NCBI GenBank assembly: GCA_963808625.1
Contig: CAWEHK010000041.1
Span: forward strand, 1-64,000
Direction of reading: 5' to 3'
Length of the DNA: 64,000 nucleotides
From: an uncultured delta proteobacterium
Lineage (GTDB): Bacteria > Desulfobacterota > Syntrophobacteria > Syntrophobacterales > Syntrophobacteraceae
Positions within the stretch are counted from its first letter, which is position 1. Every line of letters starts with the position of its first letter. This document shows positions 1-64,000 of this stretch, piece by piece. The position numbers were made by a program, and so were the translations under genes. The notes below the pieces were generated by a model. That model made no database searches. It had not been told where the DNA came from and worked only from the letters and a program-made list of their open reading frames with translations.

Positions 1-192
1 CAGAAACTACAGAATTATGGTTGAACTAAACCGCTTCGCGGTGGCGCTGGCCCCGTACGTTCTTTGACAACTGAATAGCGTTTGGGTTTTACCTGCATGG
101 AAGACTCCGGTCTCTTGCCTTCCGGGTCTGCATGCAATCTCCTTTCCGCAACAGGCAAGGGACAACCACTGTTTCTGGAAAGGAGAATGACC

Positions 193-1076
193 ATGGGAAA
201 GTTGCAGGATCAGATGCAAAGGGACCTGGAGCTCAGGAATTTGAGCTCCAGGACAAAGCGCTGCTATCTGGACTGGATGAAGCGGTTTGCAGGGCATTTC
301 CGCAAGCCGCCGGACGAACTGGGAGATGAGGAAATCAAGGGGTTCCTCCACTTCCTCCTCAATGACAGGAAAGCCTCGCAGTCATCAATGAACCAGGCCT
401 ATAGCGCCCTCAAGTTCTTCTACGAGAGAACGCTGGGGAGGCCCTGGAACGGGACGCAGATTCCCCGTTGCAAAAGAGGCAAGAGACTTCCGGTAGTTCT
501 GTCCCAGAACGAGGTCCGGTTGATTTTATCGGCGACCGAAAACCTCAAGTACCGGGCGATTCTGGTCACCATTTATGCCGCAGGGCTTCGGGTGAGCGAG
601 GTGGTCCAGCTGAAGATGGCCGACATTGACAGTCAGAGAATGACCATCCGGGTTCGGGGGAAAGGGGATCAGGATCGCTACACGCTTCTTGGCAAAAACG
701 CCTGGAACTGCTTCGCAGCTATTGGAAGGCATATCGGCCAACCGATTGGCTTTTTCCCTCCAAAAACCCGAAAGAACCGATCTCGGTCTCGTCGATTCAA
801 AAGGTTTTCAAGACATCCCTCGGCCAAACGGGGATCAGGAAAAGGGCCACGGTGCACACCCTGAGGCATTGCTTTGCGACGCATCTCCTGGAAAGTGGCT
901 GCTGATCTTTACTATATCCAGCGTGTCTGGGCCACAGCAGCGTCAAAACGACCTCGGTTTATCTTCACGTCACCCGCAAAGATCTTCGGAAGATCGTAAG
1001 CCCCACCGATCTCATGGAACTGCCCGACAATCCCACAACCTCAGGGGGGAGCCTCTCCCATGCGGTCTCCTTTTGA
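193..1076 (+). CDS. Tyrosine recombinase (SAM-like N-terminus, XerD/IntI-related, no IntI I2 insertion); frameshifted near 700 and 900-930
   Basis: AGGAG RBS at 181; motifs LPVVLS, GLRVSE, GKG, then in shifted frames WLFP, HTLRHCFATHLLE, GHSSVKTTSVY; TGA at 1074-1076 overlaps the next gene. Confidence 0.88.
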
Positions 1077-2232
1077 AGTTGCCGACATCTTCAGGGCTTG
1101 CGGGGGAAAGTATCGGGCAGCACACGGCGAGGAGATGCCCTTGAGGCAGCATCGTGCCATGCAGGCCATCGAGGTTTGCCGAACGGCTGAATTGGGTGGT
1201 CATGTGGAGGAATGCGGTGCCTGCGGCCACGTGAGGATTTCTTACAATTCCTGCCGGAACCGTCATTGCCCCAAGTGCCAGTTTCTGGCCAAGGAACGCT
1301 GGCTGGAGAGCAGGAAGCAGGATCTTCTGCCTATTAGCTACTTCCACGTGGTCTTCACCCTTCCGGAGGCGTTGAGGCCCATAGCTCTCAGGAACCAAAG
1401 AACCCTATACGGTCTTTTGTTCAAGGCCGCCAACGAGACCTTGCAGGAACTGGCAAGCGATCCGCGCCGACTTGGGGCCCAGATCGGTTGTGTCGCCCTC
1501 CTGCATACCTGGTCACGCACCCTGACCGACCATCCCCATATCCACTGCATCGTTACGGGCGGCGGGCTTTCTCTCGACGGGAAGAGGTGGATTGCCTGCC
1601 GCAAAAAGTACTTTTTCCCCGTGAAGGTTCTCTCCCGGCTCTTTCGAGGCGGCTCCTCTCCTATCTAAAAAAGGCCTATCGTTCAGGGAAGATCGGGTTT
1701 ACCGGCCAGATCGCCTCCCTTGGAGAGGAGCGCAATTTCCAGGACTTTTGCGGGCAACTCTATCGCCAGGAGTGGGTGGTTTACTGTAAGCCGCCCTTCA
1801 AGAGCGCCCAAAAGGCTATGCAGTATCTTGGCCCTGGTTGCCCTCGCCAACGAGAGGATCGTCGGGTTTGATGGAGACCGGGTTACCTTTACCTATCGGG
1901 ATTCCGCCGACCACGATAAGGTCAAGCGGATGAGTCTCGATGCCTTTGAGTTTATCCGCCGGTTCCTGTTACACATCCTGCCCGATGGGTTCATGAAGAT
2001 TCGCCACTTTGGGATTCTCAGCAATCGCAACCGAAAGACCAAGCTCGCCCGGTGCAAGACGCTCCTCGGAGTAAAGCCGGAGTGCTTCCCAGAGTCAAAC
2101 CAGCCGGAATCGTGGAGTGATCTCTTCATGCGGCTCACCGGGATCGACCTTTCGGTCTGTCCGGCTTGTGGGAAAGGGAGGATGGTGCTAAAGGAAACAC
2201 TGCTGCCAGGAGGGTCACGGTCGCCGCCTTGA
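1060..2232 (+). pseudogene. IS91-family rolling-circle (HUH Y2) transposase; frameshifted, second catalytic Tyr apparently deleted
   Basis: Zn motif CRNRHCPKC, HVVFTLP, HUH motif HPHIH, FIRRFLLHILPDGFMKIRHFG and C-terminal CPACG over three frames; expected YLGRYTHRVA reads YLG-(4 nt)-VA at 1824-1842. Confidence 0.85.
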
Positions 2233-2475
2233 AAGATGGTTATCGACCGGAAAGATGAAGACTCAAAAAACCATCCCATCCAGGGCAGCGGGGTTCTTTG
2301 GCCTTCGGCTCAAAAAAACGGGTGCAAAATGGCTGGAATGCACCCATCCGTTTCGGAGAAACGATGCCTCTGCGTCACCCAAACGCTGTTCGGTTCAAAA
2401 TCCACGGTTACCAAGAGAAAACGCTTCGCCCAGGTTTCTGATTAAAACCCCATAGCAGTTGTGCGAAGCGGCTTA

Positions 2476-2541
2476 GTTCAACACGATTGTATGGGGAATG
2501 AGAAAAAGCCCTCACTCCCCATACAATCTTACATGTTAAGT
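2476..2541 (+). other. attC-like recombination site (atypical: perfect stem, no extrahelical base)
   Basis: R'' GTTCAAC 2476-2482; R' GTTAAGT 2535-2541; internal stem GATTGTATGGGGA/TCCCCATACAATC. Confidence 0.7.
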
Positions 2542-2584
2542 GCTACAGAGAACATAGTGGAAAGTCCAGGACAAGGAGAGCAGA

Positions 2585-3427
2585 ATGATTTATAAGTATT
2601 TTCAAAGAGAACCTAAGCAAATAATAGGTGGCGGACGCCCTCATTATTTTACAAAGAAGGAGCTTGAATCTTCCGTTGAAGCAAAGGAATATAATGCTAT
2701 CCCTTATGAACCATTATATAGAATAAAAATTACCCCAAGTGAAAGAATCCATTGGGAAGAATTTGAAGGTGGGCAAATCGAAAGAAGAGTATGGGCCGCT
2801 TTTGGCCGTCATGGTGGCGGATGGGAAATGAAAACGGGGCAACAATTTTTAATGGAAACGCAAAAACAAACCGAAAATAATTGCTATGCAGGATGCTGGA
2901 TTCTGGATAAGCAATTGATCTCAGGGGGATACAGAGAAGAATATGGTTCTTTCACTGATAATGGGATGAAACATGGTTTAATACTGAACTTGTTGGAAGA
3001 GATCTTTAAGACCTATTCAGATAAAGGAGATAGCGGGGATTTGAAACACAGAGAGAAAAGTAAAGGTACTTTTCAGTGGAAAATTCCCGACGATTCAATT
3101 GGAGGGATACTCTACTGGAAGATGAAAGACTTAGAATATACTATTTCTGTATTAATTAAATCATGCGAAAATGTTTACAATGGCCTCAAGTTTTGGGGCG
3201 TTTTCTGGAAAGACAATTCTAATAACAACAAAAGAGAACTTTATAAACCTGTTGAAGTTGTTATTCCTGGATTCCCTTTGTTTACAGATAATGATATTAA
3301 AAGTAACAACATGAGTTGGTTTAAAGAAGTGCTACACAAAGGATTTGATGATATTGGCGAGATATTAGGGAGAAAGAGTAAATGCGTAGATAGATTAACT
3401 GAGTATTACAGTCTAAATCTAATTTAA
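2585..3427 (+). CDS. Hypothetical cassette protein (280 aa, AT-rich)
   Basis: AAGGAG RBS; intact ORF between R' GTTAAGT(GC) at 2535 and its complement (GC)ACTTAAC at 3442; no recognised motif. Confidence 0.8.
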   Translation: MIYKYFQREPKQIIGGGRPHYFTKKELESSVEAKEYNAIPYEPLYRIKITPSERIHWEEFEGGQIERRVWAAFGRHGGGWEMKTGQQFLMETQKQTENNCYAGCWILDKQLISGGYREEYGSFTDNGMKHGLILNLLEEIFKTYSDKGDSGDLKHREKSKGTFQWKIPDDSIGGILYWKMKDLEYTISVLIKSCENVYNGLKFWGVFWKDNSNNNKRELYKPVEVVIPGFPLFTDNDIKSNNMSWFKEVLHKGFDDIGEILGRKSKCVDRLTEYYSLNLI

Positions 3428-3441
3428 CTGTAATACTGTGC

Positions 3442-3529
3442 ACTTAACAAGAAAATCCAGCGGACAGGTAATAAGCGTAGCGTGATATTAACAAAGGTAA
3501 TTGCCCCGCCGCTAATTTTTGTGTTAGCA
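3442..3529 (+). other. attC site
   Basis: R'' ACTTAAC 3442-3448; L boxes AAAATCCAGCGG / CCGCTAATTTT with an extra C; R' GTTAGCA 3523-3529. Confidence 0.85.
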
Positions 3530-3575
3530 TGCGCCACCAGCTCGATCCTATTGAGCGAACACTGCCAGGATCAAT

Positions 3576-4538
3576 ATGAGCGATAAAAGAGACGACATCC
3601 CTGAATTCCAGTATGATGTATGTTTATCATTCGCTGGAAAAGAACGTGACTATGTTAGGAGTCTTGCGTTCGCTTTAAATCAGGCGGGAGTGCGGGTCTT
3701 CTATGATGAATATGAGCAGGCGGAATTATGGGGAAAGGATCTGTATACGCATCTGGATTATGTATATCGCCAGAGTGCTAGATTCTGTGTTTTATTCATT
3801 TCGAAGCATTATGCTGAAAAACTATGGACTAATCACGAAAGACAGAGTGCTCAAGCAAGGGCATTCACTGAAAATCGAGAGTACATATTGCCCGCCCGCT
3901 TTGATGACACAGCAATTCCCGGTTTGCGCAATACTGTTGGCTACATAGATCTCCGTACCACTACGCAATCCGAACTCCTCCCCCTTATCCTACAGAAAGT
4001 CGGAGAGCGACCCCGTGTTAACTACTTGCCACCAGTTCCAGATAGGCTTTTTGCCTTATTGAAAGCAAAAAATCAGAGGAAGAAAGAGAAGATCTTAGAT
4101 CAAGCTTATGGTTTTTTCGAGGGTCTTCAACGGATGTCACCTGAGGAGCGTAATGTAATTTTTACTGTATTCTTGCATGGGTGCGATGGAGAACTACCCG
4201 ACAACATTCATATGAACATTGACTTACTTCGGCGCTACACCGGTCTGACACCTATAAAGCTCAAGCAAGTACTCGGAGGATTGCAATCTCTTGGATTCTT
4301 CTGCTCGCTTCGTGAGGATGATGAAAATCCGGAGTACCTCGGCAGTTACGAAATGGTAGTCTTAGAGTGGCATAATCTACGTTCAAAATCGTCTGGAAAT
4401 GCAACCAAAGTCGCTTATACAATGGTTACAGGTTGCAGTGTTGACACGTGCATGAGGTGCTGGATTGAAGCAATCAATCGTCTGGACTTCTCTCAGTTGG
4501 CATCCGCAACGGCAAGCATTGACGATCACAAAGAATAG
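3576..4538 (+). CDS. TIR domain protein (TIR_2-type) with C-terminal helical/wHTH-like region, carried as a cassette
   Basis: YDVCLSFAG...VFYDEYE...LWGKDL...FISKHY...WTNHE...YILPARFDDT...GYIDLR is a typical bacterial TIR with the catalytic Glu position conserved. Confidence 0.88.
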   Translation: MSDKRDDIPEFQYDVCLSFAGKERDYVRSLAFALNQAGVRVFYDEYEQAELWGKDLYTHLDYVYRQSARFCVLFISKHYAEKLWTNHERQSAQARAFTENREYILPARFDDTAIPGLRNTVGYIDLRTTTQSELLPLILQKVGERPRVNYLPPVPDRLFALLKAKNQRKKEKILDQAYGFFEGLQRMSPEERNVIFTVFLHGCDGELPDNIHMNIDLLRRYTGLTPIKLKQVLGGLQSLGFFCSLREDDENPEYLGSYEMVVLEWHNLRSKSSGNATKVAYTMVTGCSVDTCMRCWIEAINRLDFSQLASATASIDDHKE

Positions 4539-4626
4539 GATTTGATCATGTAGCAGACGAAGTTGAACAGATGAAGACTTCAGAAGGTTGCTTAAGAACA
4601 AGCTCGGTTCAACATACACCTGTTAT

Positions 4627-4717
4627 TGCTAACAAAAAAATCCAGCGGTCGGCGGGGAACGCCTCTTCCATCTTCTTCTTGGCCTTTGGCCCGCCGCCGC
4701 TGATTTTCACGTTGGCT
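4627..4717 (+). other. attC site
   Basis: R'' TGCTAAC 4627-4633 (complement of GTTAGCA at 3523); L boxes AAAATCCAGCGG / CCGCTGATTTT; R' GTTGGC(T) from 4711; L arm closely matches attC at 3442. Confidence 0.88.
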
Positions 4718-5546
4718 TGCGACACGATGTCGCATAGTTGAGTGTACTCAGGTAGTTACCTGGAGTACCCGGCATGTTCCTGCCGGTCTCTACGCAGGCG
4801 TGCTACCGTCGCGCTGATGACGGGGTGCGAAGCCCTGTGGACAATGTACCGAATCGGGTTCAACTGGTGACAGGCGAACCCCTCGGGGAATCCTCCCCCG
4901 TTAAGGGCTGGAGAGGGATGATATGGTGAAAACATTTGAATTCCTGCAAGCGTCGTCAACGAATACAGACCTACGAGGATTAACCTCGTTTTGCAGGTCG
5001 AGGGCCGCTTCCCAGTGTTTGCGGCAAGAGGTCAGGTTGCAGGTCTCCTAACTGCCTGCACGGAACCGTAGTACCTCCGGCGTAGAGGGCGCACCTAAGT
5101 CATCCATAGGATCAACTATGTGGAACGTGGAAACCTCGTATCTCCGCCTGGTTTTCCAGGCAGGTGAACCGCAAGGCACACTGTTGGGGGTGCGGGATGA
5201 AGAGGCTGGAAGAAGCGAATGCCATCCTGTAACGGGATGGATACGGGTTCAAGATTTGCCCGGCCCGAAAGGGAGCAGACGTCCGGCGGGTGTCTCATTG
5301 CGAGAAAGCTGAGAGAACCACAGCAAGGAAGGAAAGCAAATGAACACGGCTTCGGCCAGTGTGTGCACCTTCCCCCGAAAGGCATTGTGGCTGTTGGCGT
5401 GTATCGCAAAGTCAATGAGGGCAGTTCCTCATCGGCGGGTGGCTCCACAAGGGCTCACCATTGAGATGCTTGAGCCGCGTGACGGGAAACTGTCACGCAC
5501 GGTTCTGGGGGGGGAAAGGGACCGAGAGGCCCCTGACCTACCCGGT
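4717..5546 (+). ncRNA. Group II intron (IIB/CL-like) with internally deleted IEP
   Basis: 5' end TTGCGACACG; full-length domain V GAGCCGCGTGACGGGAAACTGTCACGCACGGTTC 5472-5505 (AGC triad, GAAA loop); domain VI ending CCTACCCGGT; RBS + ATG at 5340 but no RT coding capacity. Ends uncertain by 1-2 nt. Confidence 0.85.
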
Positions 5547-5800
5547 TATATTATTAAAGGGGACGACATGTGTTGCCACCGATGAAGAATGGACCCAGGC
5601 TGCGGTGAAAATTGGACCCATTCGGTCGTTGCCGTGGCGTGAACTGTGCACCGATTATTGAACCCATCTTATGACGTATCGACTGCCCCCTGATTCCCGT
5701 GTTTTTTCCGCCCCTTGCTCTGAGGGCAAAATTATTTGCTGGAAGCGAGAAAAGACCGCATAGAGTCGTTGTCCCACCCTGAGAGAGCGGAGAGACAACG

Positions 5801-6205
5801 ATGAAAAAGGTCATGGCCTGCCGCAAACGTCCATGCCGCATTTGCAAACGCTGGTTCAGAGCCAATCCACGACTTAAAGACCGCCAGATGACCTGTGGAG
5901 AGGAATCGTGTAAGCGTGAGTGGCACCGGAGAAAGTGCGCCCAGTGGAACAGAGAGAATTCTGAGCCCATCAAGAAAGAGCGTTTGGCGCAAAAGCTCAA
6001 AGCCGCCGCTTGGGCAGGCGGGCAGACGAAGCTCTCGGCTGAAACGCCTTCTCGCCCGGCATCCGTGCAGAGCGAACACCTCCTGCCATGGATTCAAGAG
6101 GTGATCACCGTTCAAGTTATTATAATGCTTGATTATTTGGTCCGACATTCGGTGAAGCATGCTCAAGAAGTGATTCGCAGGCAAGCTGCCGTAAATACAG
6201 GATGA
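5801..6205 (+). CDS. Basic Cys-rich (putative Zn-finger) accessory protein
   Basis: GGAG RBS; CRICKRWF...RQMTCGEESC...C pattern. Confidence 0.7.
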   Translation: MKKVMACRKRPCRICKRWFRANPRLKDRQMTCGEESCKREWHRRKCAQWNRENSEPIKKERLAQKLKAAAWAGGQTKLSAETPSRPASVQSEHLLPWIQEVITVQVIIMLDYLVRHSVKHAQEVIRRQAAVNTG

Positions 6206-6295
6206 TTGGTCCAACTACCCGCCCGGGTCGTTCAAGATGTGATCGACCCGGGTGAGCCCACTTTGGTAGCTTCTTCATGGAACAAGGAGGAGCCA

Positions 6296-7176
6296 ATGGG
6301 CGAAGAAAAATGGACCGATATTCCCGTAAGCGCGATAGGTGAGAGTTATGGCCGTTTTCGTCTCATTTATCCGGGCAGTGAAGTCACCGTGATCGAATCT
6401 ATGCGCCAGTTCGGACAGATCCTTCCGGTCGTCGTGGTAAAAGGGCTGGAGCCTTCCTGTTATGAAATGATCGACGGCTTCAAACGGCTTCGAGCTTCTC
6501 GCAAACTGGGGTTGAAGACCATCCAGGCAAAGGTGCTCTCTCTTGAGGCGCCACCTCTTAAAGCAGCGATCCTTCAACTCAACTGGAAGGCAAGATCCAT
6601 CCGGGAGGTGGAAGAGGCGTTGATCGTCCAGTCCCTTCATCGGGAGGACAAGCTTAGCCAGGTGGAAATAGGGCTTCTCCTGAGGCGGCACAAAAGCTGG
6701 GTCTCCCGGCGTATCGCTCTGGTAGAAAAGCTCTCCGATGAAGTGCTGAGCAACCTCAAGCTCGGACTGATCAGTGCGGGCCACGGCCGTCAGCTCACCC
6801 GGTTGCCACGTGGCAACCAGGACAGGGCCCTTGCGACTATCCTAAAGCACCGTCTGTGCTGCAGGGAAGCCGAGAAGCTCGTTGCCATGCTCTGTGAGCG
6901 TCCGGATGGGAGCATGAGGCCATCCTGCATCTTCCCCTCAAAATCCTCGATGAGCGCACACCGCCTCGCCCTTCCAGACAAATTAAAGAGGAGCATGAGC
7001 CCTCTTTGGCCGAGCAACTTCGGGACTTTAAAAAGACCTGCGAGGGGCTCCTGGGCGCCATCAGTGTCTGTGACCTCGATCCGTTGAGCCCGCAGGAGCG
7101 GGAGCTCCTGCTTCCTCTCACCGAAAGCCTCGAGATTCTCCTGCGTCGGATGAGAAATGCTCTCAACACAACATGA
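6296..7176 (+). CDS. ParB/Srx-like N-terminal domain + HTH protein; frameshift near 6905
   Basis: AAGGAGG RBS; SMRQFGQILPVVV...YEMIDGFKRLRA (GxxR motif); HTH LSQVEIGLLLRRHKSWVSRR; reading continues in a shifted frame to TGA 7174-7176. Confidence 0.8.
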
Positions 7177-7186
7177 GGAAAACCCC

Positions 7187-8783
7187 ATGCCGCCCCTCAT
7201 TATTTCCAGTCGAGAGGACCTTGAGCATCAACTGGTGACCCTCTACGCCCAGGGCTTGAACATCCGAGCCCTCTCGAGGCATTTTTGTCTGGGCAGAAAC
7301 ACCGTAAGGCGCATCCTTCGCAAACACAAAGCCAGGCGGGAGCATGGTCATGATGCCAAAGGATCACCTCTTCCCCGGGCAAGCAAGCTCGATCCCTATC
7401 TACCTCGGATCCGGGCCCTTCTGGATGAGTTTCCAGACATCACCGGTGAGCGCCTCTTTGAAGAGATGCGGGCCGAAGGCTATATGGGAGGGATCTCCAT
7501 CCTGAGGGACCGCCTTCGGTCCATGCGATCTCACCCGAAGAAGGAGCCGGTCGTCCGCTTTGAGACAGACCCGGGGGTTCAGGGACAAATGGACTGGAGC
7601 CCCTACACCATCCGGTTCCTGAAGGGCGGCAAGGCCACAGTTTTATGCTTTTCCTACATCCTGGCTTTCTCCAGAAGACAGTATATCGATTTTACTCTTC
7701 ATCGTGATTTCCATACTCTGATCAGACGCCACCGGGATGCCTTCGACTTTTTTGGCGGCGTTCCACGACACTGCCTATACGATGGAGAAAAGACGGTGGT
7801 GCTGCGCTTTGAGGCCGGGCGCCCCGTTTTTAATCCCGCCTTCATCGCCTTTATCACCCATTATGAATGCCATCCCATAGCCGTCCGGCGGGCCAGAACG
7901 AAAGGAAAGGTGGAAAGACCCTTCCAGTTTGTCGAAGGCAATCTCCTGAATGGGCGCAAGTTCCAGGATCTTGAGCACTTGAGGGCCATGGCCGGCTGGT
8001 GGATGAAGGAAAAAAGCGACCGCCATCGCCATGAAACCACAGGCCAGGTCGTGATCGAGCTCTTCCTGGAGCAGGAAAAGGATGCTCTCCGGCCCCTCCC
8101 CGTACACCCCTATGATTGCTCCGAGGTGGCCCACAGGGTCTGCCGTGTCGATGGCTTCATCGAGTTTGAGACCAACCTCTATTCCGTTCCCTACCAGTAT
8201 GTGGCCGATATCCTGGTCTTGAAGGCCACCGAGCAGGAGGTGAGCTTCTATCAGTCCTGATCTCGAGCTCATTGCATGCCACGAGCGCCTTCCCACAGGC
8301 GCATCAAAGATGGTCGAAAACCCGGAGCATCGCCTGCACCCCAAAACACGCTATGGACTCGAGCCCGTCAGAGAATCCTTCCTCGCTCTGGGACAAGCAT
8401 CAGAGGACTTCCTCAAAGGCCTCCAGCAAAAACACCCTAGAAACTGCGGCTTTCACGCCCGCTTCATCCTGAGGCTCAAAGAGCACTATGCATCGGATGA
8501 CATCAACTCTGCCCTTCGCCATGCAACGGTCTACCACGCCTATGACGGCAGAGCCATCGAGAGGATCTTGAAGGCAAAGGCTAAACCCAGGACCCTGGAA
8601 GCTATCAGGAACGACCGGGCAAGGACAGCACTCACGCAATCACTCCCGGTCATCCGGCAACGCAATCTCGAGGATTACTGCACCTTTCTCTCACAGAATG
8701 GAGAACACCATGGACCAGACCACAGCCCGGATCAAAAAGCACCTGAAAGCCCTCAAGCTCTCGACCATGGAAAAGATCCTTGA
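7187..8783 (+). CDS. istA: IS21-family transposase IstA; frameshift near 8250
   Basis: N-terminal HTH, SKLDPY, RFETDPGVQGQMDW, GVPRHCLYD, KGKVERPF, YSVP; C-terminus in ORF 8310-8783. Confidence 0.9.
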
Positions 8784-9513
8784 TCAGGAGCTCGCCAGGG
8801 CTGCCAGCGAAAAGAGCCCGCCATCCACTTTGATCCTGCGTCTTCTCGATGCTGAAGCTCAGGCGGCAAGGGCGCGCCGCATCGAACGGCGCATCCGGGA
8901 ATCCGCCCTTGCCGAGCGCAAGCTTCTCGCCGACTTCGATTTTGACTTCCAGAAGGGCATTGACAAAAGCCAGATCATGGAGCTCGCAAACCTGGGCTTC
9001 GTTGAGCGAAAGCAGGGGCTAATCCTGGCAGGATCGTCCGGAACTGGCAAAAGTCACATCGCCAAAGCCCTTCTACTCATCGCTTGCTCCCAGCTCTATT
9101 CCTGCCGCTACACCACCGCATCCAACATGCTCTCGAACCTCATGGCCTCGCTTTGCGACGGCACCCTCCATAACGCTCTCAAAGTCTACACCCGCCCCCA
9201 AGTCCTTCTCATCGACGAGATCGGCTTCGACCGCATCGAGCAGGAATCAGCAAGAAATGCCGCCCTCTTCTTCAAAGTCATTGATGCAAGGTATTGCAAG
9301 GGCTCAACCATCGCGACCTGCAACATCAACTTCAAAGAGCTGGGTGATTATCTCGGAGACCCCGTCATCACAGCCTCCCTCGTTGACAGGATGGTCCATC
9401 ACTCCATCATCATCCACATCGAAGGACCCAGCTACAGGATGCATGAATCCAAGAGGCTCAACCGCGCCGCCACCAAGAGAGGAAAAGACCATGGCGAGCC
9501 GACCCATGATTGA
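8710..9513 (+). CDS. istB: IS21-family AAA+ helper ATPase IstB
   Basis: FDFDFQ, Walker A GSSGTGKS, Walker B LLIDEIG, DRMVHH, GPSYR. Confidence 0.93.
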   Translation: MDQTTARIKKHLKALKLSTMEKILDQELARAASEKSPPSTLILRLLDAEAQAARARRIERRIRESALAERKLLADFDFDFQKGIDKSQIMELANLGFVERKQGLILAGSSGTGKSHIAKALLLIACSQLYSCRYTTASNMLSNLMASLCDGTLHNALKVYTRPQVLLIDEIGFDRIEQESARNAALFFKVIDARYCKGSTIATCNINFKELGDYLGDPVITASLVDRMVHHSIIIHIEGPSYRMHESKRLNRAATKRGKDHGEPTHD

Positions 9514-9946
9514 CAGGTCGCCGCTCCTGCCGGAAAGAGCTCGAAAGATCCAGGGAAGCTTTGCCTTTATCGAGCACCGCTTCCTTCAGGGCGGTTTCTT
9601 GCAGACCCTAACCCATCATGAGCTCCTCCTTTACTTCTTCCTGATCCTTGCCGCCGATCGAAATGGCATTTCCTTTTACAGCTACGATCGCATATGCACG
9701 ATCCTCGGCCTGGGGGTAGAGGACTACATCCTCGCTCGAAACGGTCTCATCCGCAAAGACCTGCTCGCCTTCGACGGCCATCGCTTCCAGGCCCTCTCCC
9801 TTCCCCCAAAGCCTGTGCGCTCATCCACACGACTTCTCAAGACCCAACACGACATGATCGAGCATGATCCTGCAACCATCCATCGCGAAATCTGCCATGC
9901 TCTGGGTACAGACCCCGACAAACGAACCAAGACTTCCCGAAAGTAG
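9506..9946 (+). CDS. Winged-helix (replication-initiator-like) accessory protein
   Basis: Overlaps istB stop; LTHHELLLYFFL..AADRNGISFYSYDRICTILGL...ARNGLIRKDLL resembles Rep/HTH_36-like wHTH folds. Confidence 0.6.
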   Translation: MIDRSPLLPERARKIQGSFAFIEHRFLQGGFLQTLTHHELLLYFFLILAADRNGISFYSYDRICTILGLGVEDYILARNGLIRKDLLAFDGHRFQALSLPPKPVRSSTRLLKTQHDMIEHDPATIHREICHALGTDPDKRTKTSRK

Positions 9947-10292
9947 ATAACCTGCCCGGCAGCCACAGCACTACCATTAAAAGATCTCGCCATCGGCATT
10001 TGCTCCTCCATTCATTCTTCTACCTTCCACCACTTCCCTTGAACACCTTCCGGACACTGCCTGCGCTTCTCGAAGAATCTGTCGACGCACGAAACGCTCA
10101 GATCGGGAAGAATAAGAAGTAGATTCAAAGAAGATCAATTGCGGGCGGGCGGACTACACTGGACAGACCAGCCGGGCCTCAGAGGGTGGGTCCAAAAACC
10201 GGTGGAAACGAACCGGAAAATCCCGATTATGCTATTCTCGCGTGGGTCCACTTCTCAGGTCTCAAAGGGTTCATTCTCTATCGGTGGTGACA

Positions 10293-10476
10293 GTTTCACA
10301 AGGTAAAATGCATCCAGCCTTTGCCGTATCGCTTTAGGACCGCAAGGCAGCTCCCGGTTGTATAATTCGAGACGTACAAATTCTACAATTTCCTCGATTT
10401 CTTGCTTCGTACACATTGGATTGTAATCAGACAAGCAATCCTCATTTACCTCTACCCATTCTCCGTATGTCGACAT
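10293..10476 (-). pseudogene. Small passenger ORF downstream of istB, cut by the adjacent IS end
   Basis: EIEEIVEFVRLELYNRELPCGPKAIRQRL (resembles the HTH region of integrase-core transposases) runs into the IS terminus at 10292. Confidence 0.5.
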
Positions 10477-10563
10477 CGAATGCTCCTGATGATTTGTCGT
10501 TCATATTCTTTCTTGCCTTCTCAATGCGACAATTTTATCCGCAACATGGAAGCCTACCGGCCA

Positions 10564-11352
10564 TCACGACACGACGTTGTCTTTAGGCGCCTTCGGCGAT
10601 TCTCTTCTCGCTCTTAGGGTTTCCTTCAGTCGATAGCTGTCCCAATTGCAATGGATGATATGAGCCTTATGGGTCAACCGATCCAGGAGCGCTGCCGTCA
10701 GCGTGGCGTCGCCAAACACTTGCGTCCAATCGGCAAATCCAAGGTTGGTAGTAACAATGACTGAGCCCCGCTCGTGACGCTCCGCCAACACTTGGAACAG
10801 CAATTCAGCGGACTCCTTGGAAAAAGGGACGTAACCCAACTCGTCAACCACCACTAACCCGTAGCGGGCATATTTCTGTATCACCCGGCTCAGTCTGCGC
10901 TCTGTTTGAGCCTCGATGAGCTCATTACTCACCCCGCAACAATTTACGAACCGTGTGCTGATCCCTTGCCCGCAAGCGGCAACCCCCAATCCGGTCGCCA
11001 AGTGCGTCTTGCCTGCGCCACTTTTTCCCGTGAAGATGATATTTCTATGACTGCGAAGGTATTCTCCGGATTCCAGCTCGCGCATTAAGCGTTTGTCCAG
11101 TCCAGGAGCGCTGCTGTAATCAAATTGCTCCAGGGTCTTCAGCAAAGGAAATTTTGCCTCCCGGAGCTTACGCTTCAGACGGTTTTCCGCTCTCATCTGA
11201 AGCTCCACTTCGGTGGTGGCCAGAAGAAACTCCTCGTGGCTGGTTCCATTCTCCCGCGCTTGGCGCAGCAAGGACCCAAGGTTCGCGTACATATGCGATA
11301 GGTTGAGTGCCTTCAGATTCTCTTTGAGCAGCATCTCGGTACTGGCTTTCAT
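10564..11352 (-). CDS. istB: IS21-family helper ATPase IstB
   Basis: AKFPLLKTLEQFDY, GKSGAGKTHLA, VVDELGY, LLDRLTH, SYRL. Confidence 0.95.
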   Translation of the reverse strand: MKASTEMLLKENLKALNLSHMYANLGSLLRQARENGTSHEEFLLATTEVELQMRAENRLKRKLREAKFPLLKTLEQFDYSSAPGLDKRLMRELESGEYLRSHRNIIFTGKSGAGKTHLATGLGVAACGQGISTRFVNCCGVSNELIEAQTERRLSRVIQKYARYGLVVVDELGYVPFSKESAELLFQVLAERHERGSVIVTTNLGFADWTQVFGDATLTAALLDRLTHKAHIIHCNWDSYRLKETLRARRESPKAPKDNVVS

Positions 11353-12845
11353 GACAAACCTCCCAGCTGCGCATACACCGAAACGTCAGCCGGTTCGGTT
11401 GCCGGCCAGCCACATAGAGGCTCACACGCACCTACCCTATTTACCGGCAGCAGCAGGTGTTTTACTCCAGCGCTGGAGCTCACCCCATTTTGGACCGCCC
11501 GCTCCACCGCAGCCTCCACATCTTCGGTCCGATGTTCCCGGTAGAGCATCAACACCATAATAAAATCCCGTGTTCCATCGGTTTCGCCATTACTTGCTAC
11601 AAACTTATCCCGGAGCCGCTCCAAACACTCCGGCCAGCTCTTGCGCCACTCTCTTATGGGCCGGGCCGAATCGAAAGCCCCGGGCCTCTGATAAAGCAGA
11701 TCCAGGTAATGGTCCGGATTAAGCTGCCATTTGTTGTTGCCGAACATTCTCCCATGGCTCGCTATCTTCTTGCCTCTCTGGTAAACCTCCACACGGTCCA
11801 CTTCAAGGATCGCCTTTACCGGAAACCCAACATAACATGTGGGAACCGAGTAACGGTTCTTGTCCACGATGACGGTTGAATAAGGATTTACCTTGCTGTA
11901 CACCGTCTCTATGTTGCTGAACGGATGCGTCGGGAGTGCCAATAAATGGGCTCTTTCTTCCTCGAAGAGCTCATCGACGCTTTTCTCACGACCCTCTATC
12001 CGATGGCTTCCGTACTGCACACAGCTCCCCAGGATCTCTTCGTTAAGCTCCTCAAGGCTCTCGGCTCTCGGGATGGGAACCATGTAGTTGCGCCTGGCAA
12101 AACCTACCAATCCTTCCACACCACCCTTTTCGTGGCCGCTGTCTTTATTACAAAAACGCGCCGTGAAATTATAGTAACTGTGAAACTTCCTGAACGCCTC
12201 CTGTTCCCGGCGGTCTTTCCCCTTGAGAACCTTTTCCACGGCGCTGGTCAGATTGTCGTAAATCAACGTCCCGAAAACCCCACCATAGAATGAAAACGCC
12301 CGTATATGCGCATCAAAGAAGGCTGCTTGCCTCTCACATGGGTAACACCGCACAAAGTGCTTCCCCGAATACTTGGAGCGCATGCAAAAAAACTTGAGCC
12401 GTGTCGCCTCTCCGGCAATGATCGCCACAGCCCCTCCCCAGTCCGCTTCAGCCTCTTTGCCACAATCCGGCTCCAAAGGAATAAAGGCCTTGTCCCCACT
12501 TAATCCCAGACCTATCTTGGCTTGCCGCACGTACTGGCGAACCGTTGTGGCACAACCTGCAAAACCTTCTTCCCGTACCAGTCGATGATAGATCCTCGTC
12601 GCCGTGTGACGTTGCTTTCGCGGAGAATCCTTGTCCCCTTCCAACCATGAATCGATCAGACTCAAGTACGGTCCGAGCACCGGATACGGCTGAGATTGCC
12701 TCTGTCCGTAACCACTTGGCTCACCCCTCAAAACCTTGCGGATCGTCTTCCGATCATGGCCTGTTTCCCGCGCAATCTCTCGTAAACCCTTCCCATAAAC
12801 CCGATGCGCTATCCGAATGTACTCATACTGATCCATGTTGATCAT
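11349..12845 (-). CDS. istA: IS21-family transposase IstA
   Basis: HTH REIARETGHDRKTIRK, EAEADWG, LIYDN, EKGGVEGLV, NRYSVP; ATGA overlap with istB. Confidence 0.95.
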   Translation of the reverse strand: MINMDQYEYIRIAHRVYGKGLREIARETGHDRKTIRKVLRGEPSGYGQRQSQPYPVLGPYLSLIDSWLEGDKDSPRKQRHTATRIYHRLVREEGFAGCATTVRQYVRQAKIGLGLSGDKAFIPLEPDCGKEAEADWGGAVAIIAGEATRLKFFCMRSKYSGKHFVRCYPCERQAAFFDAHIRAFSFYGGVFGTLIYDNLTSAVEKVLKGKDRREQEAFRKFHSYYNFTARFCNKDSGHEKGGVEGLVGFARRNYMVPIPRAESLEELNEEILGSCVQYGSHRIEGREKSVDELFEEERAHLLALPTHPFSNIETVYSKVNPYSTVIVDKNRYSVPTCYVGFPVKAILEVDRVEVYQRGKKIASHGRMFGNNKWQLNPDHYLDLLYQRPGAFDSARPIREWRKSWPECLERLRDKFVASNGETDGTRDFIMVLMLYREHRTEDVEAAVERAVQNGVSSSAGVKHLLLPVNRVGACEPLCGWPATEPADVSVYAQLGGLS

Positions 12846-13205
12846 CCCTCCTGTCCTCCGGTAACTCTGGTTGATGAATTCACCAGATCTTGCTACCAGA
12901 TGACTCTGAAGGGTGGGGGAATTTTGGACTGTCATCTGCCCCTTAAGTGGGGGAATTTTAGGCTATCAAAATCAAAGGTTCTCTTCTTGATCCGCTTTTT
13001 TCGTTGTCGCAGAACATTCGGCCATTAGTTTGTCACACAACTTCGTAAGTGCTGATACCGGTTCGTCTGTCTTGTCAGTTTGCAGGGGTTGCGGTTGGGG
13101 TGGTGGGTCCGTTCAAGGGTGAACTTGGCACCAGGGTAGCAGGCGAAAAAAGAAGACTCGGAGCGATCCGGGCCTTTTGTTGTTTAGAGGGCATTTCGGG
13201 GCTCT

Positions 13206-13286
13206 GGGTTGGAAATAGGGTTGGAAATGAAAATTAAGCCAATAAAAAAGGACTCAGATTTTTCGTCTAAGTCCTTGATTTTTCTT
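13206..13286 (-). other. Putative island attachment arm downstream of tRNA-fMet
   Basis: Direct repeat GGGTTGGAAAT at 13206 and 13218; imperfect hairpin AAGGACTCAGA/TCTAAGTCCTT at ~13248-13276 next to the tRNA CCA end. Confidence 0.5.
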
Positions 13287-13363
<77 letters not shown>

Positions 13364-13378
13364 TCAACTTACTCAACC

Positions 13379-13407
13379 ATATTATTCTGAATGGGCCTGT
13401 TTGTCAA
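13379..13407 (-). promoter_or_regulatory. Sigma70-type promoter of tRNA-fMet
   Basis: TTGACA-17 nt-TAATAT on the minus strand just upstream of the tRNA. Confidence 0.65.
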
Positions 13408-13693
13408 GGGTGATTGCATGTTTTGTCAGCTTGTCCGAATTCCTGGCTGTCGCGAACAGGGTTGCCGCGCATTCCCCATCAACTAAGTCCCGCTGTTCGG
13501 TCGTTCCCGGAAGGCAGGAAAATGGAGGGCGCAAGAAGGTCTTCGGTGCTCTGGAAAGTGGGGTTGGCGAGTGGTATAAAAGCACGTTCAGTTGCGTTTC
13601 GCGGTGGGATTTGCGACGGTCAGGCCGATTGCGCCCCGGAGGATGATCCTTTGATGAGTGGCATAAGGAAAGGAGCACGAGGACCTAAACAAC

Positions 13694-13921
13694 ATGAGCG
13701 GTATCGACGAGCAACGAACGGAACCGAAGGGCAGGTGGCGCAAGCCCAGGAGTTATGTGTGCGCGACGTGCAGTCGCGGCCAGCCTTTCTGCTGGACTTG
13801 TCCGTGTGGGTTTATGATCTGTTCCGATTGCATGGAGGAAAACTTCTGGGGTATGACCTGCAACGGCATCACCTGGACATGCCCGGATTGCGGCGCCATC
13901 CGCAGTTTTGGCAACGATTAA
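13694..13921 (+). CDS. Small Cys-rich (10 Cys) putative metal-binding protein
   Basis: GAGGA RBS; CATC, CWTCPC, CSDC, CPDC. Confidence 0.8.
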   Translation: MSGIDEQRTEPKGRWRKPRSYVCATCSRGQPFCWTCPCGFMICSDCMEENFWGMTCNGITWTCPDCGAIRSFGND

Positions 13922-13948
13922 AGCATGGAATTTGGGAAAGGATAGAAA

Positions 13949-15697
13949 ATGGAACCAAAACGTGTGGTCATCATCGGGGCGGTGGCTCTGGGGCCGAAGG
14001 TTGCCTGTCGCTTGAAGCGCCTGCAGCCGGACGCCGAAGTCACCATGATTGACCAGGATGAACATATCTCCTACGGCGGGTGCGGCATGCCCTATTTCAT
14101 CTCGGGGGATGTCAGCGATGTGCGGGAACTGATGAGCACCAGTTTCCACATGGTAAGGACCCCGCAGTTTTTTGAGGATGCAAAGGGCGTTCATGTAAGG
14201 ACTCGCACCCGGGCGCTTGGCATCAATCGGCAGACAAAGCTGGTCAGAATTCAGGACCTGCTTTCCGGAGAGATCGAAGAACTTCCCTATGACCAGCTCG
14301 TTCTGGCCACGGGTAGCCGACCCAACCGGCTGCCCATTCCCGGGGCGGAGCTTCCCGGTGTGATGAGTCTTTCAAATCTTCGGTCCGCAATAGCCATCAA
14401 GGAACGCATCGCCAAGGGGGAAGTTGGCAAGGCGGTAATCATTGGAGCCGGGGCGATTGGCTGCGAGTTGGCAGAGGCGCTCAGCGATCTCTGGGGTATC
14501 GAAACCAGCGTCGTGGAAATCGCGGACCAGGTGCTTCCGGTTATTCTTGATGCCGGTCTTGCCCGCATGGTCCAAAGACACATGGAAGAGAAGGGCGTCG
14601 CCGTTTTTCTCAAGGAAATGGTTCAGGAAATACGTCCCGACGGAGGCGAGAGCGTCCTCCGGGTCATAACCTCGCAACGCAGCCTCGATGCAGATTTGGT
14701 GATCACTGCGGTTGGGGTTCGGCCCAATTCGGAACTGGCCGGGCAGGCCGGACTGCTGGTTTCGCCCCGGGGTGCCGTTGTGGTCAACCGCCGCCTTCAA
14801 ACCTCGGACCCCGATATCTATGCCGGTGGCGATTGCATCGAGACAATGCACCTGGTGACGGGCAAGCCCATCTTTTTTCCCCAGGGCTCCCTGGCAAACC
14901 GCCAGGGGCGCGTGATCGGCACCAATCTGGCGGGAGGATTTGCAGCGTTCAATGGGGTCGTGGGCAGCTTTGCCCTCAAGATCTTCGACCTGGCCGTGGC
15001 GGCGACCGGCATTCCCCTCCCGATGGCTCTTCGCGAAGGGTTCGATGCGGTGCATGCCCTGGTCATCCAGGCCGACCGGGCCCATTTCTATCCCGAAAAC
15101 GATCTCATTTATCTGCAACTGATTGTCGACCGCAAGACCCGCCGCATCCTTGGTGCTCAGGGTCTGGCTCATAATGGGGACGCCCTCGTTGGCAGAATCA
15201 ACAGCCTTGCCGCCATGCTTCCCTACCGGGCGACTTTGGAGGACCTCTCCAATCTTGAAATTGCCTACTCGCCGCCATTCACTTCCGCGCTTGACATCGT
15301 GAATGCGGCCGCCAACACTGCGGAAAACATTCTCGACGGCTACAACAAACCCCTGGATGCAGATCAGTTCGAGCAGTGTTTCCTCGATGACGGGAGTGAC
15401 GATACCATCTGCCTCGACGTTCGAGGCCCCGCCAATGCCGCTCCCTATGTGGCTCATTTCGGTGAACGCTGGCTGAATATTCCGCAGGAAACCCTGAAAG
15501 ATCGCCTTCCGGAAGTTCCAAGGGACAAACATCTGGTCGTGGTCTGCAATTCCGGAGCGCGCTCCTATGAGGCCCTCCGCCAGTTGGAAAATGCAGGTGT
15601 TTGCGAAGCCGTCAATTTGCAGGGCGGGGTTGCGGCTCTCAAGAAAGCGGGAATGCTTGATTTCAGCGATCAACAGGAGGACCATAAAGATGCTTAG
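13949..15697 (+). CDS. FAD-dependent CoA-disulfide/persulfide reductase-like oxidoreductase with C-terminal rhodanese
   Basis: SYGGCGMPY redox Cys, ATG motif, GAGAIG, TSDPDIYAGGD, AYSPPF, rhodanese VCNSGARS. Confidence 0.92.
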   Translation: MEPKRVVIIGAVALGPKVACRLKRLQPDAEVTMIDQDEHISYGGCGMPYFISGDVSDVRELMSTSFHMVRTPQFFEDAKGVHVRTRTRALGINRQTKLVRIQDLLSGEIEELPYDQLVLATGSRPNRLPIPGAELPGVMSLSNLRSAIAIKERIAKGEVGKAVIIGAGAIGCELAEALSDLWGIETSVVEIADQVLPVILDAGLARMVQRHMEEKGVAVFLKEMVQEIRPDGGESVLRVITSQRSLDADLVITAVGVRPNSELAGQAGLLVSPRGAVVVNRRLQTSDPDIYAGGDCIETMHLVTGKPIFFPQGSLANRQGRVIGTNLAGGFAAFNGVVGSFALKIFDLAVAATGIPLPMALREGFDAVHALVIQADRAHFYPENDLIYLQLIVDRKTRRILGAQGLAHNGDALVGRINSLAAMLPYRATLEDLSNLEIAYSPPFTSALDIVNAAANTAENILDGYNKPLDADQFEQCFLDDGSDDTICLDVRGPANAAPYVAHFGERWLNIPQETLKDRLPEVPRDKHLVVVCNSGARSYEALRQLENAGVCEAVNLQGGVAALKKAGMLDFSDQQEDHKDA

Positions 15698-15727
15698 GGC
15701 AAGAGCGCGGTTCCGGACGGACGAGGC

Positions 15728-17067
15728 ATGAAAAGACTGCGTGCATCACAGAATGCGGACTCAGAAGCATGGAAGGGCCCTCCGGTTGCCGTCTTGTGGG
15801 ACCAGTCACTGGTGTGGGGTCTTATTTGCCTGGAAACACTGGGGCATCTTGGCGTCCCTTTCCATTTAATACGTGCCAAAGAAATTGCCGGCGGCGGTCT
15901 CGACCGTCACCGGGTGCTCGTCGTCCCGGGAGGCTGGGCGTCCCACAAGGTGCGCACTCTCGGGGAAGCAGGAAAAATCCGAATAAAACAGTTCGTGCAA
16001 AATGGAGGGAGCTACCTGGGCTTCTGCGGCGGGGCCGGTCTTGCCCTCTCCAGCCCGCTGTCACTCGGCCTCGTTCCGCTTCAACGGATGTCCCTGGCGG
16101 AACGCCTCCCCAATGCCAGCGGCGAAATATGGATTCAGGGAGCGACCGATCACCCGCTCTGGGAGGGGCTGCCGCCAACCCTCCCGGTATCGATCTGGTG
16201 GCCTTCGCAATTCCAGCTTGAACCAATGCCGGATTCTTCTTGCCTGGCAACATATCGGTTCCCGGGATCGGATTTTTGGGTGGCCGATCTGCCTCTCTCG
16301 GACCTGAACTGGCGAAACCGTTCCATGGGAGGAATGGGAGAGGATTTACGGCATCAATCTGGATCCGGCGAGGCTGCTCGGCCATCCCGCGATCATGGAG
16401 ATGCGGGCGGGGAAAGGAAGGGTGATCTTATCCTATCCGCATCTGGACACTCCCGGCGAGACATGGGCTAACCGTCTCTTCCGAAGATGCCTGCGCTACC
16501 TGGATGACGAGGCCAGTCAGCATCGCGGTTTGAAAAACTACGGAGAGACCCTTTCAGTGCGGCCCCCAGCACCACCCGGGAGGGAAACACGCACCCATAT
16601 CAAGCGCGCCAAAGAAACTGTGGATGGCCTTATTGCCTTTGGAGAACGGCATCTTCTCTGGACGTGGCGACGTCCGTGGCTGTTGAACTGGCGTCGCGGA
16701 ATTCGCGGCCTCGAATACGGGACGCTCAGTGTGGTCATGAGTCATCTTCTCGACCGCCTCGGGAAGATGAGCGACGCGGGCAATGATCCGGCAGATCCGT
16801 GGCTGGAGACCGGCGAAGAAAATCGAAGAAGAGGTCATCCGATTTTGCCGGCTTGCCAGAAATCTGCTCATCGAAGAAAAACTCGCCACCCAGACCACCA
16901 ATTTAACCAAGCTGGGGAAGGTGAACGCAACGGTCGACCAGTTGCGGGGGCAACTGTTTGGCAACAAGATGAACCACGGCGGGCTGTGTCGAGAGCTTTT
17001 CGACGACCTTGACCGATTTCTTGGGGAAGTGCTTAGTCGGTCTGAGGGTAATGAGGGTGATGAGTAG
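15728..17067 (+). CDS. BPL-N (glutamine amidotransferase-like) domain protein; two frameshifts
   Basis: LVVPGG...GGSYLGFCGGAG, later LSYPHLD; ORFs 15728-16471, 16395-17012 and 16783-17067 join. Confidence 0.75.
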
Positions 17068-17390
17068 AGTGCTGGGTGATGCTGAGTGATGGGTGAGTGC
17101 TGGGTGCTGAGTGAGCTGAGTGACGAGTGATGAGTGATGAGTTCGTGAGTGTCGGAGTGCTCTGTTTGGTTTTCCAGTATCAAATTCAGTTTCTTGCCCC
17201 ATGACTCCTCTCTTCTGCCTTCCGAATTCTGCCTCCTCACTTGAGACTTAAGCCTCTCGTCTTCTGCCTTCCGACAACTGACCTCTGAATTCTGACTCCT
17301 GTCTTCCGACTCTGTCCCTCTGACTTCTTCTTCTGACCTCCTGACTCCTGTCTCCTGTCTCCTGTCTCCTGCCTTCCGTCTCCTTCCGCC
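17068..17390. repeat. Two degenerate 7-bp periodic tracts between convergent genes
   Basis: (TGCTGAG/TGATGAG)n at 17068-17160 and (CTCCTGT/TTCTGAC)n at 17203-17388. Confidence 0.85.
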
Positions 17391-17393
17391 CAT

Positions 17394-18437
17394 TTAAACA
17401 TTGAAGCGAAAGTTAATGATATCGCCGTCGCGAACCGGATAGGTTTTTCCCTCCAGGCGTACAAGCCCCTGTTTCCGTGCCGAGGGGTAGTCGCCGGACC
17501 GGCGCAAATCGTCAAAAGCCACCACCTCGGCGCGAATGAAACCCTTTTGCATATCCGTGTGCACCACGCCGGCGGCCTCCAGCGCGGGCAGGTCCCTGGG
17601 GATGGTCCATGCGCGCACCTCATCATCGCCAACCGTGAAGAAGGTGGCCAGCTGAAGCAAGGCGTAGGAACGCGCGACGACGCGATCCAGGGCGCTGTCG
17701 GAAAGGCCGAAGTCCTGCCTGAAGGCGGCCGCTTCCTCTTCGGGTAGCTGGGCCATCTCCATTTCGAGCTTTCCACGGACAACCGTTGCATTGGCATATT
17801 CAAATGTGGCTTCCGGAACCTGGTCGTCGTCGTCGGGATTATTCACCACAATGAGAATGGGTTTTGCGGAAAGAAAGGTAAAGCCCCGCGTTTCCGGGGC
17901 CGCCGTCAAGGCCGGTTGTGTTCTCAGCGGTTTTTCAGAGTTGAGGACTTCAAGGCAGGATTCGAGGAGTTCCTTTTCGGAGCCAAAGATCTTTTTCCCC
18001 TTTTTCAGTTCCGCCGAGATCCTATCCAGGCGTTTCTCGATCGTTCCGAGATCGGCAATGATGAATTCGTCTTCCAGTTCCCTGAAATCACGCTTGATGT
18101 CCGGTTCGCCGAGCGAAGGGTCCGAAAAATTTCGAATCACCATGAGAAAGGCATCGACCGGGCGCATGTGGGTGAGCAGGAGTGCCATGTATTCCTGGTG
18201 ACTTTCCAGGACGCCGGGAAGACCCTGAAGGTCGAGGTAAGTCACCTGAGCCGGTGTGGTTTTTTTCGGCTTGTAGTGTTCGCTCAACCAGTTCAGCCTG
18301 GAATCGGCAACGGAAACGGCGCCCAGAACCGGAACGGCATGCCCGCCCGGTGGCACGGATTCCCCGGTTCTCTTGGTCAGGGCATTAAAGATGGTGGTCT
18401 TGCCCGCCCGTGCCAGGCCGATAATTCCTAATTTCAT
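17394..18437 (-). CDS. ychF: YchF/OLA1-family ATPase
   Basis: GIIGLARAGKTTIFNALT, DLQGL, FFTVGDDEVRAW, HTDMQKGFIRAEV, EGKTYPVRDGDIINFRFNV. Confidence 0.9.
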   Translation of the reverse strand: MKLGIIGLARAGKTTIFNALTKRTGESVPPGGHAVPVLGAVSVADSRLNWLSEHYKPKKTTPAQVTYLDLQGLPGVLESHQEYMALLLTHMRPVDAFLMVIRNFSDPSLGEPDIKRDFRELEDEFIIADLGTIEKRLDRISAELKKGKKIFGSEKELLESCLEVLNSEKPLRTQPALTAAPETRGFTFLSAKPILIVVNNPDDDDQVPEATFEYANATVVRGKLEMEMAQLPEEEAAAFRQDFGLSDSALDRVVARSYALLQLATFFTVGDDEVRAWTIPRDLPALEAAGVVHTDMQKGFIRAEVVAFDDLRRSGDYPSARKQGLVRLEGKTYPVRDGDIINFRFNV

Positions 18438-18594
18438 GAGGACCTCCTCCCTTTCCTGAAGGGCATTCCCAGCGCTGAAGTCCCGGCGCAGTCAGCGCGA
18501 ATACCAAAACGAGCATATGAGGTTTGACTGCCGATAATGAGTGTCCCCAAATTCATGGATGGATACCGTCTGCAGGCAATCGAATGGTTGCATG

Positions 18595-18660
18595 GGCACC
18601 GAGCACCGTGGGCCACTCAGCACCCAGGACTCAGCACCCAGGACTCAGCACTCAGCACTT
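18595..18660. repeat. 7-bp periodic tract
   Basis: CTCAGCA/CCCAGGA units. Confidence 0.75.
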
Positions 18661-18760
18661 CCTATTTTGTACACTTGACATGGTCGGCATGCAACCGGTA
18701 ACTTTTGTTAAAGAGATGACGTACCAGCCAAAACTTCAACACGCGGTTGACTGAGAGGAT

Positions 18761-20438
18761 ATGCCGACCATGCCCAGCAGCATGCACTTAACGTTTCCAC
18801 ACGACCCCGTGTTGCCGCGCGTCCTGCGCCCGCTGTCGGCAGCACAATCTTATGCCGTTTTTGTCGTGAACGCTCTCCTCGAGACAAAGCAAAAGGTGGA
18901 TGGGCCATCCTATCATTCACACATCGCCGAAGTGATGCAGCATCATGTTGATACCGAAAAAGATCTGTCCGCATGGGTGGGGGAACGTCTTGCCCGTGGT
19001 CCGGTTGGCGTAAAAGCTTTCGATCGGGCGCGGAAACGGGCCGAGGAATGGCTTCGAGAAGGAAGATGGGTGGCATCATGGAGACCTTGGGCCGGTTTTC
19101 CCTCCAATGGCCCCTGCCGGCTGTCCCTGCGTCCTGTTCGGAAAGGGCAACATCGATCCCGCTCAGACCTGGGCCGCGTTTTTCAACTCAAGGAAGGCGA
19201 AAATCATCTCCCCTCGGGCAGAGTGGCTTCAGGTCCTGCGGGCGATGCTGCCGTTTCTGATTTCGAATAATTTGGGCGTTGCCGGAAGCTTCGGGACGAT
19301 TACCTACGATCTCGTGAGTGCCGCCGCCGAACAAACCGGAGCAGGACTCCTCCTTGTCGTTCCTGCACCGCTGGAGACTTTGGGCGCACTGAAAACTTCC
19401 CCGCTTCGCGATGCCGCATCCTTTCCTCGATCGATTTTGACCTGCATGGCGGAAGCCGTCATCTGTCCCAAGGCTACCCGTATGGTTTGCCGTGACCGTC
19501 TCCTCGCCCTCGTTTCGGATCTCCACTGCGTCCTGGAATTGCGGCGAAGGGGCAACCTCTTGGAGATTCTTGAAATGCAACAAAGAGAGCAGGTGCGTCC
19601 TCTGTGGGTTTACCGCCCCGCAGCCGGCACTCGGGAAAATGAGGGAAATCTAAAATTGCTGGAAGATTTTCCGCAATCCGCCGCCGGCTTTTCAATCGCG
19701 GATTTTGTCAGTCCTGAAGAATCTCCCGCCAAAAGGAAAACGCCGCACCATACCCTCCGGTTGCTCGACGCGAATAGCATTAACTGGCAGGATTACCTGT
19801 ATCACTACGTGCGGTCCTGCTCCGGTCCCTGGCCGGGCCAGTCGTATCGGGACTTTCTGATGGGTCTGTTCCGTGACGATTTTCTGGCGGGTCATACGGC
19901 CCTGGAGGCCCTTGTTCGCGTTCTGGTTGAAGGGCGCATCAGGGCCGGTTCGAGGATTGTGCGGGGAAATCACGCGGTCATTTCATGGACCTCCAGGCCG
20001 CCTGCGGAACTTGATGCGATACGGCGATGGAATCCGGCGCTCATTCGCTGGACCTTTGAACCGTACGGGGTTGCCGTGAGGCGTCGCGTATTGCGTGAAC
20101 TGGGCGCCAAGCCCGCGATTTACGGTTCTTCTGCGGTCTATGCAAGGCTGCGTCCGGGGGATCGCTTCCGTTTCCAACTCCATGAGCCGCCGCGTTGTTC
20201 CTGGAAAATCGAACGCGAATGGCGCCTGCCGCGTGACCTGGAACTGGCGGGGATAGGCTCCAATGAGGCCTTCGCGTTTGTGCCGGCCGCGCCCGAGCTA
20301 ACCGCAATGGAGCAGGAGATCTTTCGTGCACTGCCGATAGTCGTGCTGGGAGACGAGGGGGTGGTGAAGAAGACGGGAGACAGAAGACAGAAGACGGGAG
20401 ACAGAAGACGGGAGTCGGAAGTCAGAGTGAGGGGATAA
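18761..20438 (+). CDS. Hypothetical protein with DprA/SLOG-like middle and AbiGi-like (EREWR) C-terminus; frameshift near 19080-19110
   Basis: PCVLFGKGN..FFNSR...RDRLLALVSD..VLE...GNL resembles DprA; YHYVR...VISWT...EPYGVAV...EREWR resembles AbiGi/DUF2971-type proteins. Confidence 0.6.
20369..20430. repeat. 7-bp periodic tract at a gene 3' end
   Basis: AGACGGG/AGACAGA units. Confidence 0.75.
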
Positions 20439-20646
20439 AGATCCCTCATTCTGAAGTTCATCTTCTACCTTGTAGAGAGCCCTTCTCGATAAACTTTTTG
20501 TTTGACGAGGTTCTCCAAACTGTATTAGGCTAAATAAATCAATTGCAGTGCTGTATTTCCGGAAACCATTAGCTGTGGTCGGTGCGATCTCTACAGTGGT
20601 TGGAGAGAGTGCTCATTACCAATCAACATCAAGTCAGGGAAGTGCG

Positions 20647-21081
20647 ATGGATCGAGTGGAACTGGCGGTTACTCTTTTCCAGAAAGGTTTTTCCTGTTCG
20701 CAGGCCTTGGTTGCCGCCTATGGAGAATGCTTCGGCCTCGAGCGGGAAATTGCCCTGCGCGTTGCTGCCGGATTTGGCGGCGGCATGGGGCGCATGGCCG
20801 AAACGTGCGGGGCGGTCACGGGGGCATTCATGCTCATTGGCCTGAAGTATGGCAGCGCCGAAAGTAAAGATCGGCAGGCAAAAGAGAATACCTACGAGGC
20901 GGTAAGGGAATTAGCAAAAAGATTCAAAGCCTGCCATGATTCTCTCGTCTGCAGGGAGTTGCTGGGGTGTGACATCAGCACTCCTGAAGGCTTCCAACAT
21001 GCAAAGAAACAGAAGCTTGCCGCGACGGTCTGTGCAACATTGGTGAGAGATGCCGCCCAGATCGTCGAGCAGATCATATGA
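20647..21081 (+). CDS. C_GCAxxG_C_C family putative redox protein
   Basis: FSCSQA...GFGGGMG..ETCGAVTGA...CRELLG...C. Confidence 0.9.
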   Translation: MDRVELAVTLFQKGFSCSQALVAAYGECFGLEREIALRVAAGFGGGMGRMAETCGAVTGAFMLIGLKYGSAESKDRQAKENTYEAVRELAKRFKACHDSLVCRELLGCDISTPEGFQHAKKQKLAATVCATLVRDAAQIVEQII

Positions 21082-21137
21082 TGCCAGTCACAGCGTCTTA
21101 CGAAACCTTTTGTCTGCAGCTTTAAGGAGGATGCGCC

Positions 21138-22091
21138 ATGAAGAAGAAGACCCTGATTGCTCTCTGCCTTGTCTTGTTTGCCTCCTGGGCTTTGCCCGCA
21201 GGCTGTTTTGCGCTCGCCGTCGGCAGCCCTTACAAGAGTGGTAGTCTCCTCATTTTTCCCCTGATCGATGTGTCTGATGATACGGATACCATAATCGCGA
21301 TCACCAACGGCTTTTATTATGGAGTCAACGTTACCTGCCGCTTTCGGAGCGCTTCGGATGATACTGCCGGGTTCACTTTCTTCGTTGATCGATATGAGAC
21401 AGCCTGGTTCAGTGCCAAAACCGGTGATGGTTCCACGGCTGGCGGGATGACTGTTGGCGAGCGGGGCGAGCTGAAATGCTGGGCCGTGAGTCCTTCGGGG
21501 ACTGACCAGATCTCCTGGAATTACCTGGAGGGGTTTGCCGAGATCACGAATTCGGGCTCCGATGGCTTTTCATGGGGGTACAGTTCGTGGAATTTTGCTG
21601 CCCGCAAGCCGCGTGGCCAGGTGGTCGGCGAGCCCGGGAGGATCAATCTCTCGGGGAAGGCGGGCGAATACGATGCCATGCCCAAGTATCTTTCCTTCAA
21701 CCTTCCCATGACGCTTACGGGAGCAGAGCTTACGCTTCTTGTCGGCAAGGAGGACTTGCGGCAGGATCGCCAAAAAACCTATTCCAAGGCAAAATTCTAT
21801 TACAGCAAGGGCAATACTTCCGGTACCCAGTGCATTGAAAACTGGGTCCAAACCGCAATTGGCCAGGCAGTTCTTGGGAGCTTCACAGTCCAGGGAATTG
21901 CGAGCACGGTGTGCGACAAGCTCTACAAAAAGCCTTCCGGTACCACTAAAAATGCGCCCATCCTCGGGGTGATCGAGGCTCACCGGAACGGCGCGGTTTA
22001 TGGAATTATGCCTACAGGGATCGGGGCCGATCAGACCGGCTATATTCTCTGGGATGCTGATGCAACGGTACCGGAAGCAATCTCACGGTAA
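21138..22091 (+). CDS. Secreted hypothetical protein
   Basis: AAGGAGG RBS; N-terminal signal peptide; beta-rich with several Cys. Confidence 0.8.
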   Translation: MKKKTLIALCLVLFASWALPAGCFALAVGSPYKSGSLLIFPLIDVSDDTDTIIAITNGFYYGVNVTCRFRSASDDTAGFTFFVDRYETAWFSAKTGDGSTAGGMTVGERGELKCWAVSPSGTDQISWNYLEGFAEITNSGSDGFSWGYSSWNFAARKPRGQVVGEPGRINLSGKAGEYDAMPKYLSFNLPMTLTGAELTLLVGKEDLRQDRQKTYSKAKFYYSKGNTSGTQCIENWVQTAIGQAVLGSFTVQGIASTVCDKLYKKPSGTTKNAPILGVIEAHRNGAVYGIMPTGIGADQTGYILWDADATVPEAISR

Positions 22092-22310
22092 TACTGCAAC
22101 GAGGTCTCGCCGAGAGCTTTGATTTGGAGGGCGGGCTTTCCCACCCGCCTTCCGGTCGATTCGGCATAGCTCGATGGCAAGCCACCCACAGGTTCTATCC
22201 TTCCTCAAAGGACCCCTTTATTATAAGCCGTGCCGTGTTGGAAACTGCGCTGAAGTGCGCTGGTCGTGAAGCGAATTGGGCTCTTATCCTGCACACTGGT
22301 CCGGACCTGG

Positions 22311-23240
22311 TCAGTCATCCCCATACGGCACCGAATACAAAGCGAGCTCCCTGCCCACGAAGGCCTTTTCGAAGACCTCCTGCGCTTTGCCCTCGAGGCG
22401 CATGAGGTCTTCGTCGCTATAACGGGGGCTGATGTGGACCAGCACCGCCTGTCTTGCTCCCGCCCGCCGTGCCAGGTTGGCTGCCTCAACCACGGTCAGA
22501 TGGCCCTTGGCGTTGGCGTGCTCGGCATCTTCCGGCAGGAACATGCCTTCGATGAACGCGATGTCCACGTTCCGGCAGAGCTTATAGAGCGCCTTCGCCG
22601 GCCGGGTGTCGACGACATAGGCCAGATGCCTGCCGCTTCTGGCCGGGCCCAGCACCTGCCTGGGTTTGATTGTTTTGCCGCTTTCCAGGACCACTTCCTG
22701 CCCGTTCTGGAGCCGGCCCCACAGGGGTCCCTTCGGGATCCCCAATTCTATGGCACGGCCGGGGTTGAACTTCCCCGGGCGTTCGCGCTCTTCCAGGCGA
22801 TACCCCAGGCAGAATTGCGTGTGCTTGAGCGGCTCCCAGAACAGGCGCACGCGCTCGTCCTGGTAGGCAAGACCGTCCGTGTCATCTGACCATTCCACAA
22901 AGTGCACGGGATAATTGAGGTAGAAACCAAGGGCTTTCCGCGTCTCCTCCAGGAATGCTTTGATCCCGGGCGGGCCAATGATGGTAAACGGCTCCGGGTC
23001 GTCCATCTGCGCCCGGAGCATGAGCATACCGGGAATGCCGAGACAGTGGTCGGCATGGAGATGCGTGACGGCCAGCAGCTTGAATCCACGCAGGCCGAGC
23101 TGCGCTCTTTTCCAGCCCAGTTGGGTGCCTTCGCCCGCATCAAAAAGGTAGATCCGGCCATCGAGCCTCACCGCCAGTGCTGTCAGCAGACGATCCGGCA
23201 AGGGCGCCATCCCGCCGGTTCCGAGAAGAATGCAGTCCAA
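22311..23240 (-). CDS. rnz: Ribonuclease Z
   Basis: LGTGG, FDAGEGTQ, THLHADH, PGKF...GIPKGP exosite, DTRP, HISPRY; TTG start after GGAGGAG. Confidence 0.92.
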   Translation of the reverse strand: MDCILLGTGGMAPLPDRLLTALAVRLDGRIYLFDAGEGTQLGWKRAQLGLRGFKLLAVTHLHADHCLGIPGMLMLRAQMDDPEPFTIIGPPGIKAFLEETRKALGFYLNYPVHFVEWSDDTDGLAYQDERVRLFWEPLKHTQFCLGYRLEERERPGKFNPGRAIELGIPKGPLWGRLQNGQEVVLESGKTIKPRQVLGPARSGRHLAYVVDTRPAKALYKLCRNVDIAFIEGMFLPEDAEHANAKGHLTVVEAANLARRAGARQAVLVHISPRYSDEDLMRLEGKAQEVFEKAFVGRELALYSVPYGDD

Positions 23241-23439
23241 ATATCGACTCCTCCGGTGCTTTGCATCATGAGGGTGGTTATATGATGTATTGGGCGAGAC
23301 AGGTCCTCGCATACTCGAAGCAAATTCTCGACAGGACACTGATCGTTGCCGACTGTGGTGAGTATTGTCTCGTCCGCGATAGCGAAAGCTCTTATTTTAC
23401 TCAGCAGATCGCTCTTTTGTCCAATAGGGAATAAGCGCT

Positions 23440-23918
23440 GGGTGTAATCAGAAGTGGGGGTAACCTTCGTCCCGAATGCCTGCTGCTGAGCCACTATCGT
23501 CAACCGGCATTCTTCTAGTACACGTGGGCCGAAATCCGTAGCCAGCTCCGGTGGGCACGGTGAAGCTGTGCCCACCCTACAGTGTTCCCGGAGCCGTAGG
23601 GTGGGCAGGTTTTTTTGCCCACCGCAAACATGCACGAACTTATGCCCATGTGTACTAGTACAGCCGGGCGGAAGTTTCTGGTCAGTTCAGCGACCATTCA
23701 ACCGGATTGTGTAGGGGCGACCGGCCGGTTGCCCCTACCAGCCGAAACCAATTAGTGACTTCCGCCCACGCGTACCAGCCGGAATCCAGGGCAGTTTCAC
23801 CGCTGCAGATGTACTCCTGGATTCCGGCTTAAGGCGTGCCGGAATGACGATTTGCGTATGTCCAAAGCTATTATTGTTGCGTTCAGATCTGTCACAACTC
23901 TCACTTCTAATTGCACCC
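23440..23918. mobile_element. Non-autonomous element (IS256-like ends, 9-bp target duplication) containing nested MITEs and REPs
   Basis: ATAAGCGCT at 23431-23439 and 23919-23927; TIR GGGTGTAATCAGAAGTG vs GGGTGCAATTAGAAGTG. Confidence 0.75.
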
Positions 23919-23993
23919 ATAAGCGCTTCAAAGAGGTCGGATGAGGTCTGAGAATTACTGATGCACGTTTCTTTCTGAAGGAGTTTGCGACCC

Positions 23994-24422
23994 ATGGCTC
24001 CCATAATGCTTCACTGTGCAAGGGTCACCAAATTCATGGCGGTCGGGCCTGCTCTGGAGGATATCACCGGCGACTTGGCCGCAATGGTGGATGATTCCGG
24101 AGCAAAGGACGGCGTGCTGCATGCTGTGGTCATCGGCTCGACGGCATCCCTTACGACCATCGAATATGAACCCGGAGTCATCGAAGACCTGAAGCGGGCC
24201 ATCACGCGGTTGGCTCCCCCGGGGCAGAACTACGAGCATGAAAGGGCATGGCATGACGGCAACGGTCACAGTCATGTGCAGGCGGCCTTGCTCGGGCCTT
24301 CGCTGTCGATCCCGATTCGCAACGGGGAGTTAGCCCTCGGAACCTGGCAACAGATCGTCCTCATCAATCTCGATAATCGCGCCCGCAATCGCTGGGTAGA
24401 GGTGACGATTGTTGGCAGGTAA
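23994..24422 (+). CDS. yjbQ: YjbQ/UPF0047 family protein
   Basis: DITG...GSTASLTTIE...DGNGHSH...LGTWQQI; exact start uncertain. Confidence 0.9.
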   Translation: MAPIMLHCARVTKFMAVGPALEDITGDLAAMVDDSGAKDGVLHAVVIGSTASLTTIEYEPGVIEDLKRAITRLAPPGQNYEHERAWHDGNGHSHVQAALLGPSLSIPIRNGELALGTWQQIVLINLDNRARNRWVEVTIVGR

Positions 24423-24436
24423 CAGCTTGAAAACGC

Positions 24437-24465
24437 AGTGCTGAGTGCTGAGTGCTGAGTGTTGG
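24437..24465. repeat. 7-bp tandem repeat
   Basis: (AGTGCTG)3. Confidence 0.7.
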
Positions 24466-24525
24466 GAGCTGCACGCTCAGCAGGCGCCTTGTGACCACAT
24501 TTGCGTGTTCTCACAGGACGCTGAG

Positions 24526-25546
24526 TCAGAATCGCAGTTGCTGCGGGGCGGCGTGGTAGGGAATTCCCAGGTGCTCGAAGGCCAGGCGGGTGGCGAGGCG
24601 CCCGCGGGGGGTTTTGTGCAGGAATCCCAATTGAATCAGGTAGGGTTCGTAGACGTCCTCGAGGGTGTCTTTTTCTTCGGATACCGCTGCCGCCAGCGTT
24701 TCGATGCCGACGGGGCCGCCGTCGTACTTTTCGATGATGGTGCTGAGGATCTTCCGATCCATGCCGTCGAACCCCTTTTCATCCACTTCGAGCATGCGTA
24801 AAGCGTGGTCGGCTACATTCCCGGGTGATCCGTCCATCGGCGCGGACTTCGGCATAATCTCGCACGCGCCTCAGCAGGCGATTGGAAATCCGTGGCGTTC
24901 CTCGCGAGCGTTTGGCGATCTCGATGGCCCCATCCGGGTCGATCGGAATGCCGAGGATGCGGGCCGAGCGGTTGACAATAATCGTGAGGTCTTTGACTTC
25001 GTAGAATTCCAATCGCAGGCTTACCCCAAACCGGTCGCGCAGGGGAGGGGAGAGGAGCCCGGCGCGGGTGGTGGCGCCAATCAGCGTAAAGGGCGGCAGG
25101 TCGAGCTTGATGGTGCGGGCCGAGGGGCCCTGGCCGATGATGATATCCAGCTTGAAATCCTCCATGGCCGGGTAGAGGATTTCTTCAACGACGTGGTTCA
25201 GGCGGTGGATCTCGTCGATGAAGAGCACATCGCGCGCATCGAGATTGGTGAGGATGGCGGCCAGATCACCCGGACGTTCGATGACCGGTCCGGACGTGCT
25301 GCGCATGTTCACTCCCAACTCGTTGCTGATGACGGTTGCCAGAGACGTCTTGCCGAGGCCGGGATAGCCATGGAAGAGGACGTGGTCCAGCGGTTCAGCC
25401 CGCTGTTTGGCGGCTTCGATGAAGACAGTCAGATTTTCCTTCACCCGGTCCTGGCCGATATATTCATCCAAACGCCGGGGGCGCAGGCTGTTTTCTGCCG
25501 GGAGGTCTTCTTCCATTCTCTTGGGTTCGATGATGCGTTCGACCAT
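24526..25546 (-). CDS. ruvB: Holliday junction helicase RuvB; frameshift near 24815
   Basis: [38 protein letters not shown]-terminal GGPVG...EPYL..TPRGR in the adjacent frame. Confidence 0.96.
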
Positions 25547-25553
25547 TTTTTTC

Positions 25554-25596
25554 AGTGGCTAGTGGCTAGTGGCTAGTGCTAGTGACTAGTGGCTAA
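25554..25596. repeat. 7-bp tandem repeat inside the ruv operon
   Basis: (AGTGGCT)n between ruvA and ruvB. Confidence 0.8.
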
Positions 25597-25674
25597 GGGT
25601 TAGTGGTTGGTGGCCAGTTACAAATTCTTTTCTCTGCGCTCTCTGCGTCTCTGCGGTGAATGGCTTTATTGCGT

Positions 25675-26274
25675 TCAGGCGAGGAGGCGCAGACTTTCCT
25701 TCAAAAGTTTTTCCAGGGGCGGATCTTCGCCCAGGTGGTGCTGCGCCTTCCGGACCGCTTTTTCGGCCTCTGCCGGGCGGTAGCCCAGATTCACCAGCGC
25801 GGAGAAGGCATCATGGTAAACCCCGGGACTCGTGGTTATCGGCAACTCGAAGCCTTCGCTCTTATCGTGCTTGATTTTAAGCCGGTCCCGCAATTCCAGG
25901 ATGATGCGTTCGGCAATTTTTTTCCCGACCCCGGGAATGTTTCGCAGACGCTGGTGATCTTTTCCCTGAACGGCCTGCCTGAGCGTATCCGGGCTCATCC
26001 CCGAGAGGATGCCGGCGGCCAGGCGGGGGCCGATGCCATTCACCGTGATGAGATGCAGGAACATCTCCTTTTCCCCAAGGGTGCGAAAACCGTAAAGCTG
26101 CAGCGCGTCTTCCCGAAGGTAGGTGTGAATGTTCAAGGTCACGGTTTGCCCGAGTTCGGGCAAGTCGTAAAAAGTGCTGAGAGGGACGTTGACAAAGTAA
26201 CCCACACCGTGGACATCGACGATGATGAAATCGGGGGATTTGTGTTTCAGTTTTCCTTCCAGATACCCGATCAT
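25675..26274 (-). CDS. ruvA: Holliday junction DNA-binding protein RuvA
   Basis: MIGYLEG, HGVGY, LYGF, VNGIGPR, PGVGKKIAERI, ALVNLGY. Confidence 0.97.
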   Translation of the reverse strand: MIGYLEGKLKHKSPDFIIVDVHGVGYFVNVPLSTFYDLPELGQTVTLNIHTYLREDALQLYGFRTLGEKEMFLHLITVNGIGPRLAAGILSGMSPDTLRQAVQGKDHQRLRNIPGVGKKIAERIILELRDRLKIKHDKSEGFELPITTSPGVYHDAFSALVNLGYRPAEAEKAVRKAQHHLGEDPPLEKLLKESLRLLA

Positions 26275-26775
26275 GGCAGTTCCGACCCGCTCCAGCGCCT
26301 CTTCGAGGCCTGGGTATTCAGGTGGCAGATGGCGGCGGCGAGGGCGTCGGCGGCATTGGAATTGGGCGGCTCTTTTAGTTTAAAAAGATATTGAATCATT
26401 TTTACCATCTGCTCTTTCCCGGCCTTACCATATCCCGCCACCGCCTGCTTGATCTGCAGGGCGCTGTATTCGAAGACGGGAAGACCGGCGTTCACGGCCG
26501 CAAGAATCGCGGCCCCGCGAGCCTGTCCCAAGCTCAGGGCGCTTTTCACATTCTTCGCGAAAAAGACATTCTCGATCGCCATGCACGACGGGCTGGACTT
26601 CCGTGATAATCGCCGATAACCGCTGATAGATGATGCTTAAACGCTCGGGGAGCGGCAGCGCGCCCGAGAGGCTGACCGTGCCATTGGTGACATGGCGGAG
26701 CAGGCTGCCATCCCCCTCCACAATGCCGTAGCCCGTATATCGGGAGCCCGGGTCAATGCCGATGGCGCGGATCAT
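26271..26775 (-). CDS. ruvC: Holliday junction resolvase RuvC; frameshift near 26585
   Basis: IGIDPG..TGYG; AIENVFF, LGQARG, IKQAVAGYGKA, ADALA. Confidence 0.95.
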
Positions 26776-26788
26776 CTTTTGAACCAAA

Positions 26789-26981
26789 AGTGCTGAGTGC
26801 TAAATTCTGAGTTCTGAGTGCTGGGTGTTGAGTGCTGAGTTCTGAGTGCTGGGCGCTGAGTAAAAACACCTGATTCCTCTCGTACGGTTCGATGGGTGGT
26901 CATCTATCGTCCACCGCCGCATCGCCGTCATCTATCAACCATCAACCATCAACCATCAACCATCAACCCTCAACCATCCAC
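26789..26981. repeat. Two 7-bp periodic tracts between yebC and ruvC
   Basis: (AGTGCTG/AGTTCTG)n at 26789-26861 and (CATCAAC)n at 26929-26981. Confidence 0.85.
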
Positions 26982-26985
26982 CCTC

Positions 26986-27735
26986 TCACGCCAGAGCATC
27001 CAAGACCTTGTCAGGGATGTCAAAATTGGCGTAAGCGTTTTGAACGTCGTCACAATCATCCAGGGCGTCCATCAACTTCAGGACTTGTGCAGCCGTTTTT
27101 TCGTCTTCAACAGGCACGGTGCTCTGCGGGACCATGGTGATTTCAGCAAGCTCATAGGTCATGCCTTTGTCTTCAAAAGCAGCCTTCACGGCGGCAAAAT
27201 CTTCCAGCGAGGTAGTGACTTCAAACTGGTCCTCTTGTTCATCTACATCTTCCGCACCGGCATCGAGGGCCACTTCCATGAGTTCTTCCTCGGAGACCTT
27301 CTCCTTGATGAAGACAATACTCCCCTTTTTGCTGAACATCCAGGCGACGCAGCCAGCCTCACCCATGCTGCCCCCGTGGCGAGTGAAAATATGGCGGACA
27401 TCGCTCGCGGCACGATTTCTGTTGTCGGTCATGATTTCCGCGAGCACGGCCACCCCGCCCGGACCGTAGCCCTCGTAGTTGATTTCCTCGTAGGTGACTC
27501 CTTCGAGCTCTCCCGCGCCTTTCTTGATCGCGCGCTCGATATTGTCCTTGGGCATGTTTTCAGCCTTGGCGGCAGCAATCGCGGCGCGCAGTCGGGGATT
27601 ACCCGTGGGATCTCCGCCGCCGGTCCGCGCCGAGACCATGATTTCTTTGATCAGCTTGGTGAAGATCTTGCCCCGTTTGGCGTCCGCAGCCCCTTTCTTA
27701 TGTTTGATGGTGCTCCACTTAGAGTGTCCGGACAT
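26986..27735 (-). CDS. yebC: YebC/PmpR family protein
   Basis: [37 protein letters not shown]. Confidence 0.97.
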
Positions 27736-27738
27736 GAA

Positions 27739-28344
27739 TCAGCCTCCTTCCTGTATTCTTTTGAAACCCCTGGCCAGGATGTAGATTTCCTTGCTCTGTT
27801 TACGTGATGCCGCCGGCTTCACCACTTTGACCGAGGTGAACGCCCGTTTGGTCCCCAGCAGTAGTGGGTGGAAATCGCTTCCCTGGAATATTTTGGCCAG
27901 AAAGTGACCGTTTGGTTTAAGGGACAACCGAACGATTTCGAACGCCCGCTCAAAAAGCAGCGCCGAACGCGCACTGTCGGCGACGCGAACTCCGGAAGTC
28001 GCGGGAGCCATGTCGCTGAGGATCACATCGAATGGAGCGTAGTCGCGCACTAATTCGTCCAGGAATTCCGGTTCAAAAATATCACGTTGGAGAATGACCA
28101 CGTTGCCGGGAAAGGGGTGGTCGATGCTTTTGAGGTCGACGCCGACCACCAGGCCTCTGGGGCCCACCGTGACGCTGGTGAGCTGCAGCCAGGAACCGGG
28201 GGCGGCGCCCAGGTCCAGCACGCGGTTTCCCGGCCTGAGGAGCCGGTAGCGCTGTTGAATTTCCTCGAGCTTGTAGACCGCACGCGCCAGAAAATGCTCT
28301 TTCTTGGCGCGGTGAAAGTAGTGATCCTGGAACGCAAAGGTCAT
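27739..28344 (-). CDS. rlmE: 23S rRNA U2552 2'-O-methyltransferase
   Basis: RAVYKL, LDLGAAPGSW, SDMAP, KIFQG, KPAASR..SKEIY. Confidence 0.93.
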   Translation of the reverse strand: MTFAFQDHYFHRAKKEHFLARAVYKLEEIQQRYRLLRPGNRVLDLGAAPGSWLQLTSVTVGPRGLVVGVDLKSIDHPFPGNVVILQRDIFEPEFLDELVRDYAPFDVILSDMAPATSGVRVADSARSALLFERAFEIVRLSLKPNGHFLAKIFQGSDFHPLLLGTKRAFTSVKVVKPAASRKQSKEIYILARGFKRIQEGG

Positions 28345-28721
28345 TGCCCAACCACCTTAAGCTGCTTTTCTTTTTGAGAAAACTCCGTATATCACAGAAG
28401 GCATGGGTCTGTAAACAGAGCCAGTGGCGCGTTGGTTATTTGACATGGGGTTTGCCGCAAAACAGATCAAGATGGTGGTTGGGACGCGATCCGGGATATG
28501 AAGCAGGTGTCGAATTCAAGAGGCTGCACGCGGCGGGACGTCCTCGAAGCATTGAGAAGCAGCGAAGTCGAGGGGGGAGAAATTTATGCGCGCAGGCCGC
28601 CGTTCCCGGAAGAAGGGAGCAGTTCGCCCACCTGGTGACCGGTTGAACACCGGAAACCCTGGTGATCATTATCCGACGTCTGCGGCGACAGCGGCTTGCA
28701 GCGTTCGAGGTCAGGCCCCTG

Positions 28722-31700
28722 TCAGGCTTCCGGGCTCAAACCATGATCGCGCATCAGTTCCTCCACTGCCTCGATCAATGGCTCGTCAACAGGATCCAGG
28801 CGCCCGCTGTGCTTCAGTCCCAGCATGATTGCCAGGGCCCGTCGCAGGCAGTCTCCGACATTCGCCTCGTCGCCTCGTGCCCACCCTCACCAAAGATACC
28901 ACCAGGTCTCTCTGGTAGTCCGCTCGATCCGGCTCCGACTCCGCGAGCCGCTCGCGCCGTCCCAGAACCTGCTGGTGGCGCTTCAGCGCCCGGTCGGTAA
29001 AACCGAGCGCCAGGTGTGCCTGGGCTTCCTCATCGGCTACGCCGGCAAAACGCGGGTGATCTTCGGGCAGGGTTTCGAGCACTTCGGCAGCGAGGGCGGC
29101 GATGGCTATCGATTGCTGAAACCGGCGCAGGGCATTAAAACACGCATGGGCGCATTGAGCAGCAGCATCGAAGTCCTGTCCGGCCAGGTAGTTTCGCACC
29201 GCCTCCGTCGCGTCCTCGATGTTATGGCTCTCATGCGCGACCCGCCACCATCGGTAGCGCCCGGCGCGGTTGCAGCGGGCGCGATGTCGGACTTTGTCAT
29301 CGAGAAGGGCGAGGCCTTCCGCGGTCCAGCGATGCACCCAGGCGGAGCCGTCGGGAAAGCAATGCACAAGAGAAAGATCGGCAAGCCTTGCCAGCTTGTG
29401 TTTGATGTTCTCCACGTCGGCGCTGTCGCCAGCAAGCATGCGGGCAAGCCCGTCGGGTTTGACCGGCAGATTGGAAACGGCAGCCTGAAGCAGCACTTCG
29501 TCAAGGTGCTCATCGCGCGCGAGCCCTAGCAACTCTTCAAGGAGGACGTCGCGCGTGCCGATCATGACAGTCGCGTGAAAACCATCTTCGAGTTGTTCGA
29601 ATTCGGGTCGAAGATCAAGACCACTGCATTCGAGGAGGTCCGTGAGCTTCCGGGTGACGTGGGGAAGACGCCCCTGGCCGCCGCGAAGAAACGCATCGAG
29701 GAATTCGAGCATGCGGGGGTGTCGGCCGATAACCCGCAGGATCAAGGTCAGCTTCGCCGAATCGAAGGCCCGCAGGGCCGGCAGGCGCAACAGGAGCTTG
29801 CGGCTCTCTGCCGCGCTCAGGGGGCCGATGGGAACACGCTGGAGATAGGCTTCCGTTCCCGGAACGGGATAGCGGCTGGTGAGCAGAAGGCGTCCCTGCC
29901 GTGCGCTCTCGAGAAGAGCCAGGAAATATTCTCCCACATCCGCATCGATAAACGCTGCCCCTCCCGGGGTCAGGTTCTGCTCGAAGTCATCGAGCACCAG
30001 GACCACCGGCTCCTCGGCAAGGGCTTGCGCCACAAGCTGGAAATGTACGCGGTCGTCCAGGTCGGACCTGGCGAGAAGCGCTCCCGCTCTCTCGTCGCCT
30101 TTCGAGGCGCTCCCAGCAAGGCCACACTCAGCGCCAAACCGATGCCTGCGAGGTTGAAAAGCCCGGCATAGGCTGCGACCAGCCAGTGGTCCTCGGCGAG
30201 TCGCTGCATGGCACGTCCGGCCACGGCGCTCTTGCCGATCCCGCCAATTCCGGTGAGCATGACCCCAACCTGGCGCCGCCCGGCGTCACGCAGCGCGCGC
30301 AGGGTCTCGCGGAGCTCACGGCGCCGCCCGATAAGATCGTCGATGCGGAGCTGCGGTACCGGTCCCGCCATTTCATGGACCGGCGTGACTCGGAGCGGCT
30401 GTTTCTCGAGGGCAAAGTCGGCCAGCGGGACCTCCCGGTCGGCCACGAAGAGGGTCGCCGTGGCGTATTCCGGCTGAGTCTCAGCCAGCGGGGCGCCCCG
30501 CTGCACCGCTTCACGACGGATGTCCTCGAGCTCCCGGCGCGCCGCCGCCAGGGCGCGGCTCGCCAGCAGAAGCTCGCGGCTCGCCAGGTGGTGGTAGAAC
30601 AACCGAGCCAGTTGCGTTGCGTAGAAGTCACTCACCGTAGTCTGCATCGCCAGCACCCCGGGCACACCGGCCCGGAGCAACTGTTCGGCGAAGCTTGCCG
30701 TCATTCCCTGGTGCACACCGCCATGGCAGGCACTGAGCAGGACCAGGGGCAGGGGCCGACCCGCGCGCCGAAGGGGGCCAATGAGATCGGCAGCCGTCGT
30801 GGAAACAGCACGACCATCCTCGTCCTCGAACTCGAGTGCTCCGGGCATGCCGTGGCAGGAGAGGTGAAGCACGTGATAGGCATCGGCGGCGACCGCGGCC
30901 GCGATCACCTCGGGGTGGCCCACCTCCAGGATGCGGACTTCGACATTTTCATGACGTTGTGCCGGTTCGACGGCATCGAGGATGTTCTGCAGCTCCCGTT
31001 CCTGATCGAGTACTGCGGCGCTCGTGTAAGCTTCATCGGGGGCGGCGACCGCGACGAGGATCTTGAGCGGGCCGGCGAGAGGGTGGGCTTGATGCGCTGG
31101 AAGTTCCACGGGACGGCGGAGCATCACCACCGCATCCTGGACCGCGAGCAGGCGGTCGTCCGGCAGGCGCAGGGCTTCGAAGGGCAAGCCCAGCAATACC
31201 GGATCATCGGCCTCGCAGAGCACTTCCACCGATGTCCCGAGGGGGCTGCCGTCAACGAGCTCAGCCACGGCCTCCCCGGTGCCGTCAGGAAAACAAAGCC
31301 CGCGCAGGTGCCGGCCAAGGTCAGCCAGGCTCGCTTCGAGGGCTGCCCGATTGGCTGCGGCCGCGCTGCGGTACGGGCCGAAGCGAAGACCCCGCAGAAA
31401 CCAGTCCCGGGCTTCCAGCAGAGGTGCCGGGAGCAAGGCATGGAGCTTTTCGCCGTGCTTCTCCCTGCCGATCCACACGGTGACTCGGAACCCGGCGCCG
31501 TTTTCGCGGCGAAGCGAGATGACCACACGTTCGGTCCGACCGTGTCCGGGAACCGGCTGGGCGGGCGGCTTTGGCTTGCGGCCGAGAAGGGCGTCGGCGA
31601 TGGCGTCGGTTTCCTCGATTGCTCGACGCGCAAGAGGACGGAGAAGCGGCGGGACATAGGAGTCCGTACCCACAACCACCGGGACCAGGATCTTGCCCTC

Positions 31701-31949
31701 TTCGATCCGCGCGAAAGTCAGGTAGCTGATCTCCGCCTCAACCCACCGGCTCTCGAGGGAGTGCCGGGAAAAAACGATCAAGCCGGCGTTCGCCGCCTCG
31801 AGCCCGGCGTTGATGCCGGCTGCGATGTCATCGCCCGGGCCGATTTCCCACTTGTCGAGCCAGGGTTCGATGCCCCGCTCCCGGAGCCCGAGGGCGAGTC
31901 TTTCGACGGCTGCCTTGTCTTTCGATGAATGGCTGATGAATACCCGCAT
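28722..31949 (-). CDS. TIR-CHAT(caspase-like)-STAND NTPase-TPR protein; frameshifts near 30050 and 28870
   Basis: TIR RVFISHSSKD..WLDKWEI..SRWVEAE; CHAT HLSCHG and LSACHG; Walker A GIGGIGKS; Walker B LVLDDFEQN; LTSR, GRHP; TPR-like DYQRDLVVS; shifted C-terminus LRRALAIMLGLKHSGRL ends at 28722. Confidence 0.85.
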
Positions 31950-32208
31950 GTTAGTTCAGTTGATCCTCGTGGAGGGCCCACTGGTGATGGCAATAGCGAT
32001 TAAATAGCGCCAATGGAACGTGAGAAAACCACCTCACGGGTGCAGTTCTGTGAAACCTGCAATACCGAGGACCGGAGGATATTAGACGAGAAGTGGTTTG
32101 GCAATCCCTTTCTCACCCCTTTTCTCCTTTTGTGTCGCCGATAAAAGGCGAACGTGAGGGGCATGCAACAACGAGGTTTCGCTGTGCGACACACGTCCGG
32201 GCCTCCCC

Positions 32209-32240
32209 GCTGGTTCCCAAGCTGGAGCTTGGGAACCAGC
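32209..32240. repeat. REP-like palindrome
   Basis: GCTGGTTCCCAAGCT-GG-AGCTTGGGAACCAGC. Confidence 0.65.
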
Positions 32241-32255
32241 GGGAGGCGCTTGCGC

Positions 32256-33656
32256 TCAGGGCCTGCCATCGCCCTTTAGAAAACGGCTCCTGGCCAGCAG
32301 GGCATTGAGGGCAATCGCACCGTCTTCCGGAGTCAGGTAGGTGCATATCCCTCGGGCGGTCAAGTCCTGTAGATGGGGCCGGGCTTCCCGCTCCGGCGCC
32401 AGGAGGACGACCACGAAAGGCTTATCGGTTGCTTTCCGGAAGTGTTCCAACTCGGGAATCGGAATGCGGATGAGCGCATTGTAGCTCCAGACCAGAAAGT
32501 AGGCGTCAAAGGGCTCAAGCAGCAAGGCATCGAGGACGCTCGCGTAGGTGTGGGGGAGAAAACCGGGTCCGGTGAGATCAACGGGGTTTTGGAGGTCAAC
32601 CGGGGTCTTTTCCCCTATGACCGAGAGAATTTGTTTTCTTCCGCGGTCTGAAAGGTCCGGGAACTCCCATCCGGAAGCCAGGAGCCGATCCATCGCCACA
32701 ATGCTGGGCCCGGCGGTGAAGGTGAGGGCGCAAAGGCGGTTGCCGGCGGGCGGTGGCAGCATGCTCAGGGCTTTGCCCATCACCGCCGTTTCCCAGCTCG
32801 AAGCCGCCTCGATGATTCCGGCCTGCCTGAACATGGCTTGATAGTATCGGTATTCCCCGGCGAGGCTCCCCGTATGGGTGACGGTGGCCCGTGAAACTTC
32901 CTCGAGCTTGCCGGCCTTGTAAGCCACGATGGGCTTATGGCGAGACAGGTCTCGAGCGCGTTCAAAAAAACTCCGCGGGTCCTTCAAGCCTTCGATAAAG
33001 ACGCAAAAGGCAGCGACCTCGGGCTGCTCGCTCAAGACTTCCAGGTAGTCCTGAAAATCCACAACAGTGCAGTTGCCGGCCCCAATGAAATGGCTGAGGC
33101 CGCATTCCAGATCGCGCAGGCAATTGGCAATGGTGAGCCCGACGCCGCCGCTCTGGGAGATGACCGCAACGGGGCCGGGCACGGCGTCGAGATGCCAGAA
33201 GAGGCCGTGCAAGCCCCGGTGAAAAGAAGAGAAACCAAGGGTGTTGGGACCGATCACCGGCATCTGGTAATGTTCCGCAAGCTGCCTCAAGCGCGCCTCG
33301 AGCTCGCTTCCTCCCTGCTTGAACTCCTTGAACCCCCCGGCGACAATGGTCACTGCCGCGACTCCCAGTTTCGCCGCCTGTTCCGCCATCGCCACCGCCC
33401 CATGCTGGTTCAGCAGGATGATTGCCAGATCCGGTGGGGGCTCAATGGCCTCGAGACTCGGATAGCACTTGCAGCCGAGGACCTTCTTGTATTTGGGATT
33501 GACAGGCAGCACTTCGCCCGGAAAGGAAGCGGCGAGAAGATTGGAGAGCGGACCGATACCGACGGAGAGTTGTTCCGGTGATGCTCCCACAAGGGCTACG
33601 CGGCTCGCTGAGAGCGCCTTTTTCAGCTTGCCTTTCATGACTTCCGAGATGGGCAT
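32256..33656 (-). CDS. ADP-forming acyl-CoA synthetase alpha subunit (CoA-binding)
   Basis: VALVGAS, PVNPK, IGPNTLG, ISQSGG, phospho-His THTGSLAG, NPVDL. Confidence 0.88.
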   Translation of the reverse strand: MPISEVMKGKLKKALSASRVALVGASPEQLSVGIGPLSNLLAASFPGEVLPVNPKYKKVLGCKCYPSLEAIEPPPDLAIILLNQHGAVAMAEQAAKLGVAAVTIVAGGFKEFKQGGSELEARLRQLAEHYQMPVIGPNTLGFSSFHRGLHGLFWHLDAVPGPVAVISQSGGVGLTIANCLRDLECGLSHFIGAGNCTVVDFQDYLEVLSEQPEVAAFCVFIEGLKDPRSFFERARDLSRHKPIVAYKAGKLEEVSRATVTHTGSLAGEYRYYQAMFRQAGIIEAASSWETAVMGKALSMLPPPAGNRLCALTFTAGPSIVAMDRLLASGWEFPDLSDRGRKQILSVIGEKTPVDLQNPVDLTGPGFLPHTYASVLDALLLEPFDAYFLVWSYNALIRIPIPELEHFRKATDKPFVVVLLAPEREARPHLQDLTARGICTYLTPEDGAIALNALLARSRFLKGDGRP

Positions 33657-33922
33657 GGAGACCTCCGCAAAGTGAAGGAATTCTCATTACAAATGCAAAC
33701 GTCAGGCTTCGAGGGCCGCCGAACCAGTCAGTAAATTCCTCGAATCACAAGACTCTGGCCCAGCATCGTTATGTCCGCATGGTCTTTCAAGATCAAGGAA
33801 ATTGTATCAAGAAAATTGTATTGACACGGAACGTTTTGAACCCATAGTCTGGAATGGTAACAAGGGACAATGAAAATCGAGATGCTTTCGGTCCTGATGC
33901 CCACGGTGAAGGGAGGAAGGCG

Positions 33923-34477
33923 ATGGAAAAAAACGTGAAAGGGAAAATGATCAGGTTGGTTCAGGGGGACCTCACGGAGCTTGCGGTCGATGCCATCGTT
34001 AATGCGGCTAACTCCCACCTGGTGTTGGGCGGAGGGGTGGCGGGGGCCATTCGCAGCAAGGGGGGACCCACCATTCAACAGGAATGTGACCGCATTGGCG
34101 GCACGACCGTGGGGCAGGCCGTGGTCACCGGCGCCGGCAATCTGAAGGCCCGGTACGTGATCCACGCCGTAGGGCCCAGCTACGGCGAGGGCGACGAAGA
34201 CGAGAAGCTTCGCGGGGCCACGCTGAACAGCCTTAAGCGGGCTACGGAAAAGGGAATGCGCTCGATTGCCTTTCCGGCGATCAGCACCGGAATCTTCGGT
34301 TTTCCCAAGGATCGCTGTGCGGACATCATGCTCAACACCATTCGAGACTATCTCGAAACGGAGGCAACCAGCCTCGATGAGGTCATTCTGTGCCTGTGGT
34401 CGAAAGACGACCTTGAGTTGTTCGCGCGGACACTCGAGGCCCTGCTTCCTCAGCAAACAGTGGTGAGTGGACAGTGA
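33923..34477 (+). CDS. Macro domain protein (YmdB/MacroD type)
   Basis: GDLT..AVDAIVNAAN..L..GGGVAGAI, VIHAVGP, AFPAISTGIFGFP. Confidence 0.93.
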   Translation: MEKNVKGKMIRLVQGDLTELAVDAIVNAANSHLVLGGGVAGAIRSKGGPTIQQECDRIGGTTVGQAVVTGAGNLKARYVIHAVGPSYGEGDEDEKLRGATLNSLKRATEKGMRSIAFPAISTGIFGFPKDRCADIMLNTIRDYLETEATSLDEVILCLWSKDDLELFARTLEALLPQQTVVSGQ

Positions 34478-34500
34478 CCAGTCGTCCTGGGTTGTGGTTA

Positions 34501-35104
34501 GGAACGGTCCAAAAACAAACGCAACAGTTACGAGGAGCTTAGGGAGGGCTTTGCCCGCGCGCAGCGCCATTGGTGGACACAGTCCACCCCACAAAATGGC
34601 ACAGCTGTTTTTGGACGGTCACTTAGAGGCTATCTCAAAACCGGCTTACCCCGTCACCCCGGCTCAAGCCCATGCGCGTCAACTTAAGCATTTGCTGTCT
34701 ACCCCGAAGGGGTTTCATAAGTCAGCCCAGGGTCAGCGAAAGCGCCACCCTGGGTCGGGAGATGCCATAAACCATCTTACCCTGAAGGGGTTACATCAAA
34801 CAGAGCCATGGCGAGCACCCGGATCTGTTGTGAGAAATGCTTTTTATATAACCCTTTCAGGGTATGGATACTTGTTGTGCACCCATACCCAGGGTGGCGC
34901 TTTCGCTGACCCTGGGCTTAACTATCCAACCCCTTCGGGGTAAAAGGGGATGCACCATCCTGATCGTGAACGACGATGCGCCTTCCATCGCCTTAAATTG
35001 ACGCCAATGGGCGGAAGCCGGGGTCGAGAATACCTGCGAAACCTGGATTCCGGCTTTCACCGGAATGACGATCAGCGGTGTTTTGACCATTTTGAGATAG
35101 CTTC
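34501..35104. mobile_element. Two tandem TTA-flanked MITEs (34501-34622 and 34626-35104) with nested REP/MITE layers
   Basis: TTA at 34498, 34623 and 35105; TIR GAGGCTATCTCAAAA/TTTTGAGATAGCTTC; inner TIR CATGCGCGTCAACTTAAG/CTTAAATTGACGCCAATG; innermost palindrome 34700-34942. Confidence 0.75.
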
Positions 35105-35248
35105 TTAGTGGTTAATGCTTGCTGGCTAATGCATGGTGTTTGGTAATGGTGGTTTGTGAATAGTGGCTGGGGTTGGTGTGACCGTGGTGAGAGGTCGCAA
35201 ACCGGCTCAGGGTTCAGGGTGTACCAGGGGAGAGAATTTAACCATCGA

Positions 35249-36689
35249 ATGACCAGACGAAACCGCTCTCTTAGAATGCTTCTCTCACTCATCCTTGGTG
35301 GGTTGGTGACAGTGGCGCTGGCCGCCTGCACGGTGGGACCCGATTTCGTGAAACCCGCCCCCAAAATGCCTGAAAGATGGGCGGAAGCGCCCCCCCATGA
35401 GACGACGATCAAGTCGTTGGACATTTCCCGATGGTGGACCATCTTTGGGGACCCGAAGCTGGATTCGCTCATCGAGCGAGCCGTGCAGGCCAACCTTGAC
35501 CTTCAGCTTGGCCGACGCCCGTATTCGTGAAGCGCGTGCTCAGCGCATTGTGGTTGCCTCGAATGCCTATCCCGAGGTCGATGCTGTCGGCAACTACTCC
35601 CGCAGTCGTACCAGTGAAAATGCGAATACCTCGAAGGTTACTGCCATACCGGGAGGATCAAACCTCTTTCTTGCGGGCTTTGATGCCAGTTGGGAAATTG
35701 ATGTGTTTGGCGGCGTAAGGAGAGCGGTCGAAGCTGCCGATGCCGATATTGCGGTAACGGTTGAAAGCCGTCGCGATGTGCTGGTGACTCTGCTTGCCGA
35801 AGTTGCCCGGAACTATCTCGAGGTGCGGGGGAGTCAGACCCGGTTGGGGGTCACGGAGAAAAATATTTTCACCCAGCAGCAGGCACTGGAGATTGCCAAA
35901 GCGCGTTACGAGGCCGGCCTGAGCAGCGAACTGGACGTGGCTCAAGCACAGGCGCAGCTTGCAGCAACCGAAGCACAGGTCCCTGCTCTCGAAACTTCAT
36001 TGCGGCAGGCGATTCACCAACTCGGCGTGTTGCTTGGCCAGGGGCCGGAAAGTCTGCTGGAGGAACTTTTGCTGCTGGAGCCGATCCCAGCCGGTCCGCC
36101 CGCCGTTCCCGCCGGGTTGCCGTCGGAGCTTCTCCGGCGTCGTCCCGATGTCCGCCAGGCGGAGCAGGAATTGGCCGGCGCCACAGCCCGAGTCGGAGTG
36201 GCAACAGCCGACCTCTTTCCCCGGTTTTTTCTGACGGGCCTGGTCGGTCAATCCAGTGTGAGTGGTTCCGATTTTTTTCAAGCCTCGAGCCGATACTGGT
36301 CTATCGGGCCGACAATCAGTTGGCCGGTGTTCACGGCGGGCCGCCTCCGCGCTCAACTGGCAGTGCAGGGTGCGAGGGAAGAGCAGGCTGCGATCAGGTA
36401 TGAGCGAACGGTTCTCAGTGCGCTCAAGGATGTTGAAGATGCGCTCGTCGCTTATACCAAAGAGCAGGCTACCAGGGATTCGCTCATGCAAGCGGTGAAA
36501 GCAAACCGCCTGGCCTCCGACATTGCCAATGAGCTCTACACGAGGGGATTGGTGGACTTCCTCAATGTTCTGGTGACCCAACGTGCCCAGTATAACAATG
36601 AAGATGCGCTTGCCCAAAGCGCACAGCGCGTCTCATCCAATCTCGTCGCTCTGTTCAAGGCCCTGGGCGGCGGATGGCAGGTTGACTGA
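35249..36689 (+). CDS. RND outer membrane factor lipoprotein (NodT/TolC family); frameshift near 35510
   Basis: Lipobox LAAC-TVGPDF, WW..F.DP.L, WEIDVFG, LRRRPDV, LFKALGGGW. Confidence 0.92.
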
Positions 36690-36844
36690 AAGCTGGGGCG
36701 GATATGGGAAGGGACTGTCTGTCCTTTTTTGATACGGATGGTATAATGTTTTTCGAATGGGAAAAACTTGACAATGGGCTCTGAGCAGAATCTGAACAAG
36801 ACGGGCGGCTGTTTGACCGCCTTTTTTTACGCGCCCTTGGCGCT

Positions 36845-37972
36845 GTGGGGATCGTCTTGGTCTTTGGCTTCGTGTCAGCCTGTTCCCGGGATGTTTCGGG
36901 AACGGCGAAAACCGCGGACCCTCGAAAGAAGGTTGCGGTGCCGGTGACCGTGGCCACTGCCGTCGCGAAGCCAGTGCCCGAGCAACTCAGGGCGATCGGG
37001 AATGTCCAGGCGTATGCGACGGTGCTGATGAGAGCGAGGGTCGGCGGCGAGCTCCATGCCGTCCATTTTAAAGAGGGGGATGAGGTAAAGAGCGGTGATT
37101 TGCTTTTCACCATCGATCCTCGCCCGTTCGAGGCCGCGCTCAAACAGGCGGAAGCCAATCTCGCCAGGAACCGGGCGCAGTTGGAACACGCCCGCAGGCA
37201 GGCCCAGCGCTATGCCGCAGTGGTGAAGAAGGGTTATGTTTCCGAGGAACAAAACGATCAGATCCTCGCTAATGCTGCCGCCCTTGAGGCTGCGGTCCGG
37301 GCCGATGAGGCGGCAGCGGAAAATGCCCGGCTCGATCTCAAGTATTGCTCCATCCGTTCGCCCATCAATGGCGTCACCGGGCAGCTTAAAGTGGATCGGG
37401 GGAACCTCATCAAGGCCAACGACACTGACAATCCCATGGTTACGATCAAACAGACAAGCCCCATCTATGTCGTGTTTTCAGTCCCGGAGCAGAATCTCCC
37501 CCAACTGAAGAGACGCTTGGCGGTCCGTCCTTTGGATGTCTCCGTAAGTGCGCCGGGGGATGAGAAACAGGTAATTCGAGGCGAGCTTACTTTTCTCGAT
37601 AATACGGTTGACCAGACCACCGGAACGATCCTGCTTCGCGCCACGTTCCCGAACCAGGATCGCGCCTTATGGCCCGGACAGTTTGTCAACGTCACCCTGA
37701 CCCTCAGCACCCAACAGGATGCCGTGGTCATCCCGTCTCAAGCCGTCCAGACCGGTCAGCAGGGCCGCTACGTCTTCGTCATCACTCCGGATGGCACGGC
37801 CGAACATCGTCCGGTGGTCCTGGCCCGAACGGTTGATGGCGAAGCAGTGGTGGAAAAAGGCATCACGCCGGGCGAAAGGGTGGTGACCGATGGCCAGCTT
37901 CGGCTCACGCAGGGAACTCAGGTGAAAATCGTTGGTCCCGGGGAAACAGCCGGCGAGGAAAAGCCTCAATGA
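36845..37972 (+). CDS. RND periplasmic adaptor (MdtA-like); true start may be ~36774
   Basis: VPVTVA, GDLLFTIDPRPF, IRSPING, DNTVDQTTGT, LWPGQFV. Confidence 0.92.
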   Translation: MGIVLVFGFVSACSRDVSGTAKTADPRKKVAVPVTVATAVAKPVPEQLRAIGNVQAYATVLMRARVGGELHAVHFKEGDEVKSGDLLFTIDPRPFEAALKQAEANLARNRAQLEHARRQAQRYAAVVKKGYVSEEQNDQILANAAALEAAVRADEAAAENARLDLKYCSIRSPINGVTGQLKVDRGNLIKANDTDNPMVTIKQTSPIYVVFSVPEQNLPQLKRRLAVRPLDVSVSAPGDEKQVIRGELTFLDNTVDQTTGTILLRATFPNQDRALWPGQFVNVTLTLSTQQDAVVIPSQAVQTGQQGRYVFVITPDGTAEHRPVVLARTVDGEAVVEKGITPGERVVTDGQLRLTQGTQVKIVGPGETAGEEKPQ

Positions 37973-40900
37973 GCATCCCGGAGTTCTTCATCAAAAGGCC
38001 CGTCACCACCACCCTGGTGATGCTGGCCATTGTCATTTTTGGGCTTGCCGGCTATCGCCTGCTTCCGGTAAGCGAGCTGCCTAATGTGGATTTCCCCACC
38101 ATTCAGGTTACTTCCCGTCTCCCGGGCGCCAGTCCGGAAACCATGGCTTCCTCGGTATCCACGCCTCTCGAGCGCGAATTTTCCACCATCGAAGGCCTCG
38201 ATTCGATGGCTTCAACGAGCGGACTGGGCGTCAGTCAGATCACCCTCCAGTTCGCAATGGAACGTAATCTTGACGGTGCCGCCCAGGACGTTCAGACGGC
38301 TATCGCCAGGGCCCAGCGCCTGCTTCCGGCAGATATGCCGACACCGCCTTCCTATCGCAAGGTCAACCCGGCCGACCAGCCCATTCTGTTTCTGGCCCTG
38401 AGCTCGCCGATCCTCCCCCTGTCCATGGTGAATGAATATGCCGATACGCTCATGGCGCAGCGCATTTCCATGGTGAGCGGGGTCGCTCAGGTGCAGGTGT
38501 TTGGCGCGCAAAAATACGCCGTGCGCGTGCAGTTGAACCCCAAGGCCCTGACTTCCATGGGGATCGGTATTGATGAAGTGGAAAATGCCATTGCCCGGGG
38601 CAATGTCAATCTCCCGACAGGGACGCTCTATGGCAAGCATCAGGCCTTCACGGTGCAGGCTACCGGCCAGCTGACCGAGGCGGCAGCCTATCGTCCGCTC
38701 ATCGTGACCTATCGCAAGGGCTCGCCGGTGCGGCTGGAAGAGCTTGGAAGCGTTATTGACAGTGTCGAGAACGATAAGGTTGCAGCCTGGTACAATGATC
38801 AGACCGGAGGCACCCGGGCTATTACCCTCGCCATTCAACGCCAGCCGGGTACCAACACGGTCGAAGTGGCGAATTCGATTAAAGGAGCTGCTGCCGAGCT
38901 TCCTTGCCCAAATGCCGGCTTCGATTAACCTCAATATCCTTTATGACCGCTCCGATTCCATCCGCAACTCGATCGAGGATGTCCAGTTTACGCTCTATCT
39001 CAGCATTTGCCTGGTCATCCTGGTGATCTTTCTCTTCCTGCGGAACCTCTCCGCCACGATCATTCCCAGCCTGGCTCTGCCCGCCTCGATCATCGGCACC
39101 TTTGCCGTGATGTACCTGCTGGGATACAGCCTGGACAACCTTTCCCTGATGGCCCTTACCCTTTGTGTCGGTTTTGTGGTCGATGACGCCATCGTCATGC
39201 TCGAAAACATTGTGCGCCACATGGAAATGGGGAAAGGGGCGATGCAGGCGGCCTTCGACGGTTCCCGCGAGATCGGTTTCACGATCATCTCGATGACCCT
39301 CTCGCTGGTTGCGGTCTTTATCCCGCTGCTCTTTATGGGAGGCATTCTCGGGCGGCTGCTCCATGAGTTTGCGGTGACCATCGGAGTTGCCATCCTGGTT
39401 TCCGGGTTTGTGTCCCTGACGCTTTCTCCCATGCTTTGCAGCCGCTTCCTGACTCCTCCCGCGACCGCTCACCACGGCCGCTTTTATGCCGCCTCGGAAC
39501 GGGTCTTCAACGGCATGCTCCATGCCTACGAAAGCAGCCTCACATGGGTCCTGAAGCATCGTCGGATGACGTTGATCGTCTCGGTGCTTCTGGTTTTCGC
39601 CACGGCGTATCTTTTTGTCATCATCCCCAAGGACTTCATCCCCAGTCAGGATACCAGCCAAATATCCGGGTTTACGGAAGCGGCTCAGGGGATCTCGTTT
39701 CAGGCCATGGTCCAACATCAGATGGCCGTTGCCGAGGTGATCCGCCAGGAGCCCGAGGTCGAGGCCTTCATGTCGGCGGCGGGAGCAACCGGCGGGGTGC
39801 CGATGGGCAATTCCGGCCGCCTCTTTATGCGGTTGAAGCCGCGCGAAGAGCGTACCCTGAATGCGGACGGGGTGATTCAAAAATTGCGCGCGAAAGTGGC
39901 GCAGATCCCGGGCATTAATGTCTATTTGCAGAACCCTCCGGCAATCCAGATTGGCGGCCGGCTGAGCAAGGGGCAATATCAATACACCTTGCAGGGAGCG
40001 GATATCAAAGAGCTTTACCACTGGGGTCCGGAGGTGGAGAGCAAATTGCGCGGTCTGCCCGGTCTCCAGGATGTGACCAGTGACCTGCAAATCAGCAATC
40101 CTGAAGTGTGGGTGAACATTGACCGCGATAAGGCACTGGCGCTCGGCATCACCGCTGAGCAAATCGAAACAGCCCTGTATAACGCGTATGGCTCCCGGCA
40201 GGTCTCGACGATTTACGCCCCCACCAACCAGTTCCAGGTGATCCTCGAAGTTGAGCCGCAGTATCAGCTCGATCCATCGGCGCTGTCCATGCTTTACGTC
40301 CGTTCGGGCAGCGGCCGCCTCGTGCCGTTCGAATCGGTGGCGAAGCTCGAACAGCGCCTTGGCCCGCTCACCGTTAACCACAGTGGGCAGTTGCCGTCGG
40401 TTACGATTTCCTTTAATCTCCGCCCCGGTGTCAGCTTGGGTGAAGCGGTCTCGCAGACGGAGAAAGTGATCCGCGACCTGCGCCTGCCGGCAACCCTTTC
40501 GGGCAGCTTCCAGGGCACCGCTCAGCAGTTCCAGGCGTCGATGAAAGGCATGTGGCTGCTCCTGGTCATGGCTATCCTGGTTATTTACATGGTTTTGGGC
40601 ATCCTTTACGAGAGCTTCATTCATCCCCTCACCATTCTCTCCGGGTTGCCCTCGGCAGGGGTTGGAGCGCTCTTGACTTTGCTTATTTTCCGCACCGATC
40701 TAAGTATTTACGCTTTCGTTGGCATTATCATGCTCATCGGGATCGTGAAGAAGAATGCCATCATGATGATCGATTTTGCTCTAAATGCCCAGCGAGAAGA
40801 GGGCAAGCCGCCCGCTGAAGCCATCTTTGCCGGGTGTATCCTGAGATTTCGGCCGATCATGATGACCACCATGTCGGCCCTCATGGGGACCCTCCCGATT

Positions 40901-41146
40901 GCACTCGGCATTGGGGCCGGCGCCGAGGCGCGGCGGCCGCTGGGGTTGGCCGTGGTGGGCGGGTTGGTGCTTTCCCAGTTTCTGACACTGTACATCACAC
41001 CGGTGATTTATCTCTATTTGGAGTCCTTACAGGAGCGCTTGCGGTGGACCGGTTACTGGATTCGCACCCGAACAGGCTGGTCTAGGGCAGCCGGATCGCC
41101 GGGGCGGGACAAGGTCATCCCGGAAGGTCCCGGCGGTCACCATTAG
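37969..41146 (+). CDS. RND efflux permease (MdtB/C-like); frameshift near 38885
   Basis: FIKRPV, LPNVDFPTI, GFVVDDAIVMLENI, GIVKKNAIMMIDFA, RFRPIMMTT. Confidence 0.94.
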
Positions 41147-41249
41147 GGCGTATTTTGAGCGGTCAGAATGACCCAGCAGAGGTCCGGACAACCCTGAGAA
41201 AAGAGGCTCTGGGAAAGATTTTCATACAATTTGAAGGAGCACAGCAGCG

Positions 41250-41941
41250 ATGTCTGAATTAGATGATCTGATGGGGCAGATCAGCGGCCGGTTTCCGATT
41301 GAGACCGTTCCCCTCAGGATCGGTGACCATGTCCTGCAGATTATTCAGCTTAAGGATTATGAGGAGTACATCCTTGATCGGATTGAAGCCGAGGATCCGG
41401 ATGTTACTGCGGCACCCTTCTGGGCGAAACTATGGGAGGCGGGTTTGCTTCTGGCGACTTTTCTTGGAAAACAACCGGTCAATGCGGCTTGTCATATGCT
41501 GGAGATTGGCGCCGGAATTGGAATCGTCGGTATCTATGCAGCTCTTGTGCGGGCACCGGATCACGATTACGGACATCAATGAAGATGCCCTCCTGTTTGC
41601 CAGGGCCAATGCGCTCCTTAACGGGTTGACCGAGGCTGGAGGTTCGCAAGCTTGACTGGAGCGATCCCGGTGAGACGCGTCGGTACGATGTCATTGTTGG
41701 TTCGGAAGTCGTTTACGACCGCCGATCCTATCCTCTCCTGGTGGATTTCCTGCGGAGAACACTGACGCCAAACGGCGTCATCTTTCTGGCGAAAAATGCT
41801 GATTTGCCTGCTCCGACATTTTTTGTGGAGCTGACCAAGCATTTCAAATTCAAGAACACATCGCAGACCCTTCGGAGGGATGGAGAGACGCAGCAGATTG
41901 AGCTCTTCGCCGTCCGCCACAAGCACCCGGTTGATGGTTAG
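41250..41941 (+). CDS. SAM-dependent methyltransferase (lysine methyltransferase-like); frameshifted
   Basis: PFWAKLWEAG, LEIGAGIG, TITDIN, DW...YDVIVGSEVVY across frames. Confidence 0.8.
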
Positions 41942-41948
41942 GAATCCC

Positions 41949-42682
41949 ATGACATCTTCCTATCCTTTGTCGATTCCCAGCCCGGATGGGCCGATCCCTG
42001 CCGTGGTCCATTTGCCGGAGCGGACTCCGGCGCCGGTCGTGGTGTGCTGTCACGGACTGCTCAGTTACAAAGACAGTGCAAAGTTCGTGGCCATCGGTGA
42101 GCAGTTCGGCAGTGCGGGCATGGCCGTTGTGCGTTTTGATTTTTCCGGCTGTGGCGAATCGCAAATCATCCAAAGAGAGAGCCTGCTGTTCTCCAGGATG
42201 CGCGACCTCGGTTGCGTGCTGGACTATGTGCAGCGGCAATCCTGGGCCGATGGGACCGTCGGGCTCCTCGGGTCCAGCCTCGGCGGATACCTGTCACTGC
42301 TGGCGGCATCTCGGGCGAGCATCGACATTCAGGCCGTAGTCTGCTGGGCAACCCCGTTTGATTTGTCCCGGATAAAGCTGGCGCTTGCGAATCGGAGGAA
42401 CTGAAGCGAGTTGTTCCACCGGGATTGCCACTGGGAAGTCCGGAAAATCTGACAGATCTTCGCATCGCTTTCCAACGTCCTGGTCATTCACGGACAGCAG
42501 GACGAAACGGTTCCTGGCATGATGCTGTTGCCATCTATCGTCAAGTCGGTGAGCCAAAACGATTGCTGCTCATGAAAACAGCAGATCACCGCTTGCTCGA
42601 TCCGCATTGGCGGGCAATGGCCATGAGGGTGAGTTTGGAATGGTTTCAGGAACGTGGGCTAAGCGTAAGAGCTAACACGTAA
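41949..42682 (+). CDS. Alpha/beta hydrolase; frameshifted
   Basis: VCCHG, RFDFSGCGES, nucleophile GSSLGG, IHGQQDETV, ADH. Confidence 0.85.
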
Positions 42683-42755
42683 TAGATTGGTAAAAGCTTG
42701 ATCTTTTTTGTCGGCAATCTAACCAGGGTGGAGAATAGATTCCCGATACCAGGCG

Positions 42756-43016
42756 CTAAAACAGTTTGTCTAACGCGGCAATAATGGCGATGGACGCAGC
42801 CATCATGGCGCCCAACTTGATGGTGAGCTTGTATTCCAGTTCATTCAAATGGCTGTCCAGACGCTGTTCCATTTCCGAGAGATCGCGTTTGGTGGTAAGC
42901 TCTTCGTTGATCAGCCCTGCAATGGTTTCGGCCTGGACGGCGGCCTGCTCCTCGGTGAAGCCCACCGCCCGTAATTTCTTGATATAGAGATAGGTGTCAA
43001 AAACAATCGTAGCCAT
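42756..43016 (-). CDS. DUF1640/CCDC90-like coiled-coil membrane protein
   Basis: FDT....KL...GFTEEQA...TKRDL...LTIKLG followed by a hydrophobic tail. Confidence 0.85.
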   Translation of the reverse strand: MATIVFDTYLYIKKLRAVGFTEEQAAVQAETIAGLINEELTTKRDLSEMEQRLDSHLNELEYKLTIKLGAMMAASIAIIAALDKLF

Positions 43017-43112
43017 CAATCATCCTTTCACTGTTAGAAACATAAGGGATGGCAGGGCTGGGAGTCAAGTCCATCTGACGTTGGTTGGTGCTTTAGCAAA
43101 GGAAATCAAGCA

Positions 43113-43751
43113 GTGTTGACGGAAGCAGTCTCGAACTTTGCGATAAAATGCCTGGATCAGACCGGGTACTTCGGCGCCGGGTTGCTCATGGCCCTCGAGA
43201 GCATGATTGCTCCGATCCCGAGCGAAGCGGTCATGCCATTTGTCGGGTTCCTGGTGGCGGACGGCAGTTGGAATCTCTGGTTGGCGATAGGGGTCACCAG
43301 TCTCGGTTCCATTATTGGATCGCTCATTTCCTATTACCTGGGGTATTACGGCGGTAAGCCTCTGGTGTTGAGGGTCGGCAGGTACCTGCTTTTGAACCCT
43401 CACGACCTTGTCATCACCGAGAAATTTTTTCACCGACGCGGGGGACTTCTCACCGTTTTCATCAGCCGTTTCGTTCCCGTTGTCAGGCACCTCATCTCCA
43501 TACCTGCCGGTATCGGCCGCATGCCGCTTGTCCCCTTTCTGGCTGTCACCCTCGTTGGTGCGACCATGTGGAATACCTTCCTCTTGCTCTGCGGTATGAA
43601 GCTTCGCGAACATTGGCCGGTGGTCCAAACCTACTCGCACCAGATCGATCTCGTGGTGGGGGTCATCCTCCTGGGGGGCCTGGCGTGGTTCCTCAAATCG
43701 CGTTTTTCAACGACCCAGGTCAAGGAAGAAAAAATAGAGAGCGAGCTGTAG
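43113..43751 (+). CDS. DedA family membrane protein
   Basis: LES..APIPSEAVMPFVG, RFVPVVRHLISIPAG. Confidence 0.93.
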   Translation: MLTEAVSNFAIKCLDQTGYFGAGLLMALESMIAPIPSEAVMPFVGFLVADGSWNLWLAIGVTSLGSIIGSLISYYLGYYGGKPLVLRVGRYLLLNPHDLVITEKFFHRRGGLLTVFISRFVPVVRHLISIPAGIGRMPLVPFLAVTLVGATMWNTFLLLCGMKLREHWPVVQTYSHQIDLVVGVILLGGLAWFLKSRFSTTQVKEEKIESEL

Positions 43752-43875
43752 GCGTCTTGGAAACGCAGTGTTTACCGGTAATCAGCAAAATACCGGCAGG
43801 GGGGTCTCAAAGCGAGAAGCGGAGGAGGGAATGAGAGGCAGGGGAGGGCACGGCGAACCGTGCCCTCGAATTACC

Positions 43876-44286
43876 CTATGTTCTTTCCGAGATTTCGACC
43901 AGCACGCCAAAGGTGGACTTCGGGTGGAGGAAGGCAATCTTGGCTCCGCCCGCGCCCATGCGCGGCTTCTCGTCAATCAGAGCAACGCCCTTGGCCTTCA
44001 GTTCGGCCAGAGCTTCTTCAATGTTTTCTACACGAAAGGCAATGTGCTGAACCCCGCCTCGACCGCCATTCTTTTCGATAAATTTGGCAATGGGGCCATC
44101 CGGCGCGGTTGATTCCAACAATTCTACTTCGGTGTCGCCCACCGGAAAGAAGGCTGTGGTGACCTTTTGTTCCGCTACCGTTTCACTACCGGCGTGGGGC
44201 AGGCCCAGGATGTCGCTGTAGAGTTTCTTGGCATCATCGACGCTGGCGACGGCGATGCCGATGTGATCCACTTTTAAAACCTTCAT
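43876..44286 (-). CDS. mce: Methylmalonyl-CoA epimerase
   Basis: VDHIGIAV, EQKV, ELLE, HIAFRV, AFLHPKSTFGVLVE. Confidence 0.95.
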   Translation of the reverse strand: MKVLKVDHIGIAVASVDDAKKLYSDILGLPHAGSETVAEQKVTTAFFPVGDTEVELLESTAPDGPIAKFIEKNGGRGGVQHIAFRVENIEEALAELKAKGVALIDEKPRMGAGGAKIAFLHPKSTFGVLVEISERT

Positions 44287-44298
44287 TGTGCCCTCCTG

Positions 44299-45273
44299 CT
44301 ACCTTTTCGAAATTGAAAGCCAATTCTTGACGATCTGACGCATGATGGTGTAGGGGTCTTGTTTGTGATCCAAAATGTCCTCTACGAGATGATCAAGCTG
44401 TCCGGTGCTGTCGAGTTGCTCGCGCACGACTCGGAAAAGCTCATTGTGGATCATCCGGAGCGTTTCCCGATAAGTGCGGTCGCGGCGTTTTTCCAAGAGT
44501 TTACCGCTGTCTTTCAAGTGGTTGCGATGCTGCTCGATTGCCTTCCACAGGTCATCCACGCCTTCATTGTTAACCGCGACCGTCTTGACGATGGGTGGAG
44601 TCCAATCGGTTGGCTTAATGTGGCTATCCTGCTCGACCCGGTAGCAAACCTCGGCCCACAATTGATCGGCCCCGGCCCGGTCCGCTTTGTTGATAACAAA
44701 GACATCGGCAATTTCCATGATCCCGGCCTTCATGCTCTGGATCGCATCGCCGAGGCCCGGGACCAAAACCAGGCAAGTGGTATCGGCGATGCCGATAATG
44801 TCCACTTCATCCTGGCCCACACCGACCGTTTCAATAATGACCACATCTTTGCCAAACGCATCGAGGACTTTCACCACATCCCCAGTGGCTTTGGACGTAC
44901 CACCGAGAAAACCGCGGGTGGCCATACTCCTGATGTAGACGTCCGGGTCCAGGTTGTGTTCGCTCATGCGCACGCGGTCCCCCAAAATCGCCCCACCCGT
45001 GAAGGGACTGGAAGGGTCCACAGCGATAATGCCCACGGTCAGTCCCGCTTTTCGTATGTGGTGGGTCAATCTGTCGGTAAGCGTGCTTTTTCCTGCTCCC
45101 GGTGAACCCGTAATACCGATGATGTAGGCGTTGCCGGTGTGGCGATAGAGTTTCACCATGCACTGGTATGCCCTCTCGTCTTCATCTTCCAGCCAGGTGA
45201 TCAACCGCGCAACCGCCGTGGTTGATCCTCCAAGGATCTCCGCGGCGTAATCCTTCGGCATTGCATTGTGCAC
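44299..45273 (-). CDS. meaB: Methylmalonyl-CoA mutase-associated GTPase MeaB
   Basis: GITGSPGAGKST, AVDPSSPFTGGAILGDRVRM, IETVGVGQ, NKAD. Confidence 0.95.
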   Translation of the reverse strand: MHNAMPKDYAAEILGGSTTAVARLITWLEDEDERAYQCMVKLYRHTGNAYIIGITGSPGAGKSTLTDRLTHHIRKAGLTVGIIAVDPSSPFTGGAILGDRVRMSEHNLDPDVYIRSMATRGFLGGTSKATGDVVKVLDAFGKDVVIIETVGVGQDEVDIIGIADTTCLVLVPGLGDAIQSMKAGIMEIADVFVINKADRAGADQLWAEVCYRVEQDSHIKPTDWTPPIVKTVAVNNEGVDDLWKAIEQHRNHLKDSGKLLEKRRDRTYRETLRMIHNELFRVVREQLDSTGQLDHLVEDILDHKQDPYTIMRQIVKNWLSISKR

Positions 45274-45579
45274 TGCTTTCCCCTTCAATACCTTCGACTG
45301 GTTTGATTGTTTGTTGCGAGGCTTTTATAAGGATACGGTCGGCCAGCCCTCGCAGGATGACTTAACTCGCCCACCCGAGCTAATCGTCTTCCTTTTGCAG
45401 GAAGCATGAGAAAAGTGAGGGGTTAATTACAAGGCCCCGGCTCTTCCGTTGTCTGAGATTCTGAGAAGAGCAGGGCTGGCTCTGAGGATGATCGGGGAGC
45501 GCAACCCTTTGGGAGGTCCGTCTCCCCGATCCATCAATTACCAGTCCGTTTAGACTGTTGTCATCAAGAGCTCAGCCGT

Positions 45580-45981
45580 CTAGCCACGAGCCTTGACATT
45601 GCTCTGAATGAAATCCACGATTTCCGTAGTGGGAGTCCCTGGCCCAAAGATGCCAGTCACGCCGGCCTTCTTAAGACCTTCGTAATCCTCCACCGGAATG
45701 ATGCCACCGCCCACCAGTAAAACATCACTGAGCCCTTTGTCACGGAGTAATTCCGCCACTCTGGGGAAAAAGTAATTGTGCACACCGGAAAGGCTGCTCA
45801 TCCCGACCACGTCGGCGTCTTCCTGGATGGCCGTTTGAACAATCATCTCGGGGGTCTGGCGCAATCCGGTGTAGACCACCTCCATACCGGCTTCAGCAAA
45901 TATTCTTGCCAACAACTTGGCGCCACGGTCATGCCCATCGAGACCTGGTTTTGCTACTATGATTTTGATCTTCTTTGCCAT
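45580..45981 (-). CDS. Methylmalonyl-CoA mutase cobalamin-binding subunit
   Basis: [12 protein letters not shown] (DxHxxG), SSLSG, GGGIIP. Confidence 0.95.
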
Positions 45982-46032
45982 GGAAAATTACCTCCGCTAA
46001 TCGAACAGTTCATGAACCTGAAGTCTGATCTT

Positions 46033-47712
46033 CTAGACAAATTCTTTGGGTCGATATTCGCCGAAAACGTCACGCCACACATTGCAGATCTCGCCGACTG
46101 TGGCTTTTGCCTTCACGGCTTCAATTACTGCGGGCATGACATTTTCGTTCGTCTTGGAGACTTCCCGCAACTTATCCAGAGCTGCCTTCCACTTGGCCTG
46201 ATCTCTTGATGCGCGAAATTTCTTCAGCTCTGCGGCCTTGACGTCTCCCACCGACATATCCACCTTAAGAAGACCTGTTGGAGGAGGTTCTTCCATGGTG
46301 TACTTGTTGATCCCGACATATACCCGTTCCCCGGACTCGATCTCTTTCTGGAACCGATAAGCACTGTTCTGGATCTCTTTCTGGATGTAGCCTTGCTCGA
46401 TGGCGACCAGGGTGCCGCCCATGGCATCGATCTTCTTGATATATTCATCGATTTCGGCTTCGATCTTATCGGTCATGGCCTCGACGTAGTAGCAGCCCGC
46501 CAGAGGATCGATGGTATCCGTGGCGCCGCTTTCTTCGGCCACGATCTGCTGGGTGCGCAGAGCCACCGTCACGGCTTGCTGAGTGGGCAGACAGAGAGCT
46601 TCGTCGTAGGAGTTGGTGTGGAGTGACTGACCCCCGCCCAACGCCGTGGCGTAGGTCTGCAGGCCCACGCGAACAACGTTGTTCAGCGGTTGCTGGGCGG
46701 TCAGGGTAACACCGCCGGTCTGAACATGGTAGCGCAGCATCATGGAGCGCGGGTCCTTTGCCTTGAAGCGATCTCTCATCACTTTGGCCCAATACCTGCG
46801 AGCGGCGCGGAACTTGGCAACCTCTTCCAGAACGTTGGTGAAAGCATTGAAGAAGAAGCTCAAGCGCGGACCAAAGGAGTCAACATCCATGCCTCGATCA
46901 ACGCATGCCTGAGCATAGGCGATCCCGTCAGCGAGCGTGAAAGCCATTTCCTGGGCTGCGGTGGAGCCTGATTCACGGATGTGGTAACCACTGATACTGA
47001 TGGTGTTCCACTTGGGGACATGCTTCTGGCAGAACTCGATCAAGTCGACCGTCAGCCGCATGGTGGGCTTGGGGGGATAGATGTACTGGCCACGGCAGAT
47101 GATTTCCTTCAGAACATCATTCTGTATGGTGCCGCTCACCTTGTCCCAGGTTACCCCCTGCTCTTCGGCCAAGGAAAGATACATGCCCAGAAGGACCGTG
47201 GCAGCAGCATTGATGGTCATGGAGGTGGAGACCTTGTCGAGCGGAATACCATCGAAAAGGACCTTCATATCTTCGATCGAGTCAATGGCAACGCCTACTT
47301 TTCCTACTTCACCCATGGAAAGCGGGTCGTCGCTGTCGTATCCGGCCTGAGTCGGAAGGTGGAAAGCGACGCTCAACCCGGTCTGCCCCTGTTTCAGCAA
47401 GTACCGATAGCGCTCATTGGTCTGCTTGGCGGTGCCAAATCCGGCGTATTGACGCATCGTCCAATAACGGCCGCGATACATAGTCGGCTGCACTCCACGG
47501 GTGTAGGGGAACGATCCGGGATAGCTGAGGTCCCGGTCATAATCCAAGCCCGTAACATCCAGAGGCGTATAGAGCCGCTCTACGGGCGCCCCCGAAATGG
47601 TGGTGAACTCTTTCTTCTGCTCGGGCGCCTTGGCGAGTGTTTTTGCAACAGGTCCCTGATCCCATTTTTCTTTTCCTGCTTTGATCTTTTCTAACACCTT
47701 CTCGTCAAACAT
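46033..47712 (-). CDS. Methylmalonyl-CoA mutase substrate-binding subunit
   Basis: PYTRG, WTMRQYAGF (Tyr typical of MCM rather than isobutyryl-CoA mutase), GTIQND, ISISGYHIRE, QSLHTNSYDEA. Confidence 0.95.
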   Translation of the reverse strand: MFDEKVLEKIKAGKEKWDQGPVAKTLAKAPEQKKEFTTISGAPVERLYTPLDVTGLDYDRDLSYPGSFPYTRGVQPTMYRGRYWTMRQYAGFGTAKQTNERYRYLLKQGQTGLSVAFHLPTQAGYDSDDPLSMGEVGKVGVAIDSIEDMKVLFDGIPLDKVSTSMTINAAATVLLGMYLSLAEEQGVTWDKVSGTIQNDVLKEIICRGQYIYPPKPTMRLTVDLIEFCQKHVPKWNTISISGYHIRESGSTAAQEMAFTLADGIAYAQACVDRGMDVDSFGPRLSFFFNAFTNVLEEVAKFRAARRYWAKVMRDRFKAKDPRSMMLRYHVQTGGVTLTAQQPLNNVVRVGLQTYATALGGGQSLHTNSYDEALCLPTQQAVTVALRTQQIVAEESGATDTIDPLAGCYYVEAMTDKIEAEIDEYIKKIDAMGGTLVAIEQGYIQKEIQNSAYRFQKEIESGERVYVGINKYTMEEPPPTGLLKVDMSVGDVKAAELKKFRASRDQAKWKAALDKLREVSKTNENVMPAVIEAVKAKATVGEICNVWRDVFGEYRPKEFV

Positions 47713-48193
47713 ACTTACCCTCCTCAACACGATTTCCACACGATACCGCCCCCCAGGTGTCCCCGGAGGACTCTGTTAAAAAAAGCACGAACTCACGTGT
47801 TCGAGCACTTGTGGATCACTTCCTCAATCCCCGCCAACGAGGTCTTTGGAAAGTGAGCCAGAGCGTGATGAATAAAAGGAGACGGGTTAATGATACGGTT
47901 CTGCCTGTGCGCTACCTCCATCAGTCAAAAGTCTATATGGATCCAGGGCCCTCACACAATATTTCACTAACATCTATAGCAGCAAGCATCGGAAGATGCA
48001 ACAGCAATTGATGCGCCATGGCAAAAATGGGAACACAAAATGAGGCCCGATGAGCAGGTCGCGAAGAAAAGGTTGGCGTTCTTTGTGGAAACGGGCTTGA
48101 CACCCGACGAAGGTGCATTTTATATGGAATACAGTTTTAGCAAATAGTTGATTCTGGGGCGGGCTGATCCTGATTTGAGGGAGGTTGCGAGTG

Positions 48194-48376
48194 ATGAGCG
48201 CTGGCTATGCTAGAACTGTGGAGAGTCCCTGTCGGACGTGCGAAAATGTGGATGCGAGCAAGGAGGAATGCAGCAGGAACTGCGACCGGCTGCGAGCATT
48301 TCAGGATGCCATTCTTCTCTGCGACGAGGCGAGTATTAAGAATTTTGCCATGAAGTGCAGCTTTTCCAGGAATTGA
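48194..48376 (+). CDS. Small Cys-rich hypothetical protein
   Basis: GAGGGAGG RBS; SPCRTC...C...C; TTGACA upstream near 48097; followed by a terminator. Confidence 0.65.
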   Translation: MSAGYARTVESPCRTCENVDASKEECSRNCDRLRAFQDAILLCDEASIKNFAMKCSFSRN

Positions 48377-48438
48377 AAGTCATTCCAAAGGCGAAATGCC
48401 TGGCAACACAAAGTCCCTTGAAGAGGCAAAATGCAAGG

Positions 48439-48473
48439 AACAAAAAAGGCGGCTCGAAGCCGCCTTTTTTGTT
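48439..48473. terminator. Bidirectional intrinsic terminator
   Basis: AACAAAAAAGGCGGC-TCGAA-GCCGCCTTTTTTGTT between convergent genes. Confidence 0.9.
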
Positions 48474-48494
48474 ACCTTGCCATGAACAGTGACC

Positions 48495-49448
<954 letters not shown>

Positions 49449-49487
49449 TCATCCACTCGAGCTTCAACAAATACTCACTCGCTTCAC

Positions 49488-51482
49488 TTAGCCAACGACC
49501 AGCAACACGGTACCCTTCTGTACGCTTTGACCAGCCTGGCACAGCAGATCTGTTTGATCACGCCATCCGCCGGACTGGTGAGGGAATTCTCCATCTTCAT
49601 GGCTTCGAGCACCATGACGACATCGCCGGCCTTGACCGTATCGCCTTCTTTCACTTCATAGCGAATGACCATGCCCGGCATGGGGGATTCCATCTTGGTG
49701 CCGCCGGCAACCGGAGCGGCAGGCGCCGCGGCCGGAGCGGCAGCCGCGGCCGGCTTCGGCGCCGGGGCTGCGGCCGGTTTCGGAGCTGCGGCGACGGGCT
49801 GGGCAACCGGGGTGATCGAGGTGATCACCGGAGCGGCGCCGCCAACCTGCTCCACATCAACCTCAAAGAAGTCACCGTCAACAAAGACATTGAAGGTGCG
49901 CACCCCATCACCCTTTTCGGGGACGACCTTTTCGGGCTTCTCGACGAGCTTGCCGGCGAGGGCCTTCTTGACCAACTCGGCCTCACGCTCGCAGTCTTCG
50001 AGGGTCTTGCCCTTGATTTCCGGTGGCATCGGCTCAACGCCATACTTCCACTTCAGGTAGCGCATGCCGGTCATGGGGTACATGCCGTAGATGATGACAT
50101 CGTCGATGTCCTTGGCCAAGCCCTTGGTATCTTCCCAATTCTTCGGCATTTCGGTCTGGGATGATCTCACCGGGGCGGCACGTGATGGGAACTTCGCCCT
50201 TGGGATAGCCCTTGAGCGCCTTCTTCTGAATTTCGGGATCGAGAGGCACAGGGGTTTCACCATAGAGCCCGTAGAAAAGGTCTTTGGACTGGGCCGAAAT
50301 CATCTTGTAGCGCTCTTCGGGAGTATCGAAGAGCACGTTGTTGACGGCCTGGATGCCAACGATCTGACTGGTTGGCGTGACCAGGGGTACCTGGCCCATC
50401 TCTTTTCGAACCTGAGGCAGGGCTTCGAACACGTCGTTCAGGCGGTCGGAAGCGCCCATTTCGCGCAGCTGATTGATCAGGTTGGAGAGCATGCCGCCCG
50501 GCGTCTGGTGCAGCAGCACGTTGATGTCGATGGTCGACATCCGGTCATCCAGGAGATAACGATACTTGGGGGAGACCTTCTCGAACCAGGCGCCGCACTC
50601 GGCGAGCTTAAGGAGATCAAACCCGGTGTCGCGGTTGGTGTGTCGCAACGAGACAACCAGCGGCTCGATGGCTGGATGGGAGCTGCGGTAAGCCCAAGGC
50701 GCCAGGCAGGTGTCGATGATGTCCACACCCGCTTCCACGGCCTTCAGCAGGGCCAGGTCCGCCATGCCTGAAGTGAAGTGGCTGTGCAGATGAATCGGGA
50801 TCTTCACCGCTGCTTTCAGAGCTTTGACCAGGTAATAAGCGTCGTAAGGAGCAACCAAACCGGCCATATCTTTGATACAAATGGTGTCGGCGCCCATGTC
50901 TTCGAGCTGCTTGGCCTTCTGCACATAGTAGTCCAGGTTGTAAACCGGCCCGCCCATGCGGCGCAGGGTCAAGGAGTAGCAGATGACTCCCTGGAAGTGC
51001 TTGCCGAGTTTCTTGATAGGCTTGATGACCGCTTCAAAGTTGCGGAAATCGTTGAGCGCATCAAAGGTCCGGAAAATCTCGATACCATTGATGGCAGCGC
51101 GCTCGGTGAAAGCCTCGGCAAAGTCGTCTGCGTAATTCCTATAGCCTACGCAATTCTGCCCGCGCAGCAGCATCAGCATCGGGGTTTTGGTCAGGATTTT
51201 CTTCAGTTCGCGGATCCGCACCCACGGGTCTTCACCAAGAAACCGATGCATGGTGTCAAAAGTTGCCCCTCCCCAAGTCTCCATCGCCCAGTAACCCACC
51301 TCGTTCATTTTGTCGGCGATGGGCAGCAAATCCTCGGTTCGGCCGCGGGTGGCGAAAAGCGATTGATGACCATCACGAAAGGTCAAGTCGCAGATTTTGA
51401 TCGGGTTGTCCACTGCAGGGGCTGGATCATCAACGAGCTTTGCAATCAGTGATGTGCCATGAAGGTATTCGTTGTTTCCCAT
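49488..51482 (-). CDS. Pyruvate/oxaloacetate carboxyltransferase fused to biotinyl domain (PycB/OadA/transcarboxylase 5S-like); frameshifts near 50150 and 49535
   Basis: RDGHQSL, WGGATFD, IKDMAG, HLHSH, PGGMLSN, LVTPTSQIVG; Ala/Pro linker; EAMKM biotin site. Confidence 0.92.
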
Positions 51483-51719
51483 CCTTAATTCTCCTCTTTT
51501 CCGTTTTTTTCGTCCGCGAGATTCCACTCAACTCACCCCAGCTCAGCACCAGATTCCGTATTCCTCGGAAAGGGCTATTAGATCCTGAATGTTTCGTTTC
51601 TCTTCAGGTTGTTACAGCCAGGACTTGATACTCCAACTTAGGGCCACTTGCTCTCTGTTTCCTCTGTTGCCATGCACTATCAGCGCAACGTGATTGCGAA
51701 ACAAACCTCAATCAAAAGC

Positions 51720-51926
51720 CTAGCGCACCAAACGCATCTGCCACATCCACCTCGCTTCCATGGCAGCTTGCCGCCCGGCCATGGAGTAGGCAATATACGG
51801 CTGACGGGGTTTTTCCGCAAGTGCTTTTTGTTGCATGGCCAGTAACGCTGCTGCTTCCTGTTCCGTTTGAATATAAAGACCTAACGCTGATGCAATTGCC
51901 GCAACCACATTCTTCTGTAATTCCAT
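51720..51926 (-). CDS. Small carboxylase accessory-like protein (epsilon/OadG-tail-like)
   Basis: AGGAGG RBS; VVAAIASAL...AGRQAAM; lies upstream of the carboxylase. Confidence 0.6.
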   Translation of the reverse strand: MELQKNVVAAIASALGLYIQTEQEAAALLAMQQKALAEKPRQPYIAYSMAGRQAAMEARWMWQMRLVR

Positions 51927-51974
51927 TAAACCCTCCTGATAAAGTTCAGCCTGTTTCCGCTCACCACTCCTCTT

Positions 51975-52531
51975 TCAGAGTCCCAATTCATCGCTGATGG
52001 AAGCCATGGCTTTGATACTCAGCTCGATGAATTCCATCAGCGGTATGTTAATCCGTTCGCAGAGGGCAACATGATCCCGATTCACACTGCGAGCGAAGTC
52101 CTTGCTTTTCATTCGTTTCCTGACCGAACCCGGATTCAGGCTCCTAACCTGTTTGTCCGGATGGACCAGAGCCGCCGCAACAATGAGTCCCGTGATTGTC
52201 TCGGCGCAGGTCAGAGCGTAGTCGAAAACGGTCTCCCGCTCCAAGCCAAGCGCTTCGGCGTTATGCCGCAAGACGGCGTTTCAGCGCTTCTTCGGGGAGG
52301 CCGTAAGGCGCCAGGAGTCTCGACCGTCTTCCGCCCATGGACCTCGGGGTGCTCCTTCGTGTCTTCAAAATCAAGATCATGCAGCAATCCGATCGTGCCC
52401 CACAATTCACGGTCCTGCTCCAATCTTGCGGCCAGTTCAAGCATAATGGCTTCGGTCGCAAGACAATGCTTTTTAAGGTTGTCGGCCTTAACATGGGAAC
52501 CCAACAGCTGCAGAGCCTCATCCCGAGTCAT
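51975..52531 (-). CDS. HD-domain (HDIG) phosphohydrolase; frameshifted
   Basis: TRDEAL...KHC...GLLHDLDFE...HG; TGLIVAAALV...KDFARSVNR. Confidence 0.85.
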
Positions 52532-52569
52532 TGGACTCCCCTCAAAAAGGCGATCATCCCGCATCCCAC

Positions 52570-52902
52570 TCAGGCAGCCCGCCTCGTTCGCTTTTTCAAA
52601 TTGCTGATCCGCCGTCTGAAGGCATCGGCAAGTTGATTGTTGCCCGCTTCCTTGGCACGCTCCCGCTTCTCCTTGAGCGTTGTAATCTTCGCCTTAAGGG
52701 CTCGCACATCGATCTCTGTTTTGGTCGCCTTCTTGTCCTCAACGATGCCCTTGGCCTCTTTGACCGCGGCAATCAGCTCATTCTTGTTCATGGCATGGAC
52801 GCCAACAATACCCTCCAGGGTCAGAGCCAATTCGCGGAGCTCCTTGGCGGTCATCTTCTCCAGAGGTTTTTCTTTCTTTTCCTTCTCTTTCTTCTTACCC
52901 AT
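52570..52902 (-). CDS. Small basic protein with Rho N-terminal-like motif
   Basis: [13 protein letters not shown]...[10 protein letters not shown]. Confidence 0.8.
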
Positions 52903-53695
52903 CTATCTGCTCCTTGGGCTGCCCCTTTGCCTTGCTGCTCTCATACAGCTCCGCCATAGAAATGAATGGTTTAAAGAGATCGATAGGAATCGGGAAGATG
53001 GTGGTGGAATTGTTTTCCGAAGCGATCTCTCGCAACGTTTGAAGATAACGCAATTGGATGGCGATGGGCTGTTGCTGCATAATCTCCGCTGCCTCCGCCA
53101 AGCGCGACGCTGCCTGAAACTCCCCTTCGGCGCCGATCACCTTCGCCCGTCGTTCTCTTTCCGCTTCGGCCTGCTTGGCCATGGCCCGCTGCATTTCTAT
53201 GGGCAGGTCGATCTGCTTGACTTCAACCACGGTGACCTTGATTCCCCATGGCTCGGTGTGACTGTCAAGGATCTCCTGAATGTGAGCGTTGATTTTGTCA
53301 CGTTCCGCCAGGAGGTCATCCAACTCACCCTGGCCGCAAACGCTTCTGAGCGTAGTCTGGGCCAGTTGGCTGGTGGCATAGAGGTAGTTCTCGACCGAAA
53401 CGATCGCCTTTACCGGGTCAATCACCCGGAAATAAATCACCGCACTGACTTTTACCGAAACATTGTCGCGCGTGATGACATCCTGCGGCGGCACGTCCGT
53501 GGCTATCAGTCGGAGACTAACCCTCTGCAAACGGTCAATGTAGGGAATGAGGATGATCAGGCCCGGCCCCTTGGCGCGGATCACCCGCCCAAGCCGGAAG
53601 ATCACGCCCCGCTCGTATTCATTGAGAATACGGATGGCGTTGGCCAGAAAAAGGACCACCAGAATGACTATCGCTGCGATCCCATAAATTGGCAT
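52895..53695 (-). CDS. SPFH/stomatin-like (slipin) protein
   Basis: [48 protein letters not shown]. Confidence 0.95.
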
Positions 53696-53751
53696 ATCTT
53701 CCTCCCGCTTATGCAGCCTTCTCTACCGGAGGCTGCAAATGAAATAATTCA

Positions 53752-55069
53752 CTACTCTCTAGCACTGATTTTCCTGACTTTCAACCTTAAATTCTCTACC
53801 GAAACGACTTCCACCTTTTCCCCTGCAAATATGTGCTCATCAGCGACGGCATTCCAGAGTTCCCCACTGACAAATACTGTCCCTTCGGGAAGGAGATCTT
53901 TTTTAACCTCCCCAATCATTCCGGGCAGGGCCTCAGTCCCTGATTTGCGGCCTTCGCATCTGGGCTCGAAAGGCGAGACTGGCCACGGTCACAAAAAAGC
54001 CCGAGACGATGAGAACCGTCGGAATAAAAACCGACATGGCCAGCCGATTCGTATGACCGGGACCCGGAACAGCATGAGGGATCCCAGAACGAGCGAGAAC
54101 ACCCCGGCAAAACTGAGCAAGCCATGAGAGGCCACCTTGACCTCCAGGATGAAAAACAGCACCGCAAGGAGGATGAGGAGAATGCCCGCATAATTTACCG
54201 GCAGGGTCTGTAAGGCATACAGGGCCAGAATAAGGGCGATGCCCCCGATCACTCCGGGGAGGATGGCTCCGGGTTGAGAAAGCTCGAAATAAAGCCCGGC
54301 CAGCCCAATCATGAGCAAAATATAGGCAATATTGGGGTTGCTGATGCTTCTCAAGACCTGGTGTTGCCATCCTGGACGAAATCGTGCGCTGCTCAACTCC
54401 TGCCGTATGTAGCGTTCTGGTAGATCCTTTCCTCATGATTTCCCAGCCATCCAGCTTTTTGATCAGGGTTGGGAGGTCTTCGGCAACAAGGTCGATGACG
54501 TTTTTTTCATAGGCTTCTTCGGCCGTGATTGACACGCTCTTGCGAACCGAGTCTTCCAACCATTCCGCGTTCCTTCCCCGCTGGCCGGCGATGCTTCGCG
54601 CAAAGGCGACCATATCATTGACCACTTTCTCATTCATGGCTGACGGGACATCACCGCCCCCGATTGAAACCGGATGAGCCGCTCCGATATTGGTGCCGGG
54701 GGCCATGGCTGCGATATCCCCGGCAACCGTGACAAAGACTCCTGCCGACGCTGCCTGGGCGCCGCTGGGGTAGACGTAAACGACTATGGGCACAGCTGAG
54801 CTTCAGGATGGCCTGGACGATGCCCCGCATGGAAGCCATAACCCTCCCGGAGTGTCAAGGAGAATGATCAGGCATTCCGCGCCTTCCTCCTGGGAACGTT
54901 CAATGGCATACTTCACAAAATCCTCGACTCCGGGATTGATCGTGTCTTGAACCTGGACGATGTTGATGTGCGCGATATCGGCAAGAACCGTGCCCAGGCA
55001 GAATAGAGCCGAACAGAGCAGAGCCCCGAAAAGAAGCACCCTCCGGTTTTTCCCCGAATCGTTTCTCAT
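53752..55069 (-). CDS. nfeD: NfeD membrane-bound serine protease (long form); several frameshifts
   Basis: LDTPGGL, VYVYPSGAQAASAG, AMAPGTNIGAAHPV, TM region, OB-fold GTVFVSGELWNA; adjacent to slipin. Confidence 0.88.
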
Positions 55070-55805
55070 TTAGTTTCCCTCCCGGTGACCGGTCAAAATG
55101 TCATGGACCAACAGCAGGTCCTGCCAGGCGGAGGCCTTCTGGGATGCGTTTCGCAGGAGATAGGCAGGATGGAAAGTGCAGATTAAAGGCATGCCTCGCC
55201 AGGAGATGCCACTTCCCCCGCAGGCTGGAAATGGGCCTGGTCGTGGCAAGCAGAGTCTGGGCGGCGGATGCTCCCAAAGCGCAGATCACCTCCGGGCCAA
55301 TGGCCTCCAATTGTCGAAAGAGGAATGGAGAACAGGTCTCAATCTCATCCTGAAGCGGGGTCCTGTTGTTCGGGGGGCGGCATTTGACCACGTTGCAGAT
55401 ATAGACTCCGTCACGTTTGAGCCCCAGAGCTTGGATCATCTTGTCAAGAAGCTTTCCCGCTCTGCCCACAAAAGGTCTCCCCTGCTGGTCCTCGTCAAAC
55501 CCGGGACCTTCACCGACAAACACCAGCCGGGCTTGTGGCGAACCTTCACCGTAGACGATCGTGGTGCGACCGAGATGCAGACGGCAGCGCGTGCACTCGC
55601 CAAGATCCTCCCTGATGAGGGAAAGCTCCTGCTCCGGATGGACCCGCTCAGAGGTCCTCTCACTTCCTGCCGATGCCGGCGTTTCGTGGTGCTTCGGTCT
55701 TACCGGCCAGTCCTTGATCCCGATCATCTGCAGATCAGTCACATACCGCTTCAGGCGATTCACGATAGCGGCGAGCTCCGCCCTCTTCCTGCTGTCAGCT
55801 TCCAC
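55066..55805 (-). CDS. Uracil-DNA glycosylase family 4; frameshift near 55200
   Basis: CTRCRL, GEGPG, GRPFVGRAG, NVVKCRPP; TFHPAYLLR in the shifted frame. Confidence 0.92.
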
Positions 55806-57016
55806 TAAGGCTCCGCAATATGCAATAAAGCTTCAATGCGATCAAAAACCCGCTCTGCGACTTCTTCCTTGGTCAATGGTGGCAGCTCGGTAACGATCCC
55901 CTTTCGATCGATGACCTTGACCTGATTGGTGTCGCAGCCAAATCCGGAGCCGGCCTGAGTGAGGTTGTTCGCGACAATAAAGTCGAGGTCCTTTTCGATG
56001 AGCTTTTCCGTTGCGTTTTCTATCAGGTTCTCGGTTTCTGCAGCAAAGCCGACGAGCACGGGTCGCCGCGATCCTGCCCGTGATTTTCCGAGGTGTCTCA
56101 GGATATCAGGGTTTCTCACCAGAGTGACGGTCATCTCGTCCTGAAGCTTTTTCAATTTCTCGGGCGCAACCTGCCGTGGCCGATAGTCCCCAACGGCGGC
56201 GGCCATGACAATCGCGTCCATGTCTTGAGCATGCCCCAGGACGACATCTCTCATTTGGTGTGCTGTCATAACTTTCTCAAAATGGACTCCATAAGGTGGG
56301 GGAAGGGCACTGGGACCGGTGACCAGGTAGACTTCTGCAGCGCGTCGAGAGGCGACCGAAGCCAGGGCGTAGCCCATCTTGCCGCTCGATGGATTGCTGA
56401 TGAAACGCACCGGGTCAAAAGGTTCCCAGGTGGGGCCGGCACTGACCAGGACGCGCTTGCCCTCGAGGCTGGCAGGAGTCAACAAGCGCCTTGCCGTTTC
56501 GACGATGACCGAGAGCTCGATCAAACGTCCGGCGCCTTCCTCTTTGCAGGCGAGCTCCCCCACTTCCGGCTCCAGGATGTGGTAATGAAACTCGCGCAAC
56601 ACGGTCAAATTCCTTTGAGTCATATGATTTTCATACATTTTGACGTTCATCGCGGGGCAGACCACAATCGGCGCCGTAGTGGCGAGCAAGATGGTGGTGA
56701 GGTAATCGTCCGCAATGCCGGCAGCCATTTTGGCGATGAGATTGGCAGTGACGGGTGCGAGGATGACCAGATCCGCCGTTCGGGCCAGGTGAATGTGACC
56801 GATTTGAGATTCGTATTCCAGGTTAAAAAGATCTGTCCCTACGGGGTTGCCCGTGAGCGCCTGAAACGTCAACGGCGCAATGAAGCGCTGCGCATTGGCG
56901 GTCATTACCACATGGACGTTCGCCCCGTCTTTAACCAACAGGCGAACGAGTTCGGCAGCTTTGTAGGCGGCAATGCCGCCGCTGATGCCCAGGAGGACCG
57001 ACTTCCCATTCAACAT
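55805..57016 (-). CDS. coaBC: Bifunctional phosphopantothenoylcysteine decarboxylase/synthetase
   Basis: GGIAAYKA, PAMN, LAC...G.GR, DPVRFISNPSSGKMG, AAVGDY, GFAAET. Confidence 0.97.
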   Translation of the reverse strand: MLNGKSVLLGISGGIAAYKAAELVRLLVKDGANVHVVMTANAQRFIAPLTFQALTGNPVGTDLFNLEYESQIGHIHLARTADLVILAPVTANLIAKMAAGIADDYLTTILLATTAPIVVCPAMNVKMYENHMTQRNLTVLREFHYHILEPEVGELACKEEGAGRLIELSVIVETARRLLTPASLEGKRVLVSAGPTWEPFDPVRFISNPSSGKMGYALASVASRRAAEVYLVTGPSALPPPYGVHFEKVMTAHQMRDVVLGHAQDMDAIVMAAAVGDYRPRQVAPEKLKKLQDEMTVTLVRNPDILRHLGKSRAGSRRPVLVGFAAETENLIENATEKLIEKDLDFIVANNLTQAGSGFGCDTNQVKVIDRKGIVTELPPLTKEEVAERVFDRIEALLHIAEP

Positions 57017-57052
57017 GAGATTACCTTCGATTAACAGGTTGAACCTACTTCA

Positions 57053-57132
57053 AACCACGGAACACACAGAAAACACGGAAAAATCACCTCTGAGCTTTCG
57101 TGTCTCCAGTATTTTCCGTGTATTCCGTGGTT
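57053..57132. repeat. Inverted 9-bp periodic repeat hairpin
   Basis: AACCACGGAACACACAGAAAACACGGA ... TTTTCCGTGTATTCCGTGGTT. Confidence 0.65.
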
Positions 57133-57193
57133 GAGGATGACCTTTTTTCTTGGACCGCCCCTTAACCGCAAAACCATGCCTCGCGGCAGCAGC

Positions 57194-57706
57194 CTAGCCA
57201 CCCGCGGGGGTCACAAAAATCTCCACATAGGTATAGATCGTTCCTTCATAGAGGCGAATAACACAGATTCTGTCGGGCTTTTCGAAGATAAGAACCGATC
57301 GCTGATAGCGGAAAGCTCCCTTCGGTTTCCAGTTCTCGCGGGGCATGGCCATCTGAAAGAAACTGATGAGAGAATTGAGGTCAACCCGTCCTCGCAAGGT
57401 GAGGATACCGGTCTTGATGGAGCCCGCTTGGACCACGTATGATTCTTTGGATTGCAGGTCCAGTTCCTGAGGCGTCGGGATATCCGGGAAGTCATAAAAG
57501 ATTGGTCGTGGCGCGGATGGCGATGAAGCCGAAGGGGGCGCAGAAGGAGTGGCAGCCGTTGCCGTACCCGGCGCCGGTTGCTGACCTACAGGATTGGGCG
57601 GAGGGGTGGTGTTTTGCCCCCCCATCGAGCTGCATCCAGAGAGCGCCACAATCCAAATCAAAGCTGCGACGATCAACGCCAATTCGTTAGGCTTACGAAT
57701 TTTCAT
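57194..57706 (-). CDS. Lipoprotein with Pro-rich linker
   Basis: Lipobox LSGC; FYDFPDIPTP domain. Confidence 0.85.
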   Translation of the reverse strand: MKIRKPNELALIVAALIWIVALSGCSSMGGQNTTPPPNPVGQQPAPGTATAATPSAPPSASSPSAPRPIFYDFPDIPTPQELDLQSKESYVVQAGSIKTGILTLRGRVDLNSLISFFQMAMPRENWKPKGAFRYQRSVLIFEKPDRICVIRLYEGTIYTYVEIFVTPAGG

Positions 57707-57781
57707 TTTCCTCTCCCTCCGCGAAAAGGTGTTCTCCCATCCGGAACGTTGCCCGGAGCCATGCAAGAAAGCGCACGACAG

Positions 57782-58414
57782 CTACTGAAAGAAGGGATTG
57801 CTCCTCTGCTCTCGTTCGACCGTGGTTTTCGGGCCGTGACCAGGGAAAACCGCGGTTTTCCCGTCGAGCGGGAAAATCTTCTCCCGCACCGATCTGATCA
57901 ACTGGCTGTAGGAACCGCCAGGGAAATCCGTGCGCCCAATAGAGCCGGCAAACAAGGTGTCGCCGACAAAAATGACACCGGCATCAGGGAGATGAAAAGA
58001 AACATGCCCCGGGGTGTGCCCCGGCGTTTCGAGCACCCCAAAACAGAGCGATCCGAACTCCAGGGAGTCTCCCTCTTTCAGGTTTCGATCCACCTTCTTG
58101 TCTGTTGTCCGGGGCTTCGGTGCAAAAAGAGACCCCATCCCGGCCATGCTCTGCTGGAAAATCACTTCGTCTTTGGGGTGGAGATAAATCTCTCCGCCCA
58201 ATCGCTGCTTCAGGGCCCAAGCGTCCATGATGTGGTCGAAGTGACCATGGGTGTTAAGGATAGCCACCAGGTTCAGTCCCAGTTGCTGAATTCTGCTCGC
58301 GATCCGTTCGCTGTCACCCCCAGGATCGATTACCACGGCCACGCGTGTTTGACTATCACCGAGAAGGTAGCAGTTGGTTTGAAGCATACCAACCACAAAA
58401 GATTCGAGGATCAT
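57782..58414 (-). CDS. MBL-fold metallo-hydrolase (glyoxalase II-like)
   Basis: TNCY, IDPG, THGHFDH, TPGHTPG, GDTLF..SIGRTD, PGHG. Confidence 0.93.
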   Translation of the reverse strand: MILESFVVGMLQTNCYLLGDSQTRVAVVIDPGGDSERIASRIQQLGLNLVAILNTHGHFDHIMDAWALKQRLGGEIYLHPKDEVIFQQSMAGMGSLFAPKPRTTDKKVDRNLKEGDSLEFGSLCFGVLETPGHTPGHVSFHLPDAGVIFVGDTLFAGSIGRTDFPGGSYSQLIRSVREKIFPLDGKTAVFPGHGPKTTVEREQRSNPFFQ

Positions 58415-58437
58415 TTTGCACCTTTCTTGCCTGGACA

Positions 58438-58968
58438 CTATTTTTCAAGCACCACGAGCTCTTCTACCGGTTTCCGATGCGAAGTCTGATTGCGGTGGAG
58501 CGGGTGGCCGACGGCAACGACAGCCATGAGCTCAAGGCGCTCCGGGAGCTCGAGAAGACTGAGGACCCTCTCCTTGTTTTTCAAGATCTCCCCGATCCAG
58601 GTTGCTCCGAGGCCATGGGCATGCACCGCCAGCAAGAGGTTCTGCAGACAGGCTCCGATGGCCTGACAGTCCTTGACGCGATCATAAGAACTATCCTGGT
58701 CCAGGAAGACCGGAACCAGGACCGCAGCATTCTTGAGGACCGCAGAGTAACGGGTCAGGCGCCCCAGTTCTTCCTTCAGACGCTGGTCCCAAATAATGGC
58801 AAAGCGCCAGGGCTGGTTGTTCAATCCCGAGGGGGCCCACGATGCAGCTTGCAGAATTTCCATGATCAAACGGCGTTCTACCGGGGCTTCGGTAAAATTC
58901 CTCACACTGCGCCGCTCGTAGATGGTCCTAATCACCTCCAAACCGGCTCTTTCCGGGTCCATGAGCAC
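58438..58968 (-). CDS. Nitroreductase family protein
   Basis: RRSVR, APSGLNNQPWRF, NLLLA...GLGATW. Confidence 0.93.
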   Translation of the reverse strand: MLMDPERAGLEVIRTIYERRSVRNFTEAPVERRLIMEILQAASWAPSGLNNQPWRFAIIWDQRLKEELGRLTRYSAVLKNAAVLVPVFLDQDSSYDRVKDCQAIGACLQNLLLAVHAHGLGATWIGEILKNKERVLSLLELPERLELMAVVAVGHPLHRNQTSHRKPVEELVVLEK

Positions 58969-59372
58969 TCCTTTGCATCACCTTATAAACAAAAAACCGC
59001 CATTCTCCCATCACCTTTAACCAACTCGTAAACCAAAAACGAGCCCAATCAACTCATCTTGGGCAGGTTGGCGTCTGTGATTTCAGTCACATCGTGTCAT
59101 GATTTATAGCAGAATCTGTTTCAGCTTTAACAAAAAATCATCTTGTGGCTTGGAATTTTGCGGCTAATATGGTTAACGTTTCGGCCCGGCAGCAGATGCT
59201 GCGCCCTCTGCCCCGGGTGCCCGGGAGTTCCAATTATGGATGGAATCTCAATTCTGGATGCCGGGTTCTTCTTTCCAGCGTGGCGCAGATGCTTAAGATG
59301 TTCCGAGTTGAGAGCCTATGATGGTCCAATTGTCACCGGAAAAAGACCTGCTTCGGGAGGGCACTATTTTCC

Positions 59373-59672
59373 TTGCACCTGGAGGGCGTCGTGGCCATGA
59401 GCACGGTGCCGGGGATTCGCCGGGCGCTCCTTGGCGCAGCGAGGAAGAGCGAGGTTAAAGAAGTTCGCCTCGATTTTTCCCGGGTCACGTTACTGGATAC
59501 CGCTGGTGTTGCCATGCTCGTGGAAATCTGGAGAGAGCTTGCCCGCAGGGGTGGAACACTCCGGCTGACCGGTCTGAGCGAAAATGCCAGGAGGCTGATT
59601 CAGTTGGCCGGGCTTGATCAGATCTTCAATCTGCGGGATGATCCGGAGAGGAGGATTCCTTATGGCTCATAA
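59373..59672 (+). CDS. STAS domain protein (MlaB-like); true start probably ~59298 with a frameshift
   Basis: LDFSRVTLLDTAGVAML...L.G; heads the mla operon. Confidence 0.75.
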   Translation: MHLEGVVAMSTVPGIRRALLGAARKSEVKEVRLDFSRVTLLDTAGVAMLVEIWRELARRGGTLRLTGLSENARRLIQLAGLDQIFNLRDDPERRIPYGS

Positions 59673-60475
59673 GGATTTGATCGAGGTGTGCGGCCTGAAC
59701 AGCTATTATAGCGGGCGGCAGGTCCTTTTCGATATCCGTTTTGGGATCCCTGACACGCAGATTACGGTAATCATGGGAGTGAGCGGTTGTGGAAAAACCA
59801 CGCTCCTCAGGCATCTGATCGGGCTGAAGCCCACTTGGCCAGGCCAGATAATGGTTGATGGTCAGGACATGGGGAGGTTCAACGAGGAGGAAATGCAGAG
59901 CTATCGGCGCCGCATTGGCGTGCTGTTTCAAAGCGGTGCGCTTTTTAACTCGATGACGGTGTCGGACAACATTGCCGTTCCCCTGAAAGTCCATACTCGA
60001 CTGGCCAACGAGACCATCCGTATCATGGCGCTGATCAAGCTCAACCTTTTGGGATTGGCGGAGTTCGGCGCCTACATGCCATCCCAGTTGAGCGGCGGGA
60101 TGCGCAAGCGTGCCGGTTTGGCGCGGGCGTTGGCGATGGACCCCGAAATCCTCTTTGTGGATGAGCCCTCTTCAGGTTTGGACCCGATCACGGCTGCCGG
60201 GTTGGACCGCCTGATTCCGGAGCTGCGCGACACACTGGGAATGACCATCATTGTGGTTACGCATGAACTGGAGAGTGCTTTTCGAATTGCCGACCGACTG
60301 ATTGTGATGGATGGCGGGCGCATTCTTGCAGCGGGAAGCCCCGAAGCGATCCGGGCAAGCCAAGACGAGCGGGTGCTGCAGTTTCTCGAGAGAAAGGCCG
60401 ACACTGCGGAAGTCAATACCGACGGGCTATTTGTCTCGCATCAGGGGAAGCGAAACAAGCAGGAGTGCCTCATGA
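59662..60475 (+). CDS. mlaF: Mla/Ttg2 ABC ATPase; 3' end uncertain
   Basis: GVSGCGKT, LFQSGALF, LSGGMRKRAGLARA, DEPSSGLDPI, VTH. Confidence 0.9.
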
Positions 60476-61257
60476 CCCGTTTGGTTCAATTGCTGGGCGC
60501 CTTCGTTCTGGATCAGCTTGCATCCCTGGGTCGCATGGGGCTCTTTTTGGTTTATATGATCAGAGGCACCGTCAAGCCGCCGGGGAAGTTCTGGCCGGTC
60601 GTAAAGCAAATCCACTTCATCGGCACGAAGTCGTTTTTTGTGATCGGATTTACTGCGGCCTTCACCGGGATGGTGCTTGGTTTGCAGGGTTATTACACGC
60701 TCTCTAAATTCGGTTCCGAGGGTTTATTGGGATCAGGGGTGGCCCTCAGTTTGATCCGCGAGCTGGGACCGGTGCTCACAGCGCTGATGGTTACGGGCCG
60801 GGCGGGTTCAGCCATGTGTGCCGAGATCGGGATCATGCGGATTGACGAACAAATCGATGCGCTCGAATGCATGGCTATCGACCCTTATGCCTACCTGATT
60901 ACCCCGAAACTCCTTGCCGGCCTGGTCTGTCTTCCCCTCCTCACGGCCTATTGTGATGTCGTTGGGATCTATGGCGGCTATGTGATCGGGGTTAACCTCC
61001 TGGGGGTGAGCCCGGGAGCATACCTCTCAGGGATTGAAAGCAGCGTGGTCTGGAAAGACGTTTACATGGGCATCATAAAATCGCTCTGTTTTGCGGTCTT
61101 GATGATTTGGATCTGTACCTACAAGGGCTTTTACGCCGGGATTGACGAGGGCAATTTCGGTCCCGAGCAAGTAAGCCGGGCGACCACCGATGCCGTGGTG
61201 CTCTCATCGGTGTCCATTCTCGCGGGCGATTATGTGGTCACCTCCATTTTGCTGTAG
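60472..61257 (+). CDS. mlaE: Mla/Ttg2 ABC permease
   Basis: AGGAG RBS; RELGPVLTALMVTGRAGS, EQIDAL, ATTDAVV. Confidence 0.92.
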   Translation: MTRLVQLLGAFVLDQLASLGRMGLFLVYMIRGTVKPPGKFWPVVKQIHFIGTKSFFVIGFTAAFTGMVLGLQGYYTLSKFGSEGLLGSGVALSLIRELGPVLTALMVTGRAGSAMCAEIGIMRIDEQIDALECMAIDPYAYLITPKLLAGLVCLPLLTAYCDVVGIYGGYVIGVNLLGVSPGAYLSGIESSVVWKDVYMGIIKSLCFAVLMIWICTYKGFYAGIDEGNFGPEQVSRATTDAVVLSSVSILAGDYVVTSILL

Positions 61258-61332
61258 CGTTCATTATTGATTGATATTATGCGACATTCGGTTCGGAGAG
61301 CATCATTTTCTTTAGCGGCAGGGGACGACCAC

Positions 61333-61788
61333 ATGGAAAAAAGGGGACTTGAGTTAGGTGTAGGGCTGTTCTTAATAATTGGGCTTGCATGCCTGGGTTA
61401 CCTATCTTTTAAACTGGGTGATATCCGTCTTTGGGGTAGTTCCGACTACGACGTTCACGCCAGGTTTTCAAATGTCGCCGGGTTGAAGGACAAGGCGGCG
61501 GTGACGATGGCGGGAGTGACCATCGGTCAGGTTAAGGACATCAATTGGTCGATGGCCAGGCCCTCCTGACCGTCAGCATCAACAAAGACGTTCGTCTCGA
61601 AGAGGATGTTATTGCCAGCATCAAGACCATGGGCATCATCGGGGACAAGTATGTCTCGGTCAGTCGCGGGAGCTTCCGAAGAGTACATCAAACCGGGAGG
61701 GATGATAAAGGATACGCAACCGCCTTTGGACCTGGAAAACCTGGTGAGCAAGTTCGTCTTTGGAAATGCTGAAAAATCGAAGCAGTAA
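61333..61788 (+). CDS. mlaD: MCE-domain protein; frameshift near 61545
   Basis: ELGVGLF, F.NVAGLK..A.V.MAGVTIGQV, TMGIIGDKY, TQPPLDLENL. Confidence 0.88.
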
Positions 61789-61877
61789 CTTCGAGCCAAG
61801 CCGGAACGGGATGACGCCCGGTTGCCTCCTGTGAACCGGGGAGTCTCGCACCAAAGCCATCCGATTGTTGGAAAAAG

Positions 61878-61909
61878 GAAAAGCCGCTAAAGGACTTTAG
61901 CGGCTTTTC
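61878..61909. terminator. Bidirectional intrinsic terminator
   Basis: GAAAAGCCGCTAAAG-GA-CTTTAGCGGCTTTTC. Confidence 0.85.
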
Positions 61910-61939
61910 CGTGCAACCAGAAAGTAATGCGTAGCGAAA

Positions 61940-62196
61940 CTACTTCTTCATTTTCTTCATGAAAATGTCTTCGCACTTCTGTGCGGCGGCCTCAGCCCGG
62001 CGAGCGGCTGCATCGGCTTTCATCGCGGCAGCTTCAGCTTGCTTGGCATAATTTGCACAGGACTGCTCTACCTGCTGGCCTTGTCCAGAGCTGCCTGACA
62101 GAGTTCGGTGCATTTCTTGGCATCTTGCGTACAAGCACAACCAACCACCGTGAAAGCGAAAGCGACCAGCAACAGAACTGACATTATTCTCTTCAT
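61940..62196 (-). CDS. Lpp/OprI-like alanine-zipper lipoprotein; frameshift near 62070
   Basis: GGAGG RBS; MKRIMSVLLLVAFAFTVVGC lipobox; AEAAAMKADAAARRAEAAA; ends FMKKMKK. Confidence 0.8.
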
Positions 62197-62462
62197 AACT
62201 CTTTCCTCCTTCGAAAACCTGACTTGACTCTTGTGTTGATGAAATTTGCCTATCTGCTCATAAAACCTGTTGGATATGTTTGCTTCCCACCTCCTCCCTT
62301 TTTCAATGAATTCACTGCAAAAGCGCTTGGGAATTGCCTTCGCTATCCCGCACCGTTGGGAAAAACAACATAAGGCTACTCTAGAAAATCCTAAAATCAA
62401 GAAGTTTTTTAGCCTGCACCGAACGCGATATTGCGCTTTCGACACGGCATCGCATAGCACTA

Positions 62463-63416
62463 CTACTGCATAATATCAACCAATTTCAGGGACGTTTCGT
62501 CGGCTGCCAACCGGGAGACATTGGTGGGCACCCCGTTTTGGAGCTTTACCGCCATAAGGTATTTCTTTTGGTCGATGTATTTCGCCAGAGGGTGCTGCGC
62601 CAGCTTACCAAGAGCATACTGAACGTAGTCGGGGATTCGTCGGTACACGTCAGGATGGGACTCGACAAAGATCTGTCCGTTCTTTTGTCCGAACTTGACC
62701 GGTTCATAGATGATCTCCAACTTGGTTCCCATCGGCACCTGCGGATAGAGGAGCTTTATGTGCTCCGGGTAGCATCGAATGCACCCATGGCTAACCAGAC
62801 GTCCGACCCCCCAGGGCATCGCCGTGCCATGAACGCCATAAGCACCCGCAGAGAATTTCATGACATACTCACCGAGAGGATTCTCCGGCCCGGGAGGCAT
62901 CGAAGCCATGCCATATTTCTCTTGCAGGGAAGCGGGGATATACCAGGTCGGATTGGCTCTCTTATCATTGATAAAGAAGGTGCCGAGCGGGCTCTCCCAG
63001 CCTTCGTCGCCGATCCCGATGGGATAAGTCTGGACCGTGGAAGAGGCCTTGTCAAAAAAGTACAGCCTGAGTTCCGGTATGTTGATAACGAGCTGCTGGT
63101 GCTGACTGGGAGGCAGGACCCAGAAGGTGGGGATAGAAATTTTCTTGTCGGTTGGGGGGACCCACGCGTCCATGCGAGGGAAGAGAAGATCCATCTCATT
63201 ATAGCCCAGACCGTGCTTCCTGGCGATATCGAGCATGCTTTCCCGGGCGCCGATCTTGTACCAGGTCGGCGTCCCAATGACGGTTAACTCGGGGACCCGA
63301 TAGGGATAGCGTTGAACCGTGGCATGGTATTCTTCATCACTACCCTGGGCTTGGGATGCGGCGAATGAGCAGCATATTAAAAGCAGAGAAACGATTGCCA
63401 GGATTCTTCTCTTCAT
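62463..63416 (-). CDS. L,D-transpeptidase (ErfK/YbiS-like, with LysM-like domain)
   Basis: INIPELRLY, YPIGIG, NPTW, PGPENPLG, GVHGT...SHGCIR. Confidence 0.94.
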   Translation of the reverse strand: MKRRILAIVSLLLICCSFAASQAQGSDEEYHATVQRYPYRVPELTVIGTPTWYKIGARESMLDIARKHGLGYNEMDLLFPRMDAWVPPTDKKISIPTFWVLPPSQHQQLVINIPELRLYFFDKASSTVQTYPIGIGDEGWESPLGTFFINDKRANPTWYIPASLQEKYGMASMPPGPENPLGEYVMKFSAGAYGVHGTAMPWGVGRLVSHGCIRCYPEHIKLLYPQVPMGTKLEIIYEPVKFGQKNGQIFVESHPDVYRRIPDYVQYALGKLAQHPLAKYIDQKKYLMAVKLQNGVPTNVSRLAADETSLKLVDIMQ

Positions 63417-63645
63417 AAATCAATCATCCCAAAATGTTTATTTTTGACTTTGAATCACCAACATAGCCGTGGTGTGAAGTAAAATAAAGGTTCTACAGGT
63501 GTAGATCAAGGTTTTTTTAAAAAGGAAACCATTTAAAACCTTTCTAATGCTTGCCTTGGCAAGATCGCTCTTGACTGATTCCGACATATCGGTCTACAAA
63601 TCAGCTTCTCTTTGCATAGTTCAATGAATTTTGGAGGTGAATGAA

Positions 63646-64000
63646 ATGAGTAAACCAAGGATTGATGGACGACCGGCAAATGTTAAAGCGCGCTTTCCCA
63701 ACAGTATTGTTCCCTTGTTCAATGGAAGGGCCCTGCTGGCAGCCGCCAGGAAGCACAAGGGGATGATCATGGCCTGTAACATCCGGTGCCGGTTGCCGGT
63801 GGAGGGCATCGTGCTTGCTTCCATGGCGGCCAAGGCCCCGGTTATGTATGAAATTGCCAAGTCTGAGCTGGGATATACCGAGTTCACCCCGGCAACATTT
63901 GTCGAGTTCATCATTCAGGAAAACGAGCGACTGGGCAATACGGACGTCCCCTTTGGCGTTCATGCGGACCACATCACCGTCAAGAAACCGGAGGAAGTGG
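63646..64000 (+). CDS. Class II fructose-bisphosphate aldolase (partial, runs off the window)
   Basis: GGAGG RBS; translated by hand: MACNIRC...YEIAKSE.GY...FGVHADH. Confidence 0.8.
   Translation, partial: MSKPRIDGRPANVKARFPNSIVPLFNGRALLAAARKHKGMIMACNIRCRLPVEGIVLASMAAKAPVMYEIAKSELGYTEFTPATFVEFIIQENERLGNTDVPFGVHADHITVKKPEEV

Follow-up and report, generated by a model that had tools for sequence, protein, structure and literature searches.

An IS91-type element at the head of a cassette array

The window, by which we mean the whole stretch of 64,000 nucleotides analysed, starts at a contig end (C41 of G000) and leaves a left flank of only 19 nt before a mobile element that spans 21-2535 (+). 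Its gene content agrees with the earlier sequence-only reading: a tyrosine recombinase (PF13495 and PF00589) is followed by an IS91 transposase (PF14319 and PF04986, NF033538). The features of the element and of the two gene cassettes behind it are as follows.

1..20, +, left half of the target site, cut by the contig edge; G20 is provisionally given to the target by analogy with relatives
21..22, +, putative carried dinucleotide TT, which from the behaviour of relatives would have arrived with the element
23..42, +, left end, terIS-like: GAAC (bottom strand GTTC), then a small palindrome at 30-42
193..1076, +, gene for an IntI-related tyrosine recombinase, with frameshifts near 700, 900 and 925
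1060..2232, +, IS91-family HUH/Y2 transposase gene, frameshifted near 1650 and 1833
2448..2455, +, CCCCATAG motif ahead of the right inverted repeat, conserved in position among relatives
2463..2482, +, subterminal inverted repeat that complements 20-39 at 19/20 positions and would form the outer stem of the predicted circle-junction hairpin
2485..2528, +, inner terminal hairpin, an oriIS-like palindrome, attC-like only in outline
2529..2535, +, right end with the crossover G2535/T2536, where the flanks of close relatives diverge
2536..3523, +, gene cassette 1, with a 280-aa ORF at 2585-3427 and a canonical attC at 3442-3529
3524..4711, +, gene cassette 2, with a TIR-domain ORF at 3576-4538 and a canonical attC at 4627-4717

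The window copy is a dead copy, with either decay or assembly error behind its frame changes. The change near 1833 removes the second tyrosine of the transposase YxxRY motif, and related metagenome contigs keep a transposase stretch that is missing here. An intact paralogue lies in the same assembly (G000 C8, about 54.9-57.35 kb). The last recombinase frame runs to a stop at 1076, past the transposase ATG at 1060, and in relatives the gap between the two genes is mostly a few to about 20 nt. Of the translational coupling proposed earlier, the overlap and the short spacing stand, and these make the coupling itself plausible.

The end motifs named in the sequence-only reading are all present (GTTGAAC at 20-26, GTTCAAC at 2476-2482 and GTTAAGT at 2535-2541). 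The arms 20-39 and 2463-2482 are complementary at 19/20 positions, which bears out the claim that an R''-like end complements the element's own 5' core, and the terminal hairpin at 2485-2528 has 18-nt arms. Folding of 2455-2545 gave z = -5.6 for the bottom strand and -4.4 for the top. The two following cassettes obey the core rule, with 7/7 and 7/7 matches, and we assigned TTAAGT to cassette 1 because the R'' of that cassette is its 7/7 complement. The base equivalent to G20 is G or A between identical copies in G063.

The terminal hairpin does not behave as an attC. Beneath the AAC/GTT pair it leaves 2 versus 6 bases unpaired, it lacks an extrahelical base, and it fails two attC detectors, our own heuristics and not IntegronFinder, that pass both neighbouring cassettes. 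The canonical criteria (L box, unpaired central spacer, extrahelical bases) were taken from passages of PMC2727003. Of the proposal that the unit is built as a cassette, the G/TTRRRY start and the R'' complementary to its own core hold, and the canonical attC structure is absent. No near-identical copy or empty allele of the window locus was found among 60 relatives or by a pattern search in 122 genomes of the class, and a right-end-to-left-end joint was not found in contigs from small shares of public runs.

A second further copy in the same assembly (C24, from about 4848) lies inverted beside a cassette array, and its left end is CAAG (bottom CTTG, the other IS91 tetranucleotide). The flanks of the C24 and C8 copies were scanned with the attC heuristic, and neither passed.

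Relatives and the recombinase

We took as relatives the best 80 of 604 confirmed transposase stretches. A recombinase gene or its remnant lies directly upstream in 79 of these 80 loci, and both enzymes keep their catalytic residues: the recombinase R-K-H-R-H-Y set is retained in 57-58 of 58 intact pairs, and the HUH (HxH) and Y2 (YxxxY) residues of the transposase are invariant in 58/58. The transposase is about 400 aa long and has no helicase domain. PGAP names the pair an IS91 family transposase and a site-specific tyrosine recombinase/integron integrase, and thousands of plasmid records match the transposase. The family is also found in Alphaproteobacteria and Clostridia, where its cores have other sequences.

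The recombinase lacks the I2 helix insertion of IntI, as defined in part of PMC7790495: the alignment shows gaps over that region, and TIGR02249 gives a two-piece match below the cut-off. A quick tree resolved three groups, namely the element recombinases (support 88), IntI (98) and XerC/D (99), with the longest stem leading to Xer; built with two outgroups and no archaeal XerA, which scores just as well, it does not establish sisterhood with IntI.

Many copies in G144 have a transposase interrupted by an insertion and occupy separate sites, and therefore the enzymes act in trans. Other insertion sequences sit repeatedly in the element in this genome (L370, L387, L393-L427), at one point in the first bases of the left end and at one fixed point in the transposase. 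Two gene-less, MITE-like short derivatives (L474 and L475, G018) carry both ends and are followed by G/TT or G/TC.

Spread in genomes without an IntI match

The claim that the element is autonomous from host IntI is supported. Eight of the 10 multi-copy genomes have no match to TIGR02249 at E<=1e-45 (genome completeness is not given), the two with IntI being G063 and G072. INDEPENDENCE from IntI is thus seen in 8 genomes without an IntI match that hold 3-51 transposase copies each.

Ends and the folded junction

We compared the ends of the relatives. The left end follows the consensus G-x-A-C-[T/G]-A-A-x-C-C-G-C and then a small palindrome in 44 of 49, and at the data-defined left boundary the bottom strand reads GTTC/GTCC (in a few cases GTGC or GTAC). 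On the bottom strand this end fits the terIS of IS801, IS1294 and IS1294b as described in sections of PMC13181058. The inverse of the left end recurs about 160-275 nt past the transposase, with a second hairpin next and then the element end. This second hairpin has z below -2 in 21 of 26 relatives. Of 35 right ends, 3 pass the strict attC heuristic. The same end architecture occurs with non-GTT cores in other clades. The element's last base matches the last spacer base in Clostridium and G144, and not in G069 and G063.

Six variable positions covary between the two ends across 28 distinct end pairs. Of the core mismatches, 36 in all, G-T wobbles account for 15 on the bottom strand and for 1 on the top. 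The end families compared are related, so that covariation p-values are overstated, and the terIS motif also served to locate the ends in both the covariation and the junction-fold comparisons. When left and right ends were joined virtually, the bottom strand gave the better junction fold in 14/14 families; so it did for the window, with -39.5 kcal/mol against -35.4 kcal/mol on the top strand, in line with the folded junction of the sequence-only reading. The junction hairpin is shown in silico, and its use in a circle would follow from the model set out below.

Target sites

A pattern scan gave at least 121 stretches, which yielded 112 distinct left flanks long enough to test. The element had been called a parasite of cassette arrays, yet about 90% of the 112 left flanks (among the matches listed) are not attC. 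We counted 5 forward and 5 inverted attC sites among the 112 (again among the matches listed), compared with 0.6% forward and 0.8% inverted for control GTTs at the same threshold; element flanks are thus enriched for attC yet form a minority. That the attC matches among these listed flanks split over both orientations speaks against an attC-cassette habit. We rejected the rule that the element is always at attC, with 5/112 by the strict detector (among the matches listed) versus 37/3173 controls, and dropped a fold-based attC detector as unspecific (25/112, among the matches listed, versus 45/300).

A different motif prevails. WA-N7-TT is present in 59 of the 112 left flanks (among the matches listed), versus 9.5% of control GTTs, and AA-N7-TT precedes 7/7 copies in G063; two flanks, among the matches listed, end in an attI-like run, by comparison with attI1. 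The dyad symmetry of reconstructed targets peaks at a 6-nt spacer in G069, G144, G146, G062 and G068, the spacer is 7 in G063, and the consensus of the target extends from about -15 to +11. The sequence-only reading had the element's recombinase carry out integration, and the target is indeed of recombinase type, with dyad arms around a 6-7 bp spacer. Entry takes place at the spacer edge, which is the attI geometry, and flank comparison of relatives supports entry at the G/TT register. In multi-copy families the right flanks do not start with GAAC or CAAG, the IS91 target tetranucleotides.

In the targets on Clostridium estertheticum plasmids, almost perfect palindromic arms enclose 6-7 nt; at one of these sites the element points one way in one strain and the opposite way in another. 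We considered that each target might be its own ssDNA hairpin and rejected this, as arm pairing within a site is not above shuffled pairings: p was 0.6-0.9 in G069, G144, G146, G063, G143 and G073, and 0.011 only in G068, which is dominated by one repeated target. Symmetry at the level of the consensus and not of the single site suggests, on sequence grounds, that the dyad is a putative double-stranded protein-binding site.

On the non-mobilizable C. estertheticum plasmids (L494-L500), many copies of a palindromic site, its 6-7 bp spacer variable, are dispersed among the accessory genes; this may be the site of another recombinase system. The targets in G069, G144 and G146 resemble a dispersed, loosely palindromic alphaproteobacterial repeat.

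In the clade of the window, some copies head cassette arrays: the window copy, L471 and L478, with first cores 7/7, and L458, which has a divergent intI about 1 kb away. Several other copies of the clade have no array behind them.

Two carried bases

Where a clade's core is not fixed as TT, otherwise identical copies have variable dinucleotides at both flanks. The dinucleotides at the two ends differ in 48 of 58 paired copies (24/32 in G069, 10/11 in G144 and 14/15 in G146), tandem self-targets having been dropped from the count. Empty sites hold a single pair: one dinucleotide is present in 4 of 5 matches to the empty consensus site (with a pattern allowing 1-5 bases), in the empty site for L330 and, as a single TT, in 7/7 empty paralogous Clostridium sites. 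A two-base target duplication is ruled out by the left/right differences and these Clostridium sites. The closest pairs of similar targets have the right dinucleotide in common and differ in the left one; in moderately similar target pairs this lead of the right side weakens to a modest one, the right versus the left dinucleotide being shared in 11 versus 7 of 22 cases in G069 and 4 versus 2 of 17 in G144. Tandem junctions contain exactly two, variable, bases (AT, AG; TT, GT).

From the left/right differences, the one-pair empty sites, the similar target pairs and the tandem junctions we infer that the right pair belongs to the target and the left pair comes with the element. Two bases that travel with the element are what is new here. 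A carried pair means that excision apparently takes place at the terIS register, 3' of the pair, and integration 5' of it, at the G/TT register. The two registers thus appear to lie two bases apart, one that of IS91 terIS and the other that of integron G/TT. A restored start codon was also tried as proof of the register and discarded, as two of the three frames are short.

The carried bases may stem from the right flank of the donor, which is supported in G069 only. There, the set of right dinucleotides includes 28 of the 30 left ones (permutation p = 0.005). In G144 the figure is 22 of 26 (p = 0.12, with about half of the right ends sampled), and the same permutation is uninformative in G146, leaving G069 as the one genome with a significant result. 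In the window's own clade TT stands on both sides and the carry-over is invisible; with TT on both sides of the window copy, the result mimics a cassette.

Proposed mechanism

We favour, with moderate confidence, a division of labour in which copy-out of a single-stranded circle falls to the HUH enzyme and integration of that circle to the I2-less recombinase. The HUH enzyme would peel off the bottom strand, starting two bases beyond the right end and stopping at the left-end GTTC/GTCC. Such a start would add two donor bases from the right flank to the circle. There, pairing between the left end and the subterminal inverted repeat would form a long hairpin, stabler on the bottom strand. The element's own tyrosine recombinase would then exchange this folded strand with a double-stranded dyad site at the spacer edge, G/TT, and replication would resolve the integration junction. 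In the GTT-core clade, attI-like sites and both attC halves would fit the dyad target, which would account for the cassette-like look of the window copy and for its place at the head of an array.

Autonomy from IntI, G/TT entry, the folded junction and the recombinase-type target together favour integration by the element's own recombinase. The assignment of the enzymes to the steps, the circle itself and its resolution are parts of the model that we infer. Two points count against HUH-driven exit and recombinase-driven entry: no tetranucleotide is conserved in the flank at the proposed start nick, in contrast to IS91 oriIS, and the I2 helix, which blocks the second strand exchange in IntI according to part of PMC7790495, is absent here, where a second exchange would be lethal. 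The sequence-only reading had the HUH protein replicate an excised circle. Its integration step is the one we favour; the flank pattern suggests that the HUH enzyme makes the circle and does more than replicate one excised by the recombinase.

An alternative close to that earlier version, which we regard as unlikely, gives both excision and integration to the recombinase, with a strand bias and a footprint like that of SEs or Tn554, and leaves the HUH enzyme to amplify the circle or resolve the junction. SEs do copy 6 flank bases from the donor to the new site with tyrosine recombinases alone (in the account of SEs within PMC10214605), and GTTC/GTCC in the circle junction could be a replication origin. 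The footprint observed here, however, is 2 nt and lies outside the spacer instead of equalling its 6-7 nt, and the excision boundary coincides with the cleavage tetranucleotides of IS91 terIS.

We consider it quite unlikely that the HUH enzyme transposes the element alone, in the manner of IS91 or Helitron2, with the end hairpin as its substrate and the recombinase as an accessory, for example in multimer or cointegrate resolution. Bottom-strand circles, the terIS motif, palindromes at both ends and the lack of a target duplication would match IS91, tandem dimers exist, and the asymmetric terminal repeats and TT targets resemble those of Helitron2. Set against these are right flanks that do not open with GAAC or CAAG, the dyad-symmetric target consensus of about -15 to +11, and registers of integration and excision two bases apart, whereas IS91 uses one register.

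Very improbable is the capture of an IS91-type element as an ordinary gene cassette that host IntI alone would move. In its favour, the host genome has several intI genes, the unit stands in register directly before two cassettes and heads their array, a G063 copy has a divergent intI about 1 kb away, and a passage of PMC9229058 interpreted ISShvi3 beside attC as a new type of cassette structure. Against it, the element's end departs from a canonical attC, 8 genomes without an IntI match each hold 3-51 transposase copies, attC sites were entered in both orientations and the same end architecture has non-GTT cores elsewhere. Secondary shuffling of the element by IntI is possible.

Relation to known systems

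The element belongs to the catalogued IS91 family with an upstream tyrosine recombinase, and is cassette-like at integration and IS91-like at excision; it matches neither canonical IS91 nor an integron cassette in all respects. ISSod25 and ISAzo26 are further recombinase-bearing members, a type listed in ISfinder/TnPedia, and a Shewanella ISSod25 report is said to have linked such members to attC. Judged by descriptions and not by sequence comparison, the element is very probably of the same kind as ISShvi3 and ISWz1, which have the same two-gene layout. ISShvi3 adjoined an attC in the part of PMC9229058 concerned with it, and ISWz1 occurs in tandem within resistance islands in passages of PMC11322121. 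Full-text searches, with most subscription journals outside their scope, found no literature on the ends, targets or mechanism of this pair, and the portions of PMC5737581 covered hold nothing on it.

Canonical IS91, IS801 and IS1294 share with it an HUH Y2 transposase with an N-terminal zinc-binding domain. Also common to them and the element are a terIS-type tetranucleotide and a palindrome upstream of the transposase gene, palindromes downstream of it, the lack of a target duplication and a favoured bottom strand (sections of PMC13181058). Unlike canonical IS91, the element has a long dyad target and no GTTC/CTTG target at the right end, it carries two bases, its two ends can pair, and a recombinase stands where IS91 has orf121. 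The sequence-only reading set it against a classical IS91; it does differ from canonical IS91, but its left end is of the terIS type.

With integron cassettes and IntI it shares the G/TT crossover, the R''-like core complement, the folded bottom strand, the attI-like AA-N7-TT target and a related recombinase. In contrast to cassettes, it has no extrahelical bases or canonical spacer, its recombinase lacks the I2 helix, a conserved outer stem of 15-20 bp extends beyond the core, and it brings its own enzymes and spreads free of IntI. SEs and Tn554 resemble the element, as modelled here, in single-strand copy-out, a recombinase-type target and carried donor flank bases (as reported within PMC10214605). 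Yet SEs carry 6 bases and use several recombinases and no HUH enzyme, and the element carries 2 bases and has one recombinase and one HUH enzyme.

In their ends, Helitron2 and Helentron resemble the element in asymmetric terminal repeats with hairpins and in TT insertion. AT/TT targets of Helitrons are given in part of PMC10288648. Their RepHel has a fused helicase, and the element's transposase has no helicase domain. In CTXphi, a tyrosine recombinase integrates HUH-made ssDNA. The phage relies on the XerCD of its host and one dif site, whereas the element brings its own recombinase to many sites; integration at dif is mentioned in a passage of PMC9345347.

The gene pair is very common and catalogued as IS91, and we found no description of the recombinase's role. 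If the model of HUH exit and recombinase entry is true, the pair would represent a transposition pathway that splits the work between two unrelated chemistries, and the recombinase would be a naturally occurring enzyme that lacks I2 and works on single-stranded DNA in folded form. The tie of ISWz1 to resistance islands means that the target rule bears on where such islands grow. Missing intermediates hamper study of integron origin, as stated in part of PMC7790495. It is a doubtful speculation that integrons have in these elements a surviving sister group or a stage that preceded them, with an IntI-related recombinase without I2 that already integrates a folded single strand, supplied by an HUH enzyme, at G/TT of attI-like sites. 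On this view integrons could have arisen once such a recombinase gained I2 and took over excision, with non-autonomous end-only derivatives turning into cassettes.

Cassettes and other neighbours

The 280-aa protein of cassette 1 has no match in Pfam, NCBIfam, PADLOC or Atlas. The TIR-domain ORF of cassette 2 matches PDC-S66 and ThsB in PADLOC and is likely an anti-phage defence gene. Four intI genes occur in G000 (C51, C15, C44, C1), all apparently frameshifted or truncated; no overlap between the window's contig edge and an intI was found in that assembly.

An ORF-less group II intron (RF02012, RF00029) at 4717-5546 lies just past the attC of cassette 2, in cassette orientation, and resembles the IIB intron found after an attC in a section of PMC7923331. 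Copies about 95% identical are present on C53 and C44 of G000, a longer relative on C36, and a partial copy on C24 after another attC. Further along the window, 5801-12935 holds two IS21-type elements, one with a ParB-domain gene before it, and a tRNA gene follows them at 13290-13363. The first 13 kb of the window may be an island at this tRNA.

Follow-up and report, generated by a model that had tools for sequence, protein, structure and literature searches.

An ORF-less group II intron behind an integron attC and its likely place in a CL1/IIB1 clade that inserts at the attC top strand

The cassette array near the start of this contig raises the question of what kind of intron lies directly behind an integron attC site, and how it came to be there. 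To our knowledge, reviews give attC targeting as a speciality of class IIC introns. The window (the whole 64,000-nucleotide stretch that was analysed) carries the array at 2535-4717. It consists of two genes with an attC behind each, and in both attCs R'' exactly complements the opening core of the gene's own cassette: ACTTAAC in the first attC (3442-3529), and TGCTAAC in the second, the exact complement of the core GTTAGCA which opens the TIR cassette at 3523. On a home-made attC profile, trained on 11 intron-free attCs, the two sites score 46.4 and 49.4. The second, which is the target of the intron, has R'', L'', L' and R' boxes with an extrahelical base, lies behind a stop codon, and has a core complementary to the inverse core. 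It folds with a z of -5.1 on the top strand and -3.4 on the bottom strand.

The surroundings of the array were also described. No intI above the cut-off was found on the window contig, whose array sits 2.5 kb from the contig start, and two were found elsewhere in the source assembly. A tyrosine recombinase and an IS91-type transposase (190-2232), both frameshifted as assembled, lie between 20-nt inverted repeats at 19-38 and 2464-2483, and the right one continues into a hairpin resembling an attC (about 2477-2541) which ends at the core of cassette 1. The TIR_2 cassette gene has weak PADLOC matches (PDC-S66, ThsB) and may be a defence cassette. A second IS21 pair is at 10564-12935 on the minus strand. 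Just past the array and the IS cluster is a tRNA with a CAT anticodon (13290-13363, minus strand), possibly an island boundary.

The original prediction, made from the sequence, was of a non-IIC intron with a 34-nt domain V and an AGC triad, starting right after GTTGGC in the orientation of the cassette genes. This was borne out: the intron starts directly after GTTGGC, on the same strand as both upstream cassette genes, and it has Rfam matches to RF02012 at 4768-4908 (68.5 bits) and RF00029 at 5470-5546 (60.4 bits). It has six domains, including a domain V with catalytic triad and bulge and a domain VI with a branch A, and its RNA folds with a z of -3.9 against 20 shuffles. No RT ORF lies inside it, and its streamlined domain IV is common to ORF-less relatives of about 830 nt in other genomes. 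Among the matches listed, the distance from branch A to intron end is 7 in 68 of the 74 complete relatives.

Table 1. Features of the array, the intron and the downstream flank, in window coordinates (a slash in a motif marks the junction)
Feature	Position	Strand	Description
Cassette 1	2535..3529	+	core GTTAAGT 2535-2541; ORF 280 aa (2585-3427), no known family; attC 3442-3529
Cassette 2 gene	3576..4538	+	TIR_2-domain protein, 320 aa
Target attC	4627..4717	+	R'' TGCTAAC 4627-4633, L'' AATCCAGC, L' GCTGATT, 5-nt spacer, R' GTTGGC/T; IBS1 = 4711-4716
ORF-less IIB1 group II intron	4717..5546	+	830 nt, ends UUGCG...GU
Domain I	4733..5120	+	basal stem 4733-4741 with 5112-5120
EBS2 loop	4958..4966	+	weak pairing with attC spacer
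EBS1 CCUAAC	5047..5052	+	in Id3 loop 5039-5059; complement of R' GTTAGG; 5/6 pairs with local site
Domain II	about 5134-5198	+	predicted fold
Domain III	5205..5287	+	assigned from predicted fold
Domain IV, streamlined	5288..5471	+	about 185 nt; IEP SD/start remnant 5329-5342 retained
Domain V	5472..5505	+	34 nt, AGC triad, AC bulge
Domain VI	5506..5546	+	bulged branch A at 5540, 7 nt from intron end
Next-cassette remnant (3' exon)	5547..5570	+	24 nt with SD-like GGGGA and ATG
IS21-family element	5571..10292	+	4.7 kb; istA/istB plus ParB-like and other ORFs; cuts next cassette

The ends of the intron are UUGCG...GU, and the GUGYG...AY ends are absent. In the 74 complete introns among the matches listed, the first and penultimate bases covary, with U and G in 36, G and A in 33 and other combinations in 5. 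The UUGCG...GU ends are a compensatory variant, and the two forms switch repeatedly on the RNA tree. This covariation agrees with the contact between first and penultimate bases as cited in PMC4238363. For the gamma-gamma' contact only 14 introns could be parsed, and these gave no informative covariation signal.

Whether the intron belongs to a separate attC-targeting lineage, as originally predicted, depends on where its relatives sit. Relatives were gathered by one DNA pattern scan and three protein scans, from a phylum sample, and from regions of three multi-copy genomes; they are a sample. From the DNA pattern scan 46 matches without intron similarity were dropped, and matches L096-L129 have short flanks. 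With a 5' profile cut-off of at least 120 bits there are at least 105 distinct insertions, six copies from the source assembly counted. The phylum sample had a match in 10 of 301 genomes, again counting the source assembly, and Desulfobacterota predominate in the record titles of the listed relatives, joined by Acidobacteria, KSB1, Gammaproteobacteria, Chlorobiaceae and others. One plasmid record with 60-80% IEP identity was found among 5000 matches listed, and no plasmid record covers 80% of the intron RNA. Sequencing runs contained at most 0.18 of the words, so we make no claim about habitat. Some distant relatives (L171, L172, L173, L182 and L369; four Bacteroidales) insert further downstream of CCGTT(A/G)G and not at +5/+6, and may have a related target in Bacteroidota repeat arrays.

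Among the matches listed, 89 of the 101 insertions with enough flank sit 5-7 nt after GTT or ATT. The attC profile could be applied to 96 of the listed sites: 54 reach a score of 20, 62 reach 15, and 34 are below 15, while of 1500 random genomic GTT sites 1 reaches 20 and 3 reach 15. Reduced to a single representative for each of the 52 clusters at 93%, the set has 57% at 15 or more and 81% behind GTT or ATT. An earlier genome-wide attC scan was noisy (41 matches, 13.6 expected). No intron-free allele was found for any site. A FastTree phylogeny was made from 142 IEPs among the matches listed, leaving out 66 IEP loci without a 5' call. All 27 attC-scored sites fall in a clade of 52 IEPs (support 0.95), which further contains 19 GTT-only sites and 6 of other kinds; outside it are 90 IEPs, 10 of them GTT-only and none attC-scored. 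All 52 are En-minus, as scored by motif and length. Both the flanks and the tree agree with the predicted lineage, and the window intron is very probably a non-autonomous member of an endonuclease-less CL1/IIB1 clade which homes to the top strand of integron attC sites.

EBS1 explains much of how these introns find their register. It was parsed in 63 of 91 introns among the matches listed. Pairing between it and the six bases that end the 5' exon comes to 5.06 of 6 in these 63, while permutation gives 3.17 and shifting 0.6-2.1; a pairing of 6 bp is that of CL1/IIB1. The insertion register is set by EBS1, with CCUAAC types after GTTRRN and CUAACG types after GTTRR, and three relatives with altered EBS1 sequences (L063, L085, L023) have matching non-attC sites. 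The covariation of EBS1 and IBS1 fixes the 5' splice site where it was first placed. In the window copy the pair at -1 is a C x C mismatch. The boundaries can also be judged from the cassettes themselves. Where the next attC is visible, at 12 sites, removing the intron gives a core which agrees with the complement of R'' in this attC at 13 of 16 exon-derived positions, and each shifted boundary gives 5 of 16. The junctions are therefore fixed in the lineage, and it is the downstream cassette whose core the intron interrupts, at the top-strand position that the original prediction gave it.

EBS1 alone cannot give the specificity, because the source assembly holds 2,447 GTT hexamers which pair 6/6 with CCUAAC and 25,747 which pair at least 5/6, against at most 59 attC-like matches. 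The contribution of EBS2 seems small: at the best of 12 registers, and with related sequences counted, it pairs with the attC spacer at 2.59 of 6 positions, and permutation gives 2.00 (n=51). The first base of the 3' exon is C in 25, G in 21, A in 11 and T in 10 of 67 sites, and varies among near-identical introns. In the distal 5' exon, an A is found at -14, in the L' box region, in 68% of attC sites.

The extra information may be read from the attC right arm as sequence, or the RNP may require the folded top-strand attC stem and not its sequence, as in class IIC. An obligatory hairpin would suit the weak EBS2, whose partner is a variable spacer, and the strong folding of high-scoring sites (z -2.1). 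It would also suit the core attC clade's departure from the rule linking residue 173 to position -15, which the outgroup keeps: a boundary control on the outgroup recovers the published correlation between Glu173 and G-15, with E and G together in 38 of 49. A further comparison comes from 27 attC-type sites with low scores, which are perhaps decayed attCs and so make a blurred test. They fold slightly above background (z -1.1 vs -0.3, p=0.016), which again fits a hairpin, but they retain L'-like sequence (p=3e-6) and show no enrichment of a stem at the L' position (p=0.82). Because the L'-like sequence persists where the stem does not, these comparisons favour the sequence reading, and obligatory hairpin recognition seems rather unlikely.

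Several other candidates were tried and rejected. The residue-173 rule does not explain the G at -15 in the clade. A 'ruler' relating offset and spacer had a raw p of 0.005, which was gone after de-duplication (median p=0.16). A preference for one replication strand was suggested by genome G301, where all 17 matches divide along two arcs of the chromosome, but the intron-free attCs do the same (26/28), genome G302 is mixed, and the skews of the source assembly are weak. In G301, 26 of 28 attC matches have the two-arc orientation, and sparse GC-skew samples suggest that top strands oppose the fork, although the skew is noisy.

The source assembly contains six related loci, and all of them follow GTT or ATT plus 3 nt. 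Besides the window copy (contig C41) there are two complete ORF-less copies (C44 and C53) and a full-length copy (C36); C24 has a 5' fragment and C49 a deleted relic. The attC profile gives C41, C36, C24 and C53 scores of at least 20, C44 a borderline 15.2, and C49 4.9. In their first 570 nt the C44 and C53 copies are 95% identical to the window copy. An integron-integrase-like gene (C44:23541-24262), broken as assembled, lies upstream of the C44 copy and shares a strand with the array there. The C36 copy is 2264 nt long and 83% identical to the window copy. It encodes a CL1-type IEP of 498 aa with RVT_N, RVT_1 and GIIM domains, in which the domain search found no HNH match. The nearest solved structure is 6ME0 (E=2e-156), a IIB1/CL1 intron according to the text available from PMC8643678. 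The C36 maturase is the sole intact one in the source assembly, which is 85% complete and could lack another helper IEP. It is the likely trans helper of the window intron, and the T. elongatus system, as described in the part of PMC2882425 consulted, is an experimental precedent for ORF-less introns mobilised in trans by a driver IEP.

The window copy might instead be an immobile relic, passively carried by cassette shuffling. It has no ORF, it has the mismatch at -1, and the cassette downstream of it is destroyed. Its domain V, branch A, EBS1 and fold are nevertheless intact, and the three near-identical ORF-less copies in the source assembly have different flanks on both sides. The window copy also groups with ORF-less copies of two other genomes and not with C36, in a clade that spans three genomes (support 0.95), and a relic is thus improbable. 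About as improbable is that nothing in attC beyond EBS1 is recognised, with insertion at any GTTRRN and survival only at attC because it is harmless or single-stranded there: a few non-attC GTTAGG-like sites (C49, L091, L144, L375) fit this, but the hexamer counts above, the many used attC sites that pair at just 4-5/6, and several near-identical G302 copies at different attCs all oppose it.

Returning to the preferred reading of a trans-mobilised attC-homing intron, a mechanism can be proposed. The array transcript would include the intron, and a maturase/RT acting in trans, most likely that of C36, would promote splicing and RNP formation. The comparisons show that EBS1 is held complementary to the conserved R' core, and it sets the register, so that the RNA reverse-splices 5 or 6 nt downstream of the G in GTT. 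With EBS2 weak and the first 3'-exon base free, extra specificity would come from the distal 5' exon, where the L' box region with A at -14 may be read as sequence, perhaps as a hairpin, and probably by the IEP. Because the IEP has no HNH domain, we infer from the available text of PMC4424553 that cDNA synthesis would be primed at replication forks.

With the determinants in the 5' exon, an occupied site remains a target and introns should stack. Stacking is observed in G301, with three introns behind one attC (L410) and two behind another (L406). These stacked introns are from different subfamilies and are arranged head to tail. At one attC of genome G302 (L420/L152, C10 about 412-417 kb) both kinds of intron are found: the bottom strand carries a IIC intron at R'', and the top strand a CL1-attC intron after R'.

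Integron recombination crosses over at G/TT. Insertion behind that point would keep the crossover and the upstream attC and interrupt no ORF. The intron thus becomes part of the next cassette's 5' leader, and IntI excision of that cassette should carry the intron along. The original prediction went further, saying that the intron travels with the next cassette and is spliced out of the array transcript. Its place inside the next cassette's core stands. Travel is addressed by one ambiguous pair: L158 and L161 are the same intron with 225 of 226 downstream nucleotides identical, differing upstream of the crossover region, and the upstream flank of L158 is also common to L159. From these sequences, misassembly or intron-intron recombination is as possible as cassette-borne travel. 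Splicing found no support, as four RNA runs contained no exon junction, contigs of relatives covered DI-DIV, and the window copy has its C x C pair at -1. In one contig of RNA run X8 the 5' end of the intron (window 4718) is immediately preceded by a DVI-like end, which may come from a stacked copy or from a relative in circular form.

At this locus the next cassette can no longer be followed. The 3' exon has the RBS-like GGGGA and the ATG that were predicted, and the IS21-family element starts right behind this ATG, leaving no downstream gene. The ATG was considered as part of the IS end and rejected, since the IS starts at 5571. The flanks of the element do not join into one gene and there is no target duplication around it, which suggests an IS-associated deletion.

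Taken more broadly, and only tentatively, this clade may be a second, independently evolved group of attC-homing retroelements. EBS1 would be hard-wired to the R' core, the remaining specificity would lie in the attC right arm or hairpin by way of the IEP, the 3' exon would be ignored, introns would stack, ORF-less families would cross genomes, and the integron integrase would be a second vehicle for introns inside cassettes. This would be a convergent capture of attC, at its other end and strand, by a IIB1/CL1 clade in many environmental phyla, and a testable case of a IIB intron recognising a repeated site with a variable middle. It predicts RNAs of 0.8-2.3 kb in cassette leaders, which could affect expression, excision and homologous rearrangement of arrays. 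RT-based surveys miss the ORF-less copies, and the clade is a possible natural tool for integron-directed retrohoming.

A full-text literature search returned one described member, UHB.I2, and a mention in Shewanella; earlier intron papers or a curated database could hold more. UHB.I2 (Sonbol and Siam 2021, PMC7923331) is a single full-length intron published as an isolated case. In the text available it resembles the window lineage in being IIB1/CL1 and En-minus, with UUGCG...GU ends and matching boundaries, in cassette orientation directly after attC, and its Id3 loop AGAACG (by eye, from the supplement sequence) would likewise pair with GTT. It differs from the window copy in being full-length. 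In the same text its authors report no flank conservation, do not identify EBS1 as anti-R' or the lineage, and speculate on a hairpin. The consulted text of PMC9229058 gives the Shewanella intron one sentence; it is likewise a CL1 intron inside an integron array, its site and orientation not analysed there. An attC-R'-targeting CL1 clade or an anti-R' EBS1 is absent from the available text of PMC7923331, PMC9229058, PMC3001079, PMC4424553, PMC8643678, PMC4028801, PMC2882425, PMC4238363, PMC12772301 and PMC5034289. The lineage, which the sequence comparisons support as a clade with a defined EBS1 pairing logic, thus appears to be new and was foreshadowed by UHB.I2.

Two better-known groups frame the comparison. 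Th.e.I3 (6ME0), EcI5 and the ORF-less TeI3 family of T. elongatus share the IEP family and RNA architecture, as far as the available text of PMC8643678 and PMC2882425 goes, and in TeI3 the ORF-less copies move in trans with a driver IEP. These introns have an HNH domain and homing sites with full EBS2/EBS2a pairing, whereas the window clade targets a repeated recombination site and its ORF-less form spans several genomes. The group IIC-attC introns (S.ma.I2, Ge.s.I1 type; the parts of PMC7923331 and PMC4424553 consulted) are, like the window clade, monophyletic attC specialists with a relaxed EBS2 and no endonuclease. They have a class IIC RNA with a short domain V and CGC triad, and insert in the opposite orientation on the bottom strand at the R'' end (TTGT/T), with one IIC intron on the attC top strand, from Enterobacter cloacae, cited by PMC7923331. 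The window clade, in contrast, is IIB1, with a 34-nt domain V and AGC triad in the window copy, and inserts on the top strand after R' with a 6-nt EBS1.
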